Assembly: GCA_900546225.1 (NCBI GenBank) | Contig: URBZ01000003.1 | Location: 17,857 to 81,856, forward strand | Origin: an uncultured Rickettsiales bacterium | Lineage (GTDB): Bacteria; Pseudomonadota; Alphaproteobacteria; Rs-D84 | Length of the DNA: 64,000 nt | Reading direction: 5' to 3' | In this document: in pieces, positions 1 through 64,000 of the stretch | Numbering within the stretch: the first letter of the stretch is position 1 | Layout: each line of letters starts with the position of its first letter | Program-made: the position numbers and the translations under genes | The notes under the pieces: model-generated | What the model saw: the letters and a program-made list of their open reading frames with translations, nothing else | The model's database searches: none | What the model was told of the DNA's origin: nothing

Positions 1-1007
1 CAAACAAAACAACAGCCGGTCAGTTGGCCGAAAAATTCGGCTTGGAATTACGTGGTGATCCGAACACCGTCGTACGCGGTGTTGCACCAATCGCTGATGC
101 GCGTGCGGGCCAGTTGGCGTTCTATTCCACAGAACGCAACAGCGCGGCATTCAAAATATTACCGATTGAGGTATTAAAAAACACGCGCGCAACCGTTATT
201 CTGGTTCAGCCAGAACAGGCGGAATTTGCCCCTGCGGGTGCGACACTGTTGGTGACACCATCGCCACGTGGAAATATCGTAAAAATCTTGGGCGAGATTT
301 ATCGTGAAAAGCCACGATTTGGTATCAGCCGTGATGCCATTGTTGAACGCGGTGTGTTTTTCCGCAATCGGCGCAGCACGTATGTCGGGCAATTTGCAAC
401 GATTGAACGTGGCGCGGTCATTGAACCAGATGTGAAAATATACCCCTATGCATACATCGGGCGCAATGTTACAATTGGTCGCGGAACGATTGTCCAGACC
501 GGTGCACACATTGAAAATGCCACCATCGGGGCAGAATGCGTTATCAATTCTGGCGCGGTTATCGGCAAAGATGGATTTGGTTATACCCGTCAAAATGGGC
601 ATAACATTTTCATTCCGCACGTTGGGCGCGTTGTTCTGGGCGACCGCGTGTCGGTTGGTTCTAATACATGCATTGACCGTGGCGCAATGACAGACACTGT
701 CGTTGGCGACGGGACAAAGATTGATAATCTGTGCCAGATTGCACACGGTTGTGTAATTGGCAAGGAATGCTTTATCGCGGGTCAGACCGGTATGGCGGGC
801 GGTTGCGTAATTGGCGACCGCGCATTGTTGGCCGGTCAGGTTGGATTGGCAAACGGCGTTCATATCGGCAATGATGCAGAGGTTGGCGCACACAGTGGTG
901 TATTCCGCACGGTTGATGACGGCACACGGGCGATGGGCTATCCTGCGGTTCCGGGCATGGAATTTTTCCGTCAATATGCATGGTTAAAAAAACAGAGCAA
1001 AAGTTAA
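1..1007 (+). CDS. lpxD: UDP-3-O-acylglucosamine N-acyltransferase LpxD; 5' end probably outside the window
   Basis: ORF 24..1007 starts at TTG and its frame stays open back to nt 3. N-terminal LAEKFGLELRGD..VRGVAPI..GQLAF and long hexapeptide (left-handed beta-helix) repeats fit LpxD. It sits directly upstream of fabZ, as in the conserved lpxD-fabZ pair. Confidence 0.85.
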   Translation, partial: NKTTAGQLAEKFGLELRGDPNTVVRGVAPIADARAGQLAFYSTERNSAAFKILPIEVLKNTRATVILVQPEQAEFAPAGATLLVTPSPRGNIVKILGEIYREKPRFGISRDAIVERGVFFRNRRSTYVGQFATIERGAVIEPDVKIYPYAYIGRNVTIGRGTIVQTGAHIENATIGAECVINSGAVIGKDGFGYTRQNGHNIFIPHVGRVVLGDRVSVGSNTCIDRGAMTDTVVGDGTKIDNLCQIAHGCVIGKECFIAGQTGMAGGCVIGDRALLAGQVGLANGVHIGNDAEVGAHSGVFRTVDDGTRAMGYPAVPGMEFFRQYAWLKKQSKS

Positions 1008-1029
1008 ACTTTGTTGGGAGAGGAAAAAA

Positions 1030-1470
1030 ATGGTTATTGACGCCAAGGGTATAGAAAAGGTTATTCCGCATCGCGGTAACATGCGTATGATTGATGAAAT
1101 CCGCCAATATGATGAACACAGCGGCGTTGGCATTCACTATGTACGCGATGATGAATTTTGGTGTGCGGGGCATTTCCCAGGCAATCCAATTATGCCAGGG
1201 GTTTTACAGGTCGAAGCGTTGGCCCAAACCGCGTGCTTTATCGTTATGGCACGTCAAGGGTATAATGATGGGAAATCGGTTGGGTACTTTACAACAATGG
1301 AACGCATCAAGTTCACACATATGGTGCGCCCAGGCGACGTATTGGAATTGCACGTTGAATTATTGATGCAGAAAATGTCACTGCATAAATTCCACGGTAC
1401 GGCCTATGTTGATGGCGTACCGGTTGCCGATGCGACATTTACAGCAATCCTGCAACACAACGACAACTAA
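1030..1470 (+). CDS. fabZ: 3-hydroxyacyl-ACP dehydratase FabZ
   Basis: Motifs IPHRGNMRMIDEI and FWCAGHFPGNPIMPGVLQVEALAQ are hot-dog fold FabZ signatures. Size is 146 aa. Confidence 0.9.
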   Translation: MVIDAKGIEKVIPHRGNMRMIDEIRQYDEHSGVGIHYVRDDEFWCAGHFPGNPIMPGVLQVEALAQTACFIVMARQGYNDGKSVGYFTTMERIKFTHMVRPGDVLELHVELLMQKMSLHKFHGTAYVDGVPVADATFTAILQHNDN

Positions 1471-1476
1471 TAAAAA

Positions 1477-1505
1477 CAGGACACAAAATCGTGTCCTGTT
1501 TTTTT
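1477..1505. terminator. Bidirectional intrinsic terminator between fabZ and der
   Basis: Hairpin CAGGACAC-aaaatc-GTGTCCTG is flanked by an A-run upstream and a T-run downstream. Confidence 0.7.
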
Positions 1506-2853
1506 ATTTATCTTCGAATGGGTTTTCGTCCTTGTGATATTCAATCACCACCGGCAGGTGTTCCCACTTTAATTCTGTGGCAATCCCGCGGCGCAGGTAA
1601 CGTGTGTATGATTCTGGAATATCAGACGCACCACCAACATTGATTGTAATTTTCATCGGGTGGCGACCCGTTTGACGCGCAAATTTGATTTTCATCGGGC
1701 GTTTCAGACGCGACATAGGCGGCTGGCGCGTGGCGACTAATTTTTCAATAATACGATTTATCAAACTGGTTGGAACCTGGGACGACGAAATGTCCCACTG
1801 TTCATAAATTCTGCGGAACATATTCTGAACCCCCATACCGGTTTCCGCAGACACCGCCAAAATCATTGGTTTGATAATCTGGTGAAATGAATTTGCAAAT
1901 TGATGTTTCAATTTCAGCAATTTTTCATCACGAATTTCTGGTTCAACCAAATCCCATTTATTCAGGGCGACACATAAAATCTTGCCCGCGTCATATACGC
2001 GTGCGGCAATCCCCAGTGCCTGATTTTCAATATTGCGGGTGGCGTCCACCATCAGGATTACCACGTCCGCCTTGTCAATCGCGTCCAATGATTTCAATGC
2101 CGACAATGTTTCAACGTCATCGGTCACGCCCGCCTTGCGACGCAGGCCGGCGGTATCCATCAAAATAATATCGCGCCCATAAAAGCGTGTTGGTATTTTA
2201 ACCGTATCGCGTGTAATGCCGGGGGCATCGCGCACAATTTGACGCTTTTCACCCAAGACACGATTTACAAATGTTGATTTGCCAACGTTTGGTTGCCCCA
2301 AAATTGCAATCTTTAATTTTTCAGTGGCGGGTTTATCATCGGCCACCGCGGTGTCAGCGGCATCACGGGCGGCGGCAATTTTATCAACAAATTCATAAAT
2401 TGCATCAAAGCCCATTTTATGTTCCGCCGAAATCGCCGTTGGCGCGCCAAAGCCCAATTTATAGAAATCATTCACATCGGCCATACGACGTGATGATTCA
2501 CATTTATTTGCCAGCAACAATACCGGTGCGCGCGTTTTACGACGAACCAAGCGCGCCCAATCCAAATCCGCGCCTGTAATTCCCGTGCGACCATCAACGA
2601 CGAACAGTACCGCATCTGATGCCGCGATTGCGTCCAATGCCATATTTGTTGAATCCGCGGCGATGCCGGTCTTGGCATTTTCCAGACCCGCGGTATCTGT
2701 AATCTGGTATGTGCGGTCGCGCATAGTGCCCGTCAAACTGTCGCGGGTGACCCCCGGACGGTCATGAACCAGCGCATCACGTGTGCCGGTCAAACCGTTG
2801 AACAGTGTTGATTTGCCTGTGTTTGGGCGACCTGCGATAGTAATTTTAATCAT
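1504..2853 (-). CDS. der: Ribosome-associated GTPase Der/EngA
   Basis: Two tandem GTPase domains are present (GRPNTGKST.., GQPNVGKST.., DTAG twice, NKxD) plus a KH-like C-terminus. I place the start at MIKITIAGRPN (ATG 2853). Alternatives are 2865 (MEKV..) and the TTG at 2889 used by the ORF track. Confidence 0.9.
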   Translation of the reverse strand: MIKITIAGRPNTGKSTLFNGLTGTRDALVHDRPGVTRDSLTGTMRDRTYQITDTAGLENAKTGIAADSTNMALDAIAASDAVLFVVDGRTGITGADLDWARLVRRKTRAPVLLLANKCESSRRMADVNDFYKLGFGAPTAISAEHKMGFDAIYEFVDKIAAARDAADTAVADDKPATEKLKIAILGQPNVGKSTFVNRVLGEKRQIVRDAPGITRDTVKIPTRFYGRDIILMDTAGLRRKAGVTDDVETLSALKSLDAIDKADVVILMVDATRNIENQALGIAARVYDAGKILCVALNKWDLVEPEIRDEKLLKLKHQFANSFHQIIKPMILAVSAETGMGVQNMFRRIYEQWDISSSQVPTSLINRIIEKLVATRQPPMSRLKRPMKIKFARQTGRHPMKITINVGGASDIPESYTRYLRRGIATELKWEHLPVVIEYHKDENPFEDK

Positions 2854-2919
2854 AACTTTTTCCATTGATTTTTTATAATTATAAAGCAAAAATATAAATA
2901 ATCAAATCGGGGGTGAAAA

Positions 2920-3516
2920 ATGAAACAAAAACTTAAAAAATTCCTGACGCACCTGCGTGATATTGTTATAAAGCCAAAGCGTTATTTTACCAAAATTGTT
3001 GCCGACGGTAATATGGACGAATCCATGTTAAAGGCATTTATTTATGGCCTGATGGGTGGCATTTTGGTGCTGTGCCTGCGTCTGATTGGGGGCGCGACGG
3101 TGACATTGGGCGCGGTATTTACCGCCGTGGTGATTGTGCCCGTGCTGGCGGTGGCACTGCTGTTTGTGATGGGCGGTCTGATGATGCTGGTATCGGAAAT
3201 TACCGGTGGCGAACGCGATTGGGAAATCGCAATCAAGGGGCTGTCGTCGATATTCTTTATGTATCCGGTGATTTTGGTGTTGAACGCATTGGCGTTTAAT
3301 TGCACATCAATTTTGATTATCAGTTTGCTGATTGATTTGTATGTACTGTTCTTGTTCTATAATATCGCGTTGTATTGCATGCACGGGAAAAAAGCCAGTG
3401 TGATATTTGTTATTGCGGTGTTGGCAATGTTTTTGGCCACAGTGTACGCAACCGATTACCGTATCGGCTGGTTTATGTTAAAGAATGCCAGTGCAACATT
3501 GGCATGTGTAATGTAA
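2920..3516 (+). CDS. Yip1-like multi-pass membrane protein (hypothetical)
   Basis: The 198-aa protein has a short soluble N-terminus followed by about five hydrophobic helices. The layout resembles bacterial Yip1/DUF1282 proteins; no catalytic motif was seen. Confidence 0.45.
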   Translation: MKQKLKKFLTHLRDIVIKPKRYFTKIVADGNMDESMLKAFIYGLMGGILVLCLRLIGGATVTLGAVFTAVVIVPVLAVALLFVMGGLMMLVSEITGGERDWEIAIKGLSSIFFMYPVILVLNALAFNCTSILIISLLIDLYVLFLFYNIALYCMHGKKASVIFVIAVLAMFLATVYATDYRIGWFMLKNASATLACVM

Positions 3517-3563
3517 TAAATAAACAATATAAAAAACGCGCCATTGGCGCGTTTTTTATTTCT

Positions 3564-4304
3564 TTACCATGTGGGGGCATGGTCACCTTCTTTGACGATG
3601 GGTTGTTCATCTTCCCATACGGACAGGCCGGTATTCACATCGGTCAATGTCAGTTGCAGGTAATATTCCACACGCGTATCAACGTTCGAGAACCAACCCG
3701 ATTTCAGTTTCATATTACGCTGTAACATTTTACCCGACAGTGACAGATTTGGTGCAACCAATGTGCCCTTTTTTGCAATGGTGGACGCATCGTATTCATC
3801 GTTGCCACGGGTGGCGCGTACCTGATGCGTTGTTTCATCTTCGGCGGCGTTGCGTTCATATTCAACCGCCGCGACGCCACGGGCCTTGACCGATGCGGCA
3901 GACGCACCCAATGCATCAACTTGCGCGGTTTTCAATTCTGCGGTTACCGGCACATAGCCGATTTCTGTTTTCTTTTTATTTTGGAAGCCGGTTGTAACCT
4001 GTGCTGTGCCAGAATTTACCAATGTTGTACGAATCTTTTTGACCAAGATATCGGTATCAAAACGCTGCATTGTGTCGTTTTCAACATCCGCAATCGCGAT
4101 GACAGGATTTTTAACGCGGGCGAATGCACCACTGTCTATCATTGATTTGGTCATGCGTTCCGCAGCATTTGTCCAATCGCGATATTCCAATTCCATAACG
4201 TTTTGCATTGTTGCAACATCGCGCGCGTCATTCAAGTCGACAACGCGTGTTTCGCCACATGCGCACAGCGCGGCACACAACGCAACAGGCATCAGTTTTT
4301 TCAT
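3564..4304 (-). CDS. Envelope lipoprotein, LpoB/COG3417-like
   Basis: Lipobox LCAALCAC|G. The segments VIAIADVENDT..F and LSLSGKM...YYLQLTLTDVNTGLSVWEDE resemble the LpoB-type fold as I remember it. Confidence 0.5.
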   Translation of the reverse strand: MKKLMPVALCAALCACGETRVVDLNDARDVATMQNVMELEYRDWTNAAERMTKSMIDSGAFARVKNPVIAIADVENDTMQRFDTDILVKKIRTTLVNSGTAQVTTGFQNKKKTEIGYVPVTAELKTAQVDALGASAASVKARGVAAVEYERNAAEDETTHQVRATRGNDEYDASTIAKKGTLVAPNLSLSGKMLQRNMKLKSGWFSNVDTRVEYYLQLTLTDVNTGLSVWEDEQPIVKEGDHAPTW

Positions 4305-4324
4305 ACGTTTTCCTTTTGGTTTTG

Positions 4325-5587
4325 TTATTTTATCTTTATGGTTTTTACATCGGGCGTGCCACCTGTCAAACGAACATAGACCAGATAGTTCCCCGCCGAT
4401 GGAATTTCAGCTGTTACCACCAGATTACCACCGGATTTTATTTCTAGCAAGCCGGTTTTATCATTTGTCGTGCGCCACACCGATATCCGCTGGGGCAAAG
4501 TCGCCCAGGTGCGAACCTCTGCATTTGTGGTGGACAATGTGTACATTGTGGCCAGCAAACCCATCAGCGGTGCAGAATCACTGTCTGAATTGTATAATGC
4601 GGATTGTAATGCCGCCTTGGACACAGCAGACGCAAAGGCACGCAAGGCCTCGTTCACACGATACTGTGTATATTCTGTCATAAATAATGCGTCAACATCG
4701 GCAACAATTTCTGCGCCATCAACCATTGGCATTGGGGCGGCAAATAATGGTTCTGATACAGCCACAGATAATGTCGCAGGCCCTGTTGGAAATACAACAA
4801 AGGTATCCATTCTGTCTTCGCGTAATTTTGGGGCAAAGCCGTCTTCGACAAATACCCAGACGGTGTTTTTTGGGGTGGTGCGGGCATTGGCGGCACGCAA
4901 GTCCGATTTTACATATTTATTGTTGCCCGCCATACCATCTGCGCGCCGCAGATATATTTTTGCATTTGCATAATCGCCCACATTCAAAAAATACAGCCCC
5001 GACAAATACATCAATGCAGGATTCATAATATCGCGAAACGCACGCCACTGCGAATTTTCAGAATCCAGTCGTTCTGCCAAATCTGTATTATCAGCGCGTT
5101 CTGATTGAATTTGTTGCACCAACGCGTCGTATTCACGCGACATGTCCTGTTGGCGGGCATATGATTGATTTATAATCACGCGCGCATCATCGTGATTCCC
5201 CAGTGCCAGCGCATTCCACAACTGGTAATATGACACAAACAGTGCGTCCGACATATACGGACGATAATCGTTCGCCAGATTACCGGCCAACAGTGCGCCA
5301 ACCTCGCGTCCTAAATCGCCAGAGGTCAAATCAATGTTACGATGATTAAATTCTTCGTATGCGGCGTCTGATGCGGCAAATTCATTTGCATGAAACAAAC
5401 TGTCTGCGGTAATCAATAATTCCAAATTATTCTGGGATTCTGGGGCATTTCCTGATGAAAACTCGGTTGCTGTTGCAACATAGTTACCGTCAACGTAACC
5501 GGCGCGTACCGCGTCCAGTTGTGATTCCATCGTAGCCGCACATGCGCACAATAAAAATGACAAAGATAATACAATTATTCGGCGCAT
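4325..5587 (-). CDS. Envelope lipoprotein, COG3014-like (hypothetical)
   Basis: Lipobox SFLLCAC|A. It has a helical TPR-like N-terminal half and a beta-rich C-terminal half. It lies 20 nt upstream of the LpoB-like gene; I recall COG3014/COG3417 lipoprotein pairs occurring together in other bacteria. Confidence 0.4.
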   Translation of the reverse strand: MRRIIVLSLSFLLCACAATMESQLDAVRAGYVDGNYVATATEFSSGNAPESQNNLELLITADSLFHANEFAASDAAYEEFNHRNIDLTSGDLGREVGALLAGNLANDYRPYMSDALFVSYYQLWNALALGNHDDARVIINQSYARQQDMSREYDALVQQIQSERADNTDLAERLDSENSQWRAFRDIMNPALMYLSGLYFLNVGDYANAKIYLRRADGMAGNNKYVKSDLRAANARTTPKNTVWVFVEDGFAPKLREDRMDTFVVFPTGPATLSVAVSEPLFAAPMPMVDGAEIVADVDALFMTEYTQYRVNEALRAFASAVSKAALQSALYNSDSDSAPLMGLLATMYTLSTTNAEVRTWATLPQRISVWRTTNDKTGLLEIKSGGNLVVTAEIPSAGNYLVYVRLTGGTPDVKTIKIK

Positions 5588-5599
5588 ACGGCTGACCGT

Positions 5600-7786
5600 T
5601 TATAATGTTTTGGTTTCGCCCGTCATTGGGTCATAAAACCGCGGCGCACCGGCATAGCCCAATGCCGCATGGTGCGATGGAACCAAAAATTCAGGCAGCG
5701 GACTGGACGCGCCCATTTTCATAAACCCAGACAGGCGCGGGTCTTTCCATGCAGGTTGCTTGTCGGCCTCAATCGGGCGATGATACCACCCTTGGAATAT
5801 CACCAGTTGTTTATTATCAGCCAAACGCATGATGTCCATTGGTGTGTACAGTAATTCTTCGCTGGTGGATTCTTTGCCGTCTTTGTCGGTCTTGATTTTC
5901 ATCTTGTAACCCATCATGTCCGAAAAACGTTTGGCGGTGTCGGGGTCGTTTTGACGTAACACAACCTTGGCCGCGGTGGTGGAAATGATGGTGGCGGCGG
6001 CATCTGCGCCGTACTTTTCCTGAATCTGGTGCAAGTCCTGACCGATAATCAGGTATGACACCTGTTGACCACGACCCAAATCCGGCCCTTGGATAACGGC
6101 GTCCAGTTTTTGCATTTTTGGCATTTCGTCCAATACGAACAGTACCGGATACGGGCCCAGTTCGCGGCCATCACGCACCTGCTTTGGTGCGTTTGCCAGC
6201 AAGAAATTCGTCATCAATTCAATAAAGATTGCCGTAATTGGATTCAATGCCTGTGCATCGACCATATTGATGGACAAATACACCGTCACAGGTTTAATTT
6301 TGCCATCACGCGGGTCAACCAGACCACGCAAGTCCGAAAAATGAAAGTCAGAATGGCTGGTACGGTTACGAACCGCCGAATTACGGAATATCGACAACCC
6401 CGCCAGAATTGTGGACAAGATAGATCCACGTTCCTTGTCCGGTGTGTTTGCCAACTGGGTCAATTCCAAAACACTGCGGTGGGCGTAGGAATAGTGTCTG
6501 GCCTCGTCCACGGCGGCCATAAACAGGTCGTGCATAGGATCTGCCATCATAACCATTTGGTCGCCACCGCGACGGCGTTCTTCTAAGTCCGCGGCCATTG
6601 CGATTTGCGATGCGTTCAGCCAATCCAGAATCATGGAAAAAGATGCCTCGCGCCCAATCCATGCAGGGGGAATATTTTCCCACGTGCCGACATGTACATA
6701 GTTCATTGCGTTTAATTCACCACGCTGTAATGCCGCCTGTGCCGCATACGCATTGGTATCATTCATCATCGACAGGTAATAATCCGACAGCACCGCCGCA
6801 TCATCGGCATCAAACGTACCCGACGTCAGGCGCGCATAGAAATAATCGTCGGCCTTGGCACGTTCAACCTTGGACACGATAAAGTGCACCAGACCAGCCA
6901 GACCGGCACGACCGGTGTTACTCCAATGCGGGTCTTGGGTGTTTTCTTGAATCAAAACCTTGCACATAGAATCAACATACAGGTCGCGTTGTTCCATGTT
7001 TGCCGGCACGTGATCCGGTGACAATGGGTTCCACGATGGGTAATATACGCCACGCGCGGGATCGTCCTGACCCGCCCAGTTCATAATGAATACCGGTCCA
7101 ATCGTCGAACGATAACCCGACGATTTCTGGTACAATTCGGGTTTCGGGTCGTTGATAATCATAGACACGTTATTACATTCAAAAATTGTTGGGAAAACCA
7201 CCCCTTGGGTTTTACCGGTTCCCGGGGGCGCGACGCACAATGCCGACAGACATTCGTTCATCATCAATGGTTTTTTCTTGAAATATCCCAAAACCATCAT
7301 GAACCCGCCCAGCAGGCCCATTTTCTCGATATCTTCCTTGGACGCCTTGTTTGACGATTTTTCGGCAAACTTGTCCTTGCCATATGGGTTAAATTCGTCA
7401 ACCAATGTGTTGTCCGCCATCAGGTAATATGCGATTATCGGCAACAGTGGCGTAATGCACATAATATCTGTACGCATCAGCGACCGTGACAGCCACGCAG
7501 GAATTTCAGCGATTGCAGACATACCACCACTGGTAAACAAATTCGTCAAATAGACACGTGTCCACGTTGCCGACGCGGGCGACCACCCATACCGCCAAAT
7601 ATGCTCAATAACAAAGGACAAACTGAACGCCGCCGCACAGACCAACCAAATACCAACCGCCCAGCGCAGCGACCAGAATATCTGCGCCATGGGGGTACGC
7701 TGGTGTTCATTGTACGCACTGGACTTGAATATATTCAGCCCCTTGGACGAACCACCAGCCGATAAAATCTTGAACTTAGCAACCAT
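5600..7786 (-). CDS. Type IV secretion coupling protein-like ATPase (VirD4/TraG family)
   Basis: N-terminal TM helices are followed by Walker A CVAPPGTGKTQGVVFPT, Walker B-like VLFVLDEMPKMQKL, and IIGQDLHQIQEKYG..VVLRQNDPDTAKRFSDMMG. These match the VirD4/TraG signature order. Confidence 0.7.
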   Translation of the reverse strand: MVAKFKILSAGGSSKGLNIFKSSAYNEHQRTPMAQIFWSLRWAVGIWLVCAAAFSLSFVIEHIWRYGWSPASATWTRVYLTNLFTSGGMSAIAEIPAWLSRSLMRTDIMCITPLLPIIAYYLMADNTLVDEFNPYGKDKFAEKSSNKASKEDIEKMGLLGGFMMVLGYFKKKPLMMNECLSALCVAPPGTGKTQGVVFPTIFECNNVSMIINDPKPELYQKSSGYRSTIGPVFIMNWAGQDDPARGVYYPSWNPLSPDHVPANMEQRDLYVDSMCKVLIQENTQDPHWSNTGRAGLAGLVHFIVSKVERAKADDYFYARLTSGTFDADDAAVLSDYYLSMMNDTNAYAAQAALQRGELNAMNYVHVGTWENIPPAWIGREASFSMILDWLNASQIAMAADLEERRRGGDQMVMMADPMHDLFMAAVDEARHYSYAHRSVLELTQLANTPDKERGSILSTILAGLSIFRNSAVRNRTSHSDFHFSDLRGLVDPRDGKIKPVTVYLSINMVDAQALNPITAIFIELMTNFLLANAPKQVRDGRELGPYPVLFVLDEMPKMQKLDAVIQGPDLGRGQQVSYLIIGQDLHQIQEKYGADAAATIISTTAAKVVLRQNDPDTAKRFSDMMGYKMKIKTDKDGKESTSEELLYTPMDIMRLADNKQLVIFQGWYHRPIEADKQPAWKDPRLSGFMKMGASSPLPEFLVPSHHAALGYAGAPRFYDPMTGETKTL

Positions 7787-7841
7787 TGTGTTATGATTGT
7801 ATCATATTTTTAACCGATTATAAATCAGGAATTGCGGGGAA

Positions 7842-8495
7842 ATGAAAAATATTCCACGAATCTTTGTCGGAAATGATGTTGCAACGGGGGCGCGCGTACC
7901 TGCGACGGCGGACGTGGCACATTACCTGATGCGCGTAATGCGTCGCCACGATTGCATTGTGTTTGGTGGCGGGCGCGAATTTATGGCAACCCTGTCGGAT
8001 GATGGCAAATCCTTGGCCGTTGGCGCGCAAACATCACACGATGACCCATCGGGTAATGTCGTGTTATATTTTGCCCCGATAAAGCGTGTGGACGATTTAA
8101 TCAATATGGCAACCCAGATGGGTGTTGCGGCGTTTCAGCCGGTTATCACCGAACGCACAACCGCACACCATACAAACTGGAATCGTATGGAAAAGATTGC
8201 GACCGAGGCCGCCGAGCAATCTAACCGCAACAGCGTGCCTGTAATTTTACCAGAAATAAAATTTTCAGATTTGGATTTATCGCATATGGTATTTGCCGAT
8301 GAACGTGCGGCATATGGCAAACAAATCCCAGCGGCGGCAAAAACAGATAAAATCTTGGTCGGGCCCGAAGGGGGATTTTCAGACGCTGAATTTGCGGCGT
8401 TGGACGCGGCGGGTGCGATTGGTATATCGCTGGGCAAAACAATTCTGCGCGCCGAATTGGCGGCGGCAATCGCGGTGGGGCGCATAACTGAATGA
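7842..8495 (+). CDS. rsmE: 16S rRNA m3U1498 methyltransferase RsmE
   Basis: N-terminal PRIFVG.. and C-terminal VGPEGGFSDAEF..LG..ILR.E are RsmE SPOUT-family motifs. Confidence 0.85.
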   Translation: MKNIPRIFVGNDVATGARVPATADVAHYLMRVMRRHDCIVFGGGREFMATLSDDGKSLAVGAQTSHDDPSGNVVLYFAPIKRVDDLINMATQMGVAAFQPVITERTTAHHTNWNRMEKIATEAAEQSNRNSVPVILPEIKFSDLDLSHMVFADERAAYGKQIPAAAKTDKILVGPEGGFSDAEFAALDAAGAIGISLGKTILRAELAAAIAVGRITE

Positions 8496-9190
8496 CGGTT
8501 CGCATTGCAAAATTTATCGCAGACACCGGTGCGGCATCACGCCGCACAGCCGAAGATTTAATTGCATCGCGGCGCGTTACGGTAAATGGCACTGTTATTG
8601 ACAGTCCTGTATTCTTTGTATCCGATAATGACGTCGTTGCGATTGATGGGACACCGATTTCTGCGCGCACCGAAACAAAACTGTACGCGTTTCACAAACC
8701 ACTGAACGCCATGACAACCACGCACGACCCACGCGGGCGCAAAACTATATATGACGTGTTGCCAGACGAATACAAAAATTTGAAATATGTCGGGCGTTTG
8801 GATTACAAGACAACAGGTTTGTTATTGATGACCAATGATGGCGCGCTGGCACGAAAACTGACATTGCCGTCGTCGCATATTCCACGCACGTATTTGGCAA
8901 CGGTGAATACAAATGACTTTTCAGGATTAGATGCGGCGCGACGTGGCATGACCGTTGATGGCGTGTCGTATCGGCCGATGCAAATTGACGTTTTGAAAAA
9001 CGGCGAACTGCGCGTCACCGTGACCGAAGGGAAAAAGAACGAAGTGCGCATTGTACTGCGGGCGTGTGGCGCGCCGGTGCGCAAATTGCACCGCATATCA
9101 TTTGGCAATATTGAATTGGGTAAATTACCCGTTGGTAAAATTCACATTATTCCACAGAAAACAATTGACGCGTTGTTAAATTCTTTCTAA
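8492..9190 (+). CDS. Pseudouridine synthase, RsuA/RluB family
   Basis: An S4 domain (RIAKFIADTGAASRRTAEDLI..RVTVNG) is followed by the catalytic GRLDYKTTGLLLMTNDG motif. Confidence 0.8.
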   Translation: MTVRIAKFIADTGAASRRTAEDLIASRRVTVNGTVIDSPVFFVSDNDVVAIDGTPISARTETKLYAFHKPLNAMTTTHDPRGRKTIYDVLPDEYKNLKYVGRLDYKTTGLLLMTNDGALARKLTLPSSHIPRTYLATVNTNDFSGLDAARRGMTVDGVSYRPMQIDVLKNGELRVTVTEGKKNEVRIVLRACGAPVRKLHRISFGNIELGKLPVGKIHIIPQKTIDALLNSF

Positions 9191-9223
9191 TATTCTGATT
9201 GAAACAGGAAGGGAGATTTTACA

Positions 9224-10231
9224 ATGAAAAAACAATCCGCACCCAAGAGCACGAAATCACGCGCCACGACCACACGTCGCGCAAACAATGCACCTATCAA
9301 GGTTACGCCCATTGTGCAGAATCAAAAGGCGTGCTTTAATCCTTGGTCGCTGTCTATTTATATTTACTGGTTTATCATTTTGTTCTTTATTGCTGCAACG
9401 TTCTATATTCTGGGACGCAGCCACGATGTCCTGAACGCACCAAAAACAAATGTTGAAATCACCGAAGAAGCATTGATGCAGGCATCTGATTACTATGAAC
9501 AGGGTAAAACGAAATTGCTGGCGGGTGATATTGACGCCGCAATCGCGGATTTGACCACAGCCATTGATGCGGGCAATGCATCGGTTGATACATATATCTT
9601 GCGTGGCGAAGCGTACATGCAGACCGGCAACTATCGCAATGCGTTGGACGATTTCAACGCCGCGGTTGATGCAGATTCTGTGAACGCGGTTGCGTATTAT
9701 GACCGTGCGTTGCTGAATGCCCGTTTGGAAGATTACAATGCTGCATTGAACGATATCAACAATGCATTGGCGGCACAAACCGCACAACCGAACAAGATTC
9801 TGTCTATGCGTGATTTGTATGCAAAACGCGGCCAGTTGAATTTGTGGTTAAAGAATTGGCAGGGTGCGATTGCCGATTATACAAATTCGTTGTCACATGA
9901 ATCTGGGGCGGTCAGCCCAACCGTATACGCCGACCGTGCCGAGGCATACACAGCAATCGGCGATTATGCCAGCGCAATCGCAGATTACACATCGGCCGTG
10001 CGCGTGATTTCTGAACAGATTCAGGGTGTAACCACCGCCGAAGAACGCGAAGCGTTGTCCAGCCGTGCAATGTCGTACTTTGAAAAGTCCGCGGCACTGA
10101 ACCTGCAAAATGGTGATGTGAATGCAGCGCGCAGCGACTTAAATTCTGCGAATACAATCGCCGCCGCGTTGAATGACACGGCAACGATGGAACGGTTGGG
10201 TCAGTTACTGGCCGAATTGCCACAGGAATAA
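9224..10231 (+). CDS. Membrane-anchored TPR-repeat protein
   Basis: A basic N-terminus and one TM helix are followed by repeated A..Y..RG.AY...G.Y..A..D...A TPR-like units. Confidence 0.6.
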   Translation: MKKQSAPKSTKSRATTTRRANNAPIKVTPIVQNQKACFNPWSLSIYIYWFIILFFIAATFYILGRSHDVLNAPKTNVEITEEALMQASDYYEQGKTKLLAGDIDAAIADLTTAIDAGNASVDTYILRGEAYMQTGNYRNALDDFNAAVDADSVNAVAYYDRALLNARLEDYNAALNDINNALAAQTAQPNKILSMRDLYAKRGQLNLWLKNWQGAIADYTNSLSHESGAVSPTVYADRAEAYTAIGDYASAIADYTSAVRVISEQIQGVTTAEEREALSSRAMSYFEKSAALNLQNGDVNAARSDLNSANTIAAALNDTATMERLGQLLAELPQE

Positions 10232-10234
10232 AAA

Positions 10235-10259
10235 ACGGGGCGTTGCCCCGTTTTTTTTT
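10235..10259 (+). terminator. Intrinsic terminator (GGGGC..GCCCC family)
   Basis: ACGGGGCgttGCCCCGT is followed by T9. Confidence 0.75.
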
Positions 10260-10278
10260 AGAACATAGATAATAGATA

Positions 10279-10468
10279 GTGCGCCATTCGGCGCACTGCT
10301 TTATTTACTGGATTGCTTCACTACGTTCGCAATGACAGTCGTTTTTTTGTGCATGTGTCGCCTGCGGACTTCGTCCTTGCCGCAACCTTCGCGTACCGCT
10401 CGGTTTCATTGCGAGCAAGCGCAGCGACGCGTGGCAATCCAGTTTATTGTATGTTGCGCGTGGCGCAC
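10279..10468. repeat. Mosaic palindromic intergenic repeat, copy A
   Basis: Modules in order: hairpin GTGCGCCattcGGCGCAC; short arm CTGGATTGCTTCACTACGTTCGCAATGACA (10308-10337); module M GTGTCGCCTGCGGACTTCGTCCTTGCCGCAAC.. (10355-10405); long arm TCATTGCGAGCAAGCGCAGCGACGCGTGGCAATCCAG (10406-10442); GTTGCGCGTGGCGCAC. Confidence 0.85.
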
Positions 10469-10481
10469 TGATTTTTTACCG

Positions 10482-11510
10482 TTAAAATGTCAGGCGCATG
10501 CCAGCGGACACAAATGGGGTTTCTGTTGTCCAGCCCAACGACACCCAGCCATCAACATTTTCGCTGTATTTATATCGAAATGAACCAACAATCGTGTGAT
10601 CGTTATAATCGCGTACATCATGTTGCCAAATTCCCGTGTCCGAGAATATATAGGTCAACGACACGGTGTACTTTAACAAATCATAACTGATACCCGTACC
10701 CGCGGCCAGACCATCGGACACCGTGCCAATTGGATTTTCATCATAAACCACACGCGCGGTCAGCCCCCAAATCCAACTGTTGTATTGCAGGTTCATTCCG
10801 GCGGACACCTGTGCGCGCCAATCAGCATAGACGTCAGGCGTGTATGAATCTTGGCTGAATCCATTTGGTTTTGACATAAATGACGCACCAAATGCATATG
10901 CGGCCTTGGTCTTGCCGTGTGGACGACGGATTTTTAATCCCGCATCAACAGCATAATCGTAATCATCGGTCACACCCGCCACCGACAGACCGTATTGTGC
11001 ACCACTTTTTGGGGCGGACGCGATATTAGCACGCAGTGCGCTGCGTCCCGTGGTCAGTGATGTATCAGATATCACCGCGCCGTCTGGGTGAATGCGTTTA
11101 TAAAACAACGGTTTGTCATTCACGCGCAACCCACCAACATCGGGCAACCCCACCGCCAATTTGCGCGCAATAGAATCGGTAAAACCAAATTCAATACGAC
11201 CAATACTGCGATCTTCGGTGAATAAAAATGCCTCGCGCATAAACTTGTCTTCGTCAATGGCGGCAGCATCAATAGCATATACCGCCCCCAACGATTGTCC
11301 CGTGCCGACCGCGTAATTCATTTGCCCGCGCACACGCCAATCGCCAACAAATTCTGGCTGGTTAAAATCGGGCTCTATCAATCCAGCAGTGCCGTAACCC
11401 GTCAATTTGAATGTTGCGCCATCATAATTATATTCAATCGCACGCGCTGATGCGGTCAACGCAATCATCGCCAGTGCAATATACGCCACGCGCAGTGGTT
11501 GTTTTGTCAT
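10482..11510 (-). CDS. Outer-membrane beta-barrel porin (hypothetical)
   Basis: A signal peptide (..ALTASARA) is followed by alternating amphipathic beta-strand pattern, and the C-terminus ends GMRLTF (aromatic terminal residue typical of OMPs). Confidence 0.55.
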   Translation of the reverse strand: MTKQPLRVAYIALAMIALTASARAIEYNYDGATFKLTGYGTAGLIEPDFNQPEFVGDWRVRGQMNYAVGTGQSLGAVYAIDAAAIDEDKFMREAFLFTEDRSIGRIEFGFTDSIARKLAVGLPDVGGLRVNDKPLFYKRIHPDGAVISDTSLTTGRSALRANIASAPKSGAQYGLSVAGVTDDYDYAVDAGLKIRRPHGKTKAAYAFGASFMSKPNGFSQDSYTPDVYADWRAQVSAGMNLQYNSWIWGLTARVVYDENPIGTVSDGLAAGTGISYDLLKYTVSLTYIFSDTGIWQHDVRDYNDHTIVGSFRYKYSENVDGWVSLGWTTETPFVSAGMRLTF

Positions 11511-12425
11511 TTATTTGTTCCCTTGGGCTTCTTGTAAAATAGCATTACGTAATTTATTGAATGCACGTTCTTCGATTTGGCGAACACGTTCACGCGATAT
11601 ACCATATTTCTGGGACAGCGATTCCAGTGTTAACGCAGGATCGGTCAAACGGCGCGCGCGCAAGATTTCGCGGTCGCGTTCTGGCAATTCTGCCAAATGA
11701 CGGCGCAATAAATCGTATCCACGACGCTTGAATTCTAAATCTTCGATAGTATTTTGAATATCGGTTTTATCATCGGGCATATTAGACAGGACGTCGCGCG
11801 CATCATCATCAGAATGCGCCGGCGCATTCAGTGATACGTCGCGCGCGGACACGCGTGTTGACATGCGACGAACATCGTTTTCCGGTACGGACAGGTAATC
11901 TGCAATCTGTTTTGTTTGGTCATCAGACAGATTGTTGTCCATAATGCCCAATGCACGTTTGGCACGCGCCAGATTAAAGAACACACGTTTCTGGTTCGCT
12001 GATGTACCGATTTTGACGATTGACCAATTATTCAAAATCGTTTCGTAAATTTCTGCACGAATCCAGAACATAGCGTATGTGGAAAATCGGAATCCTTTTT
12101 CTGGGTCAAATTTCTGCAATGCCTGCATCAGCCCCATATTACCACTGGCAATCAATTCGCCAACGGGTATGCCATAATTCTTGAAATCATATGCAACCGA
12201 CACCACCAGACGCAGGTGACTGGCCACCAAGCGTTCGGCCGCGGCCTTGTCCTGATTTTTTACCCACTGGTTGGCACATTCGTATTCTTCTTCGGCGGAC
12301 AGAATCGGAATTTTCTGAACCGTTTGAATATACTGGGCCAGCCCCGTTTCGTCGCTGACCCCACGGGCGGCAACCAAACTGGTATTTTTTGCTGCTGGTA
12401 ACGTGTTCTTGATTTGCTTTTTCAT
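11511..12425 (-). CDS. rpoH: RNA polymerase sigma-32 factor RpoH
   Basis: Region 2 FDPEKGFRFSTYAMFWIRAEI, an RpoH-box-like NQKRVFFNLARAK, and region 4 LSQKYGISRERVRQIE. Confidence 0.85.
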   Translation of the reverse strand: MKKQIKNTLPAAKNTSLVAARGVSDETGLAQYIQTVQKIPILSAEEEYECANQWVKNQDKAAAERLVASHLRLVVSVAYDFKNYGIPVGELIASGNMGLMQALQKFDPEKGFRFSTYAMFWIRAEIYETILNNWSIVKIGTSANQKRVFFNLARAKRALGIMDNNLSDDQTKQIADYLSVPENDVRRMSTRVSARDVSLNAPAHSDDDARDVLSNMPDDKTDIQNTIEDLEFKRRGYDLLRRHLAELPERDREILRARRLTDPALTLESLSQKYGISRERVRQIEERAFNKLRNAILQEAQGNK

Positions 12426-12490
12426 AACTTTTATAGTATATCAATAAAATAAGATTTATCAAGGACACCATTCAAACAGGAGATTTTTCA

Positions 12491-13141
12491 ATGGCATCTA
12501 TTTTGGAAAGAAAGAACAAGGTCAAAGCCCCAAAGAAAACACGTGAAGATTACGCCGAAGACGCCCTGTATCGCGAGGTTTGGGAAGAAGTCAACAATGA
12601 CAAAACGTTGGCTTTTATCAAGAAATATTCCAAATATATGGTTGCGGGCGCGCTGTCGTTGCTGATTATTGTGACGGCGATTCAGATTGGTGTTCGCACG
12701 CACCGTGCAAACAAAATGGCCATGGCCGAAAATTATGAATCCGCGGTTCTGAATATGGACGCGAATGCGTTGGCGGGCATTGCGAAAAATGCGTCGGGCG
12801 CAAATGCTGATTTGGCACTGTTTCAGGCGTATGTGTTGGATAACGACATTGCTAAACTGGAAAATTTGGCAAAAAATGGTGCAACACGTGATTTCCGCGA
12901 TTTGGCAAAAATGCATATTGTTGCACTGCGTGGCGATGATATGACGGCGGCAGACGTTGAAAAATATTTGTCTGATTTGAACACTAAAAAATCGCCTTTC
13001 TATTACACATCGCGTTTGGTCGTTGCCCAGAAATATCTGGCATCGGGCGATCGCGACGCGGCGAATAAATGGTTGGACGTTATTATCAACGACGCGGACG
13101 CACCAGCGGTCGTTTCCGCCAATGCCCAGACATTGCGTTAA
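12491..13141 (+). CDS. YfgM-like membrane-anchored TPR protein
   Basis: It has a single TM helix after a charged N-terminus and a helical periplasmic part. It lies immediately upstream of a BamB-like gene, as in the conserved yfgM-bamB arrangement. Confidence 0.45.
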   Translation: MASILERKNKVKAPKKTREDYAEDALYREVWEEVNNDKTLAFIKKYSKYMVAGALSLLIIVTAIQIGVRTHRANKMAMAENYESAVLNMDANALAGIAKNASGANADLALFQAYVLDNDIAKLENLAKNGATRDFRDLAKMHIVALRGDDMTAADVEKYLSDLNTKKSPFYYTSRLVVAQKYLASGDRDAANKWLDVIINDADAPAVVSANAQTLR

Positions 13142-13162
13142 AACACGATTCACAGGAAGGGA

Positions 13163-13897
13163 ATGATGCGTAAATCTGCGATATTTTTGACAGGTATGAT
13201 GGCGGTGCTGTGCGGCTGTGCAAAGCATGACCCGATTTTACCAGGGACGCGCAGTGCAATATTTGCGACAAACGCGCCAGTGGTGCTGAACCAATCCATC
13301 ACAGATTTGCCGGCAACAACGGTCGCTGGCGACGCAGATGCGAATTGCCCATATACCCAAGATGCGTCAAACGTTATCAAAAATGGCGACCGCAAAATAT
13401 TCAGCGGTTTTCCAACCCCTAATTCCGTGCACAGCGATATGAAACCCATATGCAGCGGGAAATACGTCTATGCCGGTCTGACCACGGGCGAGGTTATCAA
13501 GGTTGACGCCAAAACCCGTAACATTGCGTGGATTGCGGACGTTTTTCGCCCCAGCAATATGACCGGTGGTGCATCGGTTGTTGACATTGTTGCGCCAATT
13601 ATGCTGCACAACGGCACGATTTATGCCGGCGGTTTGGGTGATGCATTCTGTGCAATAAATGCGACATCAGGCGTAAAGAAATGGTGTGCATACATCGGCA
13701 CAGCGCACCCATTTATTATCACGGACGCGGCGGCATTTGTTGTTGGTACGGACGACAATTTGTACGCCGTGCGCATGCGTGATGGCGCAATTTACTGGCG
13801 CGCAAAATTGAACGCGCAATCCGCACCGACATACGCCGATGGTACGATTACCGTTGGGCGACAAAAATTTGATGCCGCCACAGGACAAACAAAATAA
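13163..13897 (+). CDS. Short BamB-like beta-propeller lipoprotein
   Basis: Lipobox AVLCGC|A. There are three to four PQQ/BamB-like blade motifs (G.VI.VDAKTR...W; G.IYAGG..G...AINA.SG...W; NLYAV...DG...W). At 244 aa it is shorter than typical BamB. Confidence 0.5.
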   Translation: MMRKSAIFLTGMMAVLCGCAKHDPILPGTRSAIFATNAPVVLNQSITDLPATTVAGDADANCPYTQDASNVIKNGDRKIFSGFPTPNSVHSDMKPICSGKYVYAGLTTGEVIKVDAKTRNIAWIADVFRPSNMTGGASVVDIVAPIMLHNGTIYAGGLGDAFCAINATSGVKKWCAYIGTAHPFIITDAAAFVVGTDDNLYAVRMRDGAIYWRAKLNAQSAPTYADGTITVGRQKFDAATGQTK

Positions 13898-13898
13898 T

Positions 13899-13920
13899 AA
13901 ATGCCCCGTTTGGGGCATTT
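13899..13920 (+). terminator. Terminator hairpin (ATGCCCC..GGGGCAT family)
   Basis: AAATGCCCCgttTGGGGCATTT has only a weak T-tract. Confidence 0.5.
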
Positions 13921-13925
13921 GTTAT

Positions 13926-14153
13926 AAAGTTCAAAGTTCATCCGTCTTCGCTGGCGCTCCACTGCGATAAAAATTTTGTGCGCTGTGCGCAACACCTAAT
14001 CACTGGATTGCCACGCATCGCTGCGCTTGCTCGCAATGACAGAGATTCTAGAACGACTATCATTGCGAGTGAAACGAAGCAATCCAGTAAATTAAACTTG
14101 TCCGCCATTGGCGGACACATTCATTGCTCTTTGCTCTCTGCTCTTTGCTCTCT
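13926..14153. repeat. Mosaic palindromic intergenic repeat, copy B
   Basis: Modules in order: AAAGTTCAAAGTTCAT; GTGCGCTGTGCGCAAC; long arm (14003-14040); short arm TCATTGCGAGTGAAACGAAGCAATCCAG (14059-14087); hairpin GTCCGCCattGGCGGAC; TGCTCT-type oligorepeat (14122-14153). Confidence 0.85.
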
Positions 14154-14163
14154 ATAATTAAAA

Positions 14164-14187
14164 ACGGGGCGATGCCCCGTTTTTTTT
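14164..14187. terminator. Bidirectional terminator at the infB 3' end
   Basis: ACGGGGCgatGCCCCGT is flanked by A5 and T8. Confidence 0.75.
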
Positions 14188-16618
14188 ACAGTTGTGCGCG
14201 AACTTCTTGAACCTCGTAACATTCGACGCGGTCGCCTTCTTTCAAGTCATTGTACTTGTCAAAAGACATACCAAATTCAACGCCGGCAACAGATACTTCT
14301 TTGACCTCGTTCTTTTCACGGCGCATTTCGCCAATCTTGCCATCATAGATAACAACATTGTTACGCAGCAAGCGAACAAACGCGTCTTTCTTTATCACAC
14401 CTTCGGTCAGGCGACAACCCGCAACACGGACGCCCTTGCCCACCGTGAACAATGCGATAACATCGGCATAACCAATAAAGTTTTCTTTCTTTTCTGGGGC
14501 CAATTTACCGGACAAGATTTCTTTGATTTCGTCGGTAATACGGTACACAACACTGTGATAGCGAATATCTACGTTGCCCGCACGCGCCATATCGCGAACC
14601 GCGGCGTCGGCACGAACGTTAAACGCGATGATTACCGCCCCAGATGCCGTGGCCAGACGAATGTCGCCCTCTGTAATCTGGCCAACGCCAGACGACAGGA
14701 TTTCAACAGACGCCTTGTCGGTGTGAATATCGCGCAACATGTCGGTAATGGCCTCTACACTGCCCTGAACATCGGCGCGCAAGATAATTGGCAATACCAA
14801 TTTTTTGGATTCATCGCGACGCGCAAACAGTTCTTCCAGTGATGAACGTTTGACAGCGTTGGCTTTGTCCTTGGCCTGTTGTACGCGATATGCGGCAACT
14901 TCGCGGGTCTGTGCCTCGGTTTCCATTACATGCAATTCATCACCTGCGTTTGGAACGCTGTCCAGTCCCAAAACAACCGCTGGTTGCCCAGGGCGTACGG
15001 ACTTCACACGTTCGCCGGCCGAATTTATCAGACCACGCACGCGACCAAATGTTTCGCCAACAACGAACACATCGCCAATCTTTAATGTGCCCTGACGCAT
15101 CAGAACGGTTGCTGTTGCGCCCAGACCTTTTTCCATTTTCGCCTCTACCACATATGCGACGGCGGGCATATCTGGATCGGCCTTTAATTCCATCATATCG
15201 GCCTGTAACAGAATCGCTTCTTCTAATTTATCCAAACCGATGTGCTTGGTTGCAGAAATTTCAACACACTGGACATCGCCACCCATATCTTCGACCTGAA
15301 CCTCTTGCTGTAACAGGTCGGTTTTTACGCGGGTTGGATTGGCCTCTGGCAAATCGATTTTATTGATTGCGACAATAAACGGAACTTTGGCCGCACGAAT
15401 GTGATTTATCGCTTCTATGGTCTGGGGCATGATGGAATCGTTTGCCGCAACAACCAATACAACAATGTCCGCCATTTGCGCACCACGTGCACGCATTGCG
15501 GTAAATGTTTCGTGTCCTGGGGTATCCAAGAATGTGATTTCTGCGCCTGATTTTGTTTTAACCTCGTACGCGGAAACGTGCTGGGTGATACCGCCGGCCT
15601 CGCCCGCGGCAACGTGCGCATTACGCATCGCGTCCAGCAGCGATGTTTTACCATGGTCAACGTGACCCACAACGGTGACAACCGGTGCACGTGGTTGCAG
15701 GTGCGCGGGATCAGGTTCGCGTTCCAGTTGGTCGGCATATGGTTTTGTCACAACACGTTTAACCGTTGCACCAAATTCAGTTGCAACCAATTCAGCCGTA
15801 TCGGCATCAATTGATTGGTTCTGGGACGCCATCATGCCCATTTCCATCAATTTTTTGATAACATTGCCAACCTTTTCCGCCATAGCGGCCGCCAAATCTT
15901 TGACGGTGATTGTTTCGCCCAGTTGAACCACGTGTTCGATTTTCTGGGGCGCGGTAAAGATTGCGCGCGCCTTTTCACGGAAACGTTTCAATGACGCTTC
16001 GCTGCGGCGGCGATTTGCGCCACGAATGCCGATTTCATCATCGTCGTCGCCATCGCCAATAACAATGTCATGCAGGGAAATTTTTCCTGATTTTTTGAAA
16101 TCTTTCTTGGACGAATTGTGACGATTGCCATACGGGCGGGCATTGTCTTCTTCGTCATCGCGCATACCACCACGGAATGCATGATGCTGTTGCGTCTGTT
16201 GCGCAGACATTTGCGATTGTGGTTGTGTGGGGGCGGACTTTTTCGTGGGCTGTGGTTGCGATGCAACAGGTTTTTCTGGTGCGGGCGCGGCAACACTTTC
16301 ACGCGCGGCCAGTTGCGATTTCACCTGTTCGTATTCTGCGGCCTCGCGCGCGATTTCTGCTTCGCGTGCAACGCGGGCGGCCTCTTCTTCGGCTTCGCGG
16401 GCGCGACGTTGTTCTTCGCGGGCACGGGCGGCCTCTAATACAGCGCGCAATTTTTCATCGGCTGCGTTTTTGGTTGCGGCCGGTGCGACCGGTTCATCAC
16501 GCAATTCGCGCGTTCCAGGTGCAACAACGCGACGACGACGTTCAACGCGTACCGCATCGCCCTTTTTACTTTGCACCGCATCAATGGTTACAGATTTTCC
16601 CAATGTCAGTGTTGCCAT
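14186..16618 (-). CDS. infB: Translation initiation factor IF-2
   Basis: A charged E/A/R-rich N-terminus is followed by the G domain [27 protein letters not shown], and conserved C-terminal domains. Confidence 0.95.
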
Positions 16619-16681
16619 ATATTTTTACCCCCGTATTAGTTACATAAATACCCACGATGCAATGCGCACCGCGGGTTTTTA

Positions 16682-18223
16682 TTATTCAGCGTCCCCTTGG
16701 GTTATGCCATACGCCAGTTCGCGTGCCTTCATAATAACGCGGCCCGCCAAACGCGCAGACATTGTGTCTTCGCCCAAGATTTCGACCAATTCGTCGGTTG
16801 CCAAATCAGCCAGATCAGACAATGATTTGATACCGTTTTCGCCCAGTTTCATAATGATTGGACGTTTCACGAAATCGAATTTCAACAAATCGTCAGACAT
16901 ACCCATTGCATGGCCATTGTCGATGTATTCTTGTTCAACCTTGGTCAAATATGCCTTGGCACGATTCTGCAATTCTGCCGCCAATTCTGGATTGAACCCT
17001 TCGATAGATTCCAATTCAGATGCATCAACGAATGCGATTTCTTCGACGGTACGGAAACCTTCGGTAATCAGCAGGTGTGCAATCATTTCATCAACGTCCA
17101 GCGCACGGATAAACAGTTCTGTCTTTTCCTTAAATTCTTTGGCGCGACGTTCTTGTTCTTCGGCCTCGTTCATAACGTCGATGTTCCAGCCCGTCAACTG
17201 TGATGCCAAACGGACGTTCTGGCCACGGCGACCGATTGCCAATGACTGTTGATCTTCGGTAACGACGACGGCCGCGCTGCGTGTGTCTTCGTCAACGATA
17301 ATCTTGGCAACCTTGGCCGGCTGCATCGCATTGACGATAAATACCGCAGGGTCATCGGAATACAGAATGACGTCAATCTTTTCGCCATGGCATTCGTTGA
17401 TAACCGGCTGGATACGTGTACCCTTGATACCGACAGTCATACCAACAGCGTCAATCGATGGATCTTGGGTTTCAACAGCGATTTTCGCGTGTGACCCTGG
17501 TGCACGTGACACAGATTTAATTTTAATAACACCTTCATAGATTTCAGGTACTTCTTGGACAAACAATTTTTCCATGAACATTGGGTGCGTACGGGTCAAG
17601 AAAATCTGTGGGCCGGAATTAGAACGCGCAACGTCCATAATCAATGCGCGCACGCGATCACCCACCGCCAAGCGTTCGCCTGGGATCAGTTCGCTGCCCT
17701 TGATGTAACCTTCGGCCTTGCCATTGATGTCAACGAAAACGTTGCCAAATTCAATACGTTTAACAATGCCAGACACAATGTCGCCGATATTGTCTTTGAA
17801 TTCTTCGTACTGACGGCCCTTTTCTGCGTCACGGACGCGGGTTGTCATAATCTGTTTTGCGGTCTGGAATGCCATGCGGCCAAATTCTGGTTCTGGCAGT
17901 GGATCTTCGACAACGTCACCAACCATTGGGTTTTGGGCGTATTTTTTCGCCTGTGCAACCGTCAACATAGTGTTGGCATCGTATTCATCGCCCATGGATT
18001 CTGGGGACGCAATAACATTGAACAAACGTTTGACATATATTGCCCCATTTTTACGGTCAATGGTCGCCGTGATGTTAAATTCTTCGCCATATTTGTGTTT
18101 GGCAATTTTGGCGATTGCCGCCTCTAATGATTCAATCACAATTTCGCGATCAATCTGCTTGTCCTGGGCCAATGATTCAATGGCCAACAGCAAGTCCTGA
18201 CGGGGCATAGAAACAAAAGACAT
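16682..18223 (-). CDS. nusA: Transcription termination/antitermination factor NusA
   Basis: N-terminal domain, S1 (GDIVSGIVKR..), KH1/KH2 (IGRRGQNVRLASQLTGW) and C-terminal acidic HhH repeats. It lies directly upstream of infB. Confidence 0.95.
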   Translation of the reverse strand: MSFVSMPRQDLLLAIESLAQDKQIDREIVIESLEAAIAKIAKHKYGEEFNITATIDRKNGAIYVKRLFNVIASPESMGDEYDANTMLTVAQAKKYAQNPMVGDVVEDPLPEPEFGRMAFQTAKQIMTTRVRDAEKGRQYEEFKDNIGDIVSGIVKRIEFGNVFVDINGKAEGYIKGSELIPGERLAVGDRVRALIMDVARSNSGPQIFLTRTHPMFMEKLFVQEVPEIYEGVIKIKSVSRAPGSHAKIAVETQDPSIDAVGMTVGIKGTRIQPVINECHGEKIDVILYSDDPAVFIVNAMQPAKVAKIIVDEDTRSAAVVVTEDQQSLAIGRRGQNVRLASQLTGWNIDVMNEAEEQERRAKEFKEKTELFIRALDVDEMIAHLLITEGFRTVEEIAFVDASELESIEGFNPELAAELQNRAKAYLTKVEQEYIDNGHAMGMSDDLLKFDFVKRPIIMKLGENGIKSLSDLADLATDELVEILGEDTMSARLAGRVIMKARELAYGITQGDAE

Positions 18224-18263
18224 TTATTTTTCTCCTTCGTTTGTAATATGTCTTTACTTATAA

Positions 18264-18287
18264 GGGCGGGGTTTTTCAACCCCGCCC
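18264..18287 (-). promoter_or_regulatory. GC-rich hairpin in the nusA 5' leader
   Basis: GGGCGGGG-tttttcaa-CCCCGCCC lies about 40 nt upstream of the nusA ATG. No proper downstream U-tract exists on the nusA strand. Confidence 0.35.
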
Positions 18288-18363
18288 CTAAAAAAACTTT
18301 TTAAGAACATTCGTATTATTACCACCGAATCGCCAGAAAGCAAGGAAAATTAGCAATATATAT

Positions 18364-18392
18364 TTGACGGCTCTGCTTTTGCGCTTTATACT
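18364..18392 (+). promoter_or_regulatory. Sigma-70-like promoter for the lptF/G-family gene
   Basis: TTGACG (18364-69), 17-nt spacer, TATACT (18387-92). The ATG at 18400 is only 7 nt downstream and there is no SD, which suggests a leaderless mRNA. Confidence 0.45.
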
Positions 18393-18399
18393 GCGGGGT

Positions 18400-19461
18400 A
18401 TGAGGATACTGAACAAATATTTTTCGCGCCAGTTGGTCGCAATTTTTGTCATGCTGTTACTGGTGCTGACCGGATTGGCGTGGATGGTACAGATTATGTC
18501 CATGCTGAAATTCTTGCTCAGTTATGGTGTCGCACTCAGCAATTTCTTGGGCTTGACGGTATTGATGTTGCCGTTTATTGTGTCTATTATTATTCCATTT
18601 GTGACATTTATCGCGGTGATATTTGTGTATAACAAACTGATTGCCGACAATGAAATTACCGTTATGGCGTCGGTTGGGTTGTCGCCGCGCCAACTGGCAC
18701 GGCCGGCGTTAAAATTGGCGGCGGTGCTGACGGTGTTGCATTTTGCATTAAATATTTGGGCCGTGCCGGTGTCACAGGCGCGTTTTTACAGCACTCAATG
18801 GAATCTGCGTTATGGTTTGGCACATATGAAACTGCAAGAGGGGGCATTTACCCCACTGGCGGACGGTTTGGTCGTCTATGTGGACAAGGTGTCTGGTCAC
18901 GACCTGTCACAGGTTATGTTGTCTGATATGCGGGACAAGAAATCACCACTGACGATTTTTGCAGAAAAAGGTAAATTGGTATCAACGGCACGTGGGCTGT
19001 CCATCGTTATGAACAATGGCGCGTTACAGGCACGTAATAATGGCGCGATGACCACCGGTACATTTGATGCATTTGATATGGATCTGAATTTGACCGACCG
19101 CGGTGACGATATCGGGTTCAAGGTTCGCCGTGTGCCAACACTGGAATTGGTCAAGACAGTATTAAACGCCCCAACCGAAAAACAGCACAAGCAGGTTTTG
19201 TCCGAACTGTGCACACGTTTTTTAAGTCCGATTATGAATCTGGTATTGGCGGCGTTGTGCACGTTGGTGTTGCTGCGTTCGTCACTGTTGCGTCGTCGCG
19301 CCAGTTTTGCGCCCGCAATGGCGGTGTTGGCCATGGCAATTACAATGGCGGGATTTATGTCGGCATCAAATATGGTGACCAGTTTTACGGACTTTGTCGT
19401 GCTGGCTGGGGTTCAGATGTTGGTTCTGGGTGGTATACTGATTGCGTTGTGTAAGAAATGA
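18400..19461 (+). CDS. LPS export ABC permease, LptF/LptG family
   Basis: The start MRILNKYFSRQL is typical of YjgP/YjgQ permeases. The protein has six TM segments with a periplasmic insert. Its end overlaps the lptD start. Confidence 0.75.
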   Translation: MRILNKYFSRQLVAIFVMLLLVLTGLAWMVQIMSMLKFLLSYGVALSNFLGLTVLMLPFIVSIIIPFVTFIAVIFVYNKLIADNEITVMASVGLSPRQLARPALKLAAVLTVLHFALNIWAVPVSQARFYSTQWNLRYGLAHMKLQEGAFTPLADGLVVYVDKVSGHDLSQVMLSDMRDKKSPLTIFAEKGKLVSTARGLSIVMNNGALQARNNGAMTTGTFDAFDMDLNLTDRGDDIGFKVRRVPTLELVKTVLNAPTEKQHKQVLSELCTRFLSPIMNLVLAALCTLVLLRSSLLRRRASFAPAMAVLAMAITMAGFMSASNMVTSFTDFVVLAGVQMLVLGGILIALCKK

Positions 19462-21473
19462 AACGACTGATTCCGATTTTTCTGCCGATGTTTTCTGCTG
19501 TGTCTGCCATGGCGATGGCCATTGACCCCAATGTGCCCAAGACCATCAAGTCAGACAAAATTGAATACGATGTGCGCGCAGAATCAATTAAAACAACCGG
19601 CAATACCGAAATCACCAATGCATCGGGCCAGCGTTTAACACTGACGGATTCGTATCTGTCGCGTGATGGGAAAAACCTGTCGGGGGACGATATAAAAATC
19701 TGGCTGGGCGAACATGTGTACATTGAATCAGATAATATTGTGCGCAATGGTGATGACACGGTTGCATATGATGCGACATTCACAGCGTGTGATGACTGTG
19801 ATGATATTGGCGATGCGTGGCAGATTTCGACAACACGTACCGTACACGATATGGAAACACGTATGCTCAGTTTCCATAATCCAGTCATGTGGATTTATGG
19901 TGTGCCGGCGTTGTGGTTGCCATACTTTTCGATGCCAGACCCAGGGGTAAAGCACAAGACCGGATTTTTGATGCCTGATTTGAAATCCACCAACCAGATG
20001 GGGACACAGGTCAATATTCCGTTGTACATATACCTGTCGGATACGCATGATATGACGGTTACGGCGTCGTATCTGACCCAAGAAAACCCGTTGGTGCAAA
20101 TTGAACATCGTCTGAATACGGCGCATTCAGAATCATTGACGCGCGGGTCGTTTACGCATAACCGCGCGGGCGAAAATCGTTGGCACATATTTAACAACGA
20201 TATAATTGAATTAGGCGATAATGCACGCGCCAAAATATTCTTGGAACGCGCATCTGATAAAACGTATTTGCAGAAATATGGATTCTATGGCGACCAACCG
20301 TATTTGGATTCGGGGGCAAAACTGGAACTGTTTGGACAGAGCAGTTATGTCGTTGCCGACGCGCATATATTCCAAGAATTGCGTACGTACAACACATGGG
20401 TGGCAACACCATCAGGTGACATTTTGCCAAACATTCGTGCCACGCACCAGACGTCGCCATTGTTTGCCGAAACATACGCAACATTTGGCGCGGACATTTT
20501 GGGTATTTCTGGTTCGGGTACGGCATCGCAACGTATGATTGGCGATGCGCGTATTACATCGCCGTGGACACTGTGGGGTGGCAATCGTTTGACGCTGAGT
20601 ATGGACGCCCGATATGATGTGTATAATTTTGATAACACCGATTTGTTTGATGGGCAAAAGTTTTCAGGACTGAAAAATCGTTTCTTGCCCAGTGGGTATG
20701 TTGAATGGGGATTGCCATTGTTTCGTCCGTCTGACACGTGGACACAGGTTATTGAACCACGTGCACGGTTGACCATAATGCGCCATATTGACGATGCGTC
20801 TTTTGCGGCGAACAATGATTCGGCGGGTGCATTGCTGTCGGACGCGACATTGTTTTCAAACAAGCGTTTTGCGGGTCTGGATTTGTGGGAAAACAGCAAC
20901 TATGCCGATTACGGTGTTCGTTGGGCGGCATTTAACCCAGACGGGCGTTCATTCGAAGTATTCTTGGGACAAACATATGATTTCCAAGATCGCGATACCA
21001 TTGACCCCAACAGTGGATTTTTGAATGGCGCATCGGACTATGTCGGGCGTGTTGGTTTTAACAATATGAAATGGTTGGAATTGACCAGTCGATTCCGTTT
21101 GGCGCGTAATGATTTGGCATTGCGTCATATTGAAACATCGGCGTACCTGACCCACAGTGCGGGAACATACCTGAACATTGGGCACATTTGGTCACAACAG
21201 TTTATTGATACATACACCAAAAATGATTCCATCAATGAAATTATGGGTGGGTTTGGTATCCAGTTGACACCACGTTGGGCGGTGCGCTTTAATTCAATTT
21301 ATAATATGACGACCGGTGCATTCCAGCGTCATACCGGCGGCGTGTTCTATACACACCCATGTTATTACATGTCGATGGAATACCGTCGTGATAACGCGGT
21401 CAAGGGGGACTATGTCGGGACAACGACATTCCAGTTCCGCATTGGTATGAGTATCAATGGCCAACAGTACTAA
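19458..21473 (+). CDS. lptD: LPS-assembly outer-membrane protein LptD
   Basis: Signal peptide, an OstA-like N-terminal domain, and a large beta-barrel with W/Y/F-rich strands. The context lptF/G-lptD-surA is conserved. Confidence 0.8.
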   Translation: MKRLIPIFLPMFSAVSAMAMAIDPNVPKTIKSDKIEYDVRAESIKTTGNTEITNASGQRLTLTDSYLSRDGKNLSGDDIKIWLGEHVYIESDNIVRNGDDTVAYDATFTACDDCDDIGDAWQISTTRTVHDMETRMLSFHNPVMWIYGVPALWLPYFSMPDPGVKHKTGFLMPDLKSTNQMGTQVNIPLYIYLSDTHDMTVTASYLTQENPLVQIEHRLNTAHSESLTRGSFTHNRAGENRWHIFNNDIIELGDNARAKIFLERASDKTYLQKYGFYGDQPYLDSGAKLELFGQSSYVVADAHIFQELRTYNTWVATPSGDILPNIRATHQTSPLFAETYATFGADILGISGSGTASQRMIGDARITSPWTLWGGNRLTLSMDARYDVYNFDNTDLFDGQKFSGLKNRFLPSGYVEWGLPLFRPSDTWTQVIEPRARLTIMRHIDDASFAANNDSAGALLSDATLFSNKRFAGLDLWENSNYADYGVRWAAFNPDGRSFEVFLGQTYDFQDRDTIDPNSGFLNGASDYVGRVGFNNMKWLELTSRFRLARNDLALRHIETSAYLTHSAGTYLNIGHIWSQQFIDTYTKNDSINEIMGGFGIQLTPRWAVRFNSIYNMTTGAFQRHTGGVFYTHPCYYMSMEYRRDNAVKGDYVGTTTFQFRIGMSINGQQY

Positions 21474-21496
21474 TATATGAAACGGGGAAAGGACAG

Positions 21497-22324
21497 ATGA
21501 AACAATTAAATCTGATTTTGGCGGGTGCATTTATGATGATGGCCGCGCCGGCATATGCCGCCAGCGTCATCGCATCGGTAAATGGTACACCGATTACCGA
21601 TACCGACATTACCGCACGCGTTAAATTGATGTCGCGTCAGGGTAAAAATCCAACCGATAATCGTCGCGTTGCATTACAGAATATCATTGATGATAATGTC
21701 AAAATCGCATATGCGCAAAACTTTCACGCCGTCCCCGAAGATGATGTTGTGGACAAAGAACTGAAAAAAATGAATTTGGGTGATATGTCTGAATCCGAAC
21801 GCACGATGGCGCGCAGCGCATTACGCGCAGAAATTGCATGGCAAATTATTGTTGGCCGTACAATTATTCCAACGGTTGACGTATCCCGCGAAGAAATCGA
21901 TGCCGAACGCGCCGAAATTGCACGTGAAAACGGCCTGCCGGTGGAAATGACAATCGTGCGATTGGTTGATATTCCCGCCGATGTTGCGGCAAAACTGACA
22001 CGACCAAAATCATGCGACGATGCGGTTACAATGGCGGAAAATTTGGGTGGTGCGCCGCAAAAGTTCACCGCGCTGCAATACGAATTGTCATCTGATATTC
22101 GGGCGCGTGTGGCAACGCTGCCGACACTCACGTGGTCACCGGTTGTTGACCGCAGTGTTTTGTTGGTATGCAGCACCAAAAAGACCAAAGAATACGGAAA
22201 ACTGGACGAAATGATAAAGCAAAACGCCACATACAAACAGGCGATGTTTATCGCAGACCAGCAACTGAAACAACTGCGCCGCAAAGCGGTGGTTGTTATA
22301 AACGACGACAGATATAAATTATGA
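21497..22324 (+). CDS. SurA N-terminal-domain periplasmic chaperone (no obvious PPIase domain)
   Basis: Signal peptide ..APAYA, then VIASVNGTPITDTDI.., a SurA_N-like sequence. It lies downstream of lptD. Confidence 0.55.
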   Translation: MKQLNLILAGAFMMMAAPAYAASVIASVNGTPITDTDITARVKLMSRQGKNPTDNRRVALQNIIDDNVKIAYAQNFHAVPEDDVVDKELKKMNLGDMSESERTMARSALRAEIAWQIIVGRTIIPTVDVSREEIDAERAEIARENGLPVEMTIVRLVDIPADVAAKLTRPKSCDDAVTMAENLGGAPQKFTALQYELSSDIRARVATLPTLTWSPVVDRSVLLVCSTKKTKEYGKLDEMIKQNATYKQAMFIADQQLKQLRRKAVVVINDDRYKL

Positions 22325-23433
22325 AACCGATTTTATTTAATTTTACCGATGGCGAACTGGAAAAGTTCATAACCGATATGGGTCAACCATGTTTTCGTGC
22401 AAAGCAAATTCGCGAATGGTTAAATCGTGGTGCGCCTGATTTTTCTGTGATGAAAAACCTGCCCGATGCGCTGCGTCATGATTTGGACGCGGTGGCACAA
22501 ACATTGCCGGTAAAAATCGTTAAAAAGTTACAATCGTCTGATGGCGAAACAACAAAATTCTTGCTGGAATTGAACGATTGCGAACAGATTGAATGCGTAT
22601 TGATGCGTACAACGTATGGCAACAGCGTCTGTGTCAGTTCACAGGCCGGTTGCGCAATGGGCTGCAAGTTTTGCGCCAGTACGTTGTTGGGTCTGAAACG
22701 CAATTTAACGGTGAATGAAATATTTTCACAAATCTTGGTCGCACAGTGGGAATTGCGCTGTGACCGTGATGCGGTGCGCGAACGCCCTATTCGCGCAAAT
22801 GGCGATGCAAACAATGGTGACGTGTCGCATATTGTCGTGATGGGCACGGGCGAACCATTACAGAATACTGAAAATGTTATTGGATTCTGTGAGCGTGCGA
22901 ATCGCGATATGGGGATTGGCTGGCGTCGTATTACGATTTCGACATGCGGAATTGTGCCGGGGATTCGCGAACTGATTGCGTGGGGCCGTCCAATCAATTT
23001 GGCAATATCCTTGCACGCGCCGACCGACGAATTGCGCGGGCAAATTATGCCGATAAATAATAAATATAAATTGGCAGAGGTTTTGGCCGCCGCAGACGAA
23101 TTTACCGCACTGCATAATCGCCAGTTGATGATTGAATACATCTTGTTGGCACGCAAAAATGCAAATGGCGATGTGGAACTGTTTAACTGTACGCCGGAAT
23201 ACGCCGAAAAGTTATCTGAACTGTTGCGCGGGAAAAATTGCATGGTGAATTTGATACCGTGGAACGCGGTTGATGAACGCGATTTTGCGTCGCCATCGGG
23301 TAACGCCGTGCACAGATTCCAAGACATACTGATTAAAAATGGGATTCATGCGCGTATCCGTCGCGAACGCGGCAGCGATATTGGTTCTGCGTGTGGGCAA
23401 CTGCGACTGGGGAATAAAAAACATGCCGAATGA
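22321..23433 (+). CDS. rlmN: 23S rRNA/tRNA A2503-C2 methyltransferase RlmN (radical SAM)
   Basis: N-terminal FRAKQIREWL, the radical-SAM cluster motif GCAMGCKFCAS, and the C-terminal GSDIGSACGQL. Confidence 0.9.
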   Translation: MKPILFNFTDGELEKFITDMGQPCFRAKQIREWLNRGAPDFSVMKNLPDALRHDLDAVAQTLPVKIVKKLQSSDGETTKFLLELNDCEQIECVLMRTTYGNSVCVSSQAGCAMGCKFCASTLLGLKRNLTVNEIFSQILVAQWELRCDRDAVRERPIRANGDANNGDVSHIVVMGTGEPLQNTENVIGFCERANRDMGIGWRRITISTCGIVPGIRELIAWGRPINLAISLHAPTDELRGQIMPINNKYKLAEVLAAADEFTALHNRQLMIEYILLARKNANGDVELFNCTPEYAEKLSELLRGKNCMVNLIPWNAVDERDFASPSGNAVHRFQDILIKNGIHARIRRERGSDIGSACGQLRLGNKKHAE

Positions 23434-23992
23434 AATATGGATTGTGCGCCACGCACAAAGCGTTGCGAACCGTGGTGATGTGTCAACAACACTGCACAGT
23501 GAAATTCCACTGTCACCCGATGGCGCGAATGCGGCGGCCGCATTTGCCGATGCGTTTGACAGACGCCCTGACCTGATTATCGTGTCGCCATATTTGCGCA
23601 CACGCCAGACCGCCGCACCCTTTATTGCAAAATATAATGATGTGCCGGTGGAAATTTGGCCGATACAGGAATTTAACTATCTGGACAACCAGAAATGTTT
23701 GGGCAAAACGGTCGAAGAACGCCGTGCGATGCGTGATGTGTTTATTGCGCGCGGCGATGCCGATTGGCGCGACGGGGAAAACACCGAAACATTTAACGAA
23801 ATGGTGGGGCGTGCACGCGCGTTTATCGAACGCCTGCGCGGGCGCGATGAATGTTTTATTGTGGCGTTTTCACATGGTCATTTTATCAGAACACTGGCCA
23901 CAATTCTGGACGGGGGCACACCAACGATTGAAAACATCTTGCAACCAGACAGCGAAATCCCGAACCTGAACATTTTTAAGTTCAGTTTATGA
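23423..23992 (+). CDS. Histidine phosphatase (phosphoglycerate mutase family) protein
   Basis: IWIVRHAQS (RHG-type motif) and a later ..FSHGHFIR.. motif. I place the start at ATG 23423, overlapping the rlmN end. Confidence 0.7.
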   Translation: MPNEIWIVRHAQSVANRGDVSTTLHSEIPLSPDGANAAAAFADAFDRRPDLIIVSPYLRTRQTAAPFIAKYNDVPVEIWPIQEFNYLDNQKCLGKTVEERRAMRDVFIARGDADWRDGENTETFNEMVGRARAFIERLRGRDECFIVAFSHGHFIRTLATILDGGTPTIENILQPDSEIPNLNIFKFSL

Positions 23993-24003
23993 GGTAAAAT
24001 TAG

Positions 24004-24063
24004 TGTCCGCCGTTGGCGGACAAGTTTAATTTACTGGATTGCTTCGTTACACTCGCAATGACA
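24004..24063. repeat. Mosaic repeat, partial copy C
   Basis: Hairpin GTCCGCCgttGGCGGAC plus short arm CTGGATTGCTTCGTTACACTCGCAATGACA. No partner arm is present. Confidence 0.8.
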
Positions 24064-24110
24064 AAGGTGCACGCGTTGTATTTATAACTGTATCACACTA
24101 TCACTAAAAA

Positions 24111-24134
24111 ACGGGGCAAATGCCCCGTTTTTTT
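24111..24134. terminator. Bidirectional terminator (GGGGC..GCCCC family)
   Basis: ACGGGGCaaaTGCCCCGT is flanked by A6 and T7, between convergent genes. Confidence 0.75.
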
Positions 24135-24780
24135 ATTTATTTGGAATGATTTTGATTTCAACACGTCTGTTTTGCTGACGGCCAGCTGCATCTGCATTTG
24201 ACGCGATTGGGTTGGACGCGCCCATACCCAGAATCTCAAAGCGTGATGCCTTGACGCCCTGCCCTTGCAAATATGCGGCAACCGCGTTTGCACGGTTACG
24301 CGACAGGGTCTGGTTGTATTCCGCGCTGCCTGTGCTGTCGGTAAAGCCCGATACCATAACGGTTGAATTGCTGTATTTATTCAAAACCTTGGCGACCGAG
24401 TTCAATGTTGCATAGAATCCCGCGTTGATGTCCGCAGAATCTGTTTTGAATGTGATGTTGCCCGGCATTACCAAACGAATGCTGTCGCTGTCGCGGACGA
24501 CGCTGACGCCGGTTGATGCCAATTCTTGGCGTAATTCGGCCTCTTGCACGTCCAGATAGTAACCAACGCCACCACCAACTGCCGCACCAGCCAAACCGCC
24601 AACCAATGCGCCCTTGCCACGATTACCAGATACCAATGCGCCGGTCGCCGCACCCGTTGCTGCACCAATTGCAGTGCCCCATACGGCCTTGGACGTTTGG
24701 GCCTCGCCCGTGTAGGGGTTTGTGGTTGCGCATCCTGACAAAACGGTTGCCAGTGCCGCTAAAATTGCATATTTCTTCAT
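24133..24780 (-). CDS. OmpA-family lipoprotein with glycine-zipper N-domain (YiaD-like)
   Basis: MKKYAILAALATVLSGC|A lipobox, G/A-rich glycine-zipper segment, and an OmpA_C domain (..FKTDSADI....L..VA.VL......V.GFTDSTGSAEYNQTLSRNRANAV..YL). The longer ORF to 24990 runs into repeat D and is rejected. Confidence 0.8.
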   Translation of the reverse strand: MKKYAILAALATVLSGCATTNPYTGEAQTSKAVWGTAIGAATGAATGALVSGNRGKGALVGGLAGAAVGGGVGYYLDVQEAELRQELASTGVSVVRDSDSIRLVMPGNITFKTDSADINAGFYATLNSVAKVLNKYSNSTVMVSGFTDSTGSAEYNQTLSRNRANAVAAYLQGQGVKASRFEILGMGASNPIASNADAAGRQQNRRVEIKIIPNK

Positions 24781-24845
24781 TATAATTTCTCCTTGTTCGG
24801 GGAACATTGTAGCATAAAAAATCAAGTGTGCAAGAACGTAAAGAA

Positions 24846-25103
24846 AGAGAGCAAAGCGCAGAGAGCAAAGAGCAATGAATGTGTCCGCCGATGGCGGACA
24901 GCTTTGTTTACTGGATTGCTTCGTTTCACTCGCAATGAATCCAAGCGAAGCGCAGGATGCGGCAAGGACGCTAGTCCGCAGGCGACACAAGCAAAAAACA
25001 ACGTCATTGCGAGCGAGCGCAAGCGACGCGTGGCAATCCAGTTTATGTTATGTTGCGCGTAGCGCACAAAATTTGCTCTCTGCTCTCTGCGCTTTGCTCT
25101 CTC
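24846..25103. repeat. Mosaic palindromic intergenic repeat, copy D (with inverted M module)
   Basis: Termini are inverted GAGAGCAAAG-type oligorepeats (24846-24877 and 25072-25103). Interior modules are hairpin GTCCGCCgatGGCGGAC, short arm, module M in reverse orientation (24940-24988), long arm, and GTTGCGCGTAGCGCAC. Confidence 0.85.
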
Positions 25104-25147
25104 TGTCGGAGCACCAACCCTCCCCGTTTTTATGCACAGCATAAAAA

Positions 25148-25166
25148 CACCCCTCCGGTGGAGGGG
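25148..25166 (-). terminator. Terminator downstream of tRNA-Val(TAC)
   Basis: On the minus strand, CCCCTCC-acc-GGAGGGG is followed by TGTTTTTA. Confidence 0.6.
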
Positions 25167-25172
25167 AATAGA

Positions 25173-25249
25173 TGGTGGATGTTGAGGGACTCAAACCCCC
25201 GACCCTCTCGGTGTAAACGAGATGCTCTAATCAACTGAGCTAAACATCC
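25173..25249 (-). tRNA. tRNA-Val (anticodon TAC)
   Basis: The reverse complement folds by hand as a cloverleaf: acceptor GGATGTT/AACATCC, D arm GCTC..GAGC, anticodon stem TCTCG/CGAGA with loop TTTACAC, T arm GGGGG/CCCTC, and an encoded CCA. Confidence 0.9.
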
Positions 25250-25294
25250 AAAGCCGGCAAATCATAAATGATTTTTTTGCGTTTGTCCAGTTTT

Positions 25295-25594
25295 TTATTC
25301 TGGCATCGGCATTCCAGCGGTGGCTTCGCCCATAACTTCGTCAATTACAGCGTCTGCCTTGGCCTTGGCATCAGCGTACGCCGTCATAACCAAGCGGGCA
25401 ATTCCATCTGCACCACGCGATACCATATCGGGACGAATAGAAATCCCCAGCATATCATATTTGCCAGACAATGTGACCACGCATGCGCCGTTTTCAGCAA
25501 TTCCGCCAATGCGCATAGAGCCCAATTTTTCCTGTGCGGCCGATACCTTGTTTTGCAATTCGGCGGCCTGTGCCATCAAATTTTCCATATCCAT
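25295..25594 (-). CDS. ybaB: Nucleoid-associated protein YbaB/EbfC
   Basis: MDMENLMAQAAELQNKVSAAQEKL....G.AENG.V.VTLSGKYDMLGISIRPDM fits the YbaB pattern. The start is set at the internal ATG. Confidence 0.8.
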   Translation of the reverse strand: MDMENLMAQAAELQNKVSAAQEKLGSMRIGGIAENGACVVTLSGKYDMLGISIRPDMVSRGADGIARLVMTAYADAKAKADAVIDEVMGEATAGMPMPE

Positions 25595-25654
25595 GTGTAA
25601 ATCCCCCCATGTACTGAATGCGCCCCGTATTTCAGGGGCGCAACCAATCATATA

Positions 25655-27823
25655 CTAGTCAGCGATTTCGCGACCTGTTTTCTGGTCAATACCGACCATG
25701 GACATACGTGTTTTGCCACGTTTGTCCGCGCCCAAGTAACGGACGTAAACCTTGTCGCCTTCGTGAATCTTGGTATCTTCAATCTTGGCAATGCGTTCGC
25801 CTGTGATTTCAGAAATGTGAACCATAGATTCAAAGCCGTTCAAGATTTTTACGAACAGACCGAAATCTTTGACCCCTGATACTGTGCCTTCGTAAATCAT
25901 GCCAACCTCTGGTTCGGCAACGATTTCTTTGATACGCGCGATGGCATCGTCGGCCTCTTCCTTGGTTGTGGCCATGATTTTGATTGTACCATCGTCGGCC
26001 AAATCAATCTGGGTGTTTGTTTCGCGTGTCAGTGCCTGAATCACACTGCCGCCCTTGCCGATAACATCACGAACCTTGTCTGGGTTGATTTTCATGGTGT
26101 ATGCCTGTGGGGCATATTCAGACACGTGGTCGCGTGGGGCTTTGATTGCTTTTTCAATCTTGCCCAAGATGTGCATACGGCCATCTTTTGCCTGTGCCAA
26201 TGCCTTTTCCATGATTTCAAATGTAATAGATGTGATTTTGATATCCATCTGCAACGCAGTAATACCACGATCAGTACCTGTTACCTTGAAGTCCATGTCG
26301 CCCAAGTGATCTTCGTCGCCCAAAATATCGGTCAAGATTGCGTAATCATCGCCCTCTTTGATCAAGCCCATGGCGATACCCGCAACCGGACGTGTCAATG
26401 GAACGCCGCCGTCCATCATTGCCAATGTTGCGCCACATGTTGTCGCCATTGACGATGAACCGTTGGATTCCAAAATATCGGATACAACGCGGATTACATA
26501 GTCGAACTTTTCACGGCTGGGCACCATTGGGTGCAACGCGCGCCATGCCAAATTACCATGACCCAATTCACGACGCCCTGGGGATTTCAGACCCTTGGCC
26601 TCGCCCACGGAATACCCTGGGAAATTATAGTTCAAGATAAAGTCGCGTTCTTCGGCACCGTCCAATGATTCCAGTGGCAATGCATCTTTGCCGCCACCCA
26701 GTGTCAATGACACCAATGCCTGTGTTTCACCACGTGTGAACAATGCAGAACCGTGTGCGCGTGGCAACACGCCCAGTTCAATTTCGATTGGACGTACGGT
26801 TTTTGTATCACGACCATCGATACGTGGTTTGCCCGCCAAGATGTTGCTGCGCATAATACGTGCAGTAATGTTTTCAACAATTTCATCAGCAAACGATTCC
26901 AGCGTAGATGTTGCCGTTGTTGTATCTGGGAACAATTCTGGAATGCGTGCCTTGGCCGCAGAATGAATGCCCGCCAATGTGTCCAAACGAACCAATTTTT
27001 CTTTGATTTGCAGCGCACTTTCAATGTCGCCCGCAAAGCGTTCAAAATCGGATTCCATTGCGATATATTCAGCGGACTTTTCAGGTGTTGCCCAACGCTG
27101 TTTACCACACTTTTCGGTCAATTCGTTGATTGCCTGAATCACAACCTGTTGCGCGTCGAAACCAAATTTCACCGCACCCAACGTTGTTTTTTCGTCCAAT
27201 TCACCGATTTCGGATTCAACCATCAGAACACCGTCTTTGGTTGCTGCAACGACCAAATCCATTTCGGAATCTTCGGTAACCTTTTTCGATGGGTTCAAGA
27301 TATATTTGCCGTCCATATAGCCAACACGTGCCGCACCGATTGGGCCCGCGAATGGAACGCCCGACAATGCCAACGCCGCAGACGATGCAATCATCGCCAA
27401 GATATCTGGCTGGTTCTTTTTATCATATGAAAATGTTTGTGCGATAATCTGAACCTTGTTCTTGAATGTTTCTGGGAACAGTGGACGAATTGGGCGGTCA
27501 ATCAAGCGCGCAATCAATGTTTCAGCGGTTGATGCCTTGCCTTCACGTCTGTCACGCGACCCTGGGATACGGCCCGCAGATGCAAATTTTTCCTGATAAT
27601 CAACAGTCAGTGGAAAGAAATCCTGACCTTCGACCGCTGTCTTTTCTGCGCAAACAGTTGCCAGCACCATTGTGCCGCCCATTGTCGCCAAAACAGCACC
27701 GTTTGCCTGTTTCGCCATGCGGCCTGTTTCCAGACGCAACACTTCGTCACCATATGGCACTTCGACCACAACAGGATTATTCAAATGTGCGTGTTCACCT
27801 TTATCAAATAAACCAAACAACAT
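25655..27823 (-). CDS. pnp: Polyribonucleotide nucleotidyltransferase (PNPase)
   Basis: Two RNase PH domains plus KH and S1 domains (..GTVSGVKDFGLFV..). It lies downstream of rpsO as in the conserved operon. Confidence 0.95.
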   Translation of the reverse strand: MLFGLFDKGEHAHLNNPVVVEVPYGDEVLRLETGRMAKQANGAVLATMGGTMVLATVCAEKTAVEGQDFFPLTVDYQEKFASAGRIPGSRDRREGKASTAETLIARLIDRPIRPLFPETFKNKVQIIAQTFSYDKKNQPDILAMIASSAALALSGVPFAGPIGAARVGYMDGKYILNPSKKVTEDSEMDLVVAATKDGVLMVESEIGELDEKTTLGAVKFGFDAQQVVIQAINELTEKCGKQRWATPEKSAEYIAMESDFERFAGDIESALQIKEKLVRLDTLAGIHSAAKARIPELFPDTTTATSTLESFADEIVENITARIMRSNILAGKPRIDGRDTKTVRPIEIELGVLPRAHGSALFTRGETQALVSLTLGGGKDALPLESLDGAEERDFILNYNFPGYSVGEAKGLKSPGRRELGHGNLAWRALHPMVPSREKFDYVIRVVSDILESNGSSSMATTCGATLAMMDGGVPLTRPVAGIAMGLIKEGDDYAILTDILGDEDHLGDMDFKVTGTDRGITALQMDIKITSITFEIMEKALAQAKDGRMHILGKIEKAIKAPRDHVSEYAPQAYTMKINPDKVRDVIGKGGSVIQALTRETNTQIDLADDGTIKIMATTKEEADDAIARIKEIVAEPEVGMIYEGTVSGVKDFGLFVKILNGFESMVHISEITGERIAKIEDTKIHEGDKVYVRYLGADKRGKTRMSMVGIDQKTGREIAD

Positions 27824-27852
27824 TATTTTTCTCCATTTTATGTTTCGTTAGA

Positions 27853-27919
27853 TGCGAAGAAAAATTATTCGTTTTTGCACTCTGGCAAAAGCACAAAAAA
27901 GAACAATTTCCCCTTCGCA
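27853..27919 (-). promoter_or_regulatory. Structured pnp 5' leader
   Basis: TGCGAAG (27853-59) pairs with CTTCGCA (27913-19), enclosing an inner TTTTGC/GCAAAA hairpin. It lies between the rpsO terminator and the pnp SD (GGAG, 7 nt before the ATG). Confidence 0.35.
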
Positions 27920-27955
27920 CCATTTGATTATAAATGATATTTATGTCAATGCAAT

Positions 27956-27978
27956 AAAAATCCCGCCACATGGCGGGA
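27956..27978 (-). terminator. rpsO terminator
   Basis: On the minus strand, TCCCGCC-atgt-GGCGGGA is followed by TTTTTATT. Confidence 0.7.
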
Positions 27979-27982
27979 TCTA

Positions 27983-28255
27983 TTATTTACGCAGACCTAA
28001 TTTTTTAATCAGTTCTTCGTATTCAGCAGCACTGTTCTTTTTGATGTACGCCAACAATTTTTTGCGACGGTTTACCATCAACAACAAACCACGTTTAGAG
28101 TGTTCGTCTTTGTGGTTTTCTTTCATGTGCTGGGTCAAATTGCGAATACGTTCTGTCAAAACAGCAACCTGAGAGGCAGCAGAGCCACCATTGTCTTTTT
28201 CAGTTGTTTTGAAAGCGGCGATTAATTCGCTCTTTTTTTCTTTTGTAACGGACAT
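27983..28255 (-). CDS. rpsO: 30S ribosomal protein S15
   Basis: The 90-aa sequence contains ..GS...QVA.LTERI..LT.H.K.N.KD.HS.RGLL.MV..RR.LL.Y. Confidence 0.95.
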   Translation of the reverse strand: MSVTKEKKSELIAAFKTTEKDNGGSAASQVAVLTERIRNLTQHMKENHKDEHSKRGLLLMVNRRKKLLAYIKKNSAAEYEELIKKLGLRK

Positions 28256-28276
28256 TATGTTTTCCTTTGTTTGTCG

Positions 28277-29152
28277 TTAAATTGTTCGTTTTGGGCGCAG
28301 CATTCCGGTATCGTCAATTCGCCCTATTCCAATGAACACATCACCAGAATAAACGCGACGCAGACCAGACGCACCACCCACCAGAATAAACCCGCCGTTC
28401 TGATACAGCGCGGCTGATTTATCGTCCAGACACACAACCGGAATGTCCCCCAGTCCATGGTCTGGTGATTTCAAGAATTCCTTGATATCTGTGCCATTAT
28501 TGACCAGTTTTTCCAGAAAATCAAGTGTCACAGCATTTTTTATATCAAAACCGCCTGACTGTACGCGGCGTATCATCGTTGTTGTGGCGACAGCCCCAAC
28601 CGCCCGCGCAATATCACGCACCAATGCGCGGACATATGTCCCACGACTGCACCGCAGGCGAAAATTCCAATCAGATGCGTCGCGCCCCAGAAATTCCAGC
28701 GCATAGACATGCACCGTACGCACCGCGGGCGCGGCATCAATGCCCCCACGCGCCAATTCGTATGCACGCCGACCCGCAATATGCACTGCACTGTATGCCG
28801 GCGGAATTTGGGAAATTTCCCCTATGAATTGTGGCAGCACGTCCAAAACAGCATCAACCGTTGGCGTAAAATCATTACGTGCGGTTTCGCGTCCCGTTAT
28901 GTCCAGCGTGTCCGTTGCAATGCCAAACCGCATAGAAAACAGGTATTCTTTGATATTTTCATGCGCATCTTCGACAAATGGTATCATTTTGGTTGCCGCG
29001 CCAACTGCAATCGGCAACACACCCGACGCCATTGGGTCAAGCGTGCCAATATGCCCCGACGTACGCGCCCCAAACAGGCGCGCGACACGCGTGCTGGCCG
29101 TGCGACTGAACAGGCCACTTTCTTTGTCCAAAATAATCCAACCACATGCCAT
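28277..29152 (-). CDS. truB: tRNA pseudouridine-55 synthase TruB
   Basis: GWIILDKE.G.... and the catalytic GHIGTLDPMASGVLPI motif, followed by PPAYSAV. Confidence 0.9.
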   Translation of the reverse strand: MACGWIILDKESGLFSRTASTRVARLFGARTSGHIGTLDPMASGVLPIAVGAATKMIPFVEDAHENIKEYLFSMRFGIATDTLDITGRETARNDFTPTVDAVLDVLPQFIGEISQIPPAYSAVHIAGRRAYELARGGIDAAPAVRTVHVYALEFLGRDASDWNFRLRCSRGTYVRALVRDIARAVGAVATTTMIRRVQSGGFDIKNAVTLDFLEKLVNNGTDIKEFLKSPDHGLGDIPVVCLDDKSAALYQNGGFILVGGASGLRRVYSGDVFIGIGRIDDTGMLRPKRTI

Positions 29153-29154
29153 TT

Positions 29155-29640
29155 TTAACGATGCTTTGTCTTGCTCTGTGCGCGGGCAAATTCGGTCATA
29201 AACCGCGCAAATTCTGTTTTATCTTTGCGACAACGTGGCCACAGTTGTTTCATTGTCGCATTATCAATAACCGCGCTGTATTTCGCCGTGTCGACCAATA
29301 TTTCACGCCACTGGCGCGCAACGTCACCGTTGTCTAAACGCAGTGGCGCGTCCATCGGGACGGTTGCAAACACCCGCGCACCATCAATGCGGACATCGCG
29401 CCCAACCAGTACACGCGCAGACCACGCAACCTTTGAAATATATTCATTGCCACCATCGTGCACAACTGTTCGCAATCCCAACTGTATTTCAGGCATACCA
29501 ACCGTCAAATGCGTTGCAACATGCGATTTCATAAAATCCAGATGGCGCAAAAATTCCGTCAGAACCAGTGGATTGTAAAACTCGGCATAATTTGGTTCAT
29601 AAAACGGTGTTTTGAATGCGATTTTTACTCTGGTCTTCAT
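29155..29640 (-). CDS. Hypothetical protein (161 aa) coupled to truB
   Basis: The ORF has coding-like composition and its stop is 2 nt from the truB start. It has no motif I recognise and does not resemble RbfA, which normally occupies this position. Confidence 0.5.
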   Translation of the reverse strand: MKTRVKIAFKTPFYEPNYAEFYNPLVLTEFLRHLDFMKSHVATHLTVGMPEIQLGLRTVVHDGGNEYISKVAWSARVLVGRDVRIDGARVFATVPMDAPLRLDNGDVARQWREILVDTAKYSAVIDNATMKQLWPRCRKDKTEFARFMTEFARAQSKTKHR

Positions 29641-29661
29641 GTGGGGGTGTCCTTTGGTTCT

Positions 29662-32193
29662 TTACCCGAACAGCGTCAGTTGCGTTGTATCATTCGGCTG
29701 CATCACACGCGACGGCTTTTTCGGCGCAGGCGTTGTGGCAGCAGCGGGTACAGGTGTGATATTTTCTGTTGTGGCACGCGCCCCCTCCAATCCGGCCAAA
29801 ACAGATTCTGCACGTGCAACAACCGATGCCGGCATACCCGCCATTTTAGCGACGTGTATACCATATGAACGATTGGCAACACCCGCCACAATTTTATGCA
29901 TAAAGACAATATCGTTATTATGTTCGCGCACATCAATGGTCAGACACGATACATTACGCAACCGCCCCGCATTGTCACCCACCAATGTCGTCAGTTCATG
30001 ATAGTGCGTGGCAAACAATGTGCGTGGCGACAATTCGTCCAGATATTCCAGCACCGCCTGTGCAATCGCCATACCATCATATGTTGCCGTACCGCGACCA
30101 ATTTCATCAAATATGATAAATGATTTTTTTGTGCACCGACGCAAGATGTTGGCGGTCTCGCTCATTTCTACCATGAATGTTGATTGTCCCGCGGCCAGAT
30201 TGTCTGATGCGCCAACGCGGCTGAATAACTGGTCACAAATACCAATCGTCGCGCGCGATGCCGGCACAAACGAACCCAAATGCGCCAACACCACAATCAA
30301 TGCATTCTGGCGCAGATATGTTGATTTACCAGCCATATTTGGGCCGGTCAGCAATGCAATCGGGCGCACGTTCAAATTACAATCGTTTTTAACAAAATTA
30401 TCGCCACGTGTGCGCAATACTGATTCAATTACGGGGTGACGACCACCCACGATGTCAAACGCGCCATCGTCGGTAATTGTTGGCCGCACCCAGCCATAGT
30501 CACGCGCCACCGTGGCCAACGCATACCACACGTCCAAATCCGCCAGCAAGTCCGCCACAGACAGCAAATCATCAGATATCGCGCGAATGTCCGCAATCAG
30601 ATTTGCAATAATATCATTTTCGATACCTGTTGCGCGTTCGGCCGCACTGCGCACATTATTGTCTAAATCAATCAGTTGTGCGGTGGTGAAACGCATATTG
30701 CCCGCCAATGTCTGGCGATGTATAAATCCTGATTCTGGCATCATCAGTGCGTCGGCACGTGCCGATGGCACTTCAATAAAATACCCCAAGACATTATTGT
30801 ATTTGATTTTCAGTGTGTGCACACCGGTCTGGGTTGCATACTGTGATTGCAGGCCCGCGATTGTTTCTTTGGCCCCGTGTGCCAATGCGCGCATATTGTC
30901 CAGTGCAACATCAAACCCGTCACGTATAACCCCGCCATCACGGAAAAATGTCGGCAATTCATCGGCCAACGCATGTGACAGTTTTATTGCCAAATCACTG
31001 TGCGTGTTTATATTTGCAAATTGCGCCGCCAACCCCGCGTCCAGACGTGGCCCCATCATTTTGAAATTCGGCAATTCAATCAAGAAATCCGCAACATGAC
31101 GCATATCGCGCGGCGTTCCGCGCCCCGACAACAGGCGCGTCAAACTGCGCCCGACGTCCGGCACAGATGACAGTGATGCCGCAACGGTCGCCATAACATC
31201 ACTGTTCAAAATCATATGACCAATGTGTTCCTGACGATTGCGAATTTCCGTCGCATCGCCCGACAATGTACGCAAATAGCCGCGCAATTTACGCGCGCCC
31301 GCCGCGGTTTTTGTCGTGTCCAAAACATCAATCAAACACGCGCCACCATCTGATATTGGGGCATCTATTTCCAAACTGCGCCATGTGGCAGAATCGACCA
31401 ATAATTGTGCACCCGACTTGAATACATACGGTGCACGAAATGTTGTTGTGGCGTCCCGCTGGGTATTAAACAAATATCCCGCCAGAATTTGAATTGCAGA
31501 CATTGCCGGCACATCTGTTGCGCCATCAATCGCGCCCGAAAATATACGTGATACAATCTGGTCAATGTCTGCACGGTGATACAGTTTTTCATACACTGGC
31601 GTTGTCTTGAACACATCGCGCAGGTGTTGAATGGTTTCTGTTTCTGCGTCGCGTTCAGGATAAATAACCTCTGCTGGATTTATGCGAACCAAATCATCCA
31701 ATACGTCAGCGGTGCGACCAACAAAAAATTCACCCGTTGAAATATCACACCCTGCGATATCAAACGCATCGGCATTTGGTACAACCGCAACCAAGAAATT
31801 AGAATTTTTTGGTGTCAGTAAATTTTCATCGGTCAATGTTCCCGATGTCAAAACACGAATGATTTTGCGTTCTATGTATTTATGACCACGCGCCTTGGCC
31901 TGTGCGGGGGTTTCCATTTGTTCAACCAGCGCAACCTTGAACCCTGCGCGAACCAAGCGGCCAAAATAATTGTCCGCCGCATGCCATGGAATCCCACACA
32001 TCGGAATGTCCGCGCCGTCGCCGTCCGTGCCACGCGCCGTCAAAACCAGCCCCAAATTTTGGCTGATTATTTTTGCATCTTCGAAAAAAGATTCGTAAAA
32101 ATCCCCCAAACGAAACATCAACAGTGCATCTGGATTTTCGGATTTCATATCCATGTACTGTTGCATAACTGGGGTCAGTTTTGGTTTTTCCAT
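29662..32193 (-). CDS. mutS: DNA mismatch repair protein MutS
   Basis: N-terminal TPVMQQY...K......L.FR.GDFYE.F mismatch-binding motif, Walker A GPNMAGKSTYLRQ, and FDEIGRGT. Confidence 0.95.
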   Translation of the reverse strand: MEKPKLTPVMQQYMDMKSENPDALLMFRLGDFYESFFEDAKIISQNLGLVLTARGTDGDGADIPMCGIPWHAADNYFGRLVRAGFKVALVEQMETPAQAKARGHKYIERKIIRVLTSGTLTDENLLTPKNSNFLVAVVPNADAFDIAGCDISTGEFFVGRTADVLDDLVRINPAEVIYPERDAETETIQHLRDVFKTTPVYEKLYHRADIDQIVSRIFSGAIDGATDVPAMSAIQILAGYLFNTQRDATTTFRAPYVFKSGAQLLVDSATWRSLEIDAPISDGGACLIDVLDTTKTAAGARKLRGYLRTLSGDATEIRNRQEHIGHMILNSDVMATVAASLSSVPDVGRSLTRLLSGRGTPRDMRHVADFLIELPNFKMMGPRLDAGLAAQFANINTHSDLAIKLSHALADELPTFFRDGGVIRDGFDVALDNMRALAHGAKETIAGLQSQYATQTGVHTLKIKYNNVLGYFIEVPSARADALMMPESGFIHRQTLAGNMRFTTAQLIDLDNNVRSAAERATGIENDIIANLIADIRAISDDLLSVADLLADLDVWYALATVARDYGWVRPTITDDGAFDIVGGRHPVIESVLRTRGDNFVKNDCNLNVRPIALLTGPNMAGKSTYLRQNALIVVLAHLGSFVPASRATIGICDQLFSRVGASDNLAAGQSTFMVEMSETANILRRCTKKSFIIFDEIGRGTATYDGMAIAQAVLEYLDELSPRTLFATHYHELTTLVGDNAGRLRNVSCLTIDVREHNNDIVFMHKIVAGVANRSYGIHVAKMAGMPASVVARAESVLAGLEGARATTENITPVPAAATTPAPKKPSRVMQPNDTTQLTLFG

Positions 32194-32205
32194 TTTGCGA
32201 CGCGC

Positions 32206-32406
32206 CTATGCTTGCGTTTCAACCTTTAACGTTTCGATTTTCAGTTCTGCTTCTTTCAGCAACTGTTCGCAATATGCCTTTAACTTGATACCCTGTTCGT
32301 ACGCCGCCACAGAATCCGCCAACGGCAATTCACCAGATTCCATTTTCTTGACCAATTCGGTCAGTTGCTTGTACGCATCTTCAAATGATAATTTTTTGTC
32401 GTCCAT
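32206..32406 (-). CDS. xseB: Exodeoxyribonuclease VII small subunit
   Basis: MDDKKLSFEDAYKQLTELVKKMESGELPLADSVAAYEQGIKLKAYCEQLL fits XseB. The longer 134-aa ORF extension is rejected. Confidence 0.85.
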   Translation of the reverse strand: MDDKKLSFEDAYKQLTELVKKMESGELPLADSVAAYEQGIKLKAYCEQLLKEAELKIETLKVETQA

Positions 32407-32497
32407 TTCTGTGCCTTTGTTTTGTTGGTCTAAATGTACAAGATAAAATGCCGATTGTAAAGGGTCAGTTTTTATAATTCGCCCTGCTCTTAAACAG

Positions 32498-32526
32498 TTG
32501 CAAAGCAGAAAAGATTCTTTTATAGT
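32498..32526 (+). promoter_or_regulatory. Sigma-70-like promoter of the Cys-rich-protein leader
   Basis: TTGCAA (32498-503), 17-nt spacer, TATAGT (32521-26). Confidence 0.5.
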
Positions 32527-32535
32527 AGTAGTGTC

Positions 32536-32562
32536 ATGGTGTGTTGCCATGATGGGGTCTGA
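32536..32562 (+). other. Mini-ORF MVCCHDGV (candidate leader peptide)
   Basis: ATG GTG TGT TGC CAT GAT GGG GTC TGA begins 9 nt after the -10 element, with no SD (leaderless geometry). It contains two adjacent Cys codons. Confidence 0.3.
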
Positions 32563-32594
32563 TAGCCCGTTTCGTGCGTCGGAATAAGTTCCGA

Positions 32595-32618
32595 ATGCGC
32601 ACACGCGCATTTTTTATT
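32595..32618 (+). terminator. Leader terminator 1
   Basis: ATGCGC-acac-GCGCAT is followed by TTTTTATT. Its 5' arm overlaps the 3' arm of an upstream hairpin (GTGCG-TCGGAA-taag-TTCCGA-atg-CGCAC, 32574-32602). Confidence 0.55.
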
Positions 32619-32633
32619 ACGACGAAAAATATA

Positions 32634-32758
32634 CTCCTGAACCAACCGGTCAGGAGGGTTGCGAATATATTGAATAAGCACACAATTCACGAAATTGTTA
32701 TCAGCCTCCTGACCACCAAATAACTTGGTGGTTTTTTCGTACGAAAAACAACAGGAGG
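32634..32758 (+). promoter_or_regulatory. Four-segment SD/anti-SD switch in the leader
   Basis: CTCCTGA (32634-40), GGTCAGGAGG (32648-57), CCTCCTGACC (32705-14), and the true SD CAGGAGG (32752-58). Segments can pair 1:2 plus 3:4 (SD sequestered) or 2:3 (SD free). Confidence 0.45.
32713..32737 (+). terminator. Leader terminator 2
   Basis: CCACCAA-ataac-TTGGTGG is followed by T6. It lies 29 nt upstream of the ATG at 32766. Confidence 0.6.
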
Positions 32759-32765
32759 TAAAACA

Positions 32766-33104
32766 ATGAAAGCAAAAATAATCACAAGTATCGCACTGGC
32801 AATTATTGTCATGCCAAATCTGGCGCGCGCCACGTGCATGGACGTTGTAGAATGTCTGGAAAACGCGGCCAGCGGATATTGTTGTTGTGCAAATGGACAA
32901 ACAAAAACTGTGGTGGGGTGTCCATCTGGCTATACTGCGGTTGGGACAACATGCACCCGCGAAGATACCACTGGCAGCGACGAAACCGGAACATATGTAA
33001 TATCATACGGAACATGCGACGCAACGGTATCAACCATAGATTGTTTCAGCACGCGACTGCAATCATCAATAGGCCGCGATGAAAACTGTATGTGCAATAT
33101 GTAA
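32766..33104 (+). CDS. Small secreted Cys-rich protein 1 (hypothetical)
   Basis: Strong SD AGGAGG 7 nt upstream and a signal peptide ..NLARA. The mature part has about eleven Cys, including CCC, and the motif CPSGYTAVGTTCTR shared with the next ORF. Confidence 0.6.
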   Translation: MKAKIITSIALAIIVMPNLARATCMDVVECLENAASGYCCCANGQTKTVVGCPSGYTAVGTTCTREDTTGSDETGTYVISYGTCDATVSTIDCFSTRLQSSIGRDENCMCNM

Positions 33105-33117
33105 AAAGGTGAAATAA

Positions 33118-33399
33118 ATGAAACGCATATTTATTTTCGCCATTTGTATGGCAACAATGGTGCACGCCGCCATTGCCGCATGCGTGCAATCCGGCAAGAA
33201 ATATACATCGTGCGCGGCGGGATATTACCTGTCGGGTGGGGTATGTACACGTTGCCCCGCCATTGGCAATACATATGGTACAACATCGGCAAATAACACA
33301 GGTGACATAACGTCGTGCAGCATTGCCGGCAATACCCAATGGGGCGAAGACAGTCGTGGCTTTTATACCTATGAAGGTGACTGCCACTATTCTAACTAA
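33118..33399 (+). CDS. Small secreted Cys-rich protein 2 (hypothetical, paralogous motif)
   Basis: Signal peptide ..VHAAIA and six mature Cys. CAAGYYLSGGVCTRC aligns with CPSGYTAVGTTCTR of the preceding ORF. Confidence 0.6.
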   Translation: MKRIFIFAICMATMVHAAIAACVQSGKKYTSCAAGYYLSGGVCTRCPAIGNTYGTTSANNTGDITSCSIAGNTQWGEDSRGFYTYEGDCHYSN

Positions 33400-33403
33400 A
33401 AAA

Positions 33404-33426
33404 CACCGGCAAATGCCGGTGTTTTT
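33404..33426. terminator. Bidirectional terminator (CCGGCAAATGCCGG family)
   Basis: CACCGGCAAATGCCGGTG is flanked by A6 and T5, between convergent genes. Confidence 0.75.
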
Positions 33427-34306
33427 ATTTAGTCAGTTTTTCAACCAGTTCGTTCAGTTGCACGCGGGTGGCAAATGATATAACAATCTGGCCCGCACCA
33501 CCACGACGTTCTGATATCTTGGCCTTTGCACCAACGGCATCGGAAATGCGGCGTTCCATATCACGACGGACGTTGTCATCAATCGTTTTATTTGTGTATG
33601 CACGACTGGTGCTGCGACGTGCGCCCTGCTTTACACGTGTGGCCGCGTCCGCCACCGACAGGCCGTTTTGAACAATTTCACGTGCCAATTCAGCTGGATT
33701 TTCCGCAACCGCGATTGTACGTGCATGCGATGCCGACAATTCGCCCGATTTTACCATTTCTTTGACACTGTCTGGCAATGTGCAAATACGCAACATGTTG
33801 CGAATATGACTCTCTGATTTGCCAATCAGGCGCGATACGTCGTCCATGGAATAGCCACACTTTTCCATTATGTTTTTGTATGCGGCGGCCTCTTCTATTG
33901 GGTTCAGGTTTTCACGCTGGACATTTTCAATCAGCGCGATTTCCATTGCATTGCCATCGTCCAATGATTTAACCAATGCGGGAATTTCCGCCAGACCCGC
34001 CATCTTGCTGGCGCGATAACGACGTTCGCCCGCCACAATTTCATACATATACGGGCGATTTGTGACCGCACGCAACAAGATTGGTTGTAATACGCCCTTC
34101 TCCTTTATAGACGCCGCCAAATCCGCCAATTCGGCATCTGTAAACGTCTTGCGCGGCTGGTCAGGGTTTGCGCCAATTTGCGCCAACGGTATTTGTTTGA
34201 CCACCACGCGATCACCACCGGTCAATGCGGTGATATCTGGCACAGATATGCCGATTTCATTTTGCAAATCGGCCAAGCCACGCCCCAATCCAAACTTAGT
34301 TGCCAT
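33425..34306 (-). CDS. parB: Chromosome partitioning protein ParB
   Basis: GLGRGL..L, the ParB box IVAGERRYRA, and an HTH segment. It overlaps the parA end. Confidence 0.9.
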   Translation of the reverse strand: MATKFGLGRGLADLQNEIGISVPDITALTGGDRVVVKQIPLAQIGANPDQPRKTFTDAELADLAASIKEKGVLQPILLRAVTNRPYMYEIVAGERRYRASKMAGLAEIPALVKSLDDGNAMEIALIENVQRENLNPIEEAAAYKNIMEKCGYSMDDVSRLIGKSESHIRNMLRICTLPDSVKEMVKSGELSASHARTIAVAENPAELAREIVQNGLSVADAATRVKQGARRSTSRAYTNKTIDDNVRRDMERRISDAVGAKAKISERRGGAGQIVISFATRVQLNELVEKLTK

Positions 34307-35078
34307 TTTCGCCCCCTTCCAGTTTTTGAATTATTTCGGTTGCAACGCGCAGATACGCCTGTGCGCCACTTGAATTAAAATCATAGAATAACGCCGGTTT
34401 ACCGAAACTGGGTGCTTCGGATACACGGACATTGCGCGGAACAACGGTCTTGAACACTTGGTCGCCAAATGTTTTGCGCACATCATCGTCAACCGCACGT
34501 GTCACGCCATAGCGACGATCATACATGGTCAGCAAGAACCCCAGCACCGCCAATTTTGGATTTATCTTGTCATGCACGGCACGAATTGTCATCAGTAATT
34601 GCTGTACACCCTCTAACGAATAAAATTCACACTGCATCGGGACAACAACCCAATCAGACGCAACCAATGCATTTATAGTCAGATACCCCAATGTTGGTGG
34701 ACAATCCAATAATATATAATCATAGTGTGACGCAACCGTTGCCAACGCATCGCGCAGGCGAAATTCGCGGTTATCAGCGTCCAGCAAATCAATTTCTGCA
34801 CCCGCCAACGCCATACTGGACGGCATAATGTGCATATTTGGTACGGCGGTTGTCAAAATATTGTCGGCAGCCGCGGCCGTGCCCATAATAACACCATAAA
34901 CGCTTTGGCGATGCGCGCTGCGCACAAAACCCAAACCCGTGCCAGCATTACCCTGTGGATCAAGATCAACCAACAAGACACGCTTTTTAATTGCCGCCAA
35001 TGATGCGCCAATATTGATTGCGGTTGTTGTTTTTCCGACACCACCCTTTTGATTTGCAAATGCGATTACTGTTGCCAT
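34296..35078 (-). CDS. parA: Chromosome partitioning ATPase ParA
   Basis: Deviant Walker A IAFANQKGGVGKTTTAINI, then DLDPQGN. I set the start at MATVIAF (ATG 35078). Confidence 0.9.
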   Translation of the reverse strand: MATVIAFANQKGGVGKTTTAINIGASLAAIKKRVLLVDLDPQGNAGTGLGFVRSAHRQSVYGVIMGTAAAADNILTTAVPNMHIMPSSMALAGAEIDLLDADNREFRLRDALATVASHYDYILLDCPPTLGYLTINALVASDWVVVPMQCEFYSLEGVQQLLMTIRAVHDKINPKLAVLGFLLTMYDRRYGVTRAVDDDVRKTFGDQVFKTVVPRNVRVSEAPSFGKPALFYDFNSSGAQAYLRVATEIIQKLEGGENGN

Positions 35079-35188
35079 TAGTTTTTCACCATTCCTTTCT
35101 GATGCTGCAAGTATTATAAAAAGGTCTAAATCGGTCAAGGCAATTATATTTTACAAACAAAAAACATAGTAATTACAGTTTAATAAAA

Positions 35189-35205
35189 TTTATTTCATGT
35201 GAAAT
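35189..35205. repeat. 17-nt near-palindromic flank repeat (left)
   Basis: TTTATTTCATGTGAAAT matches 36190-36206 at 16 of 17 positions. Confidence 0.7.
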
Positions 35206-35249
35206 AAACCACATTTGACATGTGCATATTTTGTTATACAATTTATAAT

Positions 35250-36173
35250 ATGCGGTTCAAGACACTGTTTACTTTATCAACATCTGTTGTCGCCAGCGCA
35301 ATGTTGTGCTGGGGCGGGGTGAAAAAACATCAAAAAACACCGGTAAATGCCGGTAAATTTTCAACCGTCCAGACGCTTGAAATTACCAGTGATACGATCC
35401 GCGTAACCGATTCGAATTTTAATCATGTTTCTAAAACTGCGGCGGCTGGATTATTTTTCCCGTACGAGAACAAGGTTGTTGTATATCATTTCAAACCAAT
35501 GGACACCACTGCGCGTGTTGTGCATTTCTGTGATATGAACAACCAAATGAAACCACTGGTTCAGCGGCACGAGGTTGAACATGCACGCAAGGCGATATTT
35601 ACCCACCAAGACGAATTGCATTCGCCATATGTGCGCGGGCAAATTGCCGCAATGAATGAAATTATCGCACCAGCGGCCGAAATTATAGAGGCACTGGATT
35701 GGCGCGCAAAGCATGGCAGCCGTTTCCCAACACTATCAAATTGTCTGGCACGTGCCGACCGCGATATAACACGCATGGCAGACACATTAAAAATGACATG
35801 GCCGTTGGATTTTAACAGACCAGAAATTGCAACACTGGTCATGAAATATGCGTTGCAAAAATTCCAAATTGAATTTAATCGCGGCGTTTATCGTACAACA
35901 ATACGTCGGGCAACCGAATCGGTATCAGATAAAAAATACACGCCAAACGACCAATGCGGTTTTCCATATCAAGACATGTTATTCTGTCCCGAATCAGATA
36001 TGTGGGCACCAATGTGGTCATTTAATTCACTGCGTGGGCGTGTAAACCCGTGGATGTTTGCTGATATTGATATGCGCAAAAAATTACTGAGCAATGTGGA
36101 AAAATGCGTTGAAACAGCCAGCAATGTTACCGGTCAAAAACCACCTTTTTTAATAAATGCAAAAATGCGCTGA
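35250..36173 (+). CDS. Secreted hypothetical protein with HExxH motif
   Basis: Signal-peptide-like MRFKTLFTLSTSVVASAMLCWGG and HEVEH at nt 35568-35582. By eye it is more AT-rich than its neighbours. It lies on the opposite strand inside the normally contiguous parA-rsmG junction. Confidence 0.55.
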   Translation: MRFKTLFTLSTSVVASAMLCWGGVKKHQKTPVNAGKFSTVQTLEITSDTIRVTDSNFNHVSKTAAAGLFFPYENKVVVYHFKPMDTTARVVHFCDMNNQMKPLVQRHEVEHARKAIFTHQDELHSPYVRGQIAAMNEIIAPAAEIIEALDWRAKHGSRFPTLSNCLARADRDITRMADTLKMTWPLDFNRPEIATLVMKYALQKFQIEFNRGVYRTTIRRATESVSDKKYTPNDQCGFPYQDMLFCPESDMWAPMWSFNSLRGRVNPWMFADIDMRKKLLSNVEKCVETASNVTGQKPPFLINAKMR

Positions 36174-36189
36174 TTTCAATAAATTATTG

Positions 36190-36206
36190 TTTATTTCATA
36201 TGAAAT
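36190..36206. repeat. 17-nt palindromic flank repeat (right)
   Basis: TTTATTTCATATGAAAT has the perfect palindromic core ATTTCATATGAAAT. It abuts the rsmG stop codon. Confidence 0.7.
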
Positions 36207-36766
36207 TACCGGCAATTTTTGATAATTATAATATACCCATCACCGGTGCGTGATTTTACCAATTCATAATCGAATTTATATTTGGTCTGGGCGGTTGCAA
36301 TTTCAGCCGATATTTCCCGACCTTTTAGTAAAAAAAGCCGGCATTTTGTTTTGGCAACATAGTCCAAAATTTTAATCAGTGGCGCAAACGCACGTGCCGT
36401 AAATACAATATTGCCGGTATTTGCCGGCATTTTTTTAACAAAATCTTCGACCCGACCGTGATAAATGTTCAAATTCTGTAAATCCAGACGTTCTTTGACC
36501 GCGTTCAGAAACGCGACCTTTTTACCAATCGATTCGATACATGTCACGTGCCAGCCCAAAATAGCCAACACAACCCCAGGGAATCCAGCCCCACTGCCCA
36601 AATCGATAATTTGTGCGTCCTGTGGCAAAACGTCCGCCAGTTGCGCCGAATCGGCAAAATGACGATTTTCAATATCAGACAGCGTACTGGGCGCGACCAA
36701 ATTCATCTTGGCCGACCATTCGCGTAACGTGTCTGCGTACTGTTCAAATTTGACTTTATTATCCAT
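36206..36766 (-). CDS. rsmG: 16S rRNA m7G527 methyltransferase RsmG (GidB)
   Basis: ..W..K.NLV......I..RH..DS..L and the SAM motif IDLGSGAGFPG. Confidence 0.85.
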   Translation of the reverse strand: MDNKVKFEQYADTLREWSAKMNLVAPSTLSDIENRHFADSAQLADVLPQDAQIIDLGSGAGFPGVVLAILGWHVTCIESIGKKVAFLNAVKERLDLQNLNIYHGRVEDFVKKMPANTGNIVFTARAFAPLIKILDYVAKTKCRLFLLKGREISAEIATAQTKYKFDYELVKSRTGDGYIIIIKNCR

Positions 36767-36787
36767 ACGCGGTATTCTAGCACAGTT

Positions 36788-38404
36788 ATGAGAAAAATAG
36801 AAAGTTTATTTATTGGGGCGGCGTGTTTGGCCACTGTATTGGGGGCAGGCGTCGCAATTTGGAATCACGAAAGTACGCCACACGCGGCATTGTCGCACGA
36901 ATTTCCAGTTACGCCACATGGGGCGTATCTGGCCGCGCGCCACGCGATATACGTGAATGATTTTGACCGCGCCGTTGAATTTTCAAACGTCACCCGTGAC
37001 GTGCAGTTTGACGCGGTACAGAACGCGCGCTATTTGTCTGAATTTTTATCTGGGAAAATGCCGGAAAATGCCGGTGATTTGAAAAAGGCAACCGCGCCAG
37101 CGGCCAAATTGATTTATGACGCATATCTGGTTACAAATGACGATTGGGACGCGTTCTATAAACGGCATAAAAACGATAAATCTGCATTGATGGCGTCGTT
37201 CAAAATTTGGTCAATGATTGGCAATAATCGCCGGACAGAGGCATTAAAGTTTGTCGACAGCACACCAACCAATGACGCATGGAAATCGTTTATGCGTGGG
37301 CAAATTTACGCTGAAACCGGTAACGCGAAACGTGCCGCCGAAGAATTTGCACGCGTACGCTGTGATTTTATGAATATAAACGATTACAGATACATCATGT
37401 CGTTCTATATTCACAATGATATGAACGATGCGGCGGACGCATTGCGCCGTGATTTTACGTCGCATTTGGGTGGCATGTATATGTTGGAATATACGGACAT
37501 TCCAGCGTGGGAAAACTTTGCGGGAACAAAGAACGCAATGGCGTTCAGTTTGGTTCAGACCGTATCGCACACCCAGATTATGATGTATTCTGATTTGTCG
37601 TTGCTGATGTTGCGATTTGCGGAAATTACCGGCCCGAATTTTGGCGATAATAATGATGCAATAAACTATTATCTGGGCCAGTTTTTCTTTAACAATGGTG
37701 GTGATTACCAGACGTATTTTGACCGCATTGACCCGTCCAGCCCATATTACCTGTTTGGTGTCCTGCGCAAGGCAGAGCGGGGCGAAAACGCCGCGGCATT
37801 GGAACGCATTGTGAAAATAAATCCGCTGTTTGTGCCGGCGGTGGAACAGTTGGCCGGTCACCACGTGCATCAGGGCAACTATCGCGCGGCATTACGCACG
37901 ATAAAGCGGGCGTTGGACAATCCAAATTTGACCGAGGGCGGACGTGCGCGTTTCTTGCGCAATCGGGCATATGTGCACTATGTATTTGGCAAATATGACG
38001 ATGCCCAGCGTGATATAAATTCCGCGACCGAGGTTCTGGCCATGGACGGCGACGGTATGATTATACAGGCATTGGTATGGGCGGCCCAGAACGAAGAACT
38101 GGACAGCGCATACGATTATGCGATGAAGGTTTTGATGCGCGATGTGCGTAATGTGCGTGCGTGGGACGCGGTTGGTGTTACGGTTGCCGCCCGCGAAGGC
38201 ACAGCCGAAGGCATCAAGATTATGGAAGAGGTCACCGAACGTACACACGAATGTTCGTTGTTATATATGCATTTGGGTGATATGTACGCGGCGTCGGGCG
38301 AAAAAGAACAAGCGCGCAAGGCGTATCAGGCGGCGATTGATTTATCAAATGATGGTTGGACAAGTATGCCTGCGTTGCAAAAGAAACTGAGGAAATTGAA
38401 ATGA
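36788..38404 (+). CDS. TPR-repeat protein with N-terminal membrane anchor
   Basis: One N-terminal hydrophobic helix is followed by multiple TPR-like A..Y..A units. The stop overlaps the gpsA ATG (ATGA). Confidence 0.6.
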   Translation: MRKIESLFIGAACLATVLGAGVAIWNHESTPHAALSHEFPVTPHGAYLAARHAIYVNDFDRAVEFSNVTRDVQFDAVQNARYLSEFLSGKMPENAGDLKKATAPAAKLIYDAYLVTNDDWDAFYKRHKNDKSALMASFKIWSMIGNNRRTEALKFVDSTPTNDAWKSFMRGQIYAETGNAKRAAEEFARVRCDFMNINDYRYIMSFYIHNDMNDAADALRRDFTSHLGGMYMLEYTDIPAWENFAGTKNAMAFSLVQTVSHTQIMMYSDLSLLMLRFAEITGPNFGDNNDAINYYLGQFFFNNGGDYQTYFDRIDPSSPYYLFGVLRKAERGENAAALERIVKINPLFVPAVEQLAGHHVHQGNYRAALRTIKRALDNPNLTEGGRARFLRNRAYVHYVFGKYDDAQRDINSATEVLAMDGDGMIIQALVWAAQNEELDSAYDYAMKVLMRDVRNVRAWDAVGVTVAAREGTAEGIKIMEEVTERTHECSLLYMHLGDMYAASGEKEQARKAYQAAIDLSNDGWTSMPALQKKLRKLK

Positions 38405-39270
38405 AGGTAGGGATTATTGGCGCGGGCGCATGGGGCACCGCATTGGGCACGATTGTTGCACGTGGGGGCGCGGACGCGGTTCTGTGGTCTTATGATGGGG
38501 CCAAGAAAGATTTTGACGGTGTTGTGTCGCCTGCAAATTTGCGTGTCACGACAAATATGGCCGATATGGGCGAATGCGACGCGTGGCTGATTGTAACGCC
38601 GGCGGCATTTTTTCGCGAAACTGTACGCAATGCGGCACAGTATTATTGTGGTCAACCCGTTGTAATTTGCACCAAGGGGGCCGAGCCCGCAACTGGTGAA
38701 TTTATGTCTGAAATTATGGCCGCCGAATTACCCGCGGCGCGTGATTTGGCGGTGCTGTCTGGGCCACAATTCGCGGCCGAGGTTGCACGTGGCGTCCCGA
38801 CTGGCTCAACACTGGCCACACGCAGCATAATTGCATTGCAGACGGGCAGGGAAATATTCAACCAATTATATATCAACCCCACCGATGATATTATCGGCAC
38901 AGAAATATGTGGCGTGGGCAAGAATGCCGTGGCACTGATTGCTGGTTATAATTCAGTGGCGGCGACCGGCGAAAACGAACGTGCGCTGATATTTACCCGT
39001 GTCTGGGACGAGGTCGCAAAAATCGGTATCGCCATGGGCGCAAAAACAGAAACATTCTTGGACTTGTGCGGAATAGGGGACTTGTTCTTGTCTGCCACAT
39101 CGGCCACCAGCCGTAATTTCGCAGGCGGTATGGCGATTGCCAAGGGCGAAGAGGTCGTCGGCACAGTCGAAGGGATTTTTGCACTGTCGGGTCTGATTCG
39201 CCGTGCGGCCGCATTGGACGTTGAAACACCAACACTGACCCAGATGCAGGAAAAGATGGGACTGAAATAA
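38401..39270 (+). CDS. gpsA: NAD(P)H-dependent glycerol-3-phosphate dehydrogenase
   Basis: MKVGIIGAGAWGTALG Rossmann motif, ..LSGP.FA.EVA.G.PT.., and GVGKNAVALIAG. Confidence 0.9.
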   Translation: MKVGIIGAGAWGTALGTIVARGGADAVLWSYDGAKKDFDGVVSPANLRVTTNMADMGECDAWLIVTPAAFFRETVRNAAQYYCGQPVVICTKGAEPATGEFMSEIMAAELPAARDLAVLSGPQFAAEVARGVPTGSTLATRSIIALQTGREIFNQLYINPTDDIIGTEICGVGKNAVALIAGYNSVAATGENERALIFTRVWDEVAKIGIAMGAKTETFLDLCGIGDLFLSATSATSRNFAGGMAIAKGEEVVGTVEGIFALSGLIRRAAALDVETPTLTQMQEKMGLK

Positions 39271-39330
39271 AAGTTCAAATAACATGTGCGCCAAATGGCG
39301 CACCCCATTGCTCTCTGCTCATTGCTCTTT
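39270..39330. repeat. Mosaic repeat, short copy E
   Basis: AAAGTTCAAATAACAT, hairpin GTGCGCCaaatGGCGCAC, and the TGCTCT-type oligorepeat CATTGCTCTCTGCTCATTGCTCTTT. Confidence 0.75.
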
Positions 39331-39339
39331 ATAAAAAAA

Positions 39340-39364
39340 CACCGGCAAATGCCGGTGTTTTTTA
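39340..39364. terminator. Bidirectional terminator (CCGGCAAATGCCGG family)
   Basis: CACCGGCAAATGCCGGTG is flanked by A7 and T7, between gpsA and pal. Confidence 0.75.
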
Positions 39365-39380
39365 TGCAATTAAACAACTA

Positions 39381-39797
39381 TTATTTAACGGTTGTTGTTG
39401 CGTTACGGTTGAACTTCCAGACCTTTTCGCCTGTGCCCTTGACCAATGGACGTTCTTTACCATAAGAAATGGTAGAAATACGTTTTGATTCAATGCCGTC
39501 TTTGACCAGAACTGCCTTGGCCGCGTTTGCACGACGTGCACCCAATGCCAAGTTGTATTCTGTAGAACCGCGTTCGTCGCAGTTACCAGCAATCTGGATC
39601 TTTGTATCTGCGTGGTTCTTCATGTACAGCGACTGGCCCAACAGGTTGTCGCGTGCTTCGTCGGAAATGTCCGAAGAATTGAACGCAAAGAATACGCGTT
39701 GATCGTTCAAGTCAGCAGGTTCAACAATGCTGGAACCGCCGCAAGCGGCCAACAAGCCAGCAACACCAGCCAACATAGCAAAGTTTTTAATTTTCAT
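39381..39797 (-). CDS. pal: Peptidoglycan-associated lipoprotein Pal (OmpA family)
   Basis: Lipobox LLAAC|G, then FFAFNSSDI......L......K.....I.IAGNCDERGSTEYNLALGARRANA. Confidence 0.85.
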   Translation of the reverse strand: MKIKNFAMLAGVAGLLAACGGSSIVEPADLNDQRVFFAFNSSDISDEARDNLLGQSLYMKNHADTKIQIAGNCDERGSTEYNLALGARRANAAKAVLVKDGIESKRISTISYGKERPLVKGTGEKVWKFNRNATTTVK

Positions 39798-39875
39798 GAA
39801 AATACTCCCTTGAGTTTCTGTTGCTCGTGTTCTATCTTATAATGAAATGTTTGAAAAATCAAGGGAAAACAAAAA

Positions 39876-40691
39876 ATGCAGTGTAATCAGTTGCAGGATT
39901 TAGTTTTGTCGGGCGTGCGGTGGGAATTGTCCGATGTACCGTTCGCCATGGCACAGAGTGCGGCTGTCGCGGCGGCAAATCGCGCATCGCGCCCCGCCCC
40001 TGTGGTGACTGATGCCGTTGTGCCCGATGTTGTACCGGACAGTCCCGCACCACTGCGCGCGGCAACCGCCATTGTTCCCCCCATCGCGCCAGAGGTTGGT
40101 GTTACCATTCAAACCGCCCGTGCCATGGCGGCGCGACCGACTGATATTGCGGCACTGGCACGTATGATTGCCGAATTTGGTCACCCGTTGCGCAGCGCGG
40201 CGACAAACGTCGTATTGCCGCATATTGCGCCAAATCCAAATGGTTTGGTTATTATTACTGATATCCCCAGCGCAAATGATGATGCGCGCGGCGAAATATT
40301 GACGGGTGCGGCGGGCGAATTGCTGGACAAAATGTTGGCGGCGATTGGAATGTCACGCGAATGCGTATCAATCTTGCCAATGGTATTCTGGCGCACCCCA
40401 GGGGGCCGCACGCCATCGCGCAACGAACTGGATTTGGCGCGACCATTTGTTGACCGCGCGTTGGAATTTTTGTCACCACGGCTGATTCTGACACTGGGGA
40501 CATTGCCTGCAACAGAAATCGCAGACGTAAATTTGGCACGTGCACACGGTGTGGTGGCGGACACTAAAATCGGCGTAAAATGCATGCCGATTTTCCACCC
40601 AAATTACCTGTTATTAAAGCCAACGGCAAAGCGTGACGCATGGAACGCACTGCAACAAATTCAAAATTTGTTGAAAAGTGCCGATAAATAG
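39876..40691 (+). CDS. Uracil-DNA glycosylase, family 4, with A/P-rich N-terminal extension
   Basis: VIITDIPSANDD..GEILTGAAGELLDKML.AIG, RTPGGRTP, and FHPNYLL motifs. Confidence 0.8.
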   Translation: MQCNQLQDLVLSGVRWELSDVPFAMAQSAAVAAANRASRPAPVVTDAVVPDVVPDSPAPLRAATAIVPPIAPEVGVTIQTARAMAARPTDIAALARMIAEFGHPLRSAATNVVLPHIAPNPNGLVIITDIPSANDDARGEILTGAAGELLDKMLAAIGMSRECVSILPMVFWRTPGGRTPSRNELDLARPFVDRALEFLSPRLILTLGTLPATEIADVNLARAHGVVADTKIGVKCMPIFHPNYLLLKPTAKRDAWNALQQIQNLLKSADK

Positions 40692-40728
40692 TAAATAATT
40701 TCCGCATAAACATAAAAAGGAGTTTACA

Positions 40729-41283
40729 ATTAAACCTGCATTTAACCGTGATAACCGTCGGGATATGGGCCCACGTATGAACAATCGTATCTTTGCCAAG
40801 ACCGTGCAAGTAATCAGCAGCAACGGCCAGAATCTGGGCGTTATGCAGACATCGGCAGCATTACAGATGGCAATGGACGATGGATTGGATTTGGTCGAAA
40901 TCAACGCCAATGGTGCTGTGCCTATTGTCAAAATTATGGACTATGGCAAATTCAAGTATGAACAGAAAAAGCGCGCGTCCGAGGCGAAAAAGAACCAGAA
41001 AACAATCGAAATGAAAGAGGTTTGGGTAAAACCTTTTATCGAAGAAAACGACCTGAATATCAAAATGAAAAAGGTCTTTGAATTTCTGGGGCAGGGCAAC
41101 AAGGTCAAAGTTGCCGTTATGACCCGTGGTTCAAAAAAGGTTTTGGCACGTGGCAAGGACGCCGTACCAGAATTGTTTGCGCATATTATGGAATTGGTTG
41201 GTGAAAATGGCACACTGGAATCTAAATCCAAGCCAGACGAGAGAACCAAATCAATTATCATTGCACCAGCAACCAAGAAATAA
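40729..41283 (+). CDS. infC: Translation initiation factor IF-3, probable ATT start
   Basis: Core sequence RIFAKTVQVISSNGQNLGVM....AL..A...GLDLVEI......PIVKIMDYGKFKYE. The frame is open from 40699. GGAG (40719-22) lies 6 nt before ATT 40729, consistent with the conserved AUU start of infC. The first ATG is at 40765. Confidence 0.85.
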   Translation: MKPAFNRDNRRDMGPRMNNRIFAKTVQVISSNGQNLGVMQTSAALQMAMDDGLDLVEINANGAVPIVKIMDYGKFKYEQKKRASEAKKNQKTIEMKEVWVKPFIEENDLNIKMKKVFEFLGQGNKVKVAVMTRGSKKVLARGKDAVPELFAHIMELVGENGTLESKSKPDERTKSIIIAPATKK

Positions 41284-41304
41284 AAATGCCCCGATGGGGC
41301 ATTT
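41284..41304 (+). terminator. infC terminator (ATGCCCC..GGGGCAT family)
   Basis: AAATGCCCCgaTGGGGCATTT is followed by TTATTA. Confidence 0.65.
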
Positions 41305-41310
41305 TTATTA

Positions 41311-41496
41311 GTGATAAAGTGACAAAGTGATTCAGTGATATAGTTTTAGAATACAAAACTTAAAAATGTGTCGCCTGCGGACTTCGTCCTTGCCGCAACA
41401 TTCGCGTACCGCTCGGTTTTGTTTCACAGCACCTGCGGTGTCATTGCGAACGGAGTGAAGCAATCCATTGCTCTCTGCGCTCTACTCTTTGCTCTC
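41311..41496. repeat. Mosaic repeat, copy F
   Basis: Four tandem 8-mers GTGATAAA/GTGACAAA/GTGATTCA/GTGATATA (41311-40), module M (41368-41418), short arm TCATTGCGAACGGAGTGAAGCAATCCA (41441-67), and a TGCTCT-type oligorepeat. Confidence 0.8.
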
Positions 41497-41505
41497 TATA
41501 AAAAA

Positions 41506-41529
41506 CACCGGCAAATGCCGGCGTTTTTT

Positions 41530-41530
<1 letters not shown>
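41506..41530. terminator. Terminator at the mreB 3' end (CCGGCAAATGCCGG family)
   Basis: CACCGGCAAATGCCGGCG is flanked by A5 and T8. Confidence 0.7.
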
Positions 41531-42582
<1,052 letters not shown>

Positions 42583-42708
42583 TCAAAATCCTTGGGTATG
42601 AACTATTTTTTTGCACTATAAAACCTGTAATGACAAAAATCAAGGTCGCCAAATTAAAAAATATGCTTTTTTATTTGATTATTACCAGATTCTGCTATTA
42701 TAGCCGGC

Positions 42709-43068
42709 ATGAGAAACACGATAAAAAATCATAATGACTTTCTGATGGCGGACGATGACCCAACGGCGCGCAGTGCATTTTTTATTATTCGCGCCAAACC
42801 AGCCAAAGATATAAATGACCCACGTTTTGGTCTGGTGGTGACCAAACGAACATTCAAATTTGCTGTCCAGCGTAATTTGGCAAAACGGAAATTGCGGGAT
42901 TGGATTCGTGCCACCGATGACAAGATGCTGGACACAATGGACTATGTATTCATTGCACGTCGGGCAATTCTGGGTGCGGCGCGTGACGATGGCCGCGCGG
43001 CAATGACGCGTGCGTTGAACTATCTGGCGCATGAATATGGCAAGCAAGGTAAAAAATCAGCAAAATAA
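42709..43068 (+). CDS. rnpA: RNase P protein component
   Basis: [24 protein letters not shown] matches the RnpA RNR-like motif. It lies upstream of yidD. No rpmH is visible upstream. Confidence 0.8.
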
Positions 43069-43294
43069 TTATTCGCCACTGCAACGTGTGGCATTGGGAT
43101 TGGTGCGGGCATACCAGCGCGCGATTTCACCCGTCATTGGTGGGCGCGCCGCGTGTCGTTTCACCCCAACGTGCAGCCAATATGCCGCCACCGCGATTGC
43201 CAAATATGGTGCGTTGCGTGGGGGTCTGATGGCATTGCGACGAATATTGCGTTGCAACCCGTTTGGTGGGTATGGGTATGACCCTGTCCCTTGA
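43031..43294 (+). CDS. yidD: Membrane protein insertion efficiency factor YidD
   Basis: [25 protein letters not shown]...G..... .[15 protein letters not shown]. Confidence 0.85.
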
Positions 43295-43318
43295 CAAGCG
43301 GTATGAATGTGCTAGAAT
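43291..43318 (+). promoter_or_regulatory. Sigma-70-like promoter for accBC
   Basis: TTGACA (43291-96), 16-nt spacer, TAGAAT (43313-18). It overlaps the yidD stop codon. Confidence 0.55.
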
Positions 43319-43357
43319 TTGGACAAATATGCGAATAAAAAACAAAGGTTTATAAAG

Positions 43358-43795
43358 ATGTCTTTTCGTGCAACTGTTGAATCCATGTCTAAAATAATGG
43401 ACGAAATGGGTATCACAGAATTGGATTTGGAACGTCAGTTCTTGTTTGGCGTTTATCGCAAACATATTCATTTATCAAAACAACAGGCCACTGCGGTCGC
43501 GATGCCCAGTTTGCCGGTATCGGGCGAAACCAAGGCCGCCGCAACCGCGGCCGCGGCGTCGGGCTATGCACTGAAATCCCCGATGGTTGGTGTTGCGTAC
43601 TTGGCCCCAGAACCAGGTGCAAAGCCATTCACAACCGTTGGCGCACAAATCAAGGCCGGCGATACCGTCGCATTGATAGAGGCGATGAAAACATTTAACC
43701 CAATCAAGTCCGATCGTGATGGCACGGTCAAAGAAATCTTGGTGACTGACGGCGCGGCCGTTGAATTTGATCAACCAATAATTGTTATTGAATAA
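43358..43795 (+). CDS. accB: Biotin carboxyl carrier protein AccB
   Basis: An A/P linker is followed by the biotinyl motif [10 protein letters not shown]. The start is set at ATG 43358, because the TTG at 43319 would precede the predicted TSS. Confidence 0.9.
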
Positions 43796-43797
43796 TC

Positions 43798-45168
43798 ATG
43801 TCACAAATAAAAAAAGTATTGATTGCCAATCGCGGTGAAATCGCACTGCGTATTATTCGTGCATGTCGCGATATGGGCATTCGCACCGTTGCGGTATATT
43901 CAACGGTTGATAAAAACGCAATGCATGTACAACTGGCAGACGAATCTGTATGTATTGGGCCAGGGCCGTCCAAGGATTCTTATTTGAATGAATCCGCAAT
44001 TTTGACGGCGGCATTATTGACCAATTCTGATGCAATTCACCCAGGGTATGGTTTCTTGTCTGAACGCGCGGATTTCGCACAAAAGGTTATTCAGCACGGA
44101 ATGATTTGGATTGGCCCATCGCCTGAAATGATTACCAAAATGGGTGACAAGGTAAATGCCAAACATACCGCGATTGAATGTGGTCTGCCGGTTGTACCGG
44201 GGTCTGATGGCGCGGTTGACACGGTCGAAGATGCATTAAAATGGGCTGAAAAGATCGGTTACCCCGTTATGTTAAAGGCATCGGCGGGTGGCGGTGGTCG
44301 TGGTATGCGCGCGGTGCACAGTGCCGACGAAATGGCGGCCGCATTCCAGATTACCAAGAACGAGGCCCGCAGTGGTTTCGGTGACGACACGCTGTATATG
44401 GAAAAGTTGTTGTTGCACCCACGTCATATTGAATTTCAGGTATTGGGCGACACGCATGGTAACGTTGTGATTTTTGGCGAACGTGATTGTTCGTTGCAAC
44501 GCAAAAATCAAAAGGTGATGGAAGAATGCCCTGCGGCGGCCCTGACCCAGAAACAGCGTGACGATATGATAGAGGTCTGCAAGACCGCAGCCAAGAAGAT
44601 GGGTTATACCAACGCGGGCACATTCGAATTTATGTTCCAAGATGGCAAATTCTATTTCTTGGAAATGAATACCAGATTGCAGGTTGAACACCCTGTGACC
44701 GAAATGGTATATGGTATCGATTTGGTGCGCGAACAGATTCGCGTTGCCGCCGGTGAAAAGTTGGGCTATGCACAATCCAGTATTGTCCCACACGGTCACG
44801 CGATTGAATTTCGTATCAATGCCGAAGATCCCGAAACGTTTATTCCAAACCCTGGGAAAATCACATTGTATGCGCCATCGGGTGGTCTGGGCGTGCGCGT
44901 GGACAGTGCGGTCTATACCGGTTACACGATTCCACCAACCTATGATTCGATGATTGCAAAATTGATTGTTCATGCGCAATCGCGTACGGCGTGCATTATG
45001 CGTGCGACCCGCGCGTTGGACGAATTTGTTATCGAAGGGGTAAAAACAACAATCCCATTGCAACAGAAACTGTTAAAGAACCGCGATGTTCAAACATTAA
45101 AGTTCGATAACCACTGGTTGGAAAATTACCTGAACAGTGAAAAAGAACAGAAAGAAAAACAAGAATAA
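43798..45168 (+). CDS. accC: Biotin carboxylase AccC
   Basis: [18 protein letters not shown], the ATP-grasp motif GGGGRGMR, and [14 protein letters not shown]. Confidence 0.95.
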
Positions 45169-45170
45169 AA

Positions 45171-45191
45171 ACGGGGCAATGCCCCGTTTTT
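45171..45191 (+). terminator. accC terminator (GGGGC..GCCCC family)
   Basis: ACGGGGCaaTGCCCCGT is followed by TTTTTATT. Confidence 0.7.
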
Positions 45192-45194
45192 ATT

Positions 45195-45424
45195 AAAGTT
45201 CAAAGTTCATTCGTCGCCGCTGACACTCCGACAGAGAGCAAAGCGCAGAGAGCAAATTTTGTGCGCTGCGCGCAACATAAACTAAACTGGATTGCCACGC
45301 GTCGCTTGCGCTCGCTCGCAATGACAGAGATTCTAGCTCTTTTGTCATTGCGAACGTAGTGAAGCAATCCAGTAAATTAAACCTGTCCGCCGACGGCGGA
45401 CACATTCATTACTCTTTGCTCTCT
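45195..45424. repeat. Mosaic palindromic intergenic repeat, copy G (most complete, archetype)
   Basis: Modules in order: AAAGTTCAAAGTTCAT..; AGAGAGCAAAGCGCAGAGAGCAAA; GTGCGCTGCGCGCAAC; long arm CTGGATTGCCACGCGTCGCTTGCGCTCGCTCGCAATGACA; 17-nt loop; short arm GTCATTGCGAACGTAGTGAAGCAATCCAG; hairpin GTCCGCCgacGGCGGAC; ..CTCTTTGCTCTCT. Confidence 0.85.
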
Positions 45425-45430
45425 AAATAA

Positions 45431-45453
45431 AAATGCCCCACATGGGGCATTTT
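45431..45453. terminator. Terminator at the sspB 3' end (ATGCCCC..GGGGCAT family)
   Basis: AAATGCCCCacaTGGGGCATTT is flanked by A- and T-runs. Confidence 0.65.
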
Positions 45454-45916
45454 ATTTACGATTCTTTCTGAAATCGTCCAATGACACAACGCGACCGGGG
45501 TCTGGAACAGTGTCGGGGCGTTCGTCCAATGGTAATTCCATATCATTGTCCGCGGCGGCAATGCCACCCTTTGGGTGAAATGTTAAAATAAAATCAACCG
45601 ACGGATCTTTGAACTCCACCAACGCGGAAAATGGCACGCGAATGAAGAAAGGCCGCCCATCAAACGTCAGTTGCACACCAAATTCTTTGTCAGACACGTG
45701 CAGGTTATTATACGAGTACTGTAATACAATCGTCATAATGTCTGGATATCGTATACGCAGGAAATCCGGCAACACAACGCCCGCCGCGCGCGTTTTGAAC
45801 GTGATAAAGAAATGTGTTCCATCGCCCAGACCGTTGACCTGTGCATGAATCAGTGCGTCTTTGACCACGGATTTCAGTGCGTTATCCAACAATGTTTGAT
45901 AATCAATTTTTGCCAT
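45452..45916 (-). CDS. sspB: ClpXP adaptor SspB (alphaproteobacterial type)
   Basis: YQTLL..AL..VV..AL.......L.G.HFFITF.T....V.LP..L...YP..MTIVLQ......L.V....F.V.L.F matches the alpha-SspB family as I remember it. Confidence 0.65.
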   Translation of the reverse strand: MAKIDYQTLLDNALKSVVKDALIHAQVNGLGDGTHFFITFKTRAAGVVLPDFLRIRYPDIMTIVLQYSYNNLHVSDKEFGVQLTFDGRPFFIRVPFSALVEFKDPSVDFILTFHPKGGIAAADNDMELPLDERPDTVPDPGRVVSLDDFRKNRK

Positions 45917-45921
45917 GTCTT

Positions 45922-47004
45922 TTAATTCTCCGCCGCCAGTATATTATTTATTTCGCCATCAGCGCAAGCAACAAATGCGGCGTCCGGCACATCGGAAAAA
46001 ACATTCATATCCAGACCCGTTGCCCAAACCTGTGCATCGGCACGCCCCAGTTCGGCAAACAAATTCGCACGCGCCACGGCGTCCAGATGGGCAGCGGCCT
46101 CGTCCAACAAAATCAATGGACGTGCACCTGTTTTTGTGTGAATCAATTTCGCGTGCGCCAAAATAATATTTAACAGTGCGGTCTTTTGCTGGCCCGTGCT
46201 GGTCAAATTCGCCGGCAAACCCAGCGCAGTATTAAACACGCCAAAATCCGATTTGTGCGCCCCGTCCAGCACCATTTTATCGCCAACCAATTCGCGATTA
46301 TTACCCAGATATTCCATGTATTCGCGTTCCGCGGCCGCCGCGGGCGCGCCCGACAGCAACATTTTTTCAACAATACCAGCAACAGACACCGCCGCACCGG
46401 TCAGGAAATAATTCAATTCGCCGGCGTACTTTATACGCGCATCGGCAATGGCAACCGATGTTGCCGCAATCTGGGCATCAATGGCGTCCAACCAATGTGC
46501 ATCGCGACCACTTTTCAGTGCAAATGCGCGTTCTGATAATAATTTTCCCAATCGCTGGACGCGGCCACTGTGTGCGGAATCAAAACTGGCCACCAGTCGG
46601 TCAAAGAATGCGCGACGATCAGCGGCACTGTCGACAAATAACCTGTCTTCGCGGGGGGTCAACCACACCATACGCAAGTGCGCCGCCAATTCTGACAGTG
46701 TTGCCGCATCACCATCAACGCGTGCGCGACGATTTGTGTCGCCCGCGTTAAAATAGACCGATATTTCGGTATCATCTGATAATACCGCAAATACTGAAAA
46801 ACCGCCAGATCCCCCAAAGCGCGCAATTTCGCCCCATGGCGCGCCACGCATACCACGATCACCGGACAGCATTGACACGGCCTCCAGTACCGCGGTTTTG
46901 CCCGCGCCATTTGGGCCGGTAATGATAACATTGCGATGCCCGCACGTTGTTATGCGCGCGGTTTTATGGTTTCTGAAATCAGTCAATGTTATCGTTTCAA
47001 TCAT
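45922..47004 (-). CDS. recF: DNA replication and repair protein RecF
   Basis: MIETITLTDFRNH....I......NVIITGPNGAGKTAVLEA (Walker A) and C-terminal LLDEAAAHLD. The start is at ATG 47004. The ORF-track extension to 47235 crosses tRNA-Cys and is rejected. Confidence 0.9.
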   Translation of the reverse strand: MIETITLTDFRNHKTARITTCGHRNVIITGPNGAGKTAVLEAVSMLSGDRGMRGAPWGEIARFGGSGGFSVFAVLSDDTEISVYFNAGDTNRRARVDGDAATLSELAAHLRMVWLTPREDRLFVDSAADRRAFFDRLVASFDSAHSGRVQRLGKLLSERAFALKSGRDAHWLDAIDAQIAATSVAIADARIKYAGELNYFLTGAAVSVAGIVEKMLLSGAPAAAAEREYMEYLGNNRELVGDKMVLDGAHKSDFGVFNTALGLPANLTSTGQQKTALLNIILAHAKLIHTKTGARPLILLDEAAAHLDAVARANLFAELGRADAQVWATGLDMNVFSDVPDAAFVACADGEINNILAAEN

Positions 47005-47043
47005 GCGGCGATTGTACGGCATTATAGGTAAAAGTTCAAACAT

Positions 47044-47069
47044 AAAAAAATGCGAACCGCGCCGGTTCG
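47044..47069 (-). terminator. Second terminator downstream of tRNA-Cys
   Basis: On the minus strand, CGAACCG-gcg-CGGTTCG is followed by CATTTTTTT. Confidence 0.55.
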
Positions 47070-47084
47070 ATAGCACCAATGTCC

Positions 47085-47110
47085 AAAATAAAATTCCCGA
47101 CAAGCGGGAA
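47085..47110 (-). terminator. tRNA-Cys terminator
   Basis: On the minus strand, TTCCCG-cttgt-CGGGAA is followed by TTTTATTTT. Confidence 0.65.
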
Positions 47111-47118
47111 TTTAATTT

Positions 47119-47192
47119 TGGAGGCCTGGGTCGGAATCGAACCGGCATACAAGGATTTGCAGTCCTCTGCATAACCACTCTGCCACCAGGCC
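47119..47192 (-). tRNA. tRNA-Cys (anticodon GCA)
   Basis: The reverse complement is GGCCTGG..GCAGAGTGGTTATGC..GGACTGCAAATCC..GCCGGTTCGATTCCGAC..CCAGGCCTCCA. It is 74 nt with an encoded CCA. Confidence 0.9.
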
Positions 47193-47283
47193 AATCGTGT
47201 GAAGACATACTAAGCAAAAAAAAATTGTAATTCAACAGAAAAATTATATTATACGTATGTTTATTAGGGGAAAGAGAGAGTAC

Positions 47284-48624
47284 ATGAGGAAAATAGCACT
47301 GTTTTTATGCCTGCTGCCGACGCTGGCATATGGCGCAGATGATAATTGCGCCACGCGGACAACCGTGCCGGCGGGGCGTCTGAACCTGCCCCAGGTGGTG
47401 GATTTGGGCCTGTGTCGCAATCCAACAACAACGGCGTCTTACTATGCGTTACAGTCCGCACGTTTTGCAAAAAACGCTGGTTATGCGAATTATCTGCCAA
47501 ATGTGTCGGCATCTGCATCGGCATCATTGCCATATCGTAACAAAGAATGGGGCGATTGGTCATATGGGGCATCGCTGTCCGCATCATATTTACTGTTTGA
47601 TTTTGGAAAACGTTTGGCGGACGTAAACCAGTTGACGGCATCGTGGCGCGCCGCGGGTTTTGACTATGACGAAAATGTCCAGAATTATATCTATGGTATT
47701 ATTGGCGCGTACTATAATTTGTTGAATGCCGACGCCGACGTCAAGAGTGCCGACAGTTTACGCACCGTGGCACAAACCGCACGTGATACCGCCGCCAAGA
47801 AATTCAAGGCCGGTTCGGTCGCCAAGGCCGACGTACTGAAAGCCGACACCACATTGGCCAGCCGTAATTTGGATTTGGAACGCGCGAAAAACAATCGCGA
47901 AATTGCCAAGGGTGCATTGCTGGCAAAATTGTCTTTCCCAGCCACACAGGACATCGAAATTGCCGATATGCCATCTGAATTTGGTCGCGCATCTGAAATC
48001 CAGAGTGTCGAAGAATTGATAGAAATGGCACAAAAATCACGGCCTGATTTATTAAAAGCCGCGGCAAACAAAGACGCCGCGTGGCATCGTCGCAATGCGT
48101 CGTTTTTGAAAAATCTGCCCAGCATTTCTGCATCGGGATCGGTTGCATGGAATGACACCCCGTCGGAAAGTTTCAACAGTGGTTCTGATAAAATCAGTGG
48201 CAGCATTGGTATCCGCGCGTCTATGCCAATATTTGCGGGGTTTGCAAATATGTACGGTGTACGTCAGGCACAGGCGAACTATGACGCGGCATTGGAACAG
48301 GAACGTGCCACCGCTGATAATGCGACGTTGGACATATTTACCGTGTACCAGAATTACAAGACCGCCCAGACCGTGTTGACCCAGACAGAAACGCTGTTAA
48401 AGTCCGCAACGGAAAGCGAACGCGTCACCGCCGGTATGTACAAGGTTGGACGCGCAACCATGTTGGATTGGCAAACGGCCCAGTCAGAACTGGTTGATGC
48501 ACAAAAACAAAACAATGCCGCAAAATATGACCTGTTTACAAAACGCGCGGCGGTCGCATTGGCGATTGGTGAAATTAAAGTAGGATTGGAGGGAAAAAAT
48601 GAAGAAAACACAGCGCAAGAATAA
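47284..48624 (+). CDS. TolC-family outer-membrane efflux protein
   Basis: Signal peptide MRKIALFLCLLPTLAYG, two repeated coiled-coil/beta halves, and L..A...NP....A.......A-type motifs. It lies upstream of a MacA-like adaptor. Confidence 0.8.
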   Translation: MRKIALFLCLLPTLAYGADDNCATRTTVPAGRLNLPQVVDLGLCRNPTTTASYYALQSARFAKNAGYANYLPNVSASASASLPYRNKEWGDWSYGASLSASYLLFDFGKRLADVNQLTASWRAAGFDYDENVQNYIYGIIGAYYNLLNADADVKSADSLRTVAQTARDTAAKKFKAGSVAKADVLKADTTLASRNLDLERAKNNREIAKGALLAKLSFPATQDIEIADMPSEFGRASEIQSVEELIEMAQKSRPDLLKAAANKDAAWHRRNASFLKNLPSISASGSVAWNDTPSESFNSGSDKISGSIGIRASMPIFAGFANMYGVRQAQANYDAALEQERATADNATLDIFTVYQNYKTAQTVLTQTETLLKSATESERVTAGMYKVGRATMLDWQTAQSELVDAQKQNNAAKYDLFTKRAAVALAIGEIKVGLEGKNEENTAQE

Positions 48625-49816
48625 TGCTGTTGTCACAAAACCACGGCTGACGTTTATTCGTCGTGCTGGCAAATGGGTTTGGCGTAAAAAATGGTGGATT
48701 ATGATATTGGCCGCCATTGTGTGGGGAATTTTCGCATTGTTCGGTGGTGGCACGCAAAAGGTTGAACCATTGGCCACCATGGAAATCACACGTGGCGAGA
48801 TGCGTCAGGTTGTAACCGCAACCGGCGAAATTCAACCGCTGAACACCGTCAGTGTTGGTTCACAGGTATCGGGCACAATTGAAAAACTGTACGTTGATTT
48901 TAATTCCAAGGTGAAGAAAGGTGACGTCCTGTTGGAAATTGAACCGTCTGTATTACAGGCATCTGTGGACGAAGCCAAGGCATCATTGGTCAGTGCCCAG
49001 TCCCAGCGCAATTATGCAAAGAGCGAATATCAGCGCAACAAGACACTGTACAACGAAGGATTTATTTCCCGCGCAGAAATGGAACAATCCCAGACCACAT
49101 ATGAACAGGCCGAACAATCGGTTAAACGTATGCAATCGCAATATGACCGTGCGGTGACAAATCTGGGGTATGCAACGATTACATCGCCGGTTGATGGCAC
49201 AGTCATCGCGCGCGAGGTTGATGTTGGCCAAACTGTTGCGGCATCGTTCCAAACACCAAATTTGTTCAAAATTGCCGAAGACCTGTCCCAGATGCAAATT
49301 GAAACATCTGTATCAGAGGCAGACATAGGTGTTATCAAAGAAGGGCAGGCCGTCACATTTACGGTTGATGCATATCCAAATCAGACATTTGATGGAACAG
49401 TGCGCCAGATTCGTTTATCGCCAACCACCACATCAAACGTTGTTGTTTATACCGTTGTGATTGATGTTGATAATTCTGACCTGCGTCTGATGCCAGGAAT
49501 GACCGCATTCGTGACAATCGTCGTAACTGAAAAGCACGATGTGTTCAAGGTTCAAAATGCCGCATTAGTGTTGCGTAAATTTGATGGCATTGTTGACAAT
49601 GCAGGCGATGCGACACCAAATGACCACTTGGCAATTCAGCGTGACGGCAAGGTTATTTTAATTCCGTATACCAAAGGTCTGGTCACAGCAACCGAAACAG
49701 AAATTATATCTGACGAATTGCGTGACGGTGACCGTGTGGTTATTGGTCGCACAGGACAAAAGACCGCAAATACCACCAACAGAATGGGTGGCCCTGGCGG
49801 CGGCAGACCAATGTAA
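48599..49816 (+). CDS. Efflux periplasmic adaptor (HlyD/MacA family)
   Basis: TM anchor, lipoyl-like GDVLLEIEP.., coiled-coil region, and ..ITSPVDGTVI.. The SD GGAGGG precedes the ATG. The gene overlaps the tolC-like end by 26 nt. Confidence 0.8.
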   Translation: MKKTQRKNNAVVTKPRLTFIRRAGKWVWRKKWWIMILAAIVWGIFALFGGGTQKVEPLATMEITRGEMRQVVTATGEIQPLNTVSVGSQVSGTIEKLYVDFNSKVKKGDVLLEIEPSVLQASVDEAKASLVSAQSQRNYAKSEYQRNKTLYNEGFISRAEMEQSQTTYEQAEQSVKRMQSQYDRAVTNLGYATITSPVDGTVIAREVDVGQTVAASFQTPNLFKIAEDLSQMQIETSVSEADIGVIKEGQAVTFTVDAYPNQTFDGTVRQIRLSPTTTSNVVVYTVVIDVDNSDLRLMPGMTAFVTIVVTEKHDVFKVQNAALVLRKFDGIVDNAGDATPNDHLAIQRDGKVILIPYTKGLVTATETEIISDELRDGDRVVIGRTGQKTANTTNRMGGPGGGRPM

Positions 49817-49826
49817 GGATAAAAAA

Positions 49827-49850
49827 CGCACGCGTTTGCGTGCGTTTTTT
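49827..49850 (+). terminator. Intrinsic terminator between the adaptor and ABC ATPase genes
   Basis: CGCACGC-gttt-GCGTGCG is followed by T6 and preceded by A6. Confidence 0.7.
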
Positions 49851-49901
49851 CTGTGCCAATTCAAAAATTCAGTGTATAATATTCGCCCGAGGGGAAATGT
49901 T

Positions 49902-50633
49902 ATGAAAAAAACACAAAAGTCGTCCGAAATTGTTATTTCTATGCAGGATATTTGTAAAAGTTTTCCTGTGGAATTGGGCGGCGAACAACAGGTTTTGTTT
50001 GATATAAATTTTGATGTGCATGTCGGTGAATTTGTCGCAATTATGGGGCCATCGGGGTCTGGTAAATCAACATGTATGAATATTATAGGTGCGTTGGATA
50101 CGCCTACGTCTGGTACATATGAACTGTATGGGCGCGACATTACAAATATGACGCCTGATGAATTGGCAAAAATCAGAAACGAATACATTGGTTTTGTGTT
50201 CCAGCAATTTAATTTATTGTCTAAACGCAGCGTACTGGACAATGTGATGTTGCCACTGATGTATCGTGGGCTGCCCATGGCGGAACGTGTGCGGCGTGCA
50301 CGCGAAATGTTGGCACGTGTGGGATTGGAAAAATTCGAATCTTATTTACCAACACAATTGTCGGGCGGTATGAAACAACGTGTCGCGATTGCGCGCGCAT
50401 TGGCTGGCGACCCGAAACTGATTCTGGCGGACGAACCAACCGGCGCACTGGACAGTAAAATGGGGAACGAGATTTTGAAGTTCTTTACAAAATTAAATCG
50501 CGAATTGGGAATCACCATCGTTATGATTACGCATGAATTTGATATTGCAAAATATGCAAGTCGCCTGATACACATTCGTGACGGACATATCAATTATGAT
50601 GGCAAAATGCCCAAGACGGATGACAAATTGTAA
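49902..50633 (+). CDS. MacB/LolD-type ABC transporter ATP-binding protein
   Basis: Walker A GPSGSGKST, Q-loop FVFQQFNLL, signature LSGGMKQRVAIARAL, and Walker B ILADEPTGALD. The start is at MKKTQK. Confidence 0.9.
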   Translation: MKKTQKSSEIVISMQDICKSFPVELGGEQQVLFDINFDVHVGEFVAIMGPSGSGKSTCMNIIGALDTPTSGTYELYGRDITNMTPDELAKIRNEYIGFVFQQFNLLSKRSVLDNVMLPLMYRGLPMAERVRRAREMLARVGLEKFESYLPTQLSGGMKQRVAIARALAGDPKLILADEPTGALDSKMGNEILKFFTKLNRELGITIVMITHEFDIAKYASRLIHIRDGHINYDGKMPKTDDKL

Positions 50634-50635
50634 TT

Positions 50636-51865
50636 GTGGGGGCAAAAATGACATTTAACGATATTTTCAAAGAATCTTGGCTGTCAATCAGCGGGAACAA
50701 AATTCGTTCTTTTCTGACCGTATTGGGTATTGTTATTGGTGTTATGGCGGTGGTGATTATGGTGGCCGTTGGTGAAACGGTACAGAAACAAATTACAGAC
50801 CAGTTTTCATCACTGGGGACGGGCACGGTTGTTATTCGTGCTGGGGCGGCGCAAACCGGTGGTGTGCGCAGTGGTAATCGCCAAACACTGACAACCGATG
50901 ACGCCGAATACATTGCCAAATTACCATATGTTGCCGCTGTCAGTCCCGTTCAAATGTCGGGGGCACAGGTGGTGTACGGTAACAAAAACTGGTCAACATC
51001 AATGGTTGGTTCATACCCAGATTATCTAACCGTCCAAAACACAGAAATGGACAAAGGTGCATTCTTTGACGCAACCGCGGTCAGGAATGCGTCCACATAC
51101 GCCGTAATTGGCCCGACAACGGCCGAAGAATTAGGTCTGCCAGACAATCCAATCGGCACGGTAATTCGCGTCCAGAATACGCCTTTTGTTGTTATTGGTG
51201 TTACCAAGGCCAAAGGCGATTCTGCCATGGGTAGCCAAGACGATTTAGTAATTATTCCTATTACCACACTGAAAAAACGTTTGTCAGGCAGCCGTTTCCC
51301 AAATGCTGTTCAAATGATTACACTGAAATTATATTCTGATGCCGATAATAATTTGGCTATTGAACAAATTTCAGCACTGTTACGTAGTCGCCATAAACTG
51401 AAAGACGCCGATGCCGACGATTTCCAAATTATGGACATGAAACAGGTTATGGAAACGATGAACACGGTCACTGGATACATGAAAATGCTGTTGATTGCGA
51501 TTGCGGCGGTATCGTTGCTGGTGGGCGCAATCGGCATTATGAACATGATGTTGGTATCGGTCGCGGAACGCACGCGCGAAATCGGTATTCGCAAGGCCAT
51601 CGGTGCACGTGAACGCCAGATTATTATTCAGTTCTTGTCTGAATCAATCCTGATTTCATTTATTGGTTCAATGGCGGGACTGATTATCGGTGTCGGCCTG
51701 TCCCAAGGGGTTGGTCGCCTGTGGCTAGGTTATAACGTGCCGTTTTCAATGTGGCCGGTAATATTGTCTGTGTCGGTTGCAGTAATTGTTGGACTGGCGT
51801 CTGGTGTTGTGCCAGCGTTAAAGGCCGCGAAACTGAACCCAATCGACAGTTTACGCCACGAATAA
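50636..51865 (+). CDS. MacB-type ABC permease (FtsX fold with periplasmic domain)
   Basis: N-terminal ..N..RS.LT.LGI.IGV..V, a large periplasmic domain, and the C-terminal FtsX-like ERTREIGIRKAIGA. Confidence 0.85.
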   Translation: MGAKMTFNDIFKESWLSISGNKIRSFLTVLGIVIGVMAVVIMVAVGETVQKQITDQFSSLGTGTVVIRAGAAQTGGVRSGNRQTLTTDDAEYIAKLPYVAAVSPVQMSGAQVVYGNKNWSTSMVGSYPDYLTVQNTEMDKGAFFDATAVRNASTYAVIGPTTAEELGLPDNPIGTVIRVQNTPFVVIGVTKAKGDSAMGSQDDLVIIPITTLKKRLSGSRFPNAVQMITLKLYSDADNNLAIEQISALLRSRHKLKDADADDFQIMDMKQVMETMNTVTGYMKMLLIAIAAVSLLVGAIGIMNMMLVSVAERTREIGIRKAIGARERQIIIQFLSESILISFIGSMAGLIIGVGLSQGVGRLWLGYNVPFSMWPVILSVSVAVIVGLASGVVPALKAAKLNPIDSLRHE

Positions 51866-51870
51866 AGAAC

Positions 51871-51896
51871 CACCGGCAAATGCCGGTGTTTTTTTT
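51871..51896 (+). terminator. Terminator (CCGGCAAATGCCGG family)
   Basis: CACCGGCAAATGCCGGTG is followed by T8. Confidence 0.75.
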
Positions 51897-51941
51897 GGAA
51901 AGTGTGCCCGCCTGTGCTGCGGCTGCGCCGCGATAAAATGG

Positions 51942-51969
51942 TTGCAATCAGGAAAAACTCTGTTATAAT
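51942..51969 (+). promoter_or_regulatory. Sigma-70-like promoter for tRNA-Val(GAC)
   Basis: TTGCAA (51942-47), 16-nt spacer, TATAAT (51964-69). It lies 12 nt upstream of the tRNA 5' end. Confidence 0.6.
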
Positions 51970-51981
51970 GCGCGGTGCATT

Positions 51982-52058
51982 GGGTGGTTAGCTCAGTTGG
52001 TTAGAGCGTTACGTTGACATCGTAAAGGTCGTTGGTTCGAGTCCAATACCACCCACCA
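51982..52058 (+). tRNA. tRNA-Val (anticodon GAC)
   Basis: Acceptor GGGTGGT/ACCACCC, anticodon stem TTACG/CGTAA with loop TTGACAT, T arm GTTGG-TTCGAGT-CCAAT, and an encoded CCA. Confidence 0.9.
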
Positions 52059-52164
52059 CAAATTTTCACCACAGTGTGAACACAGCGTATAAATAAATTT
52101 ATTAGGAAATTAAACAATGCGAATGCAGAACTAATCTTGAATAAAATTTTCTGACGGGATTCTG

Positions 52165-52194
52165 TGCGACGCCCCGTTGGGCGTCGCATTTTTA
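52165..52194 (+). terminator. Strong intrinsic terminator 23 nt upstream of the metG ATG
   Basis: TGCGACGCCC-cgtt-GGGCGTCGCA is followed by TTTTTATT. Confidence 0.7.
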
Positions 52195-52217
52195 TTAAAA
52201 TACAACAGGGCACAATT

Positions 52218-54215
52218 ATGACAAACAAAAGCAATAAATATTTAATTACATCTGCATTACCATACGTAAATGGTGAGTTGCATCTGGGGCACTTGATTGG
52301 CTGCTATCTGCCATCGGACATTTATGCACGTTTTTGCCGCGCACGCGGGCGCGATGTATTGTACGTTTGTGGGGCGGACGAACACGGCACACCGGTTATT
52401 GTTGGCGCGGCGGCGGCCGGTATGTCAATTACAGATTATGCGAACAAGTGGTATGAAAAACACTTGCGCGCGGTGCGAGATTTCAACCTGTCGTTTGACC
52501 TGTATGGGCGCACGCATACCGAACGCCAAGAAAAACTGATTCACGAATTGTTCGCGCGCTTGGACGCCCAAGGATTGATTGAGGAACGCGAAACACTGCA
52601 ACCATATTCGGCAACCGATAATATGTTTTTGGCCGATCGCCAGTTGCTGGGAACGTGTCCAAAGTGTGGCTATGAAAACGCACGTGGCGACCAGTGCGAC
52701 AAATGTGGCGCCACATACGAAGTGGACGAATTAAAAAATCCGCGCAGTGCGATTTCTGGGGCGTGTGACGTTGAAATGCGTCCGACCAAGAATTTGTTCT
52801 TTATGGCGTCGCGCGTCCAAGGCGTCTGGCGCGAATGGTTAAAATCGCATGCACCAAAATGGTCAAAGACCGCCAGTGCGATTGCAAATGGCTGGGCATC
52901 GGACGAATTGCGCGACACATCAATTACGCGCGACCTGCCGTGGGGGATTCCCGTCAACAAGCCAGGGTATGAAAACAAGGTGTTCTATGTTTGGTTTGAT
53001 GCGCCATGGGGTTATGTTTCTATATCACAGGCCGCACGCGAAAACTGGGCCGATTGGTGGAAAAATCCAGATGCGCACTATGCGCAATTTATGGGCAAAG
53101 ATAACGTGAAATTCCATGCGGTATTTTTCCCAGAACAACAGTTGGCAATGAACGATAATTGGAAAACTGTCGATATGTTAAAGTCCATGAATTTCCTGAA
53201 TTTCGAGGGTGGCAAGTTTTCCAAGTCCCAGCATCGTGGCATCTTTCTGGACAGTGCGATTGAAATCGCCCCTGCCGACGCGTGGCGTTATGCACTGATT
53301 GCGTCCGCCCCAGAAACAGACGATACAGATTTCACATTTACGCGCTTTGCCGACATTGTGAACAAGGACTTGAACGGTATGTTGGGGAACTTTGTTTCAC
53401 GCGTTTGCAAATTGACCGCCAAGAATTTTGGCACAAACGTACCGGTGGCTGGCACAGTTGATGCAGATTTGAAAAATCAAATAAACGAAAAAATTACAGA
53501 ATTGACCACGGCACTTGACGCATGCGAATTTCGTGCGGCCGTTGTTGCGTTGCGTGGTCTGTATGCGATTGGCAACGAATATATGACACGATGCGAACCA
53601 TGGACACTGGTAAAAAATGGCGACATGGCTGGGGCCGCCGCAGTGTTGAATCAATGTTTCCAGTTGATTGACCTGTATGCGCGCGTATCTGCGCCATTTA
53701 TACCAAATGCCGCGGAAAAAATGCAGGGTATATTTGCAGATAAACATGATATGACGTGGCCAGACGCGTTTGAATCCCGTATCGCCGATGGCGCAGAATT
53801 TGTCGTACCTGAAAATCTGTTTGCGCGTATTGATGATGAAACAGTAACAGAACTGACCGAAAAATATGCACCACGCAACGAAAACAAAATTGTGCCGGTT
53901 GTGGCGAAAATTGTTGCGGTGCGCGACCACCCAACACGTGAAAACCTGCATATATTGACCGTGGACGATGGCACGCATCACGAATTACAAATCGTGTGTG
54001 GTGCGCCAAATGTACGTGCGGGTATGATTGGGGTCTTGGCACCCGTGGGCGCAACATTGCCAAATATGAAAAAGCCAATTTCCCAGCGCACCGTTGCCGG
54101 CACAGAATCATTTGGTATGATGTGCAGTGGCGCGGAACTGGGCATAAATGACAATGGCGACGAAATTGTTGAACTGGGCGCAGACGCCAAAATCGGCGAT
54201 GCGTATGTAAAGTAA
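52218..54215 (+). CDS. metG: Methionyl-tRNA synthetase with C-terminal tRNA-binding (EMAP/Trbp111-like) domain
   Basis: YLITSALPYVNGELHLGH (HIGH), zinc knuckle CPKCGYENARGDQCDKCG, KFSKSQHRG (KMSKS), and a C-terminal OB-fold ..LQIVCGAPNVRAG... The start is at ATG 52218. Confidence 0.95.
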   Translation: MTNKSNKYLITSALPYVNGELHLGHLIGCYLPSDIYARFCRARGRDVLYVCGADEHGTPVIVGAAAAGMSITDYANKWYEKHLRAVRDFNLSFDLYGRTHTERQEKLIHELFARLDAQGLIEERETLQPYSATDNMFLADRQLLGTCPKCGYENARGDQCDKCGATYEVDELKNPRSAISGACDVEMRPTKNLFFMASRVQGVWREWLKSHAPKWSKTASAIANGWASDELRDTSITRDLPWGIPVNKPGYENKVFYVWFDAPWGYVSISQAARENWADWWKNPDAHYAQFMGKDNVKFHAVFFPEQQLAMNDNWKTVDMLKSMNFLNFEGGKFSKSQHRGIFLDSAIEIAPADAWRYALIASAPETDDTDFTFTRFADIVNKDLNGMLGNFVSRVCKLTAKNFGTNVPVAGTVDADLKNQINEKITELTTALDACEFRAAVVALRGLYAIGNEYMTRCEPWTLVKNGDMAGAAAVLNQCFQLIDLYARVSAPFIPNAAEKMQGIFADKHDMTWPDAFESRIADGAEFVVPENLFARIDDETVTELTEKYAPRNENKIVPVVAKIVAVRDHPTRENLHILTVDDGTHHELQIVCGAPNVRAGMIGVLAPVGATLPNMKKPISQRTVAGTESFGMMCSGAELGINDNGDEIVELGADAKIGDAYVK

Positions 54216-54216
54216 G

Positions 54217-54753
54217 ATGGAACACGAAAAACTGGTTTTAATGTCATGCTGTGCGCCGTGCAGTGCCGGCGCAATTCAGCAGTTGGCAAACGGGGAAATT
54301 GCGGGTGTGGACGATTTTATCGTGCTGTTTTTCAACCCTAATATTTTTCCAGAATCAGAATATACAAAACGCCTGAATGAACAAATCAAGTATTGTGAAA
54401 AACTGGGTGTAAAGTATGCCGTCGGAAATTACGACCATGCGGCATGGCGCGCGCACATTGCGGGTTTGGAAAACGAGCCCGAACGTGGCGCGCGATGCGG
54501 CAAATGTTTTGAATTTCGGTTTCAGTATGCGGCCGCGTTTGCCCGCGCGCACGGTTACACCGCGGTGGCGTCCGTGTTCGGCGTATCACGCCACAAAGAC
54601 CAGTCACAGGTTGATGCCGCGGGGCAGGGCGCATTGGGTGCATGCTATATTCCAATCAAATGGGACGAAAAATTACGTCAACAAATTGGGCGCGCGTCTG
54701 ATTTTTACCGCCAAAATTATTGCGGTTGCGAATTTAGTATTCGCAAAGTATAA
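54217..54753 (+). CDS. queH: Epoxyqueuosine reductase QueH (DUF208)
   Basis: LMSCCAPCS near the N-terminus, CGKCFEFR, and the C-terminal YRQNYCGCEFS. Confidence 0.8.
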   Translation: MEHEKLVLMSCCAPCSAGAIQQLANGEIAGVDDFIVLFFNPNIFPESEYTKRLNEQIKYCEKLGVKYAVGNYDHAAWRAHIAGLENEPERGARCGKCFEFRFQYAAAFARAHGYTAVASVFGVSRHKDQSQVDAAGQGALGACYIPIKWDEKLRQQIGRASDFYRQNYCGCEFSIRKV

Positions 54754-54779
54754 TTCCCATTGTAATTACAACAAGGGTA

Positions 54780-55661
54780 ATGAATATGTCTGCTATTTTT
54801 GTTTTCCCAGGTCAGGGCGCACAGGCCGTTGGCATGGGACGCGAACTGTATGAAAATAACGCCGCCGCCCGCGCCGTCTTTGACGAGGTTGACGATGCGT
54901 TAAATCAAAAATTATCTGATATTATTTTTAACGGCCCAATGGACGAATTGACATTGACCGCAAATGTTCAGCCGGCGATTATGGCAACGTCGATTGCAAT
55001 GCTGCGTGCGGCGCGCGAAAAATTACCAGAATATGTTGCCGGCCACAGTTTGGGTGAATACACGGCACTGTGCGCGGCGGGTGCGTTATCGTTACGTGAT
55101 ACGGCGCGGTTGTTGCGACTGCGCGGCGACGCGATGCAACGGGCGGCACCGGCGGGCACTGGATTGACTGCTGTGATTCTGGGGCTGGACATTGATGTTG
55201 TTCGTGATTTGTGTCATGGCACAGAATGCGATGTTGCAAATGACAACTGTCCAAATCAGGTTGTTGTATCGGGCGCACGCAATGCTGTCGAAGATGTTTT
55301 GGCCCGCGCCAAAGATGCGGGCGCACGTCGCGCAATGCCACTGGCGTTATCTGTGCCGGTTCATTGCCGTATGCAAGGGCCCGCGGCGGACGAAATGCGG
55401 GACGCATTGGCGCACATTGAAATTGCGCAACCCAGCGCAACATTTATCGCAAACAAGACGGCCGCACCAATGATGGACGTAAATGAAATCAAGGACGAAT
55501 TGGTGTACCAAATGACCCACGGCGTTCGTTGGCGCGAAAGCGTGATGGAAATGCATAATTTAGGCATCACGGAACAAATTGAAATCGGGCCGGGCAATGT
55601 CTTGACAGGATTGGCGGGCAGAATATGTCCAGAAATAAACGCAAAGAAATTGGAGATATAA
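54780..55661 (+). CDS. fabD: Malonyl-CoA:ACP transacylase FabD
   Basis: FVFPGQGAQAVGMG and the active-site GHSLGEYTAL. Confidence 0.9.
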   Translation: MNMSAIFVFPGQGAQAVGMGRELYENNAAARAVFDEVDDALNQKLSDIIFNGPMDELTLTANVQPAIMATSIAMLRAAREKLPEYVAGHSLGEYTALCAAGALSLRDTARLLRLRGDAMQRAAPAGTGLTAVILGLDIDVVRDLCHGTECDVANDNCPNQVVVSGARNAVEDVLARAKDAGARRAMPLALSVPVHCRMQGPAADEMRDALAHIEIAQPSATFIANKTAAPMMDVNEIKDELVYQMTHGVRWRESVMEMHNLGITEQIEIGPGNVLTGLAGRICPEINAKKLEI

Positions 55662-55663
55662 AG

Positions 55664-56395
55664 ATGTTTGATTTAACAGGACGCGTTGCGCTGATTACGG
55701 GTGCAACAGGTGGTATCGGTGGTGCAATCGCACATAAAATGCGCGCGGCTGGCGCAACCGTTGTTGTATCGGGGCGCAATATCGCAAAACTGGAATCTGA
55801 ATTTGGTGGCGATGGGTTTATTAAATTGCCATGTGACCTGTCGGCGGACGGCGGTGCGGTTGAATTGGTTATGAACACGATAGAGGCCGCGGGTAAAATC
55901 GACATCTTGGTCAACAATGCCGGTATCACCAAAGATACATTGTTGATGCGTATGTCCGACGAACAATTTGATGATGTTATCAACACAAACCTGCGCGCAT
56001 GCTTCAAAATGTGCCGTGCGGCGATTATGCCAATGATGAAAAATCGTTTTGGTCGTATTATAAATATGGCATCTATTATCGGTGTTATTGGTGGCCCAGG
56101 TCAGGCGAACTATGCCGCGTCCAAGGGTGGTATGATTGCAATGACAAAATCCATCGCGGCCGAGGTTGCATCGCGCGGCATCACCGCAAACTGCATCGCC
56201 CCTGGGTTTATTCAGACACCAATGACAGATGTATTACCAGATGAATTAAAGAAAACTTATCTGGCACAAATTCCGGCCGGTCGTTTTGGCACACCAGACG
56301 ACATTGCAAACGCATGTGTGTTCTTGGCGTCCACCGAGGCATCATATATCAATGGCCAGACATTAAATATCAATGGCGGTATGGGACGTTTTTGA
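55664..56395 (+). CDS. fabG: 3-oxoacyl-ACP reductase FabG
   Basis: LITGATGGIGGAIA, NNAGIT, the YAASKGG catalytic motif, and ING.TL.INGGM. The start is at MFDLTGRVA. Confidence 0.9.
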   Translation: MFDLTGRVALITGATGGIGGAIAHKMRAAGATVVVSGRNIAKLESEFGGDGFIKLPCDLSADGGAVELVMNTIEAAGKIDILVNNAGITKDTLLMRMSDEQFDDVINTNLRACFKMCRAAIMPMMKNRFGRIINMASIIGVIGGPGQANYAASKGGMIAMTKSIAAEVASRGITANCIAPGFIQTPMTDVLPDELKKTYLAQIPAGRFGTPDDIANACVFLASTEASYINGQTLNINGGMGRF

Positions 56396-56398
56396 TCA

Positions 56399-58042
56399 AT
56401 GACAGAATTTGATGTAATCGTTATTGGTGGGGGACATGCCGGTGTCGAAGCGGCCGCAGCCGCGGCACGCCGTGGGGCGCGCACATTGCTGATGACACAG
56501 CGTGAAACTGATTTGGGTGCAATGTCGTGCAACCCCAGTATTGGTGGCCCAGGCAAATCGCAAATGGTTGCGGAAATCGACGCAATGGGCGGTGTTATGC
56601 CACGTGCGGCGGACGCGGCGGGGATTCATTTCAGAACCCTGAACGCATCGCACGGTGCGGCAACGCGCGCATTGCGTGCCCAGATTGACCGCAAACTGTA
56701 TCACAACGCGGTTGTAAAAATTCTGGACGAATTGCCGACGCTTGCCATCAAATATGAAAAGGTTACATCACTGGATTTGCCGAACAAGGTTGTAAATGGT
56801 GCATATTCGGCGCATGCAATCGTGTTGACCACGGGAACGTTTTTAGGGGGTCTGGTTACGCGCGGCACGGAAAAGATTGCGTCGGGCCGTCTGCAAGATG
56901 ATGGCACATACCAAGAAAATGATACGGTTATTTCGGGCGTGTTGCGCGAAAATGGTTTCAAATTATTACGCCTGAAAACGGGAACACCGGCACGTATTTA
57001 TCGCGACAGTATTGATTTTTCCGTGTGTGAATTACAGGCGGGTGACACGCCACACGATTGGTTTTCCGCGCCAAATGCGGACAATAATTATTCTGCGGTA
57101 TGCTATATCACGCATACAACCGAAAAAACGCACCAAATTATTCGCGACAATATCGCCGATGCCCCAATGTACAACGGTGATATTCGTGGGACGGGCCCGC
57201 GTTATTGTCCCAGTTTAGAAGACAAGGTTATGCGTTTCCCAGATCACACGTCGCACCATGTATTTTTAGAGCCCGAGGGGCTGGACAGCGATTTAATTTA
57301 CCCGAACGGCATTTCGACCAGTTTTGGTGCCGCCGTCCAAGACATGTGGATTCGCACGATTCCGGGGCTGGAAAACGCGCGCGTGGCGCGTTATGGTTAT
57401 GCGATTGAATATGACGCGATTGATGCGCGCGCACTGAACAGTAATTTAGAATCACGCGACACATCGGGTGTATTCTTTGCCGGACAAATCAACGGCACAT
57501 CGGGCTATGAAGAGGCCGCCGCCCAAGGTATCGTTGCCGGCGCAAACGCCGCGGCATTTGCACTGGACGCGCCGCGGTTGGATTTGAATCGCACAAACGC
57601 AATGATTGGTGTGTTGATTGATGATATTACGACATTGGGTGTGGACGAACCATACCGTATGTTTTCGTCACGCGCGGAATATCGATTGAACCTGCGCGCG
57701 GACAATGCGATTGCGCGATTGGGCGATATGGCGGTGGGTTGCGGCCTGATTACGCCCGCACAGCGCGACGAAAAAATGGCGTTGCATGCGACCGAGATTG
57801 CCGAAAACGATAAATTCTATGCTGGATACATTGCACGCAATGCGCGCGAAATTGCGTCTGTGCGTCGTGATATGGAATTAAAGATTCCACGCGATATCGA
57901 TTACACAAATATGCCGGGGCTGACCAATGAATTGGTTGAAAAATTGACCGCGGCACGTCCGGAAAATATTGCCGCACTGTCGCGAATTTCCGGAATGACA
58001 CCGGCGGGCATAATGGTTGTAATGCGCAAGATAAAATGTTAA
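56399..58042 (+). CDS. mnmG: tRNA uridine-5-carboxymethylaminomethyl synthesis enzyme MnmG (GidA), short form
   Basis: FDVIVIGGGHAGVEAA, SCNPSIGG.GK, GPRYCPS.E.K, FFAGQINGT.GYEEAAAQG, and C-terminal ..SRISG.TPA.. At 547 aa it is shorter than the roughly 620 aa I recall as typical. Confidence 0.9.
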   Translation: MTEFDVIVIGGGHAGVEAAAAAARRGARTLLMTQRETDLGAMSCNPSIGGPGKSQMVAEIDAMGGVMPRAADAAGIHFRTLNASHGAATRALRAQIDRKLYHNAVVKILDELPTLAIKYEKVTSLDLPNKVVNGAYSAHAIVLTTGTFLGGLVTRGTEKIASGRLQDDGTYQENDTVISGVLRENGFKLLRLKTGTPARIYRDSIDFSVCELQAGDTPHDWFSAPNADNNYSAVCYITHTTEKTHQIIRDNIADAPMYNGDIRGTGPRYCPSLEDKVMRFPDHTSHHVFLEPEGLDSDLIYPNGISTSFGAAVQDMWIRTIPGLENARVARYGYAIEYDAIDARALNSNLESRDTSGVFFAGQINGTSGYEEAAAQGIVAGANAAAFALDAPRLDLNRTNAMIGVLIDDITTLGVDEPYRMFSSRAEYRLNLRADNAIARLGDMAVGCGLITPAQRDEKMALHATEIAENDKFYAGYIARNAREIASVRRDMELKIPRDIDYTNMPGLTNELVEKLTAARPENIAALSRISGMTPAGIMVVMRKIKC

Positions 58043-58047
58043 AAAAA

Positions 58048-58072
58048 CACCGGTAAATGCCGGTGTTTTTTT
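58048..58072. terminator. Bidirectional terminator (CCGGTAAATGCCGG variant)
   Basis: CACCGGTAAATGCCGGTG is flanked by A7 and T7. Confidence 0.75.
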
Positions 58073-58090
58073 ATTTATATTTGCGTAATA

Positions 58091-58708
58091 TTATCGCTGG
58101 CTCTGTACACGATTTTGAATCAATCTGTTGATTTTATTTGTATCAAGTGCAGAAAATTCTGCAATAACTCTGGCGTCTTCATTTATAATCTTGCCTGTTT
58201 TACTCCAATATAATGCGCCAACACCAACCAAGTTGTCATCGATATTTGTATTGATAAACACGCGTTCGTCCGCCAACGCATATTTAAGATATTTCAGTGC
58301 ATCTTGCTGGTCATAAAAACCATCGCCATACAAAAACGAAACATATTGTTTTGAAAAGTAACTTCTGTACGGTTCTTTTTTTACAATGGGCTGTTCTGGG
58401 GTATCATGTTGATGCACCGCACGCATAATCAATGCCTGTTCACTGCGTGGCAAAAAGATTTCGTGTTCGTTGCTGTGTCCAACGCGCGCATCATCAAAAT
58501 AGATTCTGATTATTCCCCTGATAAAATCTTTGACTGCTATGCTGTCGCCATTGTCAATGGCGTACACCGGTGTGAATTTGTTATAAATCAAATCCAGCGC
58601 ACGTTTGCAATCCACCGACAAATTTTTATTTGGTGCTTGCACATTTTTGCTTGATACGTTATCTGTCGCTTTCTTGAATATTTTGAACACATTCAGTTTT
58701 TTGAACAT
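58091..58708 (-). CDS. Hypothetical protein (205 aa), AT-rich orphan
   Basis: ATG 58708 is preceded by AGGGGA with about 9-nt spacing. I recognise no motifs and see no TM segment. It is visibly more AT-rich than flanking genes. Confidence 0.45.
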   Translation of the reverse strand: MFKKLNVFKIFKKATDNVSSKNVQAPNKNLSVDCKRALDLIYNKFTPVYAIDNGDSIAVKDFIRGIIRIYFDDARVGHSNEHEIFLPRSEQALIMRAVHQHDTPEQPIVKKEPYRSYFSKQYVSFLYGDGFYDQQDALKYLKYALADERVFINTNIDDNLVGVGALYWSKTGKIINEDARVIAEFSALDTNKINRLIQNRVQSQR

Positions 58709-58854
58709 ACCTATATTCCCCTTTGTTTTTCTTACACTGACAAACATAGACACAAATATATATTTTGTCAAGTATTATATTGGTATTTTACATAAAACAA
58801 TGAAAATAAAATGTGGAAATTAGTTTTTACATATACTATGATTATGCACGCCGT

Positions 58855-58930
58855 GCCGGTGTAGCTCAGCTGGTAGAGCATCTCATTCGTAATGAGGGGG
58901 TCGTAGGTTCAAGTCCTATCACCGGCACCA
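58855..58930 (+). tRNA. tRNA-Thr (anticodon CGT)
   Basis: Acceptor GCCGGTG/CACCGGC, D arm GCTC-AGCTGGTA-GAGC, anticodon stem TCTCA/TGAGG with loop TTCGTAA, T arm GTAGG-TTCAAGT-CCTAT, and an encoded CCA. Confidence 0.9.
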
Positions 58931-58940
58931 GAATTAAAAA

Positions 58941-58968
58941 CCGCGATTTTTATCGCGGCTTTTATTTT
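58941..58968 (+). terminator. tRNA-Thr terminator
   Basis: CCGCGAT-tttt-ATCGCGG is followed by CTTTTATTTT. Confidence 0.65.
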
Positions 58969-59398
58969 ATCGTGTGTGCTGGGGCAATTTCTTTGCGCCA
59001 CGTGGCCCGCCCGCCGCTTTGGCCATGCGGGTGTTATAATTCTGTTGCTTTTTTTGCGCCCAATTCATGATATAGACGATATCGTCATATGGAATGGTCG
59101 TTACAATGTCCAAAGGACGGGTGTACCCAACACGATACCACTGTTTATTCTCGTTGCGGTTAAAACGCCATTTTTCCGTATTTTCTTCGACATAGATATC
59201 GCCAGTTGCGCCATTTAACATAATAACGTTTTGTGGTGTTACAATACCCATCAATTCCCAACCGTATTGGGGGTTGGCCTCTATAAACGTCAAATTGCCC
59301 GTATATTTGTTCACCAAGTCCTTTAATACCCGCGCACCGGAACGTTGCAGGTGTTTTATCAACAGACGCTGTTCTGCGTCTGAAAATTTATTTTCCAT
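58967..59398 (-). CDS. Hypothetical protein (143 aa) with basic C-terminal tail
   Basis: ATG 59398 is preceded by AAAGGA with 8-nt spacing; the ORF-track start at 59428 is a TTG. No motif was recognised. Confidence 0.45.
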   Translation of the reverse strand: MENKFSDAEQRLLIKHLQRSGARVLKDLVNKYTGNLTFIEANPQYGWELMGIVTPQNVIMLNGATGDIYVEENTEKWRFNRNENKQWYRVGYTRPLDIVTTIPYDDIVYIMNWAQKKQQNYNTRMAKAAGGPRGAKKLPQHTR

Positions 59399-59460
59399 TG
59401 ATAAATCCTTTGATTCATATAGGTACAATTATATCACAATATGTGGCATACACAAATATG

Positions 59461-59489
59461 TTGATTTTCTGGCAAATTCATTGTATAAA
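59461..59489 (+). promoter_or_regulatory. Sigma-70-like promoter of the ileS leader
   Basis: TTGATT (59461-66), 17-nt spacer, TATAAA (59484-89), with TG immediately upstream of the -10 element. Confidence 0.5.
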
Positions 59490-59499
59490 TTTGTCCGTA

Positions 59500-59532
59500 A
59501 TGAAACAGACAGCAATAATTATTATTAAATAA
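59500..59532 (+). CDS. Candidate ileS leader peptide MKQTAIIIIK
   Basis: ATG AAA CAG ACA GCA ATA ATT ATT ATT AAA TAA has four consecutive Ile codons. It starts 10 nt after the -10 element with no SD, and a terminator lies 30 nt after the stop. Confidence 0.55.
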   Translation: MKQTAIIIIK

Positions 59533-59561
59533 ACCGGCACTGCGCCTTTGGCGGTGGCTGG

Positions 59562-59585
59562 GGCGCATATGCGCCTGTTTTTTTT
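59562..59585 (+). terminator. ileS leader (attenuator) terminator
   Basis: GGCGC-atat-GCGCC is followed by TG and T8. It ends 37 nt upstream of the ileS ATG, and the ileS SD AGAGGA is at 59608-13. Confidence 0.6.
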
Positions 59586-59622
59586 AATAAAGGCATAAAC
59601 AAGACAAAAGAGGACACAAAAC

Positions 59623-62600
59623 ATGGCATACCCAAAGACCGATCCACGTGCCGATTTTACCGCGCTGGAACACCAAGTTCTGGAATTTTGGCGCAGCGAC
59701 GATACATTCCACAAATCGCTGAATCAGACAAAACTGGGACATCCGTTTTCATTCTATGACGGGCCACCGTTTGCAAATGGGTTGCCACACTGGGGGCATT
59801 TGGGCGTATCGGCGGTCAAAGATATGATTTCGCGTTACCAGACAATGCGCGGTCGTCACGTTGTGCGCGAACTGGGTTGGGATTGCCACGGGTTGCCGGC
59901 GGAATCATCGGTTGAAAAAAAGCAAAAACGCCAAGCAAAAGATATTGTTGCAACTGATGGTATTGCGGCATTCTGTGATATGTGCCGCAGCGACGTTATG
60001 ACATATTCCAACGAATGGCTGAAATTTATTGAACGTATTGGTCGTTGGGTTGATGGTGGTAACGACTATGGTTATCGCACCATGGACAAAAATTATATGG
60101 AATCTGTTATTTGGGCAATCAAAGAATTACATAACAAAGGTCTGTTATACAAAGATTATCGTGTAAATCCATTTGATTGGAAATTGGGTACGGTTCTGTC
60201 TAATTCAGAGGCGTCCAGCGAATACCAAGACGTAACCGATGACGCAATTACTGTGTGGTTTGAACTGGAAAATGGTGACCGCGCATTGGCGTGGACAACA
60301 ACGCCGTGGACGTTGCCTGCAAACAGCGCATTGGCGGTGAATCCTGATATGAAATACCTGCGCATGCAGGACGCTGATGGGGCAATTTATGTTATTGCTG
60401 AATCGCGCCTGTCGGCATATGAAAAGCAATTTGCAAACGCGACACAGGTTGGTGAATTGTTCGGTCGCGATTTAGTCGGCTTAAAATACACACCGTTGTT
60501 TGATTACTATGCAGGCACATCTGATTTGTTGTATCAGGTAATTCCCGCGGACTATGTTTCTGATGGCGATGGTACAGGTATTGTACATATTGCGCCCGCA
60601 TATGGCGAAGACGACTTTTGGGCGGCGAAAAATATCGACGCAAAATTCCCAGTAATTTTGAATGTTGATGACTATGGAAACTATACCCCTGATGTTCGTG
60701 ATTGGGCGGGCGAAAATATTTTTGAAGCAAACCCAAAAATTATGACATACCTGCGCGAAAATGGTCATTTGGTCAAGAAAGAACAACATCGTCATTCATA
60801 CCCATATGGCCCACGCAGCAAAGAAAAGTTGATTTATCGCGCAACTGATTCTTGGTATATCGATGTGCCAAAAATCCGCGAACGTTTGGTTGAAATCACC
60901 AAGACCCAGACCAAATGGACATCGGCGGGTGATCGTTTCTTGACGTGGATTGAGGGGGCGCGCCCATGGTCTATTTCCCGTAATCGTTTCTGGGGAACAC
61001 CACTGCCGATTTGGACACGTGATGGCGAATACAAGATATTTGGTTCAATCGCAGAAATCGAAGAATTTTTCGGTGTGGAAATAAACGACCTGCATCGGCC
61101 AACGTTGGACGCGTTGGAAAAAGATGGCTGGAAACGTATTCCTGATGTTTTAGATTGTTGGGTTGAATCGGGGTCTATGCCATTTGCATCATTGCATTAT
61201 CCGTTTGAAAATGCCGACAAGTTTGCGGCAACTTTCCCAGCCGATTATATTATCGAAGGGCAGGATCAAACCCGTGGTTGGTTTTATTCGTTGATGGTAA
61301 TGGCAACTGCATTGTTTGATAGCCCTGCGTTTCGCACGGTTTCGGCAAACGGTATGATTGTTGATGAACACAAAAAGAAATTATCAAAATCCGTTGGTAA
61401 TTTTGTGAATCCCGAAGAACAGATTGAACAATCGGGCGCGGACGCTGTACGTTTGTTCATACTGGGGTCTGGGTTTATGAAGGCCGAACCAGTATCTATT
61501 GATATGGCGGGCAAGGTATTCAGTGATGCAACCAAAACAATTTTGACACCGCTGTGGAATGCATATCATTTCTTTACGTTGTATGCAAATGCCGGCAATG
61601 TTGTTGCAACGGGCAATTACAGCACAGACAACGTATTGGACAAATACATTGTTGCCGAATTAAACGAACTGATTCGCGTTGTTGGCGCGGCATTGGACGA
61701 ATATAAACCAGACATCGCAATCAAAGAATTTGTGCGATTCTTGGACGTATTGAATAACTGGTACATTCGTCGTTCACGTGCACGTTTCTGGGACGAAGAT
61801 ACCGATGCGTTTAACACACTGCATTACGTGCTGGTAACGCTGTGCAAGTGCATTGCGCCGTTCGCGCCGTTTATCAGTGAATATATCTATAAAAACCTGA
61901 CGGGGGCAGAATCGGTACATTTGGAATCATTCCCTGTGGCGATGGATATGGACGAAAAAATCGTGTCTGATATGCGTCATGTGCAATCGGTTGTATCGGT
62001 TGGGAAACAGTTGCGTGAACAATACAAACTGCGTAACCGTTTGCCATTGGCCAAAATCACGATTGCGGGTGGTGACCTGCACGCGTATGCAGATATTATT
62101 GCCGATGAACTGAATGTAAAGCATGTCGATTTCACACCAAATATCAGTGATGTTGCCGACAGTTTTATTTACCTGATTACGCCAAAGATTGGCGCGCGTC
62201 TGGGTGGTGCATTGCGCGAAATAATTCCAGCGGTAAAGCAGGGCAAATATGAATTTATGGGCGACAAACTGATTGTGGCGGAACACGCCCTGAACCCAGA
62301 TGAATTTGAAAATCGTCTGACGGTGCGCGATGGTATCACAGGTGCGGCATTGCCGGACAACACCGCGGTGGTTGTGTTGGATACAGAAATCAATGCCGAA
62401 TTGGTTGCCGAAGGGTTGGCCAACGACGCATTACGCTTTATCCAAGATATGCGCAAGACCGCGGGTCTGGACGTGTCTGACCGCATCAAAATGACATACA
62501 GTGCTGCACCGGCATTGGCGGCGGCGATTGAACAACATCGCGCACGCATTATGTCCGACGCATTGATTGTTGATATGTCGTATGGTGATGGTGAATATGA

Positions 62601-62649
62601 AACCGAAATAGAAGGTTACGATCTCTCCATCGGTATAGAAAAGGCATAA
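59623..62649 (+). CDS. ileS: Isoleucyl-tRNA synthetase, type 2 (eukaryote-like) form
   Basis: FYDGPPFANGLPHWGHL (HIGH-type), KKLSKSVGN (KMSKS), and a CP1 editing region. The roughly 1000-aa architecture without a C-terminal Zn-finger tail fits type-2 IleRS as I remember it. Confidence 0.95.
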   Translation: MAYPKTDPRADFTALEHQVLEFWRSDDTFHKSLNQTKLGHPFSFYDGPPFANGLPHWGHLGVSAVKDMISRYQTMRGRHVVRELGWDCHGLPAESSVEKKQKRQAKDIVATDGIAAFCDMCRSDVMTYSNEWLKFIERIGRWVDGGNDYGYRTMDKNYMESVIWAIKELHNKGLLYKDYRVNPFDWKLGTVLSNSEASSEYQDVTDDAITVWFELENGDRALAWTTTPWTLPANSALAVNPDMKYLRMQDADGAIYVIAESRLSAYEKQFANATQVGELFGRDLVGLKYTPLFDYYAGTSDLLYQVIPADYVSDGDGTGIVHIAPAYGEDDFWAAKNIDAKFPVILNVDDYGNYTPDVRDWAGENIFEANPKIMTYLRENGHLVKKEQHRHSYPYGPRSKEKLIYRATDSWYIDVPKIRERLVEITKTQTKWTSAGDRFLTWIEGARPWSISRNRFWGTPLPIWTRDGEYKIFGSIAEIEEFFGVEINDLHRPTLDALEKDGWKRIPDVLDCWVESGSMPFASLHYPFENADKFAATFPADYIIEGQDQTRGWFYSLMVMATALFDSPAFRTVSANGMIVDEHKKKLSKSVGNFVNPEEQIEQSGADAVRLFILGSGFMKAEPVSIDMAGKVFSDATKTILTPLWNAYHFFTLYANAGNVVATGNYSTDNVLDKYIVAELNELIRVVGAALDEYKPDIAIKEFVRFLDVLNNWYIRRSRARFWDEDTDAFNTLHYVLVTLCKCIAPFAPFISEYIYKNLTGAESVHLESFPVAMDMDEKIVSDMRHVQSVVSVGKQLREQYKLRNRLPLAKITIAGGDLHAYADIIADELNVKHVDFTPNISDVADSFIYLITPKIGARLGGALREIIPAVKQGKYEFMGDKLIVAEHALNPDEFENRLTVRDGITGAALPDNTAVVVLDTEINAELVAEGLANDALRFIQDMRKTAGLDVSDRIKMTYSAAPALAAAIEQHRARIMSDALIVDMSYGDGEYETEIEGYDLSIGIEKA

Positions 62650-62650
62650 T

Positions 62651-63307
62651 ATGACGCCGACACAATATTTTACCGCCGTGCCAAAATGTCTGAATATGGA
62701 CATTCGTTCGGAATTATATTCTGTGAATGAATTTACATTTGCGGTGGCGGTAATATTGTCGGCACAGGCCACCGATAAAAAGGTGAACGAGGTTACGCCC
62801 CAACTGTTTGCCATTGCGCCAACACCGGCGAAAATGATTATGCTGGGGATTGACGGATTAAAGCAACATATACGCGTTATTTCCTTTTTCAACAACAAGG
62901 CAAAAGGTATTATTCGTCTGGCGGCCCAGTTGATGGAATATGACGGTAATAATGATGCGGACTATAAATTTCCGAAAAAATTTCATAATCGCGATGAATT
63001 GATGAAATTGTCCGGCATCGGTCAAAAGACCGCAAATGTTGTTATGAACGTACTGTGGGGTGCGCCAAACATTGGTGTTGATACGCACGTTTTCCGCAAT
63101 GCACACCGATACGGCTGGGTTGGGGCGGATGCAAATACACCAGAAAAAGTTGAACGGGAATTACTGAAAATAATTCCAAAAAAATATCACGCAATCGTAA
63201 ATCACGTGATGGTTATGCACGGGCGGTACACGTGTCGCGCACTGCGTCCAAAATGCGCCGAATGTCCCGTTGCAAACATTTGCAATGCGCTCGATAAAAC
63301 AATATAA
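62651..63307 (+). CDS. nth: Endonuclease III (Nth)
   Basis: AVILSAQATDKKVN, HhH-GPD L.KLSGIGQKTANVV, DTHV.R, and the FeS cluster motif C.A..PKC.ECP....C. The start might instead be ATG 62696. Confidence 0.9.
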   Translation: MTPTQYFTAVPKCLNMDIRSELYSVNEFTFAVAVILSAQATDKKVNEVTPQLFAIAPTPAKMIMLGIDGLKQHIRVISFFNNKAKGIIRLAAQLMEYDGNNDADYKFPKKFHNRDELMKLSGIGQKTANVVMNVLWGAPNIGVDTHVFRNAHRYGWVGADANTPEKVERELLKIIPKKYHAIVNHVMVMHGRYTCRALRPKCAECPVANICNALDKTI

Positions 63308-63322
63308 AAAATATCAAAAAAA

Positions 63323-63346
63323 GCCGGCAAATGCCGGCCTTTTTTT
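63323..63346. terminator. Bidirectional terminator (CCGGCAAATGCCGG family)
   Basis: GCCGGCAAATGCCGGC is flanked by A7 and T7, between nth and pheT. Confidence 0.75.
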
Positions 63347-64000
63347 ACTTGTCACGAATGCGCGCATTACATGCGGTTTCGACATTTTTGATGACCGCGT
63401 TTTGCAATGCAATCAAATCCGCATCTGACATATTGTCGGTTGGCACGATTGTGATTGCAATCGCAATCGATTTATTGCCGTCCGGCATATTAAACGCATC
63501 GAACACAACCGCATCAGTAATACGCTTGTCCACACTGCGCGCCGCCGACACCAATTTTTCAGCCGGCGTATTGCCATCAACAATAAATGCAAAGTCACGC
63601 GATATTGGTTGGAAATCAGATAACTGAACCTCGCGCTGTTTACGTGGTGCGGGCAGGTTTGCAACATCGTCAACAATCGCCACCATGACGTTTGTCTTGA
63701 TTTTCAACGCACGCGCAACCATTGGTGACAATTCACCAAATTCGGCGATTTTCTTTTTACCCTGATAAATCGCGCCATATCTGAATGGGTGTGCCCATTG
63801 TGGTGCGTTTTCGGTTGAAACCGTGAAACGCTGGCCATGCATCAGTGCAATCAAGTCCGCCTTGACATCATAGATATCATATGCACGATTGCGGCCCGAC
63901 CAATGACGCGGTGCGTTTGCGCCGGCACGAACAATACAAACCTGTGTATGTTGCGCATTTGGCGTATCGCCGTCAAACACCGTGCCCAGTTCAAACATTG
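63345..64000 (-). CDS. pheT: Phenylalanyl-tRNA synthetase beta subunit, C-terminal part (gene continues beyond the window)
   Basis: FELG.VF..., ....DFYD.K..., and the C-terminal FDX-ACB-like domain ..DAVVFD.F......KS.AI..T... The reading frame is open at the window edge. Confidence 0.8.
   Translation of the reverse strand, partial: MFELGTVFDGDTPNAQHTQVCIVRAGANAPRHWSGRNRAYDIYDVKADLIALMHGQRFTVSTENAPQWAHPFRYGAIYQGKKKIAEFGELSPMVARALKIKTNVMVAIVDDVANLPAPRKQREVQLSDFQPISRDFAFIVDGNTPAEKLVSAARSVDKRITDAVVFDAFNMPDGNKSIAIAITIVPTDNMSDADLIALQNAVIKNVETACNARIRDK

Follow-up and report, generated by a model that had tools for sequence, protein, structure and literature searches.

Why does the ileS gene of an uncultured alphaproteobacterium of the order Rs-D84 lie directly behind a ten-codon open reading frame with four consecutive isoleucine codons and a GC-rich hairpin with a U tract, and does this arrangement control the synthetase gene? 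We studied the question in the window (the whole stretch of 64,000 nucleotides, whose positions are used throughout) and in orthologous loci. From sequence comparison and modelled folding, we consider it probable that the region acts as a ribosome-mediated (leader-peptide) transcription attenuator, which would make ileS transcription depend on how much charged tRNA-Ile is available; most likely, low charged tRNA-Ile would lead to more ileS transcription. Rs-D84, the order that includes Enterousia, is described as having genomes of <1 Mb and no amino-acid biosynthesis (PMC12306168), and since the Enterousia lineage is described without such biosynthesis, ileS is a sensible target of an Ile signal. 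The relatives sharing the locus, as found by an IleRS protein search, are uncultured gut or rumen Alphaproteobacteria, many of them named Candidatus Enterousia. The earlier note had already proposed that ileS is coupled to charged tRNA-Ile, an interpretation that the conservation and the masked folding described below support, and re-reading the sequence confirmed the positions of its promoter, ORF, hairpin, repeats and ileS start with Shine-Dalgarno sequence. The features are collected in Table 1.

Table 1. Features of the ileS leader region in the window (energies from folding of the window sequence)
Feature	Position	Strand	Description
tRNA-Thr (CGU)	58855..58930	+	context only; own terminator at 58941-58
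Promoter-like site	59461..59489	+	TTGATT (-35, 59461-66), 17-nt spacer, TATAAA (-10, 59484-89); consensus score 9/12
Leader ORF	59500..59532	+	MKQTAIIIIK and stop; ATG AAA CAG ACA GCA ATA ATT ATT ATT AAA TAA
Control codons (Ile x4)	59515..59526	+	ATA ATT ATT ATT; run conserved among relatives
Helix A (anti-antiterminator)	59534..59561	+	59534-43 with 59551-55 and 59557-61; -15.6 kcal/mol
Antiterminator hairpin, 10 bp	59542..59566	+	GCGCCUUUGGC (59542-52) with GCUGGGGCGC (59557-66), loop GGUG; -14.8 kcal/mol
Intrinsic terminator	59561..59585	+	59561/2-66 with 59571-75/6, loop AUAU, U8 at 59578-85; -9.4 to -10.8 kcal/mol
ileS Shine-Dalgarno sequence	59610..59614	+	GAGGA, 8 nt 5' of the ATG (59623)
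ileS	59623..62649	+	type 2 isoleucyl-tRNA synthetase, 1008 aa; matches PF00133, PF08264, PF19302 and TIGR00392

The identity of the downstream gene is clear, its product scoring 755.7 bits against TIGR00392 (cut-off 621.4). The single window is weak evidence for a leader, and it is the comparison with other loci that makes the predicted attenuator a strong case. The genome sample, obtained by IleRS protein search, comprised 80 loci among the matches listed, with IleRS proteins 74-98% identical, and in 79/79 of the listed loci with enough upstream DNA the leader ORF, the RNA switch and the terminator were found directly 5' of ileS. An outgroup search with IleRS listed only matches at least 82% identical, and the sample thus stays within the clade. 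We also scanned metagenome contigs with a pattern made from the RNA switch alone, containing neither the Ile run nor ileS. Of its 113 matches, 91 lay between an Ile-run ORF on the 5' side and ileS on the 3' side, 6 were cut by a contig end, and 16, in GC-rich DNA and lacking leader and ileS alike, were rejected as due to chance; runs of other amino acids were seen in none of the 113. Genuine matches to the core of the switch always came with an Ile run and ileS, and the sole other first gene was a GNAT acetyltransferase gene, in a GNAT-ileS operon on an activated-sludge contig (L145) where the attenuator stands 5' of the GNAT gene, followed by ileS. Divergent lineages, whose IleRS N-terminus is 56-62% identical, retain a 10-codon ORF in which Ile occupies just positions 7-9, MNNKNKIIIG being one such peptide. 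Among relatives, the region upstream of ileS hence conserves the terminator, the Ile run and the distance from stop to hairpin; this was the comparison that the earlier note had proposed as a check.

Other leaders were sought in the same material. A scan of the window for mini-ORFs with amino-acid runs and terminators returned C-terminal gene ends only, and MGGPGGGRPM (49784) and a VVVV ORF (33540) were discarded as leaders, both being C-terminal ends of ordinary genes. Across 193 loci, the leader-like mini-ORFs were likewise rejected: NNNYY is a frame-shifted ileS leader, and a Leu run lies inside rplT. The same 193-locus scan found no Phe-run leader before pheS in the inspectable loci of relatives.

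The leader ORF is constrained in frame, length and content. It has exactly 10 sense codons in 76/80 loci, and the 60 distinct leader peptides typically take the form M-x4-IIII-(K/R/G/E/Q)-stop. Identity across loci is 99% for the start and stop codons and 95% for the Ile run, and falls to 68% at codons 2-5. A run of three to five Ile codons is present in 79/79 genome loci listed and in the 91 metagenome loci; substitutions within it are mostly synonymous (ATA, ATT, ATC), and in a few loci one Ile is replaced by a Val, Lys or Met codon, or just three Ile are present. Among the leader upstream segments the ATG was in frame in 166/173 occurrences, and no in-frame stop preceded the Ile run in any of 148 unique segments. 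Fixed frame, fixed length and mostly synonymous change in the Ile run suggest that the ORF is under coding constraint and is presumably translated.

How the leader would be transcribed and its translation started can be judged from the upstream sequence. The -10 element ends 10 nt before the leader ATG. The earlier note had called this a good promoter; the TTGATT-17-TATAAA arrangement is indeed present, but the element lacks the final T of the -10 hexamer, which is usually invariant, and the site is missing from the promoter-scan list for the window, although the same scan does report the terminator. The omission is explained by the final T that the scan demands and that TATAAA does not have. 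Distant relatives have this -35/-10 pair again, likewise 17 nt apart, and a promoter-like match of at least 8/12 ending 7-10 nt before the start codon is found in 44/54 loci without an adjacent tRNA; the spacer among these matches is almost always 17 nt, common forms being TTGATT-17-TATAAA and TGGAAA-17-TAAAAT. Because these matches end 7-10 nt before the start codon, the 5' untranslated region would be about 0-4 nt long, and this promoter spacing points to a transcription start a few nucleotides 5' of the leader ATG. A Shine-Dalgarno sequence is absent upstream of the leader ATG (59500), and initiation on the leader appears, as judged from promoter spacing, to be leaderless or near-leaderless. 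Between the U tract and the ileS ATG there are 37 nt, in which the promoter scan (again demanding the final T of the -10) found no promoter-like site; an internal promoter bypassing the terminator is therefore unlikely, and the view that little room is left there for a separate promoter holds.

In the window, a divergent minus-strand ORF that could not be annotated lies between tRNA-Thr and the leader. In 23 related loci the 3' end of tRNA-Thr lies 9-16 nt before the leader ATG, and because no promoter fits in this gap, leader and ileS should be co-transcribed with tRNA-Thr there. The leader accompanies ileS in 54 further loci without an adjacent tRNA.

Downstream of the stop codon the RNA can form three competing helices. 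The terminator scan reports the hairpin GGCGC-AUAU-GCGCC (59562-75), which is followed by UG and the U8 tract. The hexamer TGCGCC occurs twice (59541-46 and 59570-75), as does its partner, as GGCGG (59550-54) and GGCGC (59562-66). It had been suggested from these repeats that the upstream TGCGCC competes with the terminator for GGCGCA. The competition stands, but this 6-bp pairing (-9.0 kcal/mol) is the outer end of a 10-bp hairpin, the antiterminator, and the two-helix model was incomplete, as a third pairing, helix A (59534-43 with 59551-61), competes in turn with the antiterminator. Per-sequence folds gave two states: state 1 combines helix A and the terminator (-25.0 kcal/mol in the window), and state 2 is the long hairpin of GCGC(C)UUUGGC (59542-52) with GCUGGGGCGC (59557-66). 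The antiterminator sequesters the 5' arm of the terminator, nucleotides 59561-66 being common to both, and the two helices are thus mutually exclusive. In many orthologues the antiterminator is the minimum-energy fold.

We counted pairing on the named structures in an alignment of 74 sequences, with slid controls for comparison. The antiterminator could pair in 95.9% of cells (32-57% in slid controls), the terminator in 97.5% (36-69%), with compensatory changes at two pairs, and helix A in 83.5% (30-52%), in two registers; by these counts helix A appears the least secure of the three. The clearest example is a triple change in one locus (L066): C has become U in column 74, and G has become A both in column 51, with which column 74 pairs in the antiterminator, and in column 84, its counterpart in the terminator. 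Covariation is sparse since the helices are almost invariant, and the support consists mostly of conserved pairing potential. Identity is 94-96% in the shared arms and 66-81% in loops and flanks, with 71% in the terminator loop; such high identity of the arms is expected where one nucleotide serves two alternative helices. Consensus folding suffers from indels that put helix A out of alignment and from the near-invariance of the arms, so we relied on per-sequence folds and pair counts; MAFFT with RNAalifold recovered the terminator and a 2-bp stub only. The fold z-score of the window (-2.06) is weak alone. The minimum-energy fold of the window, in which the beginning of the ORF pairs with the U tract, was set aside as specific to the window, because relatives do not conserve this end of the ORF.

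The distance between the ORF and the antiterminator is as constant as the helices. Counting from the stop codon's first base, the 5' end of the antiterminator is reached after 11-13 nt in 74/74 genome and 91/91 metagenome leaders. Ribosome toeprints indicate that about 12-15 nt are covered beyond the first base of the A site. The conserved ORF, the three pairings and this spacing form the directly observed part of the case for an attenuator. In masked folding, the transcript was cut just past region 3 and the nucleotides covered by a ribosome were blocked; the calculation describes equilibrium, while the real decision is kinetic. For the window, the probability of the antiterminator was 0.17 in free RNA, 0.04 with the A site on Ile1-3 and 0.99 with the A site on Ile4 or Lys; with the A site on the stop codon it was 0.74 when the ribosome edge was set at +12 and 0.0 at +15. 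Among 81 unique metagenome leaders the medians were 0.79 in free RNA, 0.98-0.99 on the last three sense codons, and on the stop codon 0.49 (edge +13) and 0.0 (edge +15). On full-length RNA the probability of the terminator fell from about 0.85 to about 0.5 with a ribosome on the late Ile codons, and reached 0.95-0.99 with a ribosome on the stop.

The masked folding thus gave, as the earlier note had anticipated, the antiterminator for a ribosome stalled on Ile codons and the terminator for one on the stop codon. The idea that a stall on the Ile run as a whole frees the antiterminator needs narrowing: in the model, no Ile codon before the last one or two is positioned to act, which leaves the use of four without explanation. 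In a length series of the window, helix A was the first to form in the growing free transcript, the antiterminator formed with a ribosome on Ile4, and the terminator with a ribosome on the stop. Helix A is not dominant at equilibrium in many orthologues, where the antiterminator is favoured on the free cut transcript (median probability 0.77-0.79); termination without a ribosome would therefore have to rest on folding kinetics.

Taken as an attenuator, the locus would work as follows. Transcription would begin a few nucleotides 5' of the leader ATG, or in other lineages would read through from tRNA-Thr, and a ribosome would translate the 10-codon ORF while RNA polymerase makes the next ~50 nt. 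When Ile-tRNA is plentiful, the ribosome should reach the UAA, and its leading edge, 12-15 nt past the A site, would cover the GCGC at 59542-45; the 5' arm of the terminator would then not be held, and the terminator would fold and stop transcription at the U8 tract. When Ile-tRNA is scarce, the ribosome would stall when Ile codon 3 or 4 occupies the A site, masking the base of helix A and leaving 59542-52 free, and the antiterminator would fold once 59557-66 emerges, which would block the terminator and let the polymerase read into ileS. On an untranslated leader, helix A is predicted to form first and then the terminator, so that transcription would end. We infer that the leader is translated, that transcription starts where the promoter spacing puts it, that folding is under kinetic control, and that the physiological response follows.

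The predicted termination of untranslated RNA would also suit a general sensor of translation, or a reversed logic, in which leader translation opens helix A and ileS tracks ribosome availability or growth rate. Helix A starts 1 nt past the stop codon, and any ribosome that finishes the ORF would melt it; moreover, the antiterminator probability stays at 0.74 under a stop-bound ribosome if its footprint is taken at its narrowest (edge +12). Such a sensor, however, leaves the conserved Ile run before an Ile-specific enzyme without explanation, the mean probability of the antiterminator under a stop-bound ribosome drops to 0.38 and 0.01 over edges +13 to +15, and the invariant spacing of 11-13 nt fits blocking by a terminating ribosome; we regard this account as quite unlikely. 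The hairpin and U tract might alternatively be the plain terminator of a tRNA-Thr unit, with ileS expressed by leak or through a promoter that escaped recognition and with a functionless ORF, and in the 23 loci whose tRNA stops 9-16 nt short of the ORF, the tRNA unit is indeed closed by this terminator. A plain terminator needs neither a conserved antiterminator nor a 10-codon ORF nor a fixed spacing, however; the tRNA gene of the window has its own terminator, with the divergent ORF in between, and the leader is kept with ileS in loci that have no adjacent tRNA. We find this explanation hardly credible.

Synthetase genes elsewhere are controlled by T-boxes and by the thrS operator, and the leader could in principle be a switch for another effector (a small molecule, uncharged tRNA, or IleRS itself, for instance autoregulating through a tRNA-like loop), while the ORF would be incidental or a ribosome loader. 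The arm identity of 94-96% exceeds what pairing needs and could mark a binding site, although the double use of the nucleotides in two helices would also account for it. No Rfam family, T-box included, matches the leader: in a permissive search, the only models overlapping 59500-59590 were STnc430 (19.5 bits, E 6.4) and SCARNA1 (18.1 bits, E 9.3), all with E > 6 and far below threshold, and no T-box match to the window leader appeared even at E up to 10. At ~50 nt the structured RNA is too small for a T-box, the loops vary, and no conserved anticodon-like loop was seen in the alignment. Why the ORF is fixed in frame, length and stop position would remain without explanation, and we judge a switch of this kind very unlikely.

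In E. coli, pheM encodes a Phe-rich leader peptide before the phenylalanyl-tRNA synthetase genes, and antiterminator and terminator hairpins follow it. The ileS leader resembles pheM-pheST in that a synthetase gene stands behind a short ORF rich in its own amino acid, with alternative hairpins after it, but the amino acid and the gene are different, there is no sequence relationship, and the leader ORF, with 10 codons, is the shorter of the two, has no Shine-Dalgarno sequence and lies at or near the RNA 5' end. It shares with the ilv, leu, his, thr and trp attenuators the four regions with overlapping helices, the stop codon placed for blocking the antiterminator and, as proposed here, termination when the leader is untranslated. 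Unlike the attenuators of biosynthetic operons, it would control a synthetase, in a lineage described as lacking the pathway, and the whole unit spans only ~86 nt; no Rfam leader model (Thr_leader, Leu_leader and the like) matches it. T-box leaders of ileS in Firmicutes and Actinobacteria serve the same goal, more IleRS when tRNA-Ile is uncharged, whereas a T-box binds the uncharged tRNA directly, takes ~200 nt or more and does not need translation.

The pheM-pheST system is cited as the classical synthetase attenuator in a study that also predicted attenuators for Streptomyces leuS and trpS and assigned ileS there to translational control by a T-box (Seliverstov et al. 2005, PMC1262725). Those leuS and trpS leaders are alike in being comparative-genomics predictions of a leader ORF, antiterminator and terminator outside the gamma-proteobacteria, and they differ in phylum and amino acids. 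In full-text literature searches no account of an ileS attenuator based on Ile codons came up, in agreement with the earlier note, except that an "ileS leader CDS" has been named once: Caulobacter crescentus CCNA_03934, which served as a negative control only in a ribosome profiling study (Schrader et al. 2014, PMC4117421). It resembles the present leader in its small size and its place on an alphaproteobacterial ileS mRNA, and ribosome profiling found it translated; the text of PMC4117421 gives no sequence, Ile content or mechanism for it. It is a possibility that ileS leader peptides, CCNA_03934 included, are widespread yet undescribed in Alphaproteobacteria.

The mechanism is classical and involves no new principle; ileS would be a newly described target of it. 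If the reading is right, isoleucyl-tRNA synthetase joins the short list of leader-attenuated synthetases, that is, pheST and the leuS and trpS predictions, and a lineage described as having <1 Mb of genome and no amino-acid biosynthesis would keep a dedicated sensor of tRNA-Ile charging. The distinguishing features of the element are its small size, strict 10-codon length, lack of a ribosome-binding site and link to tRNA-Thr; being tiny, extremely conserved and easily recognised, it may define a new RNA family, and it could serve as a compact Ile-responsive reporter part or as a tractable model for attenuation on a leader without a ribosome-binding site. More tentatively, and as less likely than not, we suggest that it is an unusually small yet complete attenuator of ~86 nt with a leaderless or near-leaderless 10-codon leader, whose AUG lies 0-4 nt from the predicted transcription start or 9-16 nt behind tRNA-Thr. 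Were this so, attenuation would need initiation free of a Shine-Dalgarno sequence, perhaps with 70S ribosomes starting directly on an AUG at the 5' terminus; many lineages would also need co-transcription with the tRNA and its maturation, with 3' processing creating the 5' end; and the strict length of the ORF would be a timing device.

The composition of the Ile run merits a last remark. In the window, ATHATHATHATH (four in-frame-type Ile triplets) occurs 6 times against 1.4 expected, which is weak evidence from one sequence. Among the leaders, Ile is encoded by ATA in 34%, ATT in 63% and ATC in 3% of cases, as compared with 14%, 59% and 27% in the long genes of the window, and this bias (ATA up, ATC down) would fit selection for slowly decoded codons.

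The start codon of the leader ORF that precedes ileS lies only 9-16 nt 3' of the end of tRNA-Thr in 23 related loci (L004, L008, L013-L016, L020, L023, L024, L026, L027, L029, L031, L033, L035, L037, L041, L044, L047, L052, L064, L068 and L075), and the order mnmG, tRNA-Thr, leader, ileS appears to be ancestral. With such spacing, the 5' end of the leader would come from 3' processing of the tRNA, and the tRNA unit would also end at the terminator of the attenuator. Two minus-strand ORFs flank the tRNA gene of the window, neither of which matched any model in Pfam or NCBIfam; the 153-aa ORF occupies the very place where the tRNA abuts the leader in other lineages, and it therefore looks like an insertion, one that made the leader rely on its own promoter.

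Features of the window near tRNA-Thr and at its end
Feature	Position	Strand	Remark
226-aa ORF	58091-58771	-	flanks tRNA-Thr
tRNA-Thr	58855-58930	+	
153-aa ORF	58967-59428	-	flanks tRNA-Thr
pheT	63345-63998	-	at window end

At 59461-59489 of the window and the corresponding sites of the related loci L009-L080, the promoters 5' of the leader fall into two classes, TTGATT-17-TATAAA or TGGAAA-17-TAAAAT. Since the -10 element ends 7-10 nt before the start codon in both classes, this spacing suggests that the lineage uses leaderless or near-leaderless messages. In the minimum-energy fold of the window, the 5' part of the ORF (GAAACAGACAG, 59501-59511) is paired with sequence at the U tract (CUGUUUUUUU, 59575-59585); this pairing is probably spurious, because relatives do not conserve that part of the ORF.

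The Ile run (59515-59526 of the window, with its counterparts in L001-L080) nearly always opens with ATA, and ATC is nearly missing from the leader Ile codons (3%, against 27% in the genes of the window). This biased choice hints that slowly or rarely decoded Ile codons are selected for in the run. As for the phenylalanine genes, rplT is followed by pheS in related loci with a GC hairpin between them (about 3186-3290 of L184, in reverse-complement coordinates), and no Phe-run leader was found in this gap, so the lineage seems to be without a pheM-type attenuator.

The metagenome loci L085, L119, L145, L149, L151, L188 and L190 keep a 10-codon leader, but its Ile run takes up just three positions, 7-9, and is usually followed by Gly in these divergent lineages (IIIG; Lys in L119). 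The identity of their IleRS N-termini was 56-62%, apart from L149 at about 73%. At 2100-5896 of L145, an activated-sludge contig with the leader peptide MVRKNTIIIG, the attenuator is followed by a gene for a 178-aa GNAT acetyltransferase and then by ileS; this pairing may have functional meaning, because the IleRS-GNAT domain fusion has its own model in NCBIfam.
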